A stretch of DNA of 28,874 nucleotides from a virus (Duplodnaviria; Caudoviricetes). Below, piece after piece: positions 1-28,874 of the stretch. How positions within the stretch are numbered: the stretch's first letter is position 1; every line of letters begins with the position of its first letter. A program made the translations under genes and the position numbers. The DNA is taken from positions 1-28,874 of the IMG/VR virus record IMGVR_UViG_3300017909_000609. One strand, given 5' to 3'. The notes beneath the pieces are model-generated. The model had not been told where the DNA came from. It saw only the letters and a program-made list of their open reading frames with translations, and did no database searches.

Positions 1-1259
1 TCTTTAATGTGCTTGAATGCTCTGTTATTGAAACTGGCAGCGTACATACCTTCAAAAGGTATACCATTGCGTTGTAGGTAGCTGTGAAAGCCCATCGCTC
101 CAAGGCCAATTGCGCGTTCTCTATATGCACTATAAGCGGCTTTTGTAAAGCCTTTTTTATCTGGGTGAACATACTTGCTAAACTCCTCAAAGGTGTCATC
201 AAAGTGCCACGCATGTTCTCCATGTGTAGCGTTGTCAATGAAGTGTTCTATCACGTTGTCAAGCATTGTGATTAGATCACTGATGAATAACTCATTGTCC
301 TTCCATTCGTCAAAGTACTCTAGGTTCACACTAGACAAGCAACAGACTGCTGTACGCTCCTCGCTAGTCGCTAAGGTAATCTCAGAGCATAGGTTACTCT
401 GGCGTACCTCTAGTCCCATGTCCTTCTGTGTCTCCGGTAGAGCCTCGTTACAGCGGTCTAGGTTAACAATGTAGGGTTCCCCTGTCTCTGCCCTAGTGTG
501 TATTAGCTGCCACCACAAGCCCCTTGCCGATACAGTCTTGATGGCCTGCTTAGACTTAGGATCAATCAGTCTCCACTGGTCATCGTTCCTGACTGCTTCA
601 AGGAACTCATCTGTTATTGTAATTCCGTTGTGTAAATTAAGACACTTACGGTTAAGATCACCGCCAGTAGTCTTTCGCATTGCAATAAATTCTTCAACTT
701 CTGGGTGAGTAATATCCATGTACGCTGCATAAGATCCTCTTCGTGTGATACCTTGATTAAACGCCAGCATCTGACTATCAACTACGTGCATGAAAGGAAT
801 GCTACCAGTAGACTGACTACCGTTAGAAGTTGAAACACCATTACTTCTAACAGCACCCCAATATCCACCCAAGCCTCCACCTCCACTTGCCAGCCATATG
901 TTCTCATCATAGTGGTCAGATAAACCACGCCTTGAGTCAGGAACATAGTTGAGAAAACAGCTAATAGGTAAACCACGAGTGGTTCCCCCGTTACTAAGTA
1001 TAGGAGTGCTAAAACCGAACCAGCCCTTGCTTGCGTAGTCGTAAAGTCGCTGTGCAAGATTGTAGTCAGTATGTCCTTGATACGTTGCACTATAGACCGA
1101 TGCTCTTGCGAAGGCTTCTTGTGCATGGGTTTCATCCTCCCAGAAATATCTATCTTTTAAAGTTTCTAAAGAAAAAGTATTTAATAGGTCATCACGATCA
1201 TAGTCAATCTGAATCCCCAGATAATCCTGCTTGCCAATTTTGGATGTCGTACTCGTCAT
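1..1259 (-). CDS. nrdA: Ribonucleotide reductase class I alpha subunit, no ATP-cone; 3' end outside the window
   Basis: Not in the ORF track. Manual translation from ATG 1259 (SD AAGGGAG): MTSTTSKIGKQDYLGIQIDY...FSTPILSNGGTTRGLPISCFL...NQGITRRGSYAAYMDITHPEVEEF...ETGEPY...RQSNLCSEI...TAVCCLSSVNL...RERAIGLGAMGFH. It has the catalytic NxCxE motif and the redox cysteines. Confidence 0.95.
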   Translation of the reverse strand, partial: MTSTTSKIGKQDYLGIQIDYDRDDLLNTFSLETLKDRYFWEDETHAQEAFARASVYSATYQGHTDYNLAQRLYDYASKGWFGFSTPILSNGGTTRGLPISCFLNYVPDSRRGLSDHYDENIWLASGGGGLGGYWGAVRSNGVSTSNGSQSTGSIPFMHVVDSQMLAFNQGITRRGSYAAYMDITHPEVEEFIAMRKTTGGDLNRKCLNLHNGITITDEFLEAVRNDDQWRLIDPKSKQAIKTVSARGLWWQLIHTRAETGEPYIVNLDRCNEALPETQKDMGLEVRQSNLCSEITLATSEERTAVCCLSSVNLEYFDEWKDNELFISDLITMLDNVIEHFIDNATHGEHAWHFDDTFEEFSKYVHPDKKGFTKAAYSAYRERAIGLGAMGFHSYLQRNGIPFEGMYAASFNNRAFKHIK

Positions 1260-1371
1260 CTTTCTCCCTTAACTGTTCTTTCCTGTACCCTCTGGTACGA
1301 GCTTTGTTTTTAGATTGTTTCTTTTTCTGAAACCTTTCAATACGTTCTGCTTTCCTATCGTAGATGCTCAC
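1204..1371 (-). CDS. Small basic hypothetical protein (55 aa)
   Basis: GTG at 1371 with GGAG upstream; MSIYDRKAERIERFQKKKQSKNKARTRGYRKEQLREKDDEYDIQNWQAGLSGDSD*. It fills the gap between DUF3310 and nrdA and is below the ORF-track cut-off. Confidence 0.6.
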   Translation of the reverse strand: MSIYDRKAERIERFQKKKQSKNKARTRGYRKEQLREKDDEYDIQNWQAGLSGDSD

Positions 1372-1765
1372 TAGGATGCTCCAGCATATAAGTTATAAGA
1401 CGCTCTTCGTACCAACGCGCCTTACGTAAATCTTCTATTGGCTTGCCCTTGTAGCGGCATCGCCAGTTATATTTGAGTGCATTACCACGGAGATAACCAA
1501 TGTACTCATCGTGTGTAAGCATACCACGGATAGCGTCAATACACTCCATGTTACCATTGTTGTAGTGTGCTGGACGGTTCACCATGTCCGGCTTGTTGTC
1601 CGGTTTATCTACCATTTCACGGGCATTTTCGGGTATATTGTGAGATTTATTGTCCGGTTTATCTCCAAAAAAAGGATGGTCATTACTAACTTCATCCATC
1701 CACTCCCAGTCTTTCTTCCTGTTTAATTTGTCCCATTCTTCTGGGGTTGCGTCATCAATGCTCAT
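1355..1765 (-). CDS. DUF3310 protein (T7 gp1.7 nucleotide-kinase-like)
   Basis: DMVNRPAHYNNGNMECIDAI...GYLRGNALKYNWRCRYKGKPIEDLRKARWY signature. Confidence 0.85.
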   Translation of the reverse strand: MSIDDATPEEWDKLNRKKDWEWMDEVSNDHPFFGDKPDNKSHNIPENAREMVDKPDNKPDMVNRPAHYNNGNMECIDAIRGMLTHDEYIGYLRGNALKYNWRCRYKGKPIEDLRKARWYEERLITYMLEHPSEHLR

Positions 1766-2316
1766 TGCATCTCCAAATCAAGTTTGTCATTACGTTTTTT
1801 GTATTCCTCTGTATCCTTAGCTGCTACGTCGATCCAGCTGTCAGGTATAGTATCCTCACTGAACCACCTGAACCCATTAGCTGTTGCCCATTCTGCATGA
1901 GATCTCTTCGTACCATCTTTTCGTCTCTTGGCTCCCGGCATTGGAGCAGAAGGGTTGGCGAACAAGAATACTAGCTCAGTGTTTTTGGGTAAATGTTTTT
2001 TCACCCAGACATACTTGTTGTACTCTTGAAAATCCCAGAATCTACCCTTGGACTCAAGAAGAATCTTTTTCTTTCCTATCGTTCTAACAAAATCAGGCTC
2101 GTACTTATGCTCAATAACATAGGATACATAGTCTGTATGATGTTCCCAGTCTTTAAGTATAGACTCGTGTAACACGGCCTCCCAAATAGAATCATACTTG
2201 CTACCATCAGGCTTCAAATACTTCTTAGGTCTAGGTACTCTAGGCTTGCGCCAGCCACTAGAAGCTTTCTTTCTGGTACTAATAAGGCACCCCACGATTC
2301 TTGGTGTAAGACTCAA
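1762..2316 (-). CDS. T7 gp3-like endonuclease I (Holliday junction resolvase); start uncertain (TTG 2316, GTG 2295 or ATT 2283)
   Basis: YDSIWE...HKYEPDF...LLESKGRF...ELVFLF...HAEWATANGFRWF; PD-(D/E)xK motif as in T7 endonuclease I. Confidence 0.85.
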   Translation of the reverse strand: MSLTPRIVGCLISTRKKASSGWRKPRVPRPKKYLKPDGSKYDSIWEAVLHESILKDWEHHTDYVSYVIEHKYEPDFVRTIGKKKILLESKGRFWDFQEYNKYVWVKKHLPKNTELVFLFANPSAPMPGAKRRKDGTKRSHAEWATANGFRWFSEDTIPDSWIDVAAKDTEEYKKRNDKLDLEMQ

Positions 2317-2572
2317 GATCAGCCATAGTAATACTTTCTACTTCCCTTCCTAGTTTAACAAGTTTCTTTATGCACTTGCGCACCCACTTAGGGCTATAAA
2401 AGCTCAGTCTTATCTGGCGATTAACAAAGAAGTGCCTTGATTCTGGGAGATACTGGTATAGATTCTTTTCATCTATTTTATCATGATCACTCTCAGGCAC
2501 AATAGTTCTGAACCATTCAAGAAGCAGTAAGTCTGTCTGCCTACTTATTCTTTTACATATCTTTGGATTCAC
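2279..2572 (-). CDS. Hypothetical protein (97 aa)
   Basis: ORF coupled to both neighbours by start/stop overlap. Confidence 0.7.
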   Translation of the reverse strand: MNPKICKRISRQTDLLLLEWFRTIVPESDHDKIDEKNLYQYLPESRHFFVNRQIRLSFYSPKWVRKCIKKLVKLGREVESITMADLESYTKNRGVPY

Positions 2573-3426
2573 TATAAGAATAACTCCTGTACGTTAGGGG
2601 TAGATGTGACTCTTGTGAAATACTTAATACCGTTGGAGTACTTGAAGGCTCTGAGTCCTCTACCGTTATTAGAGTCTGACCAGCACTGGTTCTTAAAACC
2701 ACAATAAGAACAGCTAGATCCAAGGCGCATGTTACCTTTCTTTCCTTCAGGGACAGGTTCGTAGCATCGTTCAGGAGGGGTGTCGGATTGTAGATTATTT
2801 TTGAGTACATCTATTCTAGGGCGTATATTAGGTTTTGTCAAGTCTCCCGGCTGAAATAATGCAAGTTCTCCTGTCTCTTTGTTGATGGCGAGAAAGCCTC
2901 CACCCTTGGTGCCTTCTGCTTCTTCGTATCCTGCAAGCTGATACATGTAGCCAAAAGGGTCATCAGTAATTAGACTTCCTTCCTTGAACTTTTTGAATCC
3001 GAAGTTGGATGCAGTCTTTATATCTACAACCTCTCCATCTATCTTGCAGTCCATGTGGCCTATTACGTCATCCACTTCAACCTTCTTTTGTTCGTCTGAT
3101 ACCTCGTGCCCTGAGAGTTTTACCAGAAGAAGTAAGACTTCTTCAAGAAGATGACCATATAAAAATTTAATTTGAGTTGATGCTTTAGGTGGGGAAGGAG
3201 GACTTTCACTGTTCTGTTCGTACCATAGCTGACGAGCAGGTCTACCTATGTTGCTCATGCGTAAGCCTTTACTCTGCTTGTGAGGCTGTGCCCAGTGTAG
3301 AATGACACCCTTCATTCGCTCACCAAACTCGTCTACCATTTCAGAAGGTATGTCTAGCTCTTCTCCAGAAGACAAACAATCTAATATATCATAGATGTCC
3401 TCAACAACTGTGCTTACTTCTTTCAT
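2572..3426 (-). CDS. Cas4/RecB-like PD-(D/E)xK exonuclease
   Basis: LRMSNIGRPARQLWY, FLYGHLLEE, GHMDCKIDGEVVDIKTAS, YQLAGY, C-terminal CSYCGFKNQCW. Start moved to ATG 3426, which overlaps the upstream stop (ATGA). Confidence 0.85.
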   Translation of the reverse strand: MKEVSTVVEDIYDILDCLSSGEELDIPSEMVDEFGERMKGVILHWAQPHKQSKGLRMSNIGRPARQLWYEQNSESPPSPPKASTQIKFLYGHLLEEVLLLLVKLSGHEVSDEQKKVEVDDVIGHMDCKIDGEVVDIKTASNFGFKKFKEGSLITDDPFGYMYQLAGYEEAEGTKGGGFLAINKETGELALFQPGDLTKPNIRPRIDVLKNNLQSDTPPERCYEPVPEGKKGNMRLGSSCSYCGFKNQCWSDSNNGRGLRAFKYSNGIKYFTRVTSTPNVQELFL

Positions 3427-3947
3427 TGAAACTCTCTCATTGGTAGTTCTAATATAGATGTGGCTACAGGATGCTGTATGTAGAACCACTCGCCCTTACG
3501 ACCATGCCGCTTAGATAGAAGCTCATGCGCAAACCTCTCGGCCTCACGCCTATCAAGTACATCATATACTTTAATTAACTTATAATCTCTATACGGGGAG
3601 CTAGTCTGATACTGCTTGAGCCTGTCCTCTGCGTCCACAGCCATCCCCACTTTACACCATCCGGGGTAGGCAGGACTTACCATTACATAAACCTGTCCTT
3701 CTTTGGACTGCTCGTAGTTTTTTAAGGAGCTAAAGGCTGCGTCAGTGAAGCCTTTGTATCTTCCGGGTTTGTGTAGAGGATGTGTTTTAGGAATATACTT
3801 TCCATTAACAAACATTCTAGTTTTGTTTTTCTTTATGTGAGACTCTAAGGATCTTTTGGCCCCATCGTTACACCCAATGTACCACCACCGCCCATCCTCA
3901 AAATATATGTTCTTATTAGTGGGTTTCTGACCAGTTGCTTCCGACAT
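3423..3947 (-). CDS. GIY-YIG / T5orf172-family nuclease domain protein
   Basis: GQVYVM...GWCKVGMAVDAEDRLKQYQTSSP...AERFAH...KGEWF. Confidence 0.8.
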   Translation of the reverse strand: MSEATGQKPTNKNIYFEDGRWWYIGCNDGAKRSLESHIKKNKTRMFVNGKYIPKTHPLHKPGRYKGFTDAAFSSLKNYEQSKEGQVYVMVSPAYPGWCKVGMAVDAEDRLKQYQTSSPYRDYKLIKVYDVLDRREAERFAHELLSKRHGRKGEWFYIQHPVATSILELPMREFQ

Positions 3948-5712
3948 TATATTCTCCGTCTAGTGGACAGTTGAGCGAAAAGTGTCTACCTGCTTCTCGT
4001 ATTGCTTCAACACCTAAGTTACCTATAGAATCGGCTATGGTTTCTTCTGATTCAATCTGCCATTCATCATGGACATTAGCAACAAAGTGAGCATCAAGGT
4101 TTTGTTCTTTAATCTTTCTATCTAGAAGTATCAGCGCCTTCTTCATGACGATAGCTCCTGCACTCTGCAAGAGAGTATTGAGAGCAGCATGCTGACTTCT
4201 TACGAACAGCTTGCGACCATCTATACCTTTCACGTACCCGTCTTCTGCCGCTCTTGCAACTCTATTCTTAAGAGATTTAAATGATGGTAGATTATCGAAG
4301 AAAGATTGTCTAAGTCTTGAACCAAGCTGCTTGCCTCCTCCAGCCACGCTTCCAAGCTTTTCATCTCCTGCTCCGTATAAGAGGGCATAGATGAAAGTTT
4401 TTGCCTGAGATCTTGATTCAAGCCCCGCAAGTCTTTGGTTAGCTGTGTGGATGTCTCCGTTAACGATTTCATTTGTATAGTCCTCATCGTTCATATAGTG
4501 GGCAAGCATTCTTAGCTCAAGACCACTAGCATCTATACCTACAAGTTTATATCCTTCTGGCACAATCCACAAGGCCCTGCATTTGCCTCCGAATGGAGAG
4601 TTGGAAGAAGGAACCTGAGCCATGTTAGGCTCCCTGTGTGTCATGCGACCAGTAATAGCGCCGTTGGGTATAACGAAACCGTGTACCCTACCATCATCTT
4701 GCATTGCCTCTCCCCAAGAAACTATCTGAGATACTCTCTTTTGGTACATAAGGTATGCATTGATAAGGTCTGCTTCAGGTATACCTTTCACTTGAGCAAG
4801 TGTCTTTTCATTTACTATCGGTCTTCCATGTGCAGTGAACTCAGTGGGCTTCCAACCAAAGTCCTGAAGGTACTCACCAACCTGCTGTCTAGAAGATAGG
4901 TTGAAATCTTTTGCTCTGCTTCTAACTATAGGATCACAAACATCAATACTACCATCAACTTTATCAAGTTTTAGGGTTAATAGATCATGCTCTGCTTTAG
5001 TAAGCCTAACACCTTTTCCACTCCCTAGTGAACAGGAATCCGCAGTTTTACTAAGCTTGCCTTGTCCTGTAATTCTGGGAAAGAGTTTTGTTTTTGTGAC
5101 TTTAGGCTTGAAAACATGCTTGACTTTCGCCTCTGTCTTAGCAACCACCTCGCGCAACTCAGCAAGAAGTAGCTCTGCTCCCATGAAATCAAATAAAAAA
5201 CCATGACGTTCCTGCTCCTTTAGGATGTCTGCAACCTCGTGTTCTATCTCTAGGGACTCTTTACTGAATCCACGAGATTCCTCTCGCAAGGCGTAGTACA
5301 CTTTTAAGTTTAGGTTAACATCTTGAATACAGTACTCTAGCATTTTAGTTGAGAATCCTTCACCGAAAGAATCAAACTCAATCTTACCCGATTCAAGCTT
5401 GTATCCCCAAGCTTTCAAACCATGCCCTGCTTCTCTCACTGGATCAAACAACCTTGAGAGTACAAGAGTGTCTACAATCTTTTGACCAGCACCTAGAGTC
5501 CTAAACCTAGTCAGGTCTCGCAACACAGGAAGATCGAACCCTATTATGTTATGACCGATTAGCTCATCTGCGCTACAAAGAAGCTCACATCCCTCTTCAA
5601 TCTGATCAGGGCCAAATGTGTACACTTGTTCTGTGTCAACATCCTTAGCAACGATGCACCAGATTCGTGTAGCGTTTAAGTCATCTGTCTCTATGTCAAA
5701 AACTAATTTCAT
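3916..5712 (-). CDS. polA: T7-like family A DNA polymerase with 3'-5' exonuclease domain
   Basis: Exo I FDIETD, Exo II GHNIIGFD, Exo III YCIQDV, motif A GIDASGLELR, motif B RSQAKTFIYALLYGAG, motif C VHDE. Confidence 0.97.
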   Translation of the reverse strand: MKLVFDIETDDLNATRIWCIVAKDVDTEQVYTFGPDQIEEGCELLCSADELIGHNIIGFDLPVLRDLTRFRTLGAGQKIVDTLVLSRLFDPVREAGHGLKAWGYKLESGKIEFDSFGEGFSTKMLEYCIQDVNLNLKVYYALREESRGFSKESLEIEHEVADILKEQERHGFLFDFMGAELLLAELREVVAKTEAKVKHVFKPKVTKTKLFPRITGQGKLSKTADSCSLGSGKGVRLTKAEHDLLTLKLDKVDGSIDVCDPIVRSRAKDFNLSSRQQVGEYLQDFGWKPTEFTAHGRPIVNEKTLAQVKGIPEADLINAYLMYQKRVSQIVSWGEAMQDDGRVHGFVIPNGAITGRMTHREPNMAQVPSSNSPFGGKCRALWIVPEGYKLVGIDASGLELRMLAHYMNDEDYTNEIVNGDIHTANQRLAGLESRSQAKTFIYALLYGAGDEKLGSVAGGGKQLGSRLRQSFFDNLPSFKSLKNRVARAAEDGYVKGIDGRKLFVRSQHAALNTLLQSAGAIVMKKALILLDRKIKEQNLDAHFVANVHDEWQIESEETIADSIGNLGVEAIREAGRHFSLNCPLDGEYNVGSNWSETH

Positions 5713-7415
5713 TCACCAAACTCCAGTGCTATTTCTTTGTCCTCAGATGAAGAGTTGGTAAGTCCATCTGTTGCGACCTCGCTCAGTCTGCCTGTTTCGT
5801 TATCGAACAAAAGTTGAGTAGCTAACCCCACGTCACCAGTGTACCTACTCTTCAGGATACGTACCCTAGTGGTTGAGGCTTCTAGTGGATCATCAGATTG
5901 CTGGTTACGCTCCAGAGAGATCACACAATCAGATAGCTGTGCAATTGACTGACTTCCTCTGAGGTGGCTCAAGCCTGTCTCAATGCCGTTCTCGTGCCCC
6001 TTGTTACCGTCTACCCTGCGCAAGTGAGACACGAGTATCAAACCAACACCCGTCTCCTCTACAAGAGTTCTTAGTCGGTGCATGATTGCGTCAATAGATC
6101 GCCGCTCATCACCTTCAATGGTGGTGGATACAAGCATGTGCAAGTGGTCAATCACTACCCACTTACAGTTACATCCGATGATCATGAACCTAAGCTTACT
6201 GAATATAGATTCAATATCGTTAGCTCCGAAGTGAGCGTGTATCCACACACGATTGTTGTTGTTACCGTCATACATCACATCAAAGAATTTATCTAACTCT
6301 TCTTCAGTATACTGCTCGCGTATGCGATCAATGTGTAGCTTTGCATTTGCTTCTATAGATAGTATACCATCAACTGTCCTGTTGAACGATTCCTCTAGCG
6401 CAATTATTCCTACGTTATCGTTAGTTGTTTTGATTAGGTGATGCTCTATCTCGCGTGTGACACTGGACTTCCCAAGACCTGTACCACCAGTAAGAGTTAT
6501 TAGTTCACCATGCCGCATTCCCTCTAGCTTCTCATTCAAACCTTCCCAAGGGTAGGGAAAGGACTGCTTCTTCTCTCTGTTTTTGTACTTGTCCCTGTTC
6601 TCTGAAACACTAAGGACTCCAGAGGGTGTGTAGGTTTTAGATGCCCACCAAGCCTGAACATAATTAGTATGATCATGCTTTCTCAGCATGTCATTGGCAT
6701 CCTTGAAACCTTCAGGCATACGCATTATCTTTGCTTTGCTTGGACGAAGAAGTCGAGCCACTCTTTTAGCTGCTTCTATCCCTGCCTTGTCTTCATCGAA
6801 ATTTATGATGACCGTATCGAAACTCTCTAGGTATTCTAGTGAAGCTTTTACATCACGCTCTGCTCCGTTTGCTCCAGACCTGATGCTAACCACAGGCCAC
6901 TTAGAGCCTAGTAGTTCATAAGCAGCCATAGCGTCACACTCTCCCTCAACCAAGGTTATGTACTTACCACCCTCTTGGAAGATGTGCTGACCAAACAAAC
7001 CTGCATCACGAATAGATCCTCTTGAATAGAAGTTCTCTTTTCCAGTAGAACCAAGAATCCTTTCTTTAAAAGCAACGAGTTCTTTTTCTTTGTAGTAGGG
7101 ATAGAGGTGTTTCTTAATTGAACCATCGCTACTCATAATACATCGAACCCCGTATCGCTTTGCTGTTTCCTCTGATATACCTCTGTCATTTAGAGCAACG
7201 TATTCACCCTCTTCTGAGAAAGTCAAAGGCTCTGTATTAATTACGTTAATGTTGGATTCTCCCATCGGTTGTTCGCCCGTTAAGTTAGTGTACCTTCTTT
7301 GACTGAACCTGTCATTACATGAAAAACAAAATGCACTCCCATCCTCATTAATAGATAGGGCATCACTTGACCCGCACTCTGGGCAGGGTTGGTGTAGTTT
7401 TACAAAAGCCATCAC
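5709..7415 (-). CDS. T7 gp4-like DNA primase-helicase
   Basis: Zn ribbon CPECG...CFSC, TOPRIM EGECDAM and FDED, Walker A GGTGLGKSS, IDHLH, LRGSQSIAQLSD, KSRYTG. Confidence 0.96.
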   Translation of the reverse strand: MMAFVKLHQPCPECGSSDALSINEDGSAFCFSCNDRFSQRRYTNLTGEQPMGESNINVINTEPLTFSEEGEYVALNDRGISEETAKRYGVRCIMSSDGSIKKHLYPYYKEKELVAFKERILGSTGKENFYSRGSIRDAGLFGQHIFQEGGKYITLVEGECDAMAAYELLGSKWPVVSIRSGANGAERDVKASLEYLESFDTVIINFDEDKAGIEAAKRVARLLRPSKAKIMRMPEGFKDANDMLRKHDHTNYVQAWWASKTYTPSGVLSVSENRDKYKNREKKQSFPYPWEGLNEKLEGMRHGELITLTGGTGLGKSSVTREIEHHLIKTTNDNVGIIALEESFNRTVDGILSIEANAKLHIDRIREQYTEEELDKFFDVMYDGNNNNRVWIHAHFGANDIESIFSKLRFMIIGCNCKWVVIDHLHMLVSTTIEGDERRSIDAIMHRLRTLVEETGVGLILVSHLRRVDGNKGHENGIETGLSHLRGSQSIAQLSDCVISLERNQQSDDPLEASTTRVRILKSRYTGDVGLATQLLFDNETGRLSEVATDGLTNSSSEDKEIALEFGE

Positions 7416-7423
7416 GCCTCCAT

Positions 7424-7449
7424 AAAAGAAGGGGCCGAAGCCCCTCTTG
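7424..7449 (-). terminator. Intrinsic terminator-like hairpin just upstream of the primase-helicase RBS
   Basis: Minus strand AGGGGC-UUCG-GCCCCU followed by UCUUUU, then GGAGG. Confidence 0.7.
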
Positions 7450-7450
7450 T

Positions 7451-7699
7451 TTAGTCAAGACCAGAGAGTTCTAGCTCCACTTGAGCGTCAGGTTCGTCAG
7501 CCATGCTGTCAAACTCTCCTTCCAGTTCCTCAGAGAACTTTACTTCAGCGCCTTGAAGTATAGCTAGTCGGGCCTGTAGACCACCAGCCTCTTCACGCAC
7601 CATCTGTACAAGACCTACAAGTTGCTGGGCACGATCAGATAAATCTTCTACCGCGTACTCAGTATCTTTGTAGGTTACTGTGTTCTTTGATTCGGTCAT
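7451..7699 (-). CDS. Small acidic coiled-coil hypothetical protein
   Basis: Strong SD (AGGAGGA); VTYKDTEYAVEDLSDRAQQLV followed by heptad repeats. Confidence 0.8.
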   Translation of the reverse strand: MTESKNTVTYKDTEYAVEDLSDRAQQLVGLVQMVREEAGGLQARLAILQGAEVKFSEELEGEFDSMADEPDAQVELELSGLD

Positions 7700-7710
7700 A
7701 CTTCCTCCTT

Positions 7711-8169
7711 CTAAAATGCCAATGATTCTAAACTTACAGGCCCAGCCGATGGCACATCTCCGCGCTCAATCAGATCTAGGATCTGCACTGCCTGAAGCTG
7801 TGGACGAACAATCTTCTTTGGCTTTCCGTACTCTTTACGTGCCCACTGTACTGCGACTGTTGAACCGTTACCGATTCCAACATCTGTTCGGTTCTTATCC
7901 TTATCTACTACGATAGGGGGAGGAACCTGAGAGCCGTCTGAGTTGTGTGCCCATGTTGCAAACTTAATAACAGGGTCTGGCGTGAAAGACTTTCCACCAG
8001 CGGGAATCAGAAATGCTTCTGAGAATCCTGCGTCAGTGAACATGTCAAAGACATCATCTGAAACAGCTAAGAAAAGCTCGTACCAAGATTTAGTCTTGTT
8101 GTAGTCAAGGTTAGGAACAACCAAGTGTGGGAAGTAAATCTGTCCTTCCACAATGTTGGGTGGGTTCAT
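7711..8169 (-). CDS. Single-stranded DNA-binding protein, T7 gp2.5-like
   Basis: PPIVVDKDKN...IGNGSTVAV...LQAVQILDLIE; terminal Phe; located upstream of the primase-helicase. Confidence 0.75.
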   Translation of the reverse strand: MNPPNIVEGQIYFPHLVVPNLDYNKTKSWYELFLAVSDDVFDMFTDAGFSEAFLIPAGGKSFTPDPVIKFATWAHNSDGSQVPPPIVVDKDKNRTDVGIGNGSTVAVQWARKEYGKPKKIVRPQLQAVQILDLIERGDVPSAGPVSLESLAF

Positions 8170-8178
8170 CTAAAACTC

Positions 8179-8406
8179 CTATGTTTTATTTAAGGTTCCT
8201 GAATTGTACTCCCTAATGAAAGGAATGTACACATCTTTTTCAATGTCAATGTCAATTGGTTCACTGAACTCGACGATCAAATTGTTACCGCTAAATTGTT
8301 TAGTACACGAAAGAATTGAACACTTATTCTCGTACAGGGTTGCCATATATCTTGAGGTGGTGAGTGCTGAGTACTCTTCCTCGGTCATGAATATCTTAGT
8401 CATTCC
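8179..8406 (-). CDS. Hypothetical protein; start probably MTKIFM near 8406 rather than 8433
   Basis: ORF in a tightly packed operon; GAGAGG just before ATG. Confidence 0.55.
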   Translation of the reverse strand, partial: GMTKIFMTEEEYSALTTSRYMATLYENKCSILSCTKQFSGNNLIVEFSEPIDIDIEKDVYIPFIREYNSGTLNKT

Positions 8407-8626
8407 TCTCTTCCAGTTCGTCCAAAAAGTCACTGAACAATCTACTCAAGTCTTCATCTGTGATACGCCAGCTTCCTGCCTCTGCGCATCTGTCTCTTAT
8501 AAAATCAAAGAACCTCATCTTCACTCTTTGCGAGGGCGTGACTGTGCTTATTCTTAATGCCCACAATTGCGCCCACCAATCATCAAGCATGGAGTAAAAC
8601 TCCGCTTCAGTATCAGTCGCACTCAT
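8396..8626 (-). CDS. Hypothetical protein (76 aa)
   Basis: SD GGAGG; overlaps both neighbours. Confidence 0.7.
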   Translation of the reverse strand: MSATDTEAEFYSMLDDWWAQLWALRISTVTPSQRVKMRFFDFIRDRCAEAGSWRITDEDLSRLFSDFLDELEERND

Positions 8627-8798
8627 ACGATTCCTCCAGATTCAAATAGTTCTCAATGTAGTTTATCACAAACTCCTCGCCATGCACAAGACATAACTGA
8701 AGTGCCTCCTCACGCACAAGATCAGTCACTGGAGCCTGTAGTGTATAGACTTGCGAATACTTGAGAATATGATTCGACACATCAATTACGTTCTTCAT
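8613..8798 (-). CDS. Hypothetical protein (61 aa)
   Basis: ORF in operon context with SD AAGGT. Confidence 0.65.
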   Translation of the reverse strand: MKNVIDVSNHILKYSQVYTLQAPVTDLVREEALQLCLVHGEEFVINYIENYLNLEESYECD

Positions 8799-8807
8799 GT
8801 TACTACC

Positions 8808-9758
8808 TTACGCTGCAAGTGACTTGGATGCAAGTCGAACAGAGTCGGTACGCTTGGCCTTGATTGCTAGGATGCTACCTTCAGCAGTCTTTCTAGCAGC
8901 AGGGGCGTGTGTACTCCAGTGAGTCATAGCATTGTACGCTGCCCAATGAGTAGATCCAAGTGTCTTCTGCTCATCAGTAGTGTACTGGTTCCACATGTAC
9001 TGTAGCGCACGATTGCGGTACACCTCTGGCTCCTCCATCAACTCAGTGACAGACATGTTAGGCTTGGACAGTACAAACTTGCACTTAGCTGCGATGGCGA
9101 ACACGTTAAATGCCTCGCGGTTGGTGATGCTGTTCTGAGTCCAGTGCTTCCAACGATCAGCCTCATGCTGGTAACTATTGAGAGCAGCAGCAAGCTTACG
9201 CTGGGCATGTTCAGTACTCATACTGATAGTGTGCTTCGCCTTGTACATGCTGAAGTTATCCACAAAGACCTGACCATTAGTGCATACCATACGAACCGCG
9301 CCTATCTGTAGAGTGACTGCCCAACCACCATCAAAGGATGTCCTACCGTTGATCTGGAATCGGCTCTCGTCACCCTTTGCAGTCTCTATGGTATACTCAG
9401 GAAGAGTGATTGTAATAGTACCCTTGCCTCCTTCTGGTGTCATCATAGAGTCAACATAGGCACCCTTACAGTTGATGCCTGATGCCTTGCAGATGTTAAC
9501 CATAGCCCTGTATAAGTCACCATACTGTGCACCCTTGAAGTTGTAACTAGGCTTAACCACATTAATTGGTGGCTCATCAGTACCTGCTACATGTAAACCT
9601 CTACGGTTAGGATCAGCAACATTAAAGCCATCACTGTTGGTATATAACATAGGTCTTGACTCTATTATAGTATCAACAATACTAGGTGGAACTAAGTTAT
9701 CAAGAGGATGAGACTCAGTAACTGTATTGTTAAATATGTTAAATACATTTGTATTCAT
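8808..9758 (-). CDS. DUF932-family protein
   Basis: RTSFDGGWAV...GAVRMVCTNG...KHT and TLGSTHWAAYNAMTHWSTH motifs; start set at MNTNVF (ATG 9758, SD AAGGA). Confidence 0.8.
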   Translation of the reverse strand: MNTNVFNIFNNTVTESHPLDNLVPPSIVDTIIESRPMLYTNSDGFNVADPNRRGLHVAGTDEPPINVVKPSYNFKGAQYGDLYRAMVNICKASGINCKGAYVDSMMTPEGGKGTITITLPEYTIETAKGDESRFQINGRTSFDGGWAVTLQIGAVRMVCTNGQVFVDNFSMYKAKHTISMSTEHAQRKLAAALNSYQHEADRWKHWTQNSITNREAFNVFAIAAKCKFVLSKPNMSVTELMEEPEVYRNRALQYMWNQYTTDEQKTLGSTHWAAYNAMTHWSTHAPAARKTAEGSILAIKAKRTDSVRLASKSLAA

Positions 9759-9815
9759 TATTTTTCCTTGGTTATAAAATATATAGTAAACTAGCTGTTT
9801 CAATATGTTAAATAG

Positions 9816-9824
9816 ATTATAGCA
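9816..9824 (-). promoter_or_regulatory. Extended -10 sigma70 promoter driving the DUF932-replication operon
   Basis: Minus strand TGcTATAAT in an AT-rich intergenic gap; no clear -35. Confidence 0.6.
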
Positions 9825-9868
9825 TACAACCTTGGTAGGTGTTGCTGATTAAATTGTAACAAATTGTT

Positions 9869-10102
9869 TCATTTTTCTGAGTATCTTCGACACCTCCTTA
9901 TCACAGCCATCACACTAACCCTAGATACATTAAGCTCTAACATGATGTCGGTTATGGATGATCCAGTGCCATACATTGTTGCTATCTTGATTGTTCTTTC
10001 AGATGGTTTTTTTCTCCAACCAACAGGCCAGTACCTGTCAGGATACAGTTTGTTTATGTTGTCTTGAGACTTGATTGCTTTGTAGAATCTTTCATCAGTC
10101 AT
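9869..10102 (-). CDS. Small protein with a C-terminal helix-turn-helix
   Basis: SITDIMLELNVSRVSVMAVIRR matches an HTH pattern; SD GGAGATGAGGTGG. Confidence 0.6.
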   Translation of the reverse strand: MTDERFYKAIKSQDNINKLYPDRYWPVGWRKKPSERTIKIATMYGTGSSITDIMLELNVSRVSVMAVIRRCRRYSEK

Positions 10103-10555
10103 TTATCTTTTCCACCTCATCTCCATCTTAGTTGGTTTGTAATTAAAATAATATTCTGTGTACCCAGCCAGAGCAGTCTCTCGCTTGCACTCATCAGGCA
10201 TACACTGGGGAGGATCTGACCACTCGACATCAGGTATGCTGCTAGGAGCGAACAGGAGAAGAATATGGCACTTTTCCCATGACATGTGTACCTTACCATA
10301 CCTCTTGGTGTACTCCTCTGAGAGGGCGTGAAAATGCCTGTAAAGCCAATAGTAATGCTTACTATTAGACCGCACCCATACAGTGCTTGGGTGATTCTTA
10401 TGGGCAAGACGGTAAGGAACAGGGGCACCACCTTCAAGCACATGATGTGCAGCACACAACATCTGTGCAGACTCCAACACCATCTTGACCACATGCTTGT
10501 CACACTGCATAGACGCGGCCTTCAGAGGGCAGGGGTCAATATAAAATATATTCAT
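10103..10555 (-). CDS. Pyrimidine-dimer DNA glycosylase / endonuclease V-like protein
   Basis: MNIFYID...CDKHVVKMVLESAQML...HKNHPSTVWVR...EYTKRYGKVH...PPQCMPD; start at ATG 10555 (ATGA overlap). Confidence 0.8.
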   Translation of the reverse strand: MNIFYIDPCPLKAASMQCDKHVVKMVLESAQMLCAAHHVLEGGAPVPYRLAHKNHPSTVWVRSNSKHYYWLYRHFHALSEEYTKRYGKVHMSWEKCHILLLFAPSSIPDVEWSDPPQCMPDECKRETALAGYTEYYFNYKPTKMEMRWKR

Positions 10556-10836
10556 ACTGACATACCTACCCTGACCTTTTCCCACACAACATCGCTTCTA
10601 AGACCCCTTAAAGCATTAGCGGCATCTACTAGCCTCTCACGCTTCAGGCCTTTAGACTTTGTAATCTCGTCCTCAAAAGCATTGATCTCCTTTGATAGGA
10701 CACCACGAATCTCTTGCGTCACAAGATTCCTTAAGTGTGCTTTAAACTCTTCTGAACTACTAGCGTTCAGTAGCAGAGCCTCTCTACTCTCAGAATGGAT
10801 CACAAAATGATCCACAAATAAATCTATATTATCCAT
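10552..10836 (-). CDS. Hypothetical protein (94 aa)
   Basis: ORF directly downstream of a pseudoknot copy; coupled to the next gene. Confidence 0.7.
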   Translation of the reverse strand: MDNIDLFVDHFVIHSESREALLLNASSSEEFKAHLRNLVTQEIRGVLSKEINAFEDEITKSKGLKRERLVDAANALRGLRSDVVWEKVRVGMSV

Positions 10837-10867
10837 ATCAGTCTTCCATTACCGGGGGTTTTATTAA

Positions 10868-10897
10868 GTGAGCAGTTTGTCCACATGCTCAGGTGGC
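10868..10897 (-). ncRNA. Small H-type pseudoknot motif, copy 1
   Basis: gCCAC-cUGAGCAu-GUGG-acAAAC-UGCUCAc. Confidence 0.7.
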
Positions 10898-10906
10898 AGG
10901 AGAGTC

Positions 10907-11164
10907 CTACTCAACAGCGATACCGAAGTCGCTATCTTTATCATGGAACACAGTGATCTCGTGATCTGAAGTACCATACTTGAAATTAATCAAGTGCAGT
11001 ATCTCACTTACCTGAGACTTACTAGCGTTTACCTTCTCTGCGATAGCCAGTAAATGCTCATCTGTAAGATGCACAGGGTCTGACTTCCTACAAACTTTAA
11101 TATCAGTCCAACCTTTTTCTAAGTCACGACTGATTACTGCCTTTCTTGCTCTATGGATATTCAT
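10907..11164 (-). CDS. Hypothetical protein (85 aa)
   Basis: TAATG coupling to the upstream ORF. Confidence 0.7.
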   Translation of the reverse strand: MNIHRARKAVISRDLEKGWTDIKVCRKSDPVHLTDEHLLAIAEKVNASKSQVSEILHLINFKYGTSDHEITVFHDKDSDFGIAVE

Positions 11165-11388
11165 TATTTAATGTCCTTGATTACTTGAATACATACACCA
11201 TCGGCAACACTGTACGACTTGTACGTACCCTTGCCTAGATAGATATGCGCTGATGCTCTTGCTCTAACTGCATGTTCTTTAGGAACAATGAACCAATCAC
11301 CTTGCTGCATGCCAGAGAAGAGTCCCTTCCAGCGTGAACGTCCAGTGGTAGGAGCAGGAGCAGATTGCACTTTATAGTAAGTAGCCAT
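11164..11388 (-). CDS. Hypothetical protein (74 aa)
   Basis: SD GAGG; P-x-P...RW..LFSGMQQGDWF pattern typical of small phage proteins. Confidence 0.7.
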   Translation of the reverse strand: MATYYKVQSAPAPTTGRSRWKGLFSGMQQGDWFIVPKEHAVRARASAHIYLGKGTYKSYSVADGVCIQVIKDIK

Positions 11389-11410
11389 AGTTTTTTTCCT
11401 CGTTTAAGGT

Positions 11411-11440
11411 GTGAGCAGTTTGACATCATGCTCAGGATGC
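11411..11440 (-). ncRNA. Small H-type pseudoknot motif, copy 2
   Basis: GCAUC-cUGAGCAu-GAUGU-cAAAC-UGCUCAc. Confidence 0.7.
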
Positions 11441-11486
11441 GAGGGGTTTGGGTCATCAGCATAGGCCCTCGCTACCTATACTGATG
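11439..11486 (-). ncRNA. Larger H-type pseudoknot abutting copy 2
   Basis: 12-bp stem CAUCAGUAUAGG/CCUAUGCUGAUG; loop GCGAGGG pairs with downstream CCCUCGC. Confidence 0.55.
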
Positions 11487-11489
11487 TAG

Positions 11490-12107
11490 TTAACTGATTA
11501 AAAAGTCGTAGTGAACTTGGGACACATGGTCTCCATCTATCCAATGTTTGGGTTGCTTCTTAGCGATAAGACCACACCAGCTATTCCATAGCCAAGAGCA
11601 TCTACGCTTTCTGCAAGCATCTACATATGTCTCTATCTTCTTGCGCTGAGACTCTGGCTTGAGCTTCTTGCTAAACTTCAGAGCAGACTCTGGAATGTCT
11701 AAGCGTCTAAGATTGTGAATGTCGATACATCCGACACGCCCAGCGAATAGCTGACAACAGAACCCAGCCTTAGCCAGTCCCAGTCCATCAACCCTAATAA
11801 ATATCTGCATCAGCCTGATGTCTAGCTCCCTGCCTTTGCAATGTGCAAGAGCGTCCATAGCGTCGGCATAAAGGCTGTCTGCGTTAATGTCCAGCCATGC
11901 CAGAGTGTTTGCCTTGTTACCCCAAACAAATCTAGATTCTGATCCTAGCTGCTTATAATCTTGCATCTGATCCCCAACCTTCCACCAAGGCTGTTGGATA
12001 GATAGCACCACCATCATCACCATGTTCTTTGTATGCTCTGCTGACTTCTGAGCATATTGATTGATCAACGGGTTGTGCTTCTTGAAACTGCTCATCATAT
12101 CTCCCAA
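11490..12107 (-). CDS. HhH-GPD-superfamily DNA glycosylase/AP lyase-like protein; start probably ATG 12098 or 12095
   Basis: Helix-hairpin-helix VDGLGLAKAGF followed by the conserved Asp in GCIDIHNLRR. Confidence 0.65.
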   Translation of the reverse strand: MGDMMSSFKKHNPLINQYAQKSAEHTKNMVMMVVLSIQQPWWKVGDQMQDYKQLGSESRFVWGNKANTLAWLDINADSLYADAMDALAHCKGRELDIRLMQIFIRVDGLGLAKAGFCCQLFAGRVGCIDIHNLRRLDIPESALKFSKKLKPESQRKKIETYVDACRKRRCSWLWNSWCGLIAKKQPKHWIDGDHVSQVHYDFLIS

Positions 12108-12283
12108 ATAACTACTACTGGTAAACCTATTCCTGTAACGACTAGGAACGGCCCGACGAATGAGAATACATCATGTAATGGTAGCTCCATTGCGTAATAG
12201 GCCCACGTTGACCAAACACCTGCCCAGATCAGGACTATGCTTGTGATTATTGAAAATAATATCAGTACGAATTGCGTAAACAT
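12095..12283 (-). CDS. Small membrane protein with two hydrophobic segments
   Basis: FVLILFSIITSIVLIWAGVW and FVGPFLVVTGIGLPVVVIW; SD GAGG. Confidence 0.65.
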   Translation of the reverse strand: MFTQFVLILFSIITSIVLIWAGVWSTWAYYAMELPLHDVFSFVGPFLVVTGIGLPVVVIWEI

Positions 12284-12387
12284 CTCAGTCTAAACCTCGC
12301 TTCTTTCATATAACACTTGATGCAAAGTAGCATCCCCTCGTCTTTCACCTGTGCATCTGCACCACAGTCCATGCATTTAGCCGACAT
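12262..12387 (-). CDS. 41-aa zinc-finger-like microprotein
   Basis: SD GGAGG; MSAKCMDCGADAQVKDEGMLLCIKCYMKEARFRLRCLRNSY* (CxxC-x13-CxxC); not in the ORF track. Confidence 0.65.
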   Translation of the reverse strand: MSAKCMDCGADAQVKDEGMLLCIKCYMKEARFRLRCLRNSY

Positions 12388-12547
12388 AGTTCCTCCATTC
12401 AATTCTACGGACTCGCTCCTGCTCACACTCTTTGAATAGGTTACGTGATTTTAATTTTATACACCTGTTACTCACCTCAAGCAACTGGCTGTCTGATATT
12501 TTGCGGAGGTTCTGCACAGCCTCCCAGTAATCATGTGATGTCATCAT
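12377..12547 (-). CDS. Hypothetical protein (56 aa)
   Basis: SD GAGGAG; MMTSHDYWEAVQNLRKISDSQLLEVSNRCIKLKSRNLFKECEQERVRRIEWRNYVG*; not in the ORF track. Confidence 0.6.
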   Translation of the reverse strand: MMTSHDYWEAVQNLRKISDSQLLEVSNRCIKLKSRNLFKECEQERVRRIEWRNYVG

Positions 12548-12552
12548 GCTAT

Positions 12553-12747
12553 CTATTCTCCTCTTGCGTCTATTGTCACCGTCACTTCATGCTCTTGATC
12601 AGCGTATGCCTGAGCGCACTGCCAAGCAAAAGCCTGTGCGTCATCTGCACTTCTATTGTGAGCAATCTCGACAGGCCCCCAGTCATCAAGCCTTCTGAAG
12701 ACTGACCAAGCACCGTCTTTTCTCGTTATTTTTATTTGCACATTCAT
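12553..12747 (-). CDS. Hypothetical early protein
   Basis: Start MNVQIK at 12747 with SD GAGGGT. Confidence 0.65.
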   Translation of the reverse strand: MNVQIKITRKDGAWSVFRRLDDWGPVEIAHNRSADDAQAFAWQCAQAYADQEHEVTVTIDARGE

Positions 12748-12764
12748 GCATTTACCCTCGTTAT

Positions 12765-12941
12765 TTAAAGCCAACCATAAACATTTGCTCCACGCTCAAC
12801 ACCTAGTTTTTCTAGGGCATCGTTGATAATGGACTCCCTCACAATCACCTTGCCATCCGGTAACACCTTACCGTAGGCCAAGCGATATATTTTGCCCCGA
12901 TCAGAATAGACCGTGACCAAAACTAATTTTTTATCTGACAT
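12765..12941 (-). CDS. Hypothetical early protein
   Basis: Start MSDKKLV at 12941 with SD GGAGGTG. Confidence 0.7.
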   Translation of the reverse strand: MSDKKLVLVTVYSDRGKIYRLAYGKVLPDGKVIVRESIINDALEKLGVERGANVYGWL

Positions 12942-12969
12942 CTCACCTCCAAATTTAAGGCACAAAAAA

Positions 12970-12998
12970 TGAGCAGTTTAACGCCATGCTCAGGGCGC
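12970..12998 (-). ncRNA. Small H-type pseudoknot motif, copy 3
   Basis: GCGCC-cUGAGCAu-GGCGU-uAAAC-UGCUCA. Confidence 0.7.
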
Positions 12999-13002
12999 TG
13001 TA

Positions 13003-13031
13003 GGGCAGTTTTACATCGTACCCGTAGGATG
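13003..13031 (-). ncRNA. Small H-type pseudoknot motif, copy 4 (variant)
   Basis: CAUC-cuacGGGUAc-GAUG-uaAAAC-UGCCC; stem 2 changed to GGGUA/UGCCC. Confidence 0.6.
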
Positions 13032-13070
13032 GTTCCCAGTGGAGGAGAGGGCCACTGGTATTGAAAAGGC

Positions 13071-13183
13071 GAGGCATGGCGGGGATCGAACCCGCATCTT
13101 CAGGCCATCTTTTTTGATATGCACAACACTATCTAATCAAGACGGGTTGTACCCTGACGCATTGCTCTAAATGCTACATGCCT
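13071..13183 (-). ncRNA. tRNA-like RNA with a 48-nt insert in place of the anticodon loop
   Basis: Acceptor AGGCAUG/CAUGCCU, U8A9, D stem GCAU/AUGC, anticodon stem UCAGG/CCUGA, variable AGAU, T stem GCGGG/CCCGC, T loop UUCGAUC; no encoded CCA. Confidence 0.75.
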
Positions 13184-13227
13184 ATAAAAGTTTACCCTTT
13201 ACAATGCCACGTTGGTTGTGGTTGTGG

Positions 13228-13716
13228 CTATGCTTGTTGAGCTTCTAAGTCTGCAATTGTGGATCTCAACACTGCCTCAATCCTATCATTTGCAGATGAT
13301 ACCTTGGCTCTTCCTTCCTCTTTGGCTTTGTCCAGTGAGGAAAGCAGCGCCTTGGCTTTTAGGATCAAGTCTAGGTCTGGCTTTGCTATGCCTTCTTTGT
13401 TGAAGTCGAACCAGTCGGACTCAATTGGCTTGGTCTCAATAGCGCCCTTGCCAATTTTCTTGACAGTAAAGCCTTTGTTGTTTTCTGCTGGTGTAAATTT
13501 CACATTGGCGTGTGCCTTAATGAAATCCTTTAGCGTGTTACTGCGGACACTACGCATAGTGACGCTGGCATTGACCAGCATTTCAATGCGCGAAGTGTCA
13601 CCGTGTTGCGCGAATGTATCGACTGCCGAAATTGTCAGTGCTTGAATGTTTCCGCGAAGTGTCGCCTCGGATTTAACAACCGTGGCAAGTTTGGTTTTGA
13701 ATGTTTTTAATTCCAT
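13228..13716 (-). CDS. First early protein (162 aa), hypothetical
   Basis: Start MELKTF at 13716 with SD GAGGGT. The IQ...HGDTS...L pattern resembles early proteins of T7-like phages (recalled, not searched). The ORF-track extension to 13956 has no SD. Confidence 0.75.
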   Translation of the reverse strand: MELKTFKTKLATVVKSEATLRGNIQALTISAVDTFAQHGDTSRIEMLVNASVTMRSVRSNTLKDFIKAHANVKFTPAENNKGFTVKKIGKGAIETKPIESDWFDFNKEGIAKPDLDLILKAKALLSSLDKAKEEGRAKVSSANDRIEAVLRSTIADLEAQQA

Positions 13717-13767
13717 TTGATACCCTCGATAAATAAAAAAAATTAAAACGTGACATTGTAAAAAGCA

Positions 13768-14112
13768 AACAAAAAGCCCGTAGACATTGCCAGCACCAAC
13801 AATAGGCGCGAACAATACCCGACGGGCTTTTGTTATTGGGTTGTATTTTGCGCAGCGCTTCAGCAGTACGCTTTCCATATTTGCCGAGGCAGTGATAGGG
13901 CTACCCCAAGACCAGTAAACGCAGCACAACACTGCCGGGGATTGAGTCACGCGCATCCATCGCGTAGCCGTAGCCTTTGACCCTTCACCAGACCCGTCAC
14001 CTACTCACGCGCTAAAGGGCAGTACCCCAACTAAACGCCGCACTTTTGTCCATCTGGCTATTCGATGGGGTGGGTCTCTTGATCCATGAGCCGAGGCACC
14101 CGCTACCGACAA
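13768..14112 (-). ncRNA. Candidate structured leader or ncRNA ending in a long imperfect hairpin plus U-rich tract
   Basis: GC-rich segment between promoter and first gene with several nested helices (see findings). Confidence 0.45.
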
Positions 14113-14117
14113 GACAC

Positions 14118-14145
14118 ACATTAGCAAATGGGGCGGGTAAATCAA
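14118..14145 (-). promoter_or_regulatory. Putative early sigma70 promoter
   Basis: TTGATT-N16-TAATGT with a TG extended -10 element. Confidence 0.5.
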
Positions 14146-14154
14146 TCTAACTTA

Positions 14155-14192
14155 TGGAGTGAGAGTGGAGATATAATGGAGATAAAATGGAG
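14155..14192. repeat. Four TGGAG repeats at exact 11-bp period
   Basis: TGGAG at 14155, 14166, 14177 and 14188. Confidence 0.8.
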
Positions 14193-14201
14193 AAGTAGAG
14201 T

Positions 14202-14255
14202 TGGCGGCAGCCTTGCAAGAACCGTGCCAACTATTACCATGCAACTAACATGCCA
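14202..14255 (-). promoter_or_regulatory. sigma54 (-24/-12) consensus sites
   Basis: Minus TGGCACGGTTCTTGCA (14214-14229) and TGGCATGTTAGTTGCA (14240-14255); plus TGGCGGCAGCCTTGCA (14202-14217). Confidence 0.65.
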
Positions 14256-14275
14256 AGTCAAAAACTAAGGGGAAA

Positions 14276-14291
14276 CTGTATGTATATACAG
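14276..14291. promoter_or_regulatory. LexA (SOS) box, gamma/betaproteobacterial type
   Basis: aCTGTATGTATATACAGta matches CTGT-N8-ACAG with an AT-rich spacer. Confidence 0.7.
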
Positions 14292-14399
14292 TATGCTGAG
14301 GCTTTCTATTTTGCCTTGTGTCGAATTGGAACAGTAGGGAATAGCCTAGTACCAGAAAAAAGATCGGGCCGTGTAGGGCAATTCTGGGCCTCTTAGGAT

Positions 14400-14450
14400 G
14401 TGGATGGATATACAGTGTTGGTGCTGTATAGGCACTGTATGGATATATAG
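14400..14450. promoter_or_regulatory. Two imperfect LexA-like boxes
   Basis: GTGG-ATGGATAT-ACAG (14400-14415) and CTGT-ATGGATAT-ATAG (14435-14450). Confidence 0.45.
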
Positions 14451-14476
14451 GTAAGGTGTTGAATATGGGGAATATT

Positions 14477-14492
14477 TGCAATATTTATGCCA
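14477..14492 (-). promoter_or_regulatory. sigma54 (-24/-12) consensus site
   Basis: Minus TGGCATAAATATTGCA. Confidence 0.55.
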
Positions 14493-14568
14493 ACAATTTC
14501 ACATATTCTAAACCTTCACAATATTGTAAATATTTTTCCTATTTGGAATAGGTGACGAAGCGAGGCTA

Positions 14569-14693
14569 AATGAGAATCATTTGCAATTGAGAAATATTGT
14601 CAAATGGGAAAATATTTTAAATAAGAAACAATGCCATTTGCTATTGAGAATCATTGGGAATTGAGAAATATTGTTAAATGGGAATCATTCTCA
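14569..14693. repeat. Array of about seven 17-bp Fur-box-like units
   Basis: Units start at 14569, 14586, 14603, 14620, 14643, 14660 and 14677, e.g. AATGAGAATCATTTGCA and AATGGGAATCATTCTCA. Confidence 0.7.
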
Positions 14694-14695
14694 AT

Positions 14696-14730
14696 GGGCG
14701 GGGCAGGTGGTCAGGGGGGTAGGGGTGGGG
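14696..14730 (+). other. G-rich tract with G-quadruplex potential
   Basis: GGGCGGGGCAGGTGGTCAGGGGGGTAGGGGTGGGG inside AT-rich DNA. Confidence 0.6.
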
Positions 14731-14812
14731 AGTAATACAATCTTACACATTTTGCACTATTTTCCAATTGTAAAGCTAATAACCCAATATGCATAATATT
14801 CACAATATTGCG

Positions 14813-14926
14813 CTCACTGTACAATAAGTACAATCTAGTTAACATATATTGTACTATATATTGTTAACTATATTTTTATATTATAGTTAACTAGATGTTA
14901 CTTATTGTACAATATTATACAGTGAG
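14813..14926. repeat. Large AT-rich nested inverted repeat
   Basis: TGTACAATAAGTA (14818-14830) / TACTTATTGTACA (14899-14911); ATCTAGTTAAC (14833-14843) / GTTAACTAGAT (14886-14896). Confidence 0.8.
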
Positions 14927-14942
14927 ATTAAGGATCTGTCAA
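14914..14942 (-). promoter_or_regulatory. Perfect-consensus sigma70 promoter pointing into the non-coding region
   Basis: TTGACA-N17-TATAAT on the minus strand. Confidence 0.85.
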
Positions 14943-14975
14943 GTGTTTTTTGTTAAAAAAAAACAAAAATAATGC

Positions 14976-15004
14976 TTGACAAAAGTGTAATACAACCCTA
15001 TACT
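14976..15004 (+). promoter_or_regulatory. sigma70 promoter of the packaging/structural arm
   Basis: TTGACA-N17-TATACT with an upstream A/T tract (UP-element-like). Confidence 0.85.
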
Positions 15005-15024
15005 TATATTTATTTCAGATAACT

Positions 15025-15465
15025 ATGTCACATATTTCACAATTTGTACCTAAAGATTCTCGTCCTTCTAAGGACAGAGTGTTAACTGAAAAGCAGCAGA
15101 AGTTTTTGGATTCTTTGGTATCTACAGGAGGTGATCCAAAACTAGCAGCAGAGCTTGCAGGATATGCAGAAGGAAGTCACTCCCAAGTCATAAAAAGTTT
15201 GCAACAAGAAGTGATAGATTTAGCCTCAAATATCCTTGCTCAGTCTGCGCCCCAAGCTGCCTTTAAGCTAGTGGAGGTTATGACTTCAGATGAAGCTATA
15301 CCTCAAGTAAACACTAAGCTACAGGCGGCACAGACTATCCTTGATAGGGTAGGCATATCTAAAACAGATAGGTTAGATGTTAACCACAATGTAGATGTCA
15401 ATGCTGGTAGTTTATTTATACTTCCTGCCAAACAAGTAAATGATATTGAAGGTGAGTTAGATTAA
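15025..15465 (+). CDS. terS: Terminase small subunit
   Basis: N-terminal HTH LTEKQQKFLDSL...AAELAGY, AAQTILDRVG; directly upstream of terL. Confidence 0.85.
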   Translation: MSHISQFVPKDSRPSKDRVLTEKQQKFLDSLVSTGGDPKLAAELAGYAEGSHSQVIKSLQQEVIDLASNILAQSAPQAAFKLVEVMTSDEAIPQVNTKLQAAQTILDRVGISKTDRLDVNHNVDVNAGSLFILPAKQVNDIEGELD

Positions 15466-17317
15466 GTTTCCAGAAACTAAACCTATACGTAGAGGAGCCA
15501 AGCCTTTTGGTTACAAGGTATCAGAAGATGGCGATAAGCTTGTAGCAGTACCTGAAGCTATTCAATTACTAAAAGATACCATTGATGGTGTTATATCTGG
15601 AAAGATAGCAAGCTTGAGAGAAGCGAAAGAGATTATTGAAAACTATTCCGAAGATTCAACAATCTCTCACCAGACAGTCAGTAACTATGTTAAAAAGGCA
15701 AAGATTGAAGCAGGTCTTTTAGACCCTGATGCTCCTAAGAGACAATATAACTTTCACTCAGCTACTAAAGCTAAGATGTCTGCACAGCGTTCTCTTAGAG
15801 AAAAGAAAAAGAAAGAGAAGAAGCTTCAATCAGAGTTAGCGACAGTAAGAACAAGTCTGAAGAAACAAGAAAGTATTCAGAGTAAGCTAGATGAACCAGC
15901 CGATACTTCTACTGTTGAAGGTAAAGTTGTAGATCTAGCAGATGTAGAAAAATTACCAGTAAACGTCCAAGAAGAAATATCAGAAAGAGATGTCATATTC
16001 TCTCCTAATGAAGGGCCGCAGACAGACTTCTTAGCAGCCCCAGAAACGGACGTACTGTATGGTGGCGCAGCAGGGGGCGGTAAGTCCTATGCTATGCTCG
16101 TAGATCCCCTCAGATTCGCTCACAGGGCTGCTCATAGGGCGTTAATACTAAGACGCTCAATGCCTGAACTGAGGGAGCTTATAGACAAGTCTAGGGAGTT
16201 ATATCCAAAGGCTTTTCCGGGATGTAAGTTCAGAGAGGTTGAAAAGATCTGGACATTTCCCAGTGGTGCTAAACTAGAGTTTGGCTTTCTTGAACGTGAT
16301 GCAGACGTATACAGGTATCAAGGTCAAGCATACTCTTGGATTGGTTTTGATGAGATTACTCATTTATCAACAGAGTTTTCTTGGAACTACCTAGCATCAC
16401 GATTGCGTACTACAGATTCTGAGATTACGCCATACATGCGTTGTACAGCTAACCCCGGTGGTGCTGGTGCGACATGGGTAAAGAAGCGTTATGTGAACCC
16501 ATCAGAGCCTAATGAGAGCTTTACAGGCGATGATGGTTTGACACGACGTTTTATACCAGCCCGACTAGAAGACAATCCGTATCTTGCTAAAGATGGTAGA
16601 TACGAACAAATGTTAAAAGCTTTGCCTGACGTACAGCGCAAGCAACTTCTAGAAGGTAACTGGGACATTACAGAGGGTGCTGCCTTTACAGAGTTTGATG
16701 TAATGGAGCATGTTATTACACCCTTTGAGATTCCAGTAGGTTGGGAAAGAGTCAAAGGGATTGACTATGGTTATGCTTCTGAGAGTGCTTGTGTTTGGGG
16801 TTGTGTTGATCCCACTGATGGCACACTAATAATTTACAGAGAGCTATATCGCAAAGGACTCACAGGCGTAGATTTGGCTCAGATGATTACGAACATGGAG
16901 CTACAAGATCCTTTTTCAGTACCCGGAGTGCTTGATACAGCAGCATGGAACAGAACAGGAACAACAGGCCCTACAGTTGGAGAGACACTTCAACGAGCAG
17001 GGCACAAGCTGCGAAGAGCAGATAAAAATAGAATACAGGGTAAAATACAAATCCACGAATACTTACGAGTGCAGCCTAGTGGCAGACCAAAGATACAGAT
17101 ATTTAATAGCTGTCCCAACTTGATACGCGAACTCCAAAGTCTTCCTCTGGATAAATCTAACCCAGAAGATGTTGATACACATGCACCTGACCATGCTTAT
17201 GATGCACTAAGATACTTAGTTATGTCAAGACCTAAAGTCAACGACATTTTTAGTCAGTTCAGAAACATGAGAATGGAACAGGCATACACACCCGTTGATG
17301 CGGAGTTTGGATATTAA
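15461..17317 (+). CDS. terL: Terminase large subunit with a long N-terminal extension; start uncertain (ATT 15461 or TTG 15614)
   Basis: Walker A YGGAAGGGKS, Walker B WIGFDEITH, TANPGG, nuclease GIDYG and DHAYDALRY; frame open back to 15461. Confidence 0.93.
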   Translation: MKFPETKPIRRGAKPFGYKVSEDGDKLVAVPEAIQLLKDTIDGVISGKIASLREAKEIIENYSEDSTISHQTVSNYVKKAKIEAGLLDPDAPKRQYNFHSATKAKMSAQRSLREKKKKEKKLQSELATVRTSLKKQESIQSKLDEPADTSTVEGKVVDLADVEKLPVNVQEEISERDVIFSPNEGPQTDFLAAPETDVLYGGAAGGGKSYAMLVDPLRFAHRAAHRALILRRSMPELRELIDKSRELYPKAFPGCKFREVEKIWTFPSGAKLEFGFLERDADVYRYQGQAYSWIGFDEITHLSTEFSWNYLASRLRTTDSEITPYMRCTANPGGAGATWVKKRYVNPSEPNESFTGDDGLTRRFIPARLEDNPYLAKDGRYEQMLKALPDVQRKQLLEGNWDITEGAAFTEFDVMEHVITPFEIPVGWERVKGIDYGYASESACVWGCVDPTDGTLIIYRELYRKGLTGVDLAQMITNMELQDPFSVPGVLDTAAWNRTGTTGPTVGETLQRAGHKLRRADKNRIQGKIQIHEYLRVQPSGRPKIQIFNSCPNLIRELQSLPLDKSNPEDVDTHAPDHAYDALRYLVMSRPKVNDIFSQFRNMRMEQAYTPVDAEFGY

Positions 17318-19464
17318 TGGCAGAAAATACTTTAACAGCGAATGATATTTACTTTGGAGAAGTTGAAGGCGAACAGGGCCTAGAGCTTACTCTTGAAGAA
17401 AGTCTTCGTAATAATTTAGTAGGTCTTATCAATGACCGCTATGTTTCTGCTAAGACAGCTAGAGACTTAGATGAGCAACGATGGCTTACAGCATACCACA
17501 ATTATCGTGGTTTGTATGGTAAAAATGTAAGATTCCGTGAATCTGAAAAGTCTAGAGTGTTTGTAAAAGTAACAAAGACTAAGGTGCTTGCAGCCTTTGG
17601 TCAACTTGTAGATGTAGTGTTCGGTGCGAATAAGTTCCCTATTGGTATTAGTGAAACTAAGATGCCTGAAGGGATTCCTGAGTATGCACACATTCAACCC
17701 GGAATTGAAACATCTGAAAGCGAAGTACAAGAAGAACAAGAAAATCCGTTTGACGTAGGTTTTGAAGGCGATGGTAAAGTACTAAAGCCGGGAGCAACTT
17801 ACGGAACAGGTAAGTTTGAAGATATAAAATTAGATAAGCAAGCCGAAGAAAAGGGTATGCTTGCTGAAGGCCCTTCTCCAGACCCTCAAGCTCTTGAACT
17901 TAGTCCTGCACAAAAAGCTGCAAGACGCATGGAAAAACTTATACACGATCAGATAGAGGAGTCTAACGGCGCTAGTGAAATTAGAAACGCATTATTTGAA
18001 TCAGCTTTATTCGGCACAGGAATCGTCAAAGGGCCGTTCAACTTTAACAAAACATTACACAGATGGACAGAAGGAGAGGGCGGTGATAGAACTTACTCTC
18101 CTGTGGATGTGCGGGTTCCTCGTTTGGAGTTTGTTAGCATCTGGGATTTCTTTCCAGACCCCAACGCAACAAATGTTAATGAATCCGAATATGTATTCCA
18201 TCGACATAAAATGAATCGAACACAGCTTCGTAGTCTAGGTAAAATGCCTTACTTTGACAAAGAAGCCATACGTACTTGTCTCCAGATGGGGCCTAACTAC
18301 GTAGAAGAAGATTATGAACAAGAACTAAAAGATGACAGCCGAAACGATGAATACGGCGCATCTCAGTATGAAGTTCTAGAGTATTGGGGCGTGATGGATG
18401 CGGAATACTGTCGCCAAGTAGGTATGGAAATACCCGAAGATGTAGACGACCTAGATGAAGTCCAAATTAATGCTTGGGTTTGTAATGGTCAAATGCTTCG
18501 CAGTGTTGTAAATCCATTCACCCCCTTCCGAATACCGTATCATTCTTTTAGCTATGAAAAAAATCCCTATAGTTTTTTTGGTATTGGCGTAGCAGAAAAC
18601 ATGGATGATTCTCAAAAGATTATGAATGGTCATGCACGTATGGCTATTGATAATCTTGCGCTATCAGGATCAGTTATTTTTGATGTTGATGAGACTGCTC
18701 TTGTAGGCGGTCAGAACATGGAAATATACCCCGGTAAAGTATTTAGGCGACAAGCTGGTGTACCGGGAACAGCTATAAATGGCTTAAAGTTTCCTAACAC
18801 TACTATAGAAAACATGCAGATGTTTGACAAGTTTCGACAACTTGCAGACGAACAAACAGGTATTCCATCTTATAGTCATGGTCAAACAGGCGTACAAAGC
18901 ATGACACGTACTGCATCAGGTATGTCTATGTTGCTTGGTGCAGCTTCGTTGAATATTAAAACGGTAATTAAAAACCTTGATGACTTCTTATTGAAGCCTT
19001 TGGGTGAAGCATACTTTCAATGGAACATGCAGTTTTCAGATCGTAAGTTAGGTATAGATGGTGATTTAGAAGTCAAGGCTACAGGCACAAATAGTTTAAT
19101 GCAGAAGGAAGTACGAAGTCAACGCTTGACAATGTTCCTTCAGACCGCAGCTAATCCTGCTGTCGCTCCGTTTATTAAGATGAACAAACTCATTAGTGAA
19201 CTGGCATATAGTCTTGATCTAGACCCAGATGAACTAATGAATGACCCTGAAGAAGCTGCAATAATGGCTCAAATTATAGGAATGCAAAATGCTGGACAAA
19301 CAGTTAGCCCGGAAGCTGGCCCCGCTGGTCAAGAACCCGGAGGTATGGGAGCCGCTCAAGGAGTACCTGAACAGCCTCAAGACCTTGGAGTTACAGGTAC
19401 TGGTGGGGGCAACATCGGAACTGGAAATGTTCCGCAGTCAGGGGAAGATGAATTTTCTGGCTAA
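17317..19464 (+). CDS. Portal (head-tail connector) protein
   Basis: 715 aa directly after terL; ALFGTGIVKG, WDFFPDP, PYSFFGIGVAE, TASGMSML. Confidence 0.9.
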   Translation: MAENTLTANDIYFGEVEGEQGLELTLEESLRNNLVGLINDRYVSAKTARDLDEQRWLTAYHNYRGLYGKNVRFRESEKSRVFVKVTKTKVLAAFGQLVDVVFGANKFPIGISETKMPEGIPEYAHIQPGIETSESEVQEEQENPFDVGFEGDGKVLKPGATYGTGKFEDIKLDKQAEEKGMLAEGPSPDPQALELSPAQKAARRMEKLIHDQIEESNGASEIRNALFESALFGTGIVKGPFNFNKTLHRWTEGEGGDRTYSPVDVRVPRLEFVSIWDFFPDPNATNVNESEYVFHRHKMNRTQLRSLGKMPYFDKEAIRTCLQMGPNYVEEDYEQELKDDSRNDEYGASQYEVLEYWGVMDAEYCRQVGMEIPEDVDDLDEVQINAWVCNGQMLRSVVNPFTPFRIPYHSFSYEKNPYSFFGIGVAENMDDSQKIMNGHARMAIDNLALSGSVIFDVDETALVGGQNMEIYPGKVFRRQAGVPGTAINGLKFPNTTIENMQMFDKFRQLADEQTGIPSYSHGQTGVQSMTRTASGMSMLLGAASLNIKTVIKNLDDFLLKPLGEAYFQWNMQFSDRKLGIDGDLEVKATGTNSLMQKEVRSQRLTMFLQTAANPAVAPFIKMNKLISELAYSLDLDPDELMNDPEEAAIMAQIIGMQNAGQTVSPEAGPAGQEPGGMGAAQGVPEQPQDLGVTGTGGGNIGTGNVPQSGEDEFSG

Positions 19465-19522
19465 GTTAGAGATGTTACCTGCTCAAGTAGAAGAAGCACT
19501 TAATAGGAAAGAATATGAATAA
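19289..19522 (+). CDS. Small hypothetical protein (77 aa) overlapping the portal 3' end
   Basis: Amphipathic helical ORF with AGGA upstream; its stop overlaps the start of the next gene. Confidence 0.65.
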   Translation: MLDKQLARKLAPLVKNPEVWEPLKEYLNSLKTLELQVLVGATSELEMFRSQGKMNFLAKLEMLPAQVEEALNRKEYE

Positions 19523-20561
19523 AAATGATGAAAGGTTTGATCCTGTAAAAGGTTACATAGATATGTACCGTACATTTGAGCGTAGTCTTGCAGCAGCAGA
19601 GTCTAATGAGCAACGTGAAACTATTAAGAAAAATTTTATTAAAGATACCAGTAATGTAAGCGATATGACTAAGATCGCTGCAATGAAAGAAATAGATAAG
19701 GAGCGTATGGCGCGTGAAGGAAAAGCTAAAGGCGGTAAGTTTCCAGATCTTACAGGCGATGGAAAGGTTACTCAGGCAGATGTCTTAAAGGGGCGTGGGG
19801 TTTTTAATGAAGGAGGGTCTTCTAAAGAAAATCCTAAAGATATTCCTGAAAGTGGGATGTTTCAGGGATTATCTTTATTAGGAGTATCTCAGTCCACTAT
19901 AGATAAAATGACTAAATCTGTAGGTGATATACCTAAATCTGTGGTAGATTCTATAATTTATTTAGGTGATAAAGCTAGAGATGCAGGAATTATAGATAAA
20001 CCAGAAAGAAAACAAAAAGCAGATGGTTCTCTTATGATGCCTACAGAAGGTATGCCAGTAGACACCTATCCAAACATACCAGAAGATGAAATGGATGAAG
20101 CAATGGCATCGCAGCTTCCAGACGATGAAATGGAAGACGATTATATTAGTTACGTCATGGACGAATCCCTTGACGATGAAGAACAAGATTACCTAGCAGG
20201 TGTGTTACAAGACGATCCAAGACTATCAGACATCTTGGACAAAGTAATTACAGTTGCTTCAGAGTTTTCGGGTGCTGGCGAAGTAGACGGCCCCGGAACT
20301 GGTGTATCAGATTCTATCCCCGCTCGTTTGAGTGACGGAGAGTTTGTATTTACCAGAAAAGCAACCGACCAGATTGGTGCAGACAATCTCCAGCGAATGA
20401 TGGATGATGCTGAACGTGCCTATGATGGCGGTTTACAACGTGAAGACATGGCTATTGGTGGCATGGCGAAAGATGAAGAAGAACTTTCTTCATTGAGTAA
20501 AACCGATGAGGAAATTAAAAAGCTCATGATGGGTGCCAACAAAATGCCTAGTCTTCGTTAA
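19515..20561 (+). CDS. Acidic head-associated hypothetical protein
   Basis: DLTGDGKVTQAD (EF-hand-like) and GPGTGVSDSIPARLSDGEFV motifs; lies between portal and scaffold. Confidence 0.75.
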   Translation: MNKNDERFDPVKGYIDMYRTFERSLAAAESNEQRETIKKNFIKDTSNVSDMTKIAAMKEIDKERMAREGKAKGGKFPDLTGDGKVTQADVLKGRGVFNEGGSSKENPKDIPESGMFQGLSLLGVSQSTIDKMTKSVGDIPKSVVDSIIYLGDKARDAGIIDKPERKQKADGSLMMPTEGMPVDTYPNIPEDEMDEAMASQLPDDEMEDDYISYVMDESLDDEEQDYLAGVLQDDPRLSDILDKVITVASEFSGAGEVDGPGTGVSDSIPARLSDGEFVFTRKATDQIGADNLQRMMDDAERAYDGGLQREDMAIGGMAKDEEELSSLSKTDEEIKKLMMGANKMPSLR

Positions 20562-20567
20562 TTTTAC

Positions 20568-20638
20568 GGCTACCTTGGTAAGACAAGCCCCATAAACTCG
20601 ACGGAGTTAATATGGCTACCTTGCAAGACACAAGCCCC
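20568..20638 (+). promoter_or_regulatory. Duplicated GGCUAC-hairpin-CCCC RNA element upstream of the scaffold gene
   Basis: GGCTAC-CTTG-gtaaga-CAAG-CCCC (20568-20591) and GGCTAC-CTTG-caagaca-CAAG-CCCC (20614-20638). Confidence 0.6.
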
Positions 20639-20654
20639 GTGAAGGAGATTGAGA

Positions 20655-21488
20655 ATGTCAGAAGTACAACAAGAGGAAACACCTAACCCATACAACGCTA
20701 AGAAAGCTTGGCATACGCCAGACAAGCCTAGTATGGGAAGTGCAGACGGTTTATTTTACGAGCCACAGCAAGCACAGGCTACCCCTGAAGAGGCCCCTGT
20801 AGAACAAGAAGCTGAACCTCGAAAAAGAACTAACTATAAAAAGCGATACGATGATCTAAAGAAACATTATGATCAAAAGCTTTCTGAGTTTAAGCAAAAG
20901 GAACAAGAACTTTTAGCTATGGCTCAGTCAGCACAACCTCGTTATGAACCGCCTAAGTCTGAAGAAGAGTTAGAAAGTTTTAAACAGGAGTATCCTGATT
21001 TGTATAACACTGTTGAGTCTGTAGCACATATGCAGAGTCAGCGGCAGGTTGCAGATCTTGAAGCACAACTACAGTCTATGCGGCAACGTGAGTCTGAGAT
21101 AATGCGACGAGAAGCTGAGACTACATTGAAGCAACGTCATCCAGACTTTGAAGACATCAGAGGGGATGAAGAGTTTCATTCGTGGGCTAAGGAGCAACCA
21201 GAGCAAATTCAGGATTGGGTATATAATAACCCAGATAATGTTGCTTTGGCTTCAAAAGCTATTGATCTGTACAAGTTGGAAAGAGGCATTACTCAAACAA
21301 AATCACAGCCCAGACAAAAACAACAGGGGAGTGCAGCAGACATGGTATCAACCAAAACAACTAACATTGATGCTGGACAACCTAAAATCTGGACTGAACG
21401 GGAAATCGCTGCTATGTCCCTAGATCAGTTTGATAGATATGAAGATGATATTAAACAAGCAATGATGGAGGGTCGCGTAGTAGCATAA
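20655..21488 (+). CDS. Capsid scaffolding protein
   Basis: Acidic coiled coil, YKKRYDDLKKHYD, HPDFEDI, C-terminal AMMEGRV; directly before the capsid gene; SD AAGGAG favours ATG 20655. Confidence 0.8.
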   Translation: MSEVQQEETPNPYNAKKAWHTPDKPSMGSADGLFYEPQQAQATPEEAPVEQEAEPRKRTNYKKRYDDLKKHYDQKLSEFKQKEQELLAMAQSAQPRYEPPKSEEELESFKQEYPDLYNTVESVAHMQSQRQVADLEAQLQSMRQRESEIMRREAETTLKQRHPDFEDIRGDEEFHSWAKEQPEQIQDWVYNNPDNVALASKAIDLYKLERGITQTKSQPRQKQQGSAADMVSTKTTNIDAGQPKIWTEREIAAMSLDQFDRYEDDIKQAMMEGRVVA

Positions 21489-21517
21489 TTAATTTGTGTT
21501 ATTAGGAGAATATTAAC

Positions 21518-22507
21518 ATGGCTTTTAATGTAAGTGACCAATTTTTTGAACCGTCAACTGATACAGATGCAAACTTTGCAAATTCTGTATCAGGTCAGAC
21601 TAATTCATTTTTCCTACCTAAAGTTTATTCCAAGCAGGTACTAAACTTTTTCCGTAAGGCTTCTGTAATTGAAGCAATCACTAACACGGACTATGCTGGT
21701 GAAATTGCAGCATTCGGTGATAGTGTTCGCATCATCAAAGAGCCTGAAATTACTGTTTATCAGTATGAGCGTGGTCAAGACGTAACTCAGACCAAGCTGA
21801 CCGACCTAGAAGTAACTTTGGTTGTTGACACTGCAAACGCATTTAAGTTTATCGTAGATGACATTGAAACAAATATGTCTCACGTTAACTTCCGTGACGT
21901 TGCTACGTCTTCAGCAGCTTACTCTTTGCGCGATGCTTTTGACCAAGGCGTTCTAGCTTCTATGTTCTCTGGTGTATCTAGCTCTGGCCCTGACCATGTA
22001 ATTGGTGCAGACGCTGCTGCTGGTACTGGCGGTGTAGCTGAAACCACTGCTTCCGTAGACCTTTTGGGTAGCGATGGCACTGGTGTAGACGCTATTGACC
22101 TGATGGCTCGTATGGCACGATTGCTGGACGATCAAAACATCCCTGAAGAAGGTCGATGGTTTGTAGCTCCTCCTTCGTTCTACGAAGAGCTATCACAGTC
22201 TGGATCTAAGTTGCTGTCTGTAGACTTCAACGCTGGTCAAGGTTCTATCCGTAACGGTTTGGTAAGCTCTGGCAAGTTGCGTGGCTTTGATATGTACAAG
22301 TCAAACAACATTGCTGCTACTACTACCGCTTCTGGTAAAGTAATGGCTGGACACATGTCTTCTACGGCTACTGCTCAAACTATTACCAGCACTGAGGTTC
22401 TTCGTGACCCAGATAGCTTCGGTGATATTGTTCGTGGTCTGCACGTATACGGTGCTAAGGTGCTTCGTCCAGAAGCTCTAGTATCCGCATTCTACACTGT
22501 AGACTAA
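21518..22507 (+). CDS. Major capsid protein
   Basis: 329 aa; FLPKVYSKQVL, TDYAGEI..FGDSVRI, IPEEGRWFVAPP, GFDMYKSNN, DIVRGLHVYGAKVLRPEAL; SD AGGAG; followed by a terminator. Confidence 0.92.
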   Translation: MAFNVSDQFFEPSTDTDANFANSVSGQTNSFFLPKVYSKQVLNFFRKASVIEAITNTDYAGEIAAFGDSVRIIKEPEITVYQYERGQDVTQTKLTDLEVTLVVDTANAFKFIVDDIETNMSHVNFRDVATSSAAYSLRDAFDQGVLASMFSGVSSSGPDHVIGADAAAGTGGVAETTASVDLLGSDGTGVDAIDLMARMARLLDDQNIPEEGRWFVAPPSFYEELSQSGSKLLSVDFNAGQGSIRNGLVSSGKLRGFDMYKSNNIAATTTASGKVMAGHMSSTATAQTITSTEVLRDPDSFGDIVRGLHVYGAKVLRPEALVSAFYTVD

Positions 22508-22515
22508 ATAGGATT

Positions 22516-22548
22516 GGGGGCTGCTTAGGTGGCCCCCTTTCTTTTCTT
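22516..22548 (+). terminator. Intrinsic terminator after the capsid gene
   Basis: GGGGGCUGC-UUAG-GUGGCCCCC followed by UUUCUUUUCUU. Confidence 0.8.
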
Positions 22549-22558
22549 GGAGATTTTA

Positions 22559-22771
22559 ATGCCTCAGATTGGATCAGAAAAAAACTCAGTAGTTCTTCGT
22601 AGCGGTCAACGCAACAAAGGGCGTACACTTGGAGTAACAGGAAGTTTTTATAAAACTGAAAACAAAGCAAAGTACGATTCAAACTGGGATAGAATCTTTG
22701 GCAAAAAACATCAAACAGAATTTGATATTGCTAGGAAAAAAAGTAAAACATTCTCAACGGAGCAAGACTAA
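22559..22771 (+). CDS. Small basic hypothetical protein
   Basis: Start MPQIG at 22559 with SD GGAG; KYDSNWDRIFGKK. Confidence 0.7.
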   Translation: MPQIGSEKNSVVLRSGQRNKGRTLGVTGSFYKTENKAKYDSNWDRIFGKKHQTEFDIARKKSKTFSTEQD

Positions 22772-22953
22772 TGGATCATGGAAAAAAGAAGATGATGGGC
22801 GGCGGCTACAACATGATGATGGAAGAAGACAAAAAGAAGTCACGTAGAGGCGCTGCTATGGGCCGGATGATGTATGGTCATGGCGGTAAAGCTTCCTCTG
22901 ATATTTATGCAATGGAAGCTGCTTGCAACAAAATGGCAAAGAGAACAAAATAA
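22771..22953 (+). CDS. Small Met/Lys/Gly-rich protein
   Basis: TAATG coupling on both sides; SD GGAG. Confidence 0.7.
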   Translation: MDHGKKKMMGGGYNMMMEEDKKKSRRGAAMGRMMYGHGGKASSDIYAMEAACNKMAKRTK

Positions 22954-23096
22954 TGAAGGTAGAAGCACCTAAAGGCTATCACTGGATGAAGTCTGGTAAG
23001 TCTTATAAGCTTATGAAAGATCCTAAAGATGGATACAAGGCTCACAAGGGCGCAAGTAAGTCAGCAAACTTTGAGGTTCAAAAGGTACATAAATAA
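22953..23096 (+). CDS. Small Lys-rich protein (47 aa)
   Basis: MKVEAPKGYHWMKSGKSYKLMKDPKDGYKAHKGASKSANFEVQKVHK*; TAATG overlaps at both ends; not in the ORF track. Confidence 0.7.
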   Translation: MKVEAPKGYHWMKSGKSYKLMKDPKDGYKAHKGASKSANFEVQKVHK

Positions 23097-23863
23097 TGGC
23101 AACATATCTAGATCTGGCAAATGAACTCCTTCGAGAGATGAATGAAGTTGAACTTACCAGTTCTAGCTTTGCTTCTGCTGTGGGTATTCAACAGCATGTT
23201 AAAGATTCGATCAATAGAGCGTATCTTGATATTGTCAATGAAGAACCACAGTGGCCTTTTCTAGCTCTTAATCTTAGTGGTGAAACAGATCCAATGTACG
23301 GTAATGTCTATGTAGAGACAGTAGCAGGACAGCGTTGGTATAACTTAAAGCCTGCTAGTTCTTCATTAGTTACCGACTACGGTTATATAGATTGGGATAA
23401 CTTTTATTTAACTACAGTGGGTGTGAGCGGAGAGACTGCTCCTTATGAAGCTCGTAACTTACGTTTTACTACTATTGAAGAATGGAAAGACTATCGACGT
23501 ATTTCAGAAAACTTAGATGACGCAGATACGCAACAGTATGGCGTACCAGATCGTGTAATTAAAAGTCCTGATAATCGTAAGTTTGGTCTTAGTGCTATAC
23601 CAGATAAAGTATATCGTATTTGGTTTTATGCTTATACATTACCTATAGAGCTTTCAGCATTTGGAGACGAGACAGTATTTCCAAATACTTACAAACCTGT
23701 ACTACTGAACAGGGCTAGATATTATATTTATCAATTTAAAGAAAGCCCACAGTTTTCTGCATTTGCTCTTGAAGACTACAAGCGTGGTCTGCGTTTGATG
23801 AAGCTAAACTTAATGGAACCAACTCCGGGTTATTTCAAAGATGATCGCATGAGGTTTATCTAA
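23096..23863 (+). CDS. Tail adaptor (tail tubular protein A-like)
   Basis: MATYLDLANELLREMNEV...INRAYLDI...WPF; size and position after the capsid gene. Confidence 0.75.
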   Translation: MATYLDLANELLREMNEVELTSSSFASAVGIQQHVKDSINRAYLDIVNEEPQWPFLALNLSGETDPMYGNVYVETVAGQRWYNLKPASSSLVTDYGYIDWDNFYLTTVGVSGETAPYEARNLRFTTIEEWKDYRRISENLDDADTQQYGVPDRVIKSPDNRKFGLSAIPDKVYRIWFYAYTLPIELSAFGDETVFPNTYKPVLLNRARYYIYQFKESPQFSAFALEDYKRGLRLMKLNLMEPTPGYFKDDRMRFI

Positions 23864-25467
23864 TGTCTCAACCGTTTGGTTTATCAGCAAAGGGTGGATT
23901 ATACACCAGTCTTAACCAACTTGAGATGCTTGCCCAGCCGGGAGTGGCTTCAAAACTAACAAACTTTGAAGTAGACACCGATGGAGGCTATCGTCGTATT
24001 AACGGCTTTAGTGTCTTTGGAGGTGCTTCAGCAGTACGTCCTAACAGCGATAATAAAGTACTAGGTATTTTTGTTTACGGTGACGGTGTTATTGTTTGCT
24101 CAGGCACTGGTATATTTTTTAGTCAAGACGGAACCTCGTGGATTTCTATAGCTAAACAAGGTGTACATAGTTCTGGTGATAACTACACAACTTTTACAGG
24201 CCGTACAGATCTAGCAAGAACTAATCAAGGTCAAGTAAGTTTTTCTTTATTTGAAGGAACCTTTGACTATGGTGAAGTTCTTATTTGTGATGGAGCTAAC
24301 AAACCTTATTTTTTCAGAATGGAAGGTACAGGTGATTTAACTACCCGTACTTTTTTTGCTGGTGAAATAACAGTAGATAGCACAGCAGCACCTTCAGTAG
24401 GCACAATGCACGACCAGCACTTTGTAGTTGCTGGTGCAGGCGGATCAGAAAATACAGTATATTATAGCCACACGAATGATCCTGATAACTTTGTAGGAAC
24501 CGGGGCAGGCTCTGTAGTCCTAGAAGATCAACCTGTAGGTTTGGCTAGTTTCCGTGATGATTTAATTATCTTTTGTAAAAACAGTATTTTTAAACTTACA
24601 AATATTAATGATTCACAAACAATTGCTGTAACGCCTATTACAAAAAATGTAGGTTGTATAGATGCCAATAGCATTCAAGAAATTGCAGGTGATCTAATTT
24701 TCTTGAGTCCTGATGGTCTTAGAACCGTTGCAGGTACAGTACGTATCGGTGACGTTGAGTTGGGAACAGTAAGTAGACCCATACAGCCAACTATTAAATC
24801 TATAGCTGCCAACATAAATAATCTTACTATCAGCAGTGCTGTATTGCGTAGTAAGTCTCAATACAGATTATTTTATAGCGCAGATGGCACAGCAAATGCT
24901 GCATCAGAAGGTGTTATTGCTACGTTAACTAATGAAGGTTTTCAGTATGCTGAAACCTTAGGAATAAAAGCAACAGCTATAACTTCTGGTTTTGATAATG
25001 ACGGTATTGAACAGGCTTATCATGGTGATAAAGATGGTTACATCTACAATCATGATACAGGAAGTTCTTTTGATTATGGGGGCACTGCTGCTAACATTAC
25101 AGCAACTTATCAGACTCCTAACTTAGATTTTGGTGATGTAGGTACTAGTAAGACAATGCGTTATGTACGTTTGTCTATAAGTCCTGAAGGAGCTATACAA
25201 CCTACGCTACGTGTACGATACGATTATGAAGATCCTATTATTGCACAGCCTTTAGATTATGTTTTAGATAGTATACCTCTTCCTAGTATTTTTGGATCAG
25301 GAACTTTTGGCGCTAATGTGTTTGGAGCGCCAGCAGATCCTTTAGTAAGAAAACCAATACAAGGTAGTGGACACACAGTAAGTTTCGTAGTGACAAGTAC
25401 AGATCAAAAGTCTCCGTACACGGTGAATGGTCTTTACATAGATTACACTCCATCAGGAAGGAGATAA
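23863..25467 (+). CDS. Tail nozzle (tail tubular protein B / stabilisation protein-like)
   Basis: 534 aa, beta-rich; NVGCI...IQEIAGDLIFLSPDGLR; located after the adaptor. Confidence 0.75.
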   Translation: MSQPFGLSAKGGLYTSLNQLEMLAQPGVASKLTNFEVDTDGGYRRINGFSVFGGASAVRPNSDNKVLGIFVYGDGVIVCSGTGIFFSQDGTSWISIAKQGVHSSGDNYTTFTGRTDLARTNQGQVSFSLFEGTFDYGEVLICDGANKPYFFRMEGTGDLTTRTFFAGEITVDSTAAPSVGTMHDQHFVVAGAGGSENTVYYSHTNDPDNFVGTGAGSVVLEDQPVGLASFRDDLIIFCKNSIFKLTNINDSQTIAVTPITKNVGCIDANSIQEIAGDLIFLSPDGLRTVAGTVRIGDVELGTVSRPIQPTIKSIAANINNLTISSAVLRSKSQYRLFYSADGTANAASEGVIATLTNEGFQYAETLGIKATAITSGFDNDGIEQAYHGDKDGYIYNHDTGSSFDYGGTAANITATYQTPNLDFGDVGTSKTMRYVRLSISPEGAIQPTLRVRYDYEDPIIAQPLDYVLDSIPLPSIFGSGTFGANVFGAPADPLVRKPIQGSGHTVSFVVTSTDQKSPYTVNGLYIDYTPSGRR

Positions 25468-25470
25468 TAA

Positions 25471-28400
25471 ATGGCCCAGAGCTATACCAGACAGAGTACA
25501 TTTGCTGACGGAGATACTATATCAGCATCATTATTTAATAATGAGTACAATCAATTAGTAAACTCTTTTGCTTACTCTTCTAGCAGTTCTGCTACTACAG
25601 GTCACAGACACGATGGTACTGCTGGACAAGGTGGTAATATTCCTAAGATTGGTGATCTTGACTTTTTTAACAAGATTGAAGTAGATAGCACTAACAATCG
25701 TTGGGGTTTTTATGTTGAAGTCTCTAGCGCAGCGGTTGAACAAATTCGTATTCAAGACGGTGCTATTGTTCCTGTTACTGACAACGACATTGACTTGGGA
25801 ACATCTTCCCTCCAATTTAAAGATCTTTTTATTAATGGGACTGCCAACATTGATTCTTTGGTACTCTCAAGTGGCTCTACAGTAACAGCTATTCTTGATG
25901 AAGATGGCTTAACTTCTAATAGTGCTACATCTTTAGCTACGCAACAGTCTATCAAAGCCTATGTAGACGCACAAGTAACAGCACAAGATCTAGACTTTAG
26001 TGCTGACAGTGGTGGTGCTTTAAGCATTGACCTAGATAGTGAGTCACTGACCTTTACAGGCGGCACAGGTATTGATACGTCTGGTTTAGGTAACGCAGTA
26101 ACCTTTGCAATTGATAGTACTGTAGCAACTCTTACAGGTTCTCAAACTCTTACTAACAAGACTCTTACAAGCCCAGATATTAACGGTGGTACTGTAGACG
26201 GCGCAACTATCGCTACGTCTGATATTACTGTAGGGGCTGGTAAAACTTTAGATGTTTCAGCAGGTACTCTAACACTAGCAGACAATCAAATTTCTGGTGA
26301 TAAAGTAGAAGGCGGCACAATTGCTGCTACGACTATTACAGACTTAACCTTTGGAAGTCTTAATGATGGTGTAATTACTGTAACAGCCTTTGTCGATGAA
26401 GACAACATGGCATCTGATAGTAATACGCTTGTACCTACACAGCAGTCAGTCAAAGCTTATGTAGACTCACAGGTAACTGCACAGGACTTAGATTTCCAAG
26501 CAGACACTGGTGGTGCCCTTAGCATTGACCTAGACTCAGAGACTTTTACGTTTACTGGTGGTACTGGTATTGATACTAGTGGCGCACTCAACGCTGTAAC
26601 CTTTGCTATTGACAGCACTGTAGCGACTCTTACAGGCACACAGACGCTCTCTAACAAGACTTTAGCTACTCCTGTGGTATCAGGCAACCTTACTACTGAC
26701 GGCCTTATAGACGGGCGCGACGTAGCTACAGATGGTGTTAAGCTGGATGGTATTGAGGCTAGTGCAGATGTTACGGATACTACAAACGTAACAGCCGCTG
26801 GTGCCTTAATGGATTCTGAAGTAACTAATCTTGCTCAAGTAAAAGCATTTGATTCTTCAGACTACGCTACAGCCGCACAGGGTACTACAGCAGATGCAGC
26901 TTTGCCCAGAACTGGTGGAGCCATGACAGGTGCTATTACAACTAATAGTACTTTTGATGGACGTGATGTAGCTACTGATGGTGCTAAGTTAGACGGTATT
27001 GAAGCTAGTGCAGATGTAACTGATACAGCTAATGTAACTGCTGCTGGTGCTTTGATGGATTCTGAGCTAACCAGTGAAGCTTCTGTTAAAGCTTTGGATC
27101 AGGGCGTAGCTACTACAGACAGTCCTTCATTTACTAACTTAACTTTAAATGGCACAGGATCTGTAAAAGTTCCTGCTGGTACAACGGCTCAAAGAGACGG
27201 TAGCCCTGTTGCTGGTATGTTTAGATACAACAGCAGCCTATCACAGTTTGAAGGTTATACAGACGCTTGGGGAGCCATTGGTGGCGGTGGTACTAATACC
27301 TTTACTACTGATAGCTTCACAGGCGATGGAACTACTGTTGCATACGCTTTAAGCCAAGCAGTATCTTCTGAAGATAATCTTCTTGTATTTATTGAAGGTG
27401 TCTTTCAACAACAAGATGCCTATAGCATTGCTACAGCAGGCGGTGTAACTACACTGACCTTTAGTGCTGCCCCGGCTAATGGTAATAGCATTCTTATTTA
27501 CTCTGTAGCTGCTGGTGTATCTGGTTCTAACTTGAACATTGATAGCATGACAGGTGACGGCAGTGACACTACACTGACACTTACTATTAACCCTGTTAAT
27601 GAAAACAACACTCAAGTGTTTATTGATGGTGTATATCAGAATAAGTCTACGTATAGCATCTCTGGAACTACTCTGACGTTCTCTACGGCTCCACCTAATG
27701 GTAGTGCTGTAGAAGTTATGACTATGACGCAGACAGATATTAATGTTCCTGTAGATAACAGTATTACATCTGCAAAGCTGTCTGGTGATCTTGTGACTCC
27801 CGGTAATTTGGACGTAACGGGTACTGTGACGGCTGACAAACTCGTAAGCGCAAACGGTGTCTTAGAGTTAGACGATAACGGAACACATAACGGCATCATT
27901 AACGCACCCGCTTCCCTTTTTATCAACATCGACAGCGATAACAACAATACTGGTGAAGACTTTGTTATTAGCAAAGACCGCACAGGGACTTCAGGAGGAA
28001 CTGAGTTATTTCGGGTACAGGAAGACGGCAACTGCGGTATTGGTACTAGCAGTCCAAGTCAGAAGCTAGATGTTAGTGGCAACATATCAATGTCAGGCGC
28101 AGGAACTGGCTCACGATATTTAATTTTAGGCAATGAAACAAATACCTATGCAGGTAGTTTAGTATTGCAGGCAGGCGGTGGTTCTGCGGGTTTTGGTGGC
28201 GCTATCATTGCATACGGTCATAGCCACGCTTCTAAAGCAGGTGACATTGTTGCTGGAATTTCATCAGGTTCTGGCGGTGCTTTCCGTGTTAATACATCAG
28301 GTGTTGACGATGGAAGTGATGTGCTTGTTGTAGAAGCCAGCGGCAACGTCGGTATTGGTACTATTTCGCCAACGTATAAAATAGATGCAACAACAACAAG

Positions 28401-28874
28401 TGGTGGTAATGGCTTAAAAATAGCTAGAGGTTCTGGCTCTTTCTTCGAGCAATTCCAAACCACTACAGGAGGCGTTTCTTTAGCGGCAAGTGGCTCAGGT
28501 GCTTTCATGGCTTTCAGAACAGGAACTACTGCTGGAACAACCACAGAACGCATGCGCATCGACTCAAGCGGCGGTGTTATTTTTAAAGGTGCTTTAGCGG
28601 CTCACCAAACAAACGCTGGCACTGCTGGATACGAGTCAAACATTTTTACACTTAGGGCTTATGGCGCAACCGCTGGCACTGGTGAATTTAGAGTGCTTAC
28701 TGGTGGTGGCGGTGGTTCAGCGGCAAGTGAAGCCATGCGCATCGACTCAAGCGGCAACTTGTTGGTTGGTCTTACGAGTATTTCTGATGCTACTAGCAGA
28801 ACCTACGGTAACGCTTTTTCAGGAAGTGCTTCTTATGCGAACTGGACAAGTTGGGGAAGTGGAACGCACACCAA
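25471..28874 (+). CDS. Long modular tail fibre; 3' end outside the window
   Basis: Not in the ORF track because no stop lies in the window. ATG 25471, SD AAGGAG; MAQSYTRQSTFADGDTI...GHRHDG...; repeats QQSIKAYVD, QTLTNKTL, KLDGIEASAD, GNVGIGT, MRIDSSG. Confidence 0.9.
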   Translation, partial: MAQSYTRQSTFADGDTISASLFNNEYNQLVNSFAYSSSSSATTGHRHDGTAGQGGNIPKIGDLDFFNKIEVDSTNNRWGFYVEVSSAAVEQIRIQDGAIVPVTDNDIDLGTSSLQFKDLFINGTANIDSLVLSSGSTVTAILDEDGLTSNSATSLATQQSIKAYVDAQVTAQDLDFSADSGGALSIDLDSESLTFTGGTGIDTSGLGNAVTFAIDSTVATLTGSQTLTNKTLTSPDINGGTVDGATIATSDITVGAGKTLDVSAGTLTLADNQISGDKVEGGTIAATTITDLTFGSLNDGVITVTAFVDEDNMASDSNTLVPTQQSVKAYVDSQVTAQDLDFQADTGGALSIDLDSETFTFTGGTGIDTSGALNAVTFAIDSTVATLTGTQTLSNKTLATPVVSGNLTTDGLIDGRDVATDGVKLDGIEASADVTDTTNVTAAGALMDSEVTNLAQVKAFDSSDYATAAQGTTADAALPRTGGAMTGAITTNSTFDGRDVATDGAKLDGIEASADVTDTANVTAAGALMDSELTSEASVKALDQGVATTDSPSFTNLTLNGTGSVKVPAGTTAQRDGSPVAGMFRYNSSLSQFEGYTDAWGAIGGGGTNTFTTDSFTGDGTTVAYALSQAVSSEDNLLVFIEGVFQQQDAYSIATAGGVTTLTFSAAPANGNSILIYSVAAGVSGSNLNIDSMTGDGSDTTLTLTINPVNENNTQVFIDGVYQNKSTYSISGTTLTFSTAPPNGSAVEVMTMTQTDINVPVDNSITSAKLSGDLVTPGNLDVTGTVTADKLVSANGVLELDDNGTHNGIINAPASLFINIDSDNNNTGEDFVISKDRTGTSGGTELFRVQEDGNCGIGTSSPSQKLDVSGNISMSGAGTGSRYLILGNETNTYAGSLVLQAGGGSAGFGGAIIAYGHSHASKAGDIVAGISSGSGGAFRVNTSGVDDGSDVLVVEASGNVGIGTISPTYKIDATTTSGGNGLKIARGSGSFFEQFQTTTGGVSLAASGSGAFMAFRTGTTAGTTTERMRIDSSGGVIFKGALAAHQTNAGTAGYESNIFTLRAYGATAGTGEFRVLTGGGGGSAASEAMRIDSSGNLLVGLTSISDATSRTYGNAFSGSASYANWTSWGSGTHT
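25888..27720 (+). repeat. Three pairs of internally duplicated tail-fibre modules
   Basis: QQSxKAYVD module at 25942 and 26440; DGRDVATDG module at 26710 and 26956; DSxTGDG module at 27310 and 27541. Confidence 0.85.

Follow-up and report, generated by a model that had tools for sequence, protein, structure and literature searches.

A tRNA-shaped RNA gene with a conserved 48-nt insert in place of its anticodon loop in an HMO-2011-type marine phage

The window analysed here is a 28,874-nucleotide stretch of DNA (IMG/VR record IMGVR_UViG_3300017909_000609) and covers part of the genome of an HMO-2011-type marine podophage. It found no DNA similarity match among 50,697 phage records, and a search of sequencing runs for the stretch returned 20 marine or seawater DNA runs and 0 RNA runs. 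On its minus strand, starting 45 nt past the stop of a 242-aa gene, lies an element shaped like a tRNA in which a folded insert occupies the place of the anticodon loop. The element and its surroundings comprise the following features, listed in the direction of reading.

14914..14942, minus strand: predicted sigma-70-type promoter TTGACA-17-TATAAT, 12 of 12 consensus matches
13064..13186, no strand assigned: limits of a presence/absence cassette of about 120-123 bp, given by a DNA contig of run X4 that lacks 13064-13186
13071..13183, minus strand, read from 13183 to 13071: tRNA-shaped RNA gene of 113 nt, acceptor strands 13177-13183 with 13072-13078
13159..13174, minus strand: D arm, stem GCAU/AUGC, loop UUAGAGCA without GG
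13100..13157, minus strand: anticodon stem UCAGG/CCUGA, 13153-13157 with 13100-13104, enclosing the insert
13105..13152, minus strand: insert of 48 nt replacing the 7-nt anticodon loop, 44 of 48 columns invariant in 7 copies
13146-13152 with 13121-13127, minus strand: helix S1, GUACAAC/GUUGUGC, 100% paired, one one-sided change
13139-13145 with 13105-13111, minus strand: helix S2, CCGUCUU/AAGAUGG, 100% paired, one one-sided change
13079..13095, minus strand: T arm, GCGGG-UUCGAUC-CCCGC
13036..13058, minus strand: conserved hairpin CCAGUGG-CCCUCUCCU-CCACUGG just downstream of the element, independent of the cassette
12998..13037, minus strand: 'anchor' motif GGGAACCAUCCUACGGGUACGAUGUAAAACUGCCCUACAG, exact or near-exact in all relatives, with one of the repeated hairpins at 13003-13023
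12963..12992, minus strand: terminator-like hairpin, stem UGAGCA/UGCUCA around an 11-nt loop, then UUUUUUG; nearest such site downstream of the element

The predicted sigma-70-type promoter likely drives a leftward early operon that holds the element. A scan found no terminator-like sites between the two; the terminator-like hairpin downstream is missed by a simple scan because its loop is longer than 8 nt. This early leftward position behind a promoter matching the consensus at 12 of 12 letters was counted in favour of the scaffold interpretation set out below. The intergenic spaces of the operon contain a repeated hairpin family with the appearance of processing or regulatory sites, and the stem of the hairpin just downstream of the element changes in a compensatory manner among relatives (GTGG/CCAC, GTAG/CTAC and GCG/CGC).

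In the X4 contig without the cassette the flanks otherwise differ by a single letter, and three further sequences (L002, L003 and L004) lack the cassette and join AAACTTT directly to CAATACC. The downstream anchor occurs in seven IMG/VR loci, five of which are missing the element, and DNA contigs without the element miss the whole cassette, not the insert alone. In relatives, tRNA-Tyr or other structured RNAs begin a few bases past the anchor motif, and the element's hot spot is filled there by a tRNA-Tyr(GTA) cassette. A sister lineage carries, just upstream of its copy, a second tRNA-like RNA that ends in ACCA and has a rod where the anticodon arm would be. Both the cassette-like presence and absence among near-identical phages and the company, in relatives, of a tRNA-Tyr gene and of another tRNA-like RNA lacking an anticodon were counted on the side of a scaffold. 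Genes up- and downstream differ between carriers with no partner protein consistently adjacent, and the 38 ORF translations scanned include no integrase and no RNA ligase, splicing endonuclease, Ro60/Rsr or other RNA-handling enzyme; the missing partner and the missing RNA-handling enzyme were counted on the opposite side.

Read along the minus strand from 13183 to 13071, the four cloverleaf stems pair and the T loop is canonical, which bears out the preliminary description; its placing of 48 nt (13105-13152) where a 7-nt anticodon loop belongs is likewise confirmed by the sequence. The 7-bp acceptor stem (AGGCAUG/CAUGCCU) is followed by U8 and A9, the variable loop reads AGAU, and the cells of the acceptor, D, anticodon and T stems are all paired in the five distinct sequences available. 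Across seven aligned copies the D stem is unchanged while its loop varies, and all five pairs of the anticodon stem are invariant. The T arm of the sister lineage reads GUGGG-UUCGACU-CCCAC, and in both lineages the T loop fits UUCRANY and is closed by G53-C61. The minimum-energy fold is the cloverleaf itself, at -38.2 kcal/mol versus a shuffle mean of -27.74 (z -3.28), with 0 of 200 shuffles folding as well.

Other positions depart from the tRNA norm. The window discriminator is C (13071), followed by GCC, which leaves CCA unencoded, and position 14 is U in the window as well as in the sister lineage instead of the A14 that accompanies G18 and G19 in tRNAs. The lack of a D-loop GG and of CCA had been reported for the element before; it holds in the window's lineage only, since the sister lineage has UUAGGAA or UUAGGCA as its D loop and encodes G-CCA. 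The CCA and the D-loop GG of the sister lineage were counted for a scaffold. The CCA and D-loop GG lost from the window's lineage, possibly early decay, were counted against a scaffold.

The element is present in six distinct contigs, as five distinct sequences; in IMG/VR three contigs, the window included, carry it. A covariance model, R1, scores 139.7 bits on the window copy; in 85 sources of related phage DNA (775,515 bases) it found the window and L006 only, and in the first 50 kb of Pelagibacter phage HTVC115P it found no match, R1 being blind to distant designs because it was built from two near-identical copies. A pattern for the insert alone recovered from IMG/VR only two contigs that were already known. 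The insert is present in every copy. When a pattern describing an allele without it was searched in IMG/VR, nine matches came up, none of them a true allele: eight have no ARAGORN tRNA call and one is an unrelated tRNA-Gln(UUG). The outcome that the preliminary description had named as fatal to its view, homologues that are ordinary tRNAs with a recent chance insertion, was not seen.

Standard pairs fill 175 of 175 pair cells in the cloverleaf and both insert helices (7 copies, 5 distinct sequences). Two pairs change on both sides: T-stem pair 90:104 is C-G in three copies and U-A in four, with the compensatory change in the sister lineage, and acceptor pair 1:112 occurs as G-C, G-U or A-U. 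The covariation score was reached in 15 of 500 shuffles, and the covariation is thin because the five distinct sequences come from one narrow phage clade. As far as sequence comparison goes, these compensatory T-stem and acceptor changes show selection on tRNA shape. Together with the absence of any unpaired stem cell and an insert conserved at least as well as the body, they uphold the earlier proposal of a shape under selection, not in decay.

The insert was first described as pseudoknot-like. Both helices exist, cross and fit every variant, but a nested fold fits equally well. When the insert was shuffled by mononucleotide, two crossing 7-bp helices appeared in 124 of 20,000 cases and a single 7-bp helix in 7,997 of 20,000. 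The one-sided changes (33:62, U-G to U-A; 41:77, G-U to G-C) support the crossing helices, and both are accounted for as well by the nested alternative, in which S2 encloses an inner hairpin, GUACAAC forms a 7-nt bulge and the stability about equals that of the pseudoknot. We infer that a full pseudoknot, with linkers of zero nucleotides, would be sterically hard to build, which makes it doubtful. Conservation of the insert is at least equal to that of the body: 4 of 48 insert columns vary versus 12 of 65 in the body, a contrast that is not significant over all columns (p 0.17), and between the window and L087 the differences number 1 in 48 versus 10 in 65 (Fisher p 0.023).

At 48 nt the insert is, as had been stated from the start, too short for a group I intron, whose P3-P9 core takes roughly at least 200 nt, and Rfam gave no group I match at E up to 10 nor any other intron or ribozyme match. 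The same search, again at E up to 10, returned no riboswitch, ribozyme or sRNA family for the insert. No antisense target appeared within the window, where complementary words are no higher than for the element's own complement; this too was counted against a scaffold.

On the window ARAGORN in default mode reports 0 tRNA or tmRNA genes. With introns allowed it calls a tRNA-Cys(ACA) of 72 nt with a 41-nt intron in five of the six distinct contigs (the window, L087, L088, L090/L096 and L091; not L006/L089). The sole 7-nt loop with U33 yields the anticodon ACA, which is non-standard. In tRNA-Cys the discriminator is U73, and A34 is not normal in a bacterial Cys anticodon; the discriminator of the element is C or G, and the tRNA-Cys(ACA) reading is an incoherent tRNA. 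Rfam places the window copy below the gathering score of 29 for its tRNA family (RF00005) with a partial match of 19 bits, and the sister copies, aligned to the whole model with the insert passed over, score 44.8-45.6 bits even though the copies are near-identical. Membership of a known family, which the preliminary description had said would refute it, is thus half present: the match extends to the sister copies and covers the tRNA body only.

The archaeal and eukaryal bulge-helix-bulge intron motif (two 3-nt bulges with a 4-bp helix between them, at the borders of exon and intron) is absent from the folds inspected by eye; the only bulge in one of them is of 7 nt, on the 5' strand, while the other shows a 16-nt bulge on the 3' strand. 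A tmRNA likewise joins a tRNA-like acceptor/T-arm half to pseudoknotted RNA in the place of the anticodon arm, but the window element has a full D arm and anticodon stem, G3-C70 and not G3-U70, and no tag reading frame. We rejected a tmRNA identity: Rfam gives 9.7-12.5 bits on the T arm only versus a gathering score of 47, and ARAGORN calls none. A tmRNA-like tag, to which stops in all three frames (UGAUUAGAUAG) had pointed, was also rejected: the third of these stops is gone in L006, and tmRNA features are absent.

The interpretation we tentatively prefer, quite possible though short of probable, takes the element as the gene of a tRNA scaffold that is processed, does not decode and presents a conserved folded module of 48 nt, with a putative function. 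Transcription would begin at the consensus promoter ~1.75 kb upstream of the element. RNase P would then cut the 5' end, using the acceptor/T-arm half, and the 3' end would be trimmed and receive CCA. According to the available text of PMC4201824, a 7-bp acceptor stem enables a tRNA-like ncRNA to be cleaved by RNase P and to gain CCA, and the tRNA fold has been proposed as a shield of ncRNA against nucleases. The product would be an RNA of ~113-116 nt made stable by its tRNA fold, and reading of codons would be impossible because 48 nt occupy the place of the anticodon loop. The conserved module, whether pseudoknotted or shaped as a rod that bears a 7-nt bulge, would bind or titrate a factor; our guess is a host enzyme or defence nuclease acting on tRNA, with the RNA as an early accessory decoy.

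Engineered tRNA scaffolds are reportedly used for recombinant RNA expression in E. coli (the work of Ponchon and Dardel). Such a scaffold has the architecture seen here, with cargo RNA placed on the anticodon stem in lieu of the loop and the tRNA body kept, and its cargo is processed and protected like a tRNA; it is a laboratory design, whereas the phage element is a natural conserved gene. Most YrlA RNAs have the reverse topology to the window RNA, whose ends lie at the acceptor stem and whose extra module lies on the anticodon side. YrlA-type bacterial and phage Y RNAs are likewise non-decoding ncRNAs with a tRNA-like module, and RNase P cuts one YrlA whose acceptor stem has 7 bp, an RNA that also gains CCA (Chen et al. 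2014, PMC4201824, in the portion available). The element was rejected as a YrlA or Y RNA: there is no Rfam match, the Ro-binding motif GNCGAAN(0-1)G is unseen in the 113 nt and no Ro60 occurs among the 38 ORFs.

Phage tRNAs can also serve against host defences. The tRNA-Tyr of T5 counters the tRNA-degrading defence retron-Eco7 PtuAB (PMC11555353), and a further paper treats phage tRNA genes versus tRNA-targeting defences (PMC10264068), both cited for the parts accessible. Like these T5-type genes, the window element is an early accessory tRNA-type gene of a lytic phage; they are working replacements for cleaved tRNAs, whereas the window RNA has no usable anticodon and so, in an anti-defence role, could act only as a decoy. 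Our literature search found no description of a phage tRNA-like decoy, nor of a tRNA-like RNA in HMO-2011-type phages or pelagiphages; in the available sections of PMC9038755 tRNAs appear only as a tRNAscan-SE step. We consider it improbable that the preferred scaffold reading extends to small marine phages' cassettes of swappable anticodon-less tRNA mimics, in which the invariant 48-nt module would be an early decoy disarming a host tRNA-directed defence or tRNA-handling enzyme. If the decoy reading were true, the element would be the first natural counterpart of the laboratory tRNA scaffold and a new class of RNA-based anti-defence. More generally, should the RNA prove to be produced and stable, even phages of ~50 kb that infect abundant ocean bacteria would use tRNA look-alikes beyond decoding. 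The near-identical phages with and without the cassette, and the tRNA-Tyr and second tRNA mimic at the same hot spot, provide a natural experiment.

A decoding tRNA carrying a short non-group-I 'enigmatic' phage intron, removed by a host or phage activity to leave the 72-nt tRNA, is an unlikely alternative on which much of the same evidence bears. The intron mode of ARAGORN delivers such a molecule in five of the six contigs, with the 41-nt intron adjoining the anticodon, but its only U33 loop reads ACA, with the abnormal A34 and a discriminator other than U73, and other splice registers shift the anticodon between lineages (GAU versus GAC). In nuclear pre-tRNAs part of the intron pairs with anticodon-loop bases, as GUUGUGC of the insert does here; however, neither the bulge-helix-bulge nor a ribozyme or intron family match was found, and a ligase or splicing endonuclease is absent from the ORFs scanned in the window. 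While the sister copies score above the Rfam tRNA threshold and retain CCA and the D-loop GG, the nine IMG/VR pattern matches include no insert-free allele, and the insert is conserved more than the 'exons' in its share of variable columns (4/48 vs 12/65).

The element resembles the unexplained inserts known from tRNA genes of giant gut phages. The closest printed case, which also favours an intron, is that of the Lak megaphage 'enigmatic' introns, strongly conserved stretches of 23-141 nt set into the anticodon loop of phage tRNAs (Devoto et al. 2019, PMC6784885, Table S6, from the text available). The inserts here span 41-48 nt, and in both cases they are far below group I size, near-identical among carriers and removed, if at all, by an unexplained mechanism; the two are likened by description. 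The window element shares with the Lak genes a short, conserved, non-group-I insert in the anticodon loop (44 of 48 columns invariant). It differs in that the anticodons of Lak tRNAs can be assigned (Tyr GTA and Thr TGT, for example), whereas only the formal reading ACA is available here, and in that some Lak genes contain the insert and others lack it, whereas here the whole cassette is present or absent. Lak phages are 540-kb gut phages and the element belongs to an HMO-2011-type marine podophage of ~50 kb, which would extend the Lak 'tRNA intron' puzzle to an unrelated phage group. The Lak precedent takes comparable inserts as introns, and this was counted against a scaffold (PMC6784885). 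Either way the element would be new for bacteria and phages, as a tRNA splicing route of a novel type or as an RNA decoy or scaffold.

It is quite improbable that the element is mainly a processing or 3'-end signal, a tRNA-shaped handle whose RNA has no job of its own and at which RNase P and 3' trimming enzymes would cut the polycistronic early transcript in a set position, or which would shield the end of the first early transcript. Its site, 45 nt past the stop of the 242-aa gene, with conserved hairpins and the operon's first terminator-like hairpin lying downstream, would suit this role, as would the processing-like look of the repeated intergenic hairpins, but most relatives with the same flanking genes go without the element. 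The reading is also favoured by the part of a tRNA that RNase P requires, its top half (PMC4201824, in the sections available); against it, a mere handle would need neither the near-invariant 48-nt insert nor the encoded CCA.

Decidedly improbable is a decaying tRNA gene with an acquired insertion, hitch-hiking in a few close phages. Such a gene could be as rare as the element is (two of 85 sources of related phage DNA, and three IMG/VR contigs including the window), but two lineages with differences at 10 of the 65 body columns share one design. CCA, the D-loop GG and A14 (replaced by U14) are gone from the window's lineage, whose acceptor also shows an indel, and the window copy escapes both default ARAGORN and the Rfam gathering score; against decay, all stem pairs are kept everywhere by compensatory changes, for example A1-U72 in the window for G1-U72 in its nearest relative, and the insert has fewer changes than the body.

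An attP site in a phage frequently reproduces a portion of a tRNA gene, a habit that would favour reading the element as an attachment site or as what is left of an integration event in a host tRNA gene. This reading is extremely improbable: integrases lie upstream of the replication module in some phages of the HMO-2011 type (PMC9038755, in the part available), but no integrase is among the ORFs scanned, the cloverleaf is complete and two-sided, not a 3' fragment, and a 3'-half pattern matched no marine host tRNA. In 185,579 genomes that pattern gave three matches, two tRNA-Gly(UCC) genes of CPR genomes and one site without a tRNA call, a loose hint that the 3' half of the element may be Gly-like.

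The tRNA-shaped RNA gene at 13071..13183, hereafter the element, is read on the minus strand (13183->13071) and is built from the following parts.

Acceptor stem, minus strand: AGGCAUG/CAUGCCU, followed by U8 and A9
D arm, minus strand: stem GCAU/AUGC with loop UUAGAGCA, followed by G26
Anticodon stem, minus strand: UCAGG/CCUGA
13152->13105, minus strand: insert of 48 nt where 7 are expected
Variable loop, minus strand: AGAU
T arm, minus strand: GCGGG-UUCGAUC-CCCGC
Discriminator, minus strand: C, followed by GCC

The cloverleaf is the minimum-energy fold of these 113 nt, at -38.2 kcal/mol (z -3.28), a stability that 0 of 200 shuffles attain. A tRNA/tmRNA finder reported 0 genes in the window and an Rfam search of the window returned no match at the gathering score; in E-value mode, the window copy matched the Rfam tRNA family in part, at 19 bits, with '48' replacing the 7-nt loop. 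The preliminary description of the element thus proved right in every particular.

The exact T-arm/acceptor pattern retrieved one further IMG/VR contig (L006), and the insert/stem pattern retrieved five metagenome contigs (L087-L091), one of which repeats the L006 contig while another is the same as an additional IMG/VR contig, L096. With the window included, the element is thus present on 6 distinct contigs as 5 distinct sequences. These fall into lineage 1 (the window and L006/L089) and lineage 2 (L087, L088, L090/L096 and L091). Lineage 2 has T stem GUGGG/CCCAC with loop UUCGACU, acceptor GGGCAUG/CAUGCUC, a D loop UUAGGAA or UUAGGCA in which GG is present, and an encoded CCA after discriminator G. 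Across the cloverleaf and both insert helices, 175 of 175 cells hold standard pairs, including a compensatory switch at pair 90:104 (C-G to U-A) and three states at pair 1:112 (G-C, G-U or A-U). The observed covariation score is reached by 15 of 500 column shuffles, weak statistics from only 5 sequences; the direction is nevertheless clear, namely that the tRNA shape is being kept, as expected under the earlier proposal of selection on shape rather than decay. Variable columns number 4/48 in the insert versus 12/65 in the body (p 0.17 overall), and the window differs from L087 at 1/48 insert and 10/65 body positions (p 0.023), one indel accounting for three of the body differences. By these alignments the insert is constrained at least as much as the tRNA body, and this speaks against both simple decay and a passive spacer.

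The insert had been described as pseudoknot-like. Its two helices, S1 (GUACAAC/GUUGUGC) and S2 (CCGUCUU/AAGAYGG), do exist, cross each other and pair throughout; shuffling the insert yields such a crossing pair 124 times in 20,000. Each is backed by a single one-sided change (33:62, U-G to U-A; 41:77, G-U to G-C), and the U-to-C change in column 77 strengthens S2 while disrupting a small hairpin in the minimum-energy fold of the window copy. RNAalifold, however, favours a nested fold of anticodon stem, GUACAAC as a 7-nt bulge, S2 stacked upon that stem and an imperfect inner hairpin, and the column 62 change is also compatible with it, at 58:62. Nested alternatives span -32.8 to -36.0, within ~3 kcal/mol of one another, and relative to an open loop S1 and S2 each contribute -5.2 to -8.7 kcal/mol. 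With zero linker bases between S1, S2 and the anticodon stem, we think a complete pseudoknot would be strained; the insert may form a pseudoknot or a bulged rod, or switch between both, and the data fit each. The insert also contains UGAUUAGAUAG (13129-13139, minus strand), 11 nt in which each of the three frames meets a stop, probably a coincidence. A tmRNA-like tag frame was rejected, the third stop being lost in L006/L089 (G to U).

A spliced decoding tRNA carrying an intron in its anticodon loop is possible but incoherent. Once introns are permitted, ARAGORN reports a tRNA-Cys(aca) interrupted by a 41-nt intron; it does so for the window and four further contigs, though not for L006/L089. 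The sister copies reach 44.8-45.6 bits against the Rfam tRNA model with the insert skipped; the window copy, unlike these near-identical sisters, never attains the gathering score of 29. Against splicing, 7-nt loops with U33 arise only in registers keeping GUACA..., which makes the anticodon ACA, not a usual bacterial one, and a splice register reading GAU in lineage 1 reads GAC in lineage 2. The discriminator of tRNA-Cys is U73, whereas the element has C or G. No bulge-helix-bulge motif was seen in the element, the ORFs scanned in the window offer no ligase or endonuclease candidate for such splicing, and no ribozyme or intron family matched in Rfam, in keeping with the earlier statement that the insert is far too short for a group I intron. 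Nor do the data favour an ordinary tRNA with a recent insertion, since an insert-free pattern gave 9 matches, of which 0 represent alleles of the element's gene.

The window, an IMG/VR virus record of 28,874 bases with a completeness estimate of 55%, has a leftward replication arm (RNR, Cas4-like nuclease, DNA polymerase, primase-helicase, endonuclease I) and a rightward structural arm (terminase, portal, capsid and tail genes). Its terminase shares 64% identity with the counterparts in Pelagibacter phages HTVC115P, HTVC103P and HTVC104P and 46% with the one in Puniceispirillum phage HMO-2011, values that mark the phage as an HMO-2011-type marine podophage. Between the arms lie two diverging, back-to-back promoters, and further features follow the element.

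14942->14914, minus strand: consensus sigma-70-type promoter, 12/12 matches
14976-15004, plus strand: sigma-70-type promoter, 11/12 matches
13036-13058, minus strand: conserved hairpin downstream of the element, pyrimidine-rich loop CCCUCUCCU
12998-13037: conserved 40-nt 'anchor' downstream of the element
12963-12992, minus strand: terminator-like hairpin downstream of the element

The near-perfect promoter pair is compatible with a phage dependent on host RNA polymerase; the term 'RNA polymerase' occurs 0 times in a paper on this phage group (PMC9038755). The element lies ~1.75 kb into the leftward operon, 45 nt past the stop of a 242-aa gene, and would be expressed from the 14942->14914 promoter. 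The 13036-13058 hairpin is kept in relatives with and without the element, with compensatory stem changes (GTGG/CCAC, GTAG/CTAC, GCG/CGC).

The element is confined to a narrow clade. Its covariance model matched in only 2 of 85 sources, a set of 775,515 bases from related phages that surround either the terminase or the 242-aa gene, and found no match on 50 kb of HTVC115P. In the element-free contigs L002, L003 and L004, AAACTTT abuts CAATACC, and 5 of 7 IMG/VR loci carrying the anchor have no element. A DNA contig from sequencing run X4 is missing 13064-13186 with flanks differing by 1 letter, contigs of runs X2 and X8 have the element unchanged, and a run X3 contig has an empty site within the other upstream context. 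The sequencing runs listed as containing the stretch comprise 20 DNA runs from marine or seawater samples and no RNA run. From these clean indel patterns, the element is an accessory cassette of ~120 bp at a recombination hot spot.

Other RNA genes occupy the same site.

L087:1137-1219, plus strand: second tRNA-like RNA, 83 nt; also in L088, L090/L096/L100/L105 and L091
L006:1336-1421 and L094:594-679, minus strand: tRNA-Tyr(GTA)
L002:3863-3963, L003:1313-1428 and L006:1056-1149: other structured RNA cassettes past the anchor

All lineage-2 contigs (4/4) carry the second tRNA-like RNA, 7 nt upstream of the element. Its acceptor is 5 bp long and ACCA is encoded; a D arm is missing, the T arm has a 6-bp stem (UGAGGG-UUCAAUU-CCCUCA), and a rod of 6 + 9 bp that ends in a triloop takes the place of an anticodon arm. 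Folding yields -34.2 kcal/mol (z -3.61). Rfam gave only a weak tmRNA T-arm match (14.9 bits), and the exact 3' pattern of this RNA occurs in 1 IMG/VR contig only. The tRNA-Tyr is normal, with CCA encoded, and begins 5 nt past the anchor in one carrier with the element and one without; the window lacks it, and only 1 of the 60 terminase-linked loci scanned has any tRNA. Among the remaining cassettes, one of 101 nt is closed by GUGUGA/UCACAC (z -1.39) and one of 116 nt by GUAGCAG/CUGCUAC (z -2.34); Rfam gave them no match at threshold, the weak one being GP20-b at 23.9 bits (gathering score 36.2). With a second mimic, tRNA-Tyr and other structured RNAs at the site, this early-region hot spot gathers tRNA-type cassettes, and these neighbours suggest a tRNA-mimic role for the element.

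The element is real, selected and rare, and it belongs with phage tRNA genes bearing unexplained anticodon-loop inserts. Among defence nucleases, several cleave tRNAs in an arm or at the tail. The element RNA would likely be an early product, freed by RNase P and 3' trimming, with CCA either encoded or added; a tRNA-shaped RNA of ~113-116 nt would then persist, unable to decode, and act via its conserved insert. Our guess is that this RNA titrates a defence or enzyme directed at tRNA; it may instead have another binding partner, or be spliced after all. Published work describes a phage tRNA-Tyr that counters the tRNA-Tyr-degrading retron-Eco7 effector (PMC11555353) and a tRNA-like ncRNA that has a 7-bp acceptor stem, undergoes RNase P cleavage and acquires CCA, its tRNA fold being proposed to shield the ncRNA from nucleases (PMC4201824). 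For Lak megaphages, Table S6 of Devoto et al. 2019 (PMC6784885) gives possible anticodon-loop introns, 23 to 141 nt long, that belong to no known class and do not differ between cohorts. Unlike these, the element occurs in a small marine podophage group, has no assignable anticodon, moves as a whole cassette and has a second anticodon-less mimic as its partner. Our literature searches found no paper on tRNA-like RNAs in HMO-2011-type phages or on phage tRNA-like decoys. The structure is striking, and natural variants with and without it make the element testable.

A family of intergenic hairpins also recurs in the early operon, all on the minus strand (10870-10881, 11413-11424, 12963-12992 and 13003-13023; 4 matches versus 1.31 expected). 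Its members share the stem UGAGCA/UGCUCA, with one variant, GGGUA/UGCCC, that keeps pairing, and an 11-nt loop of conserved form YGnnGnnAAAC. They may be processing, termination or protein-binding sites; one copy precedes a U run, hence its terminator look.
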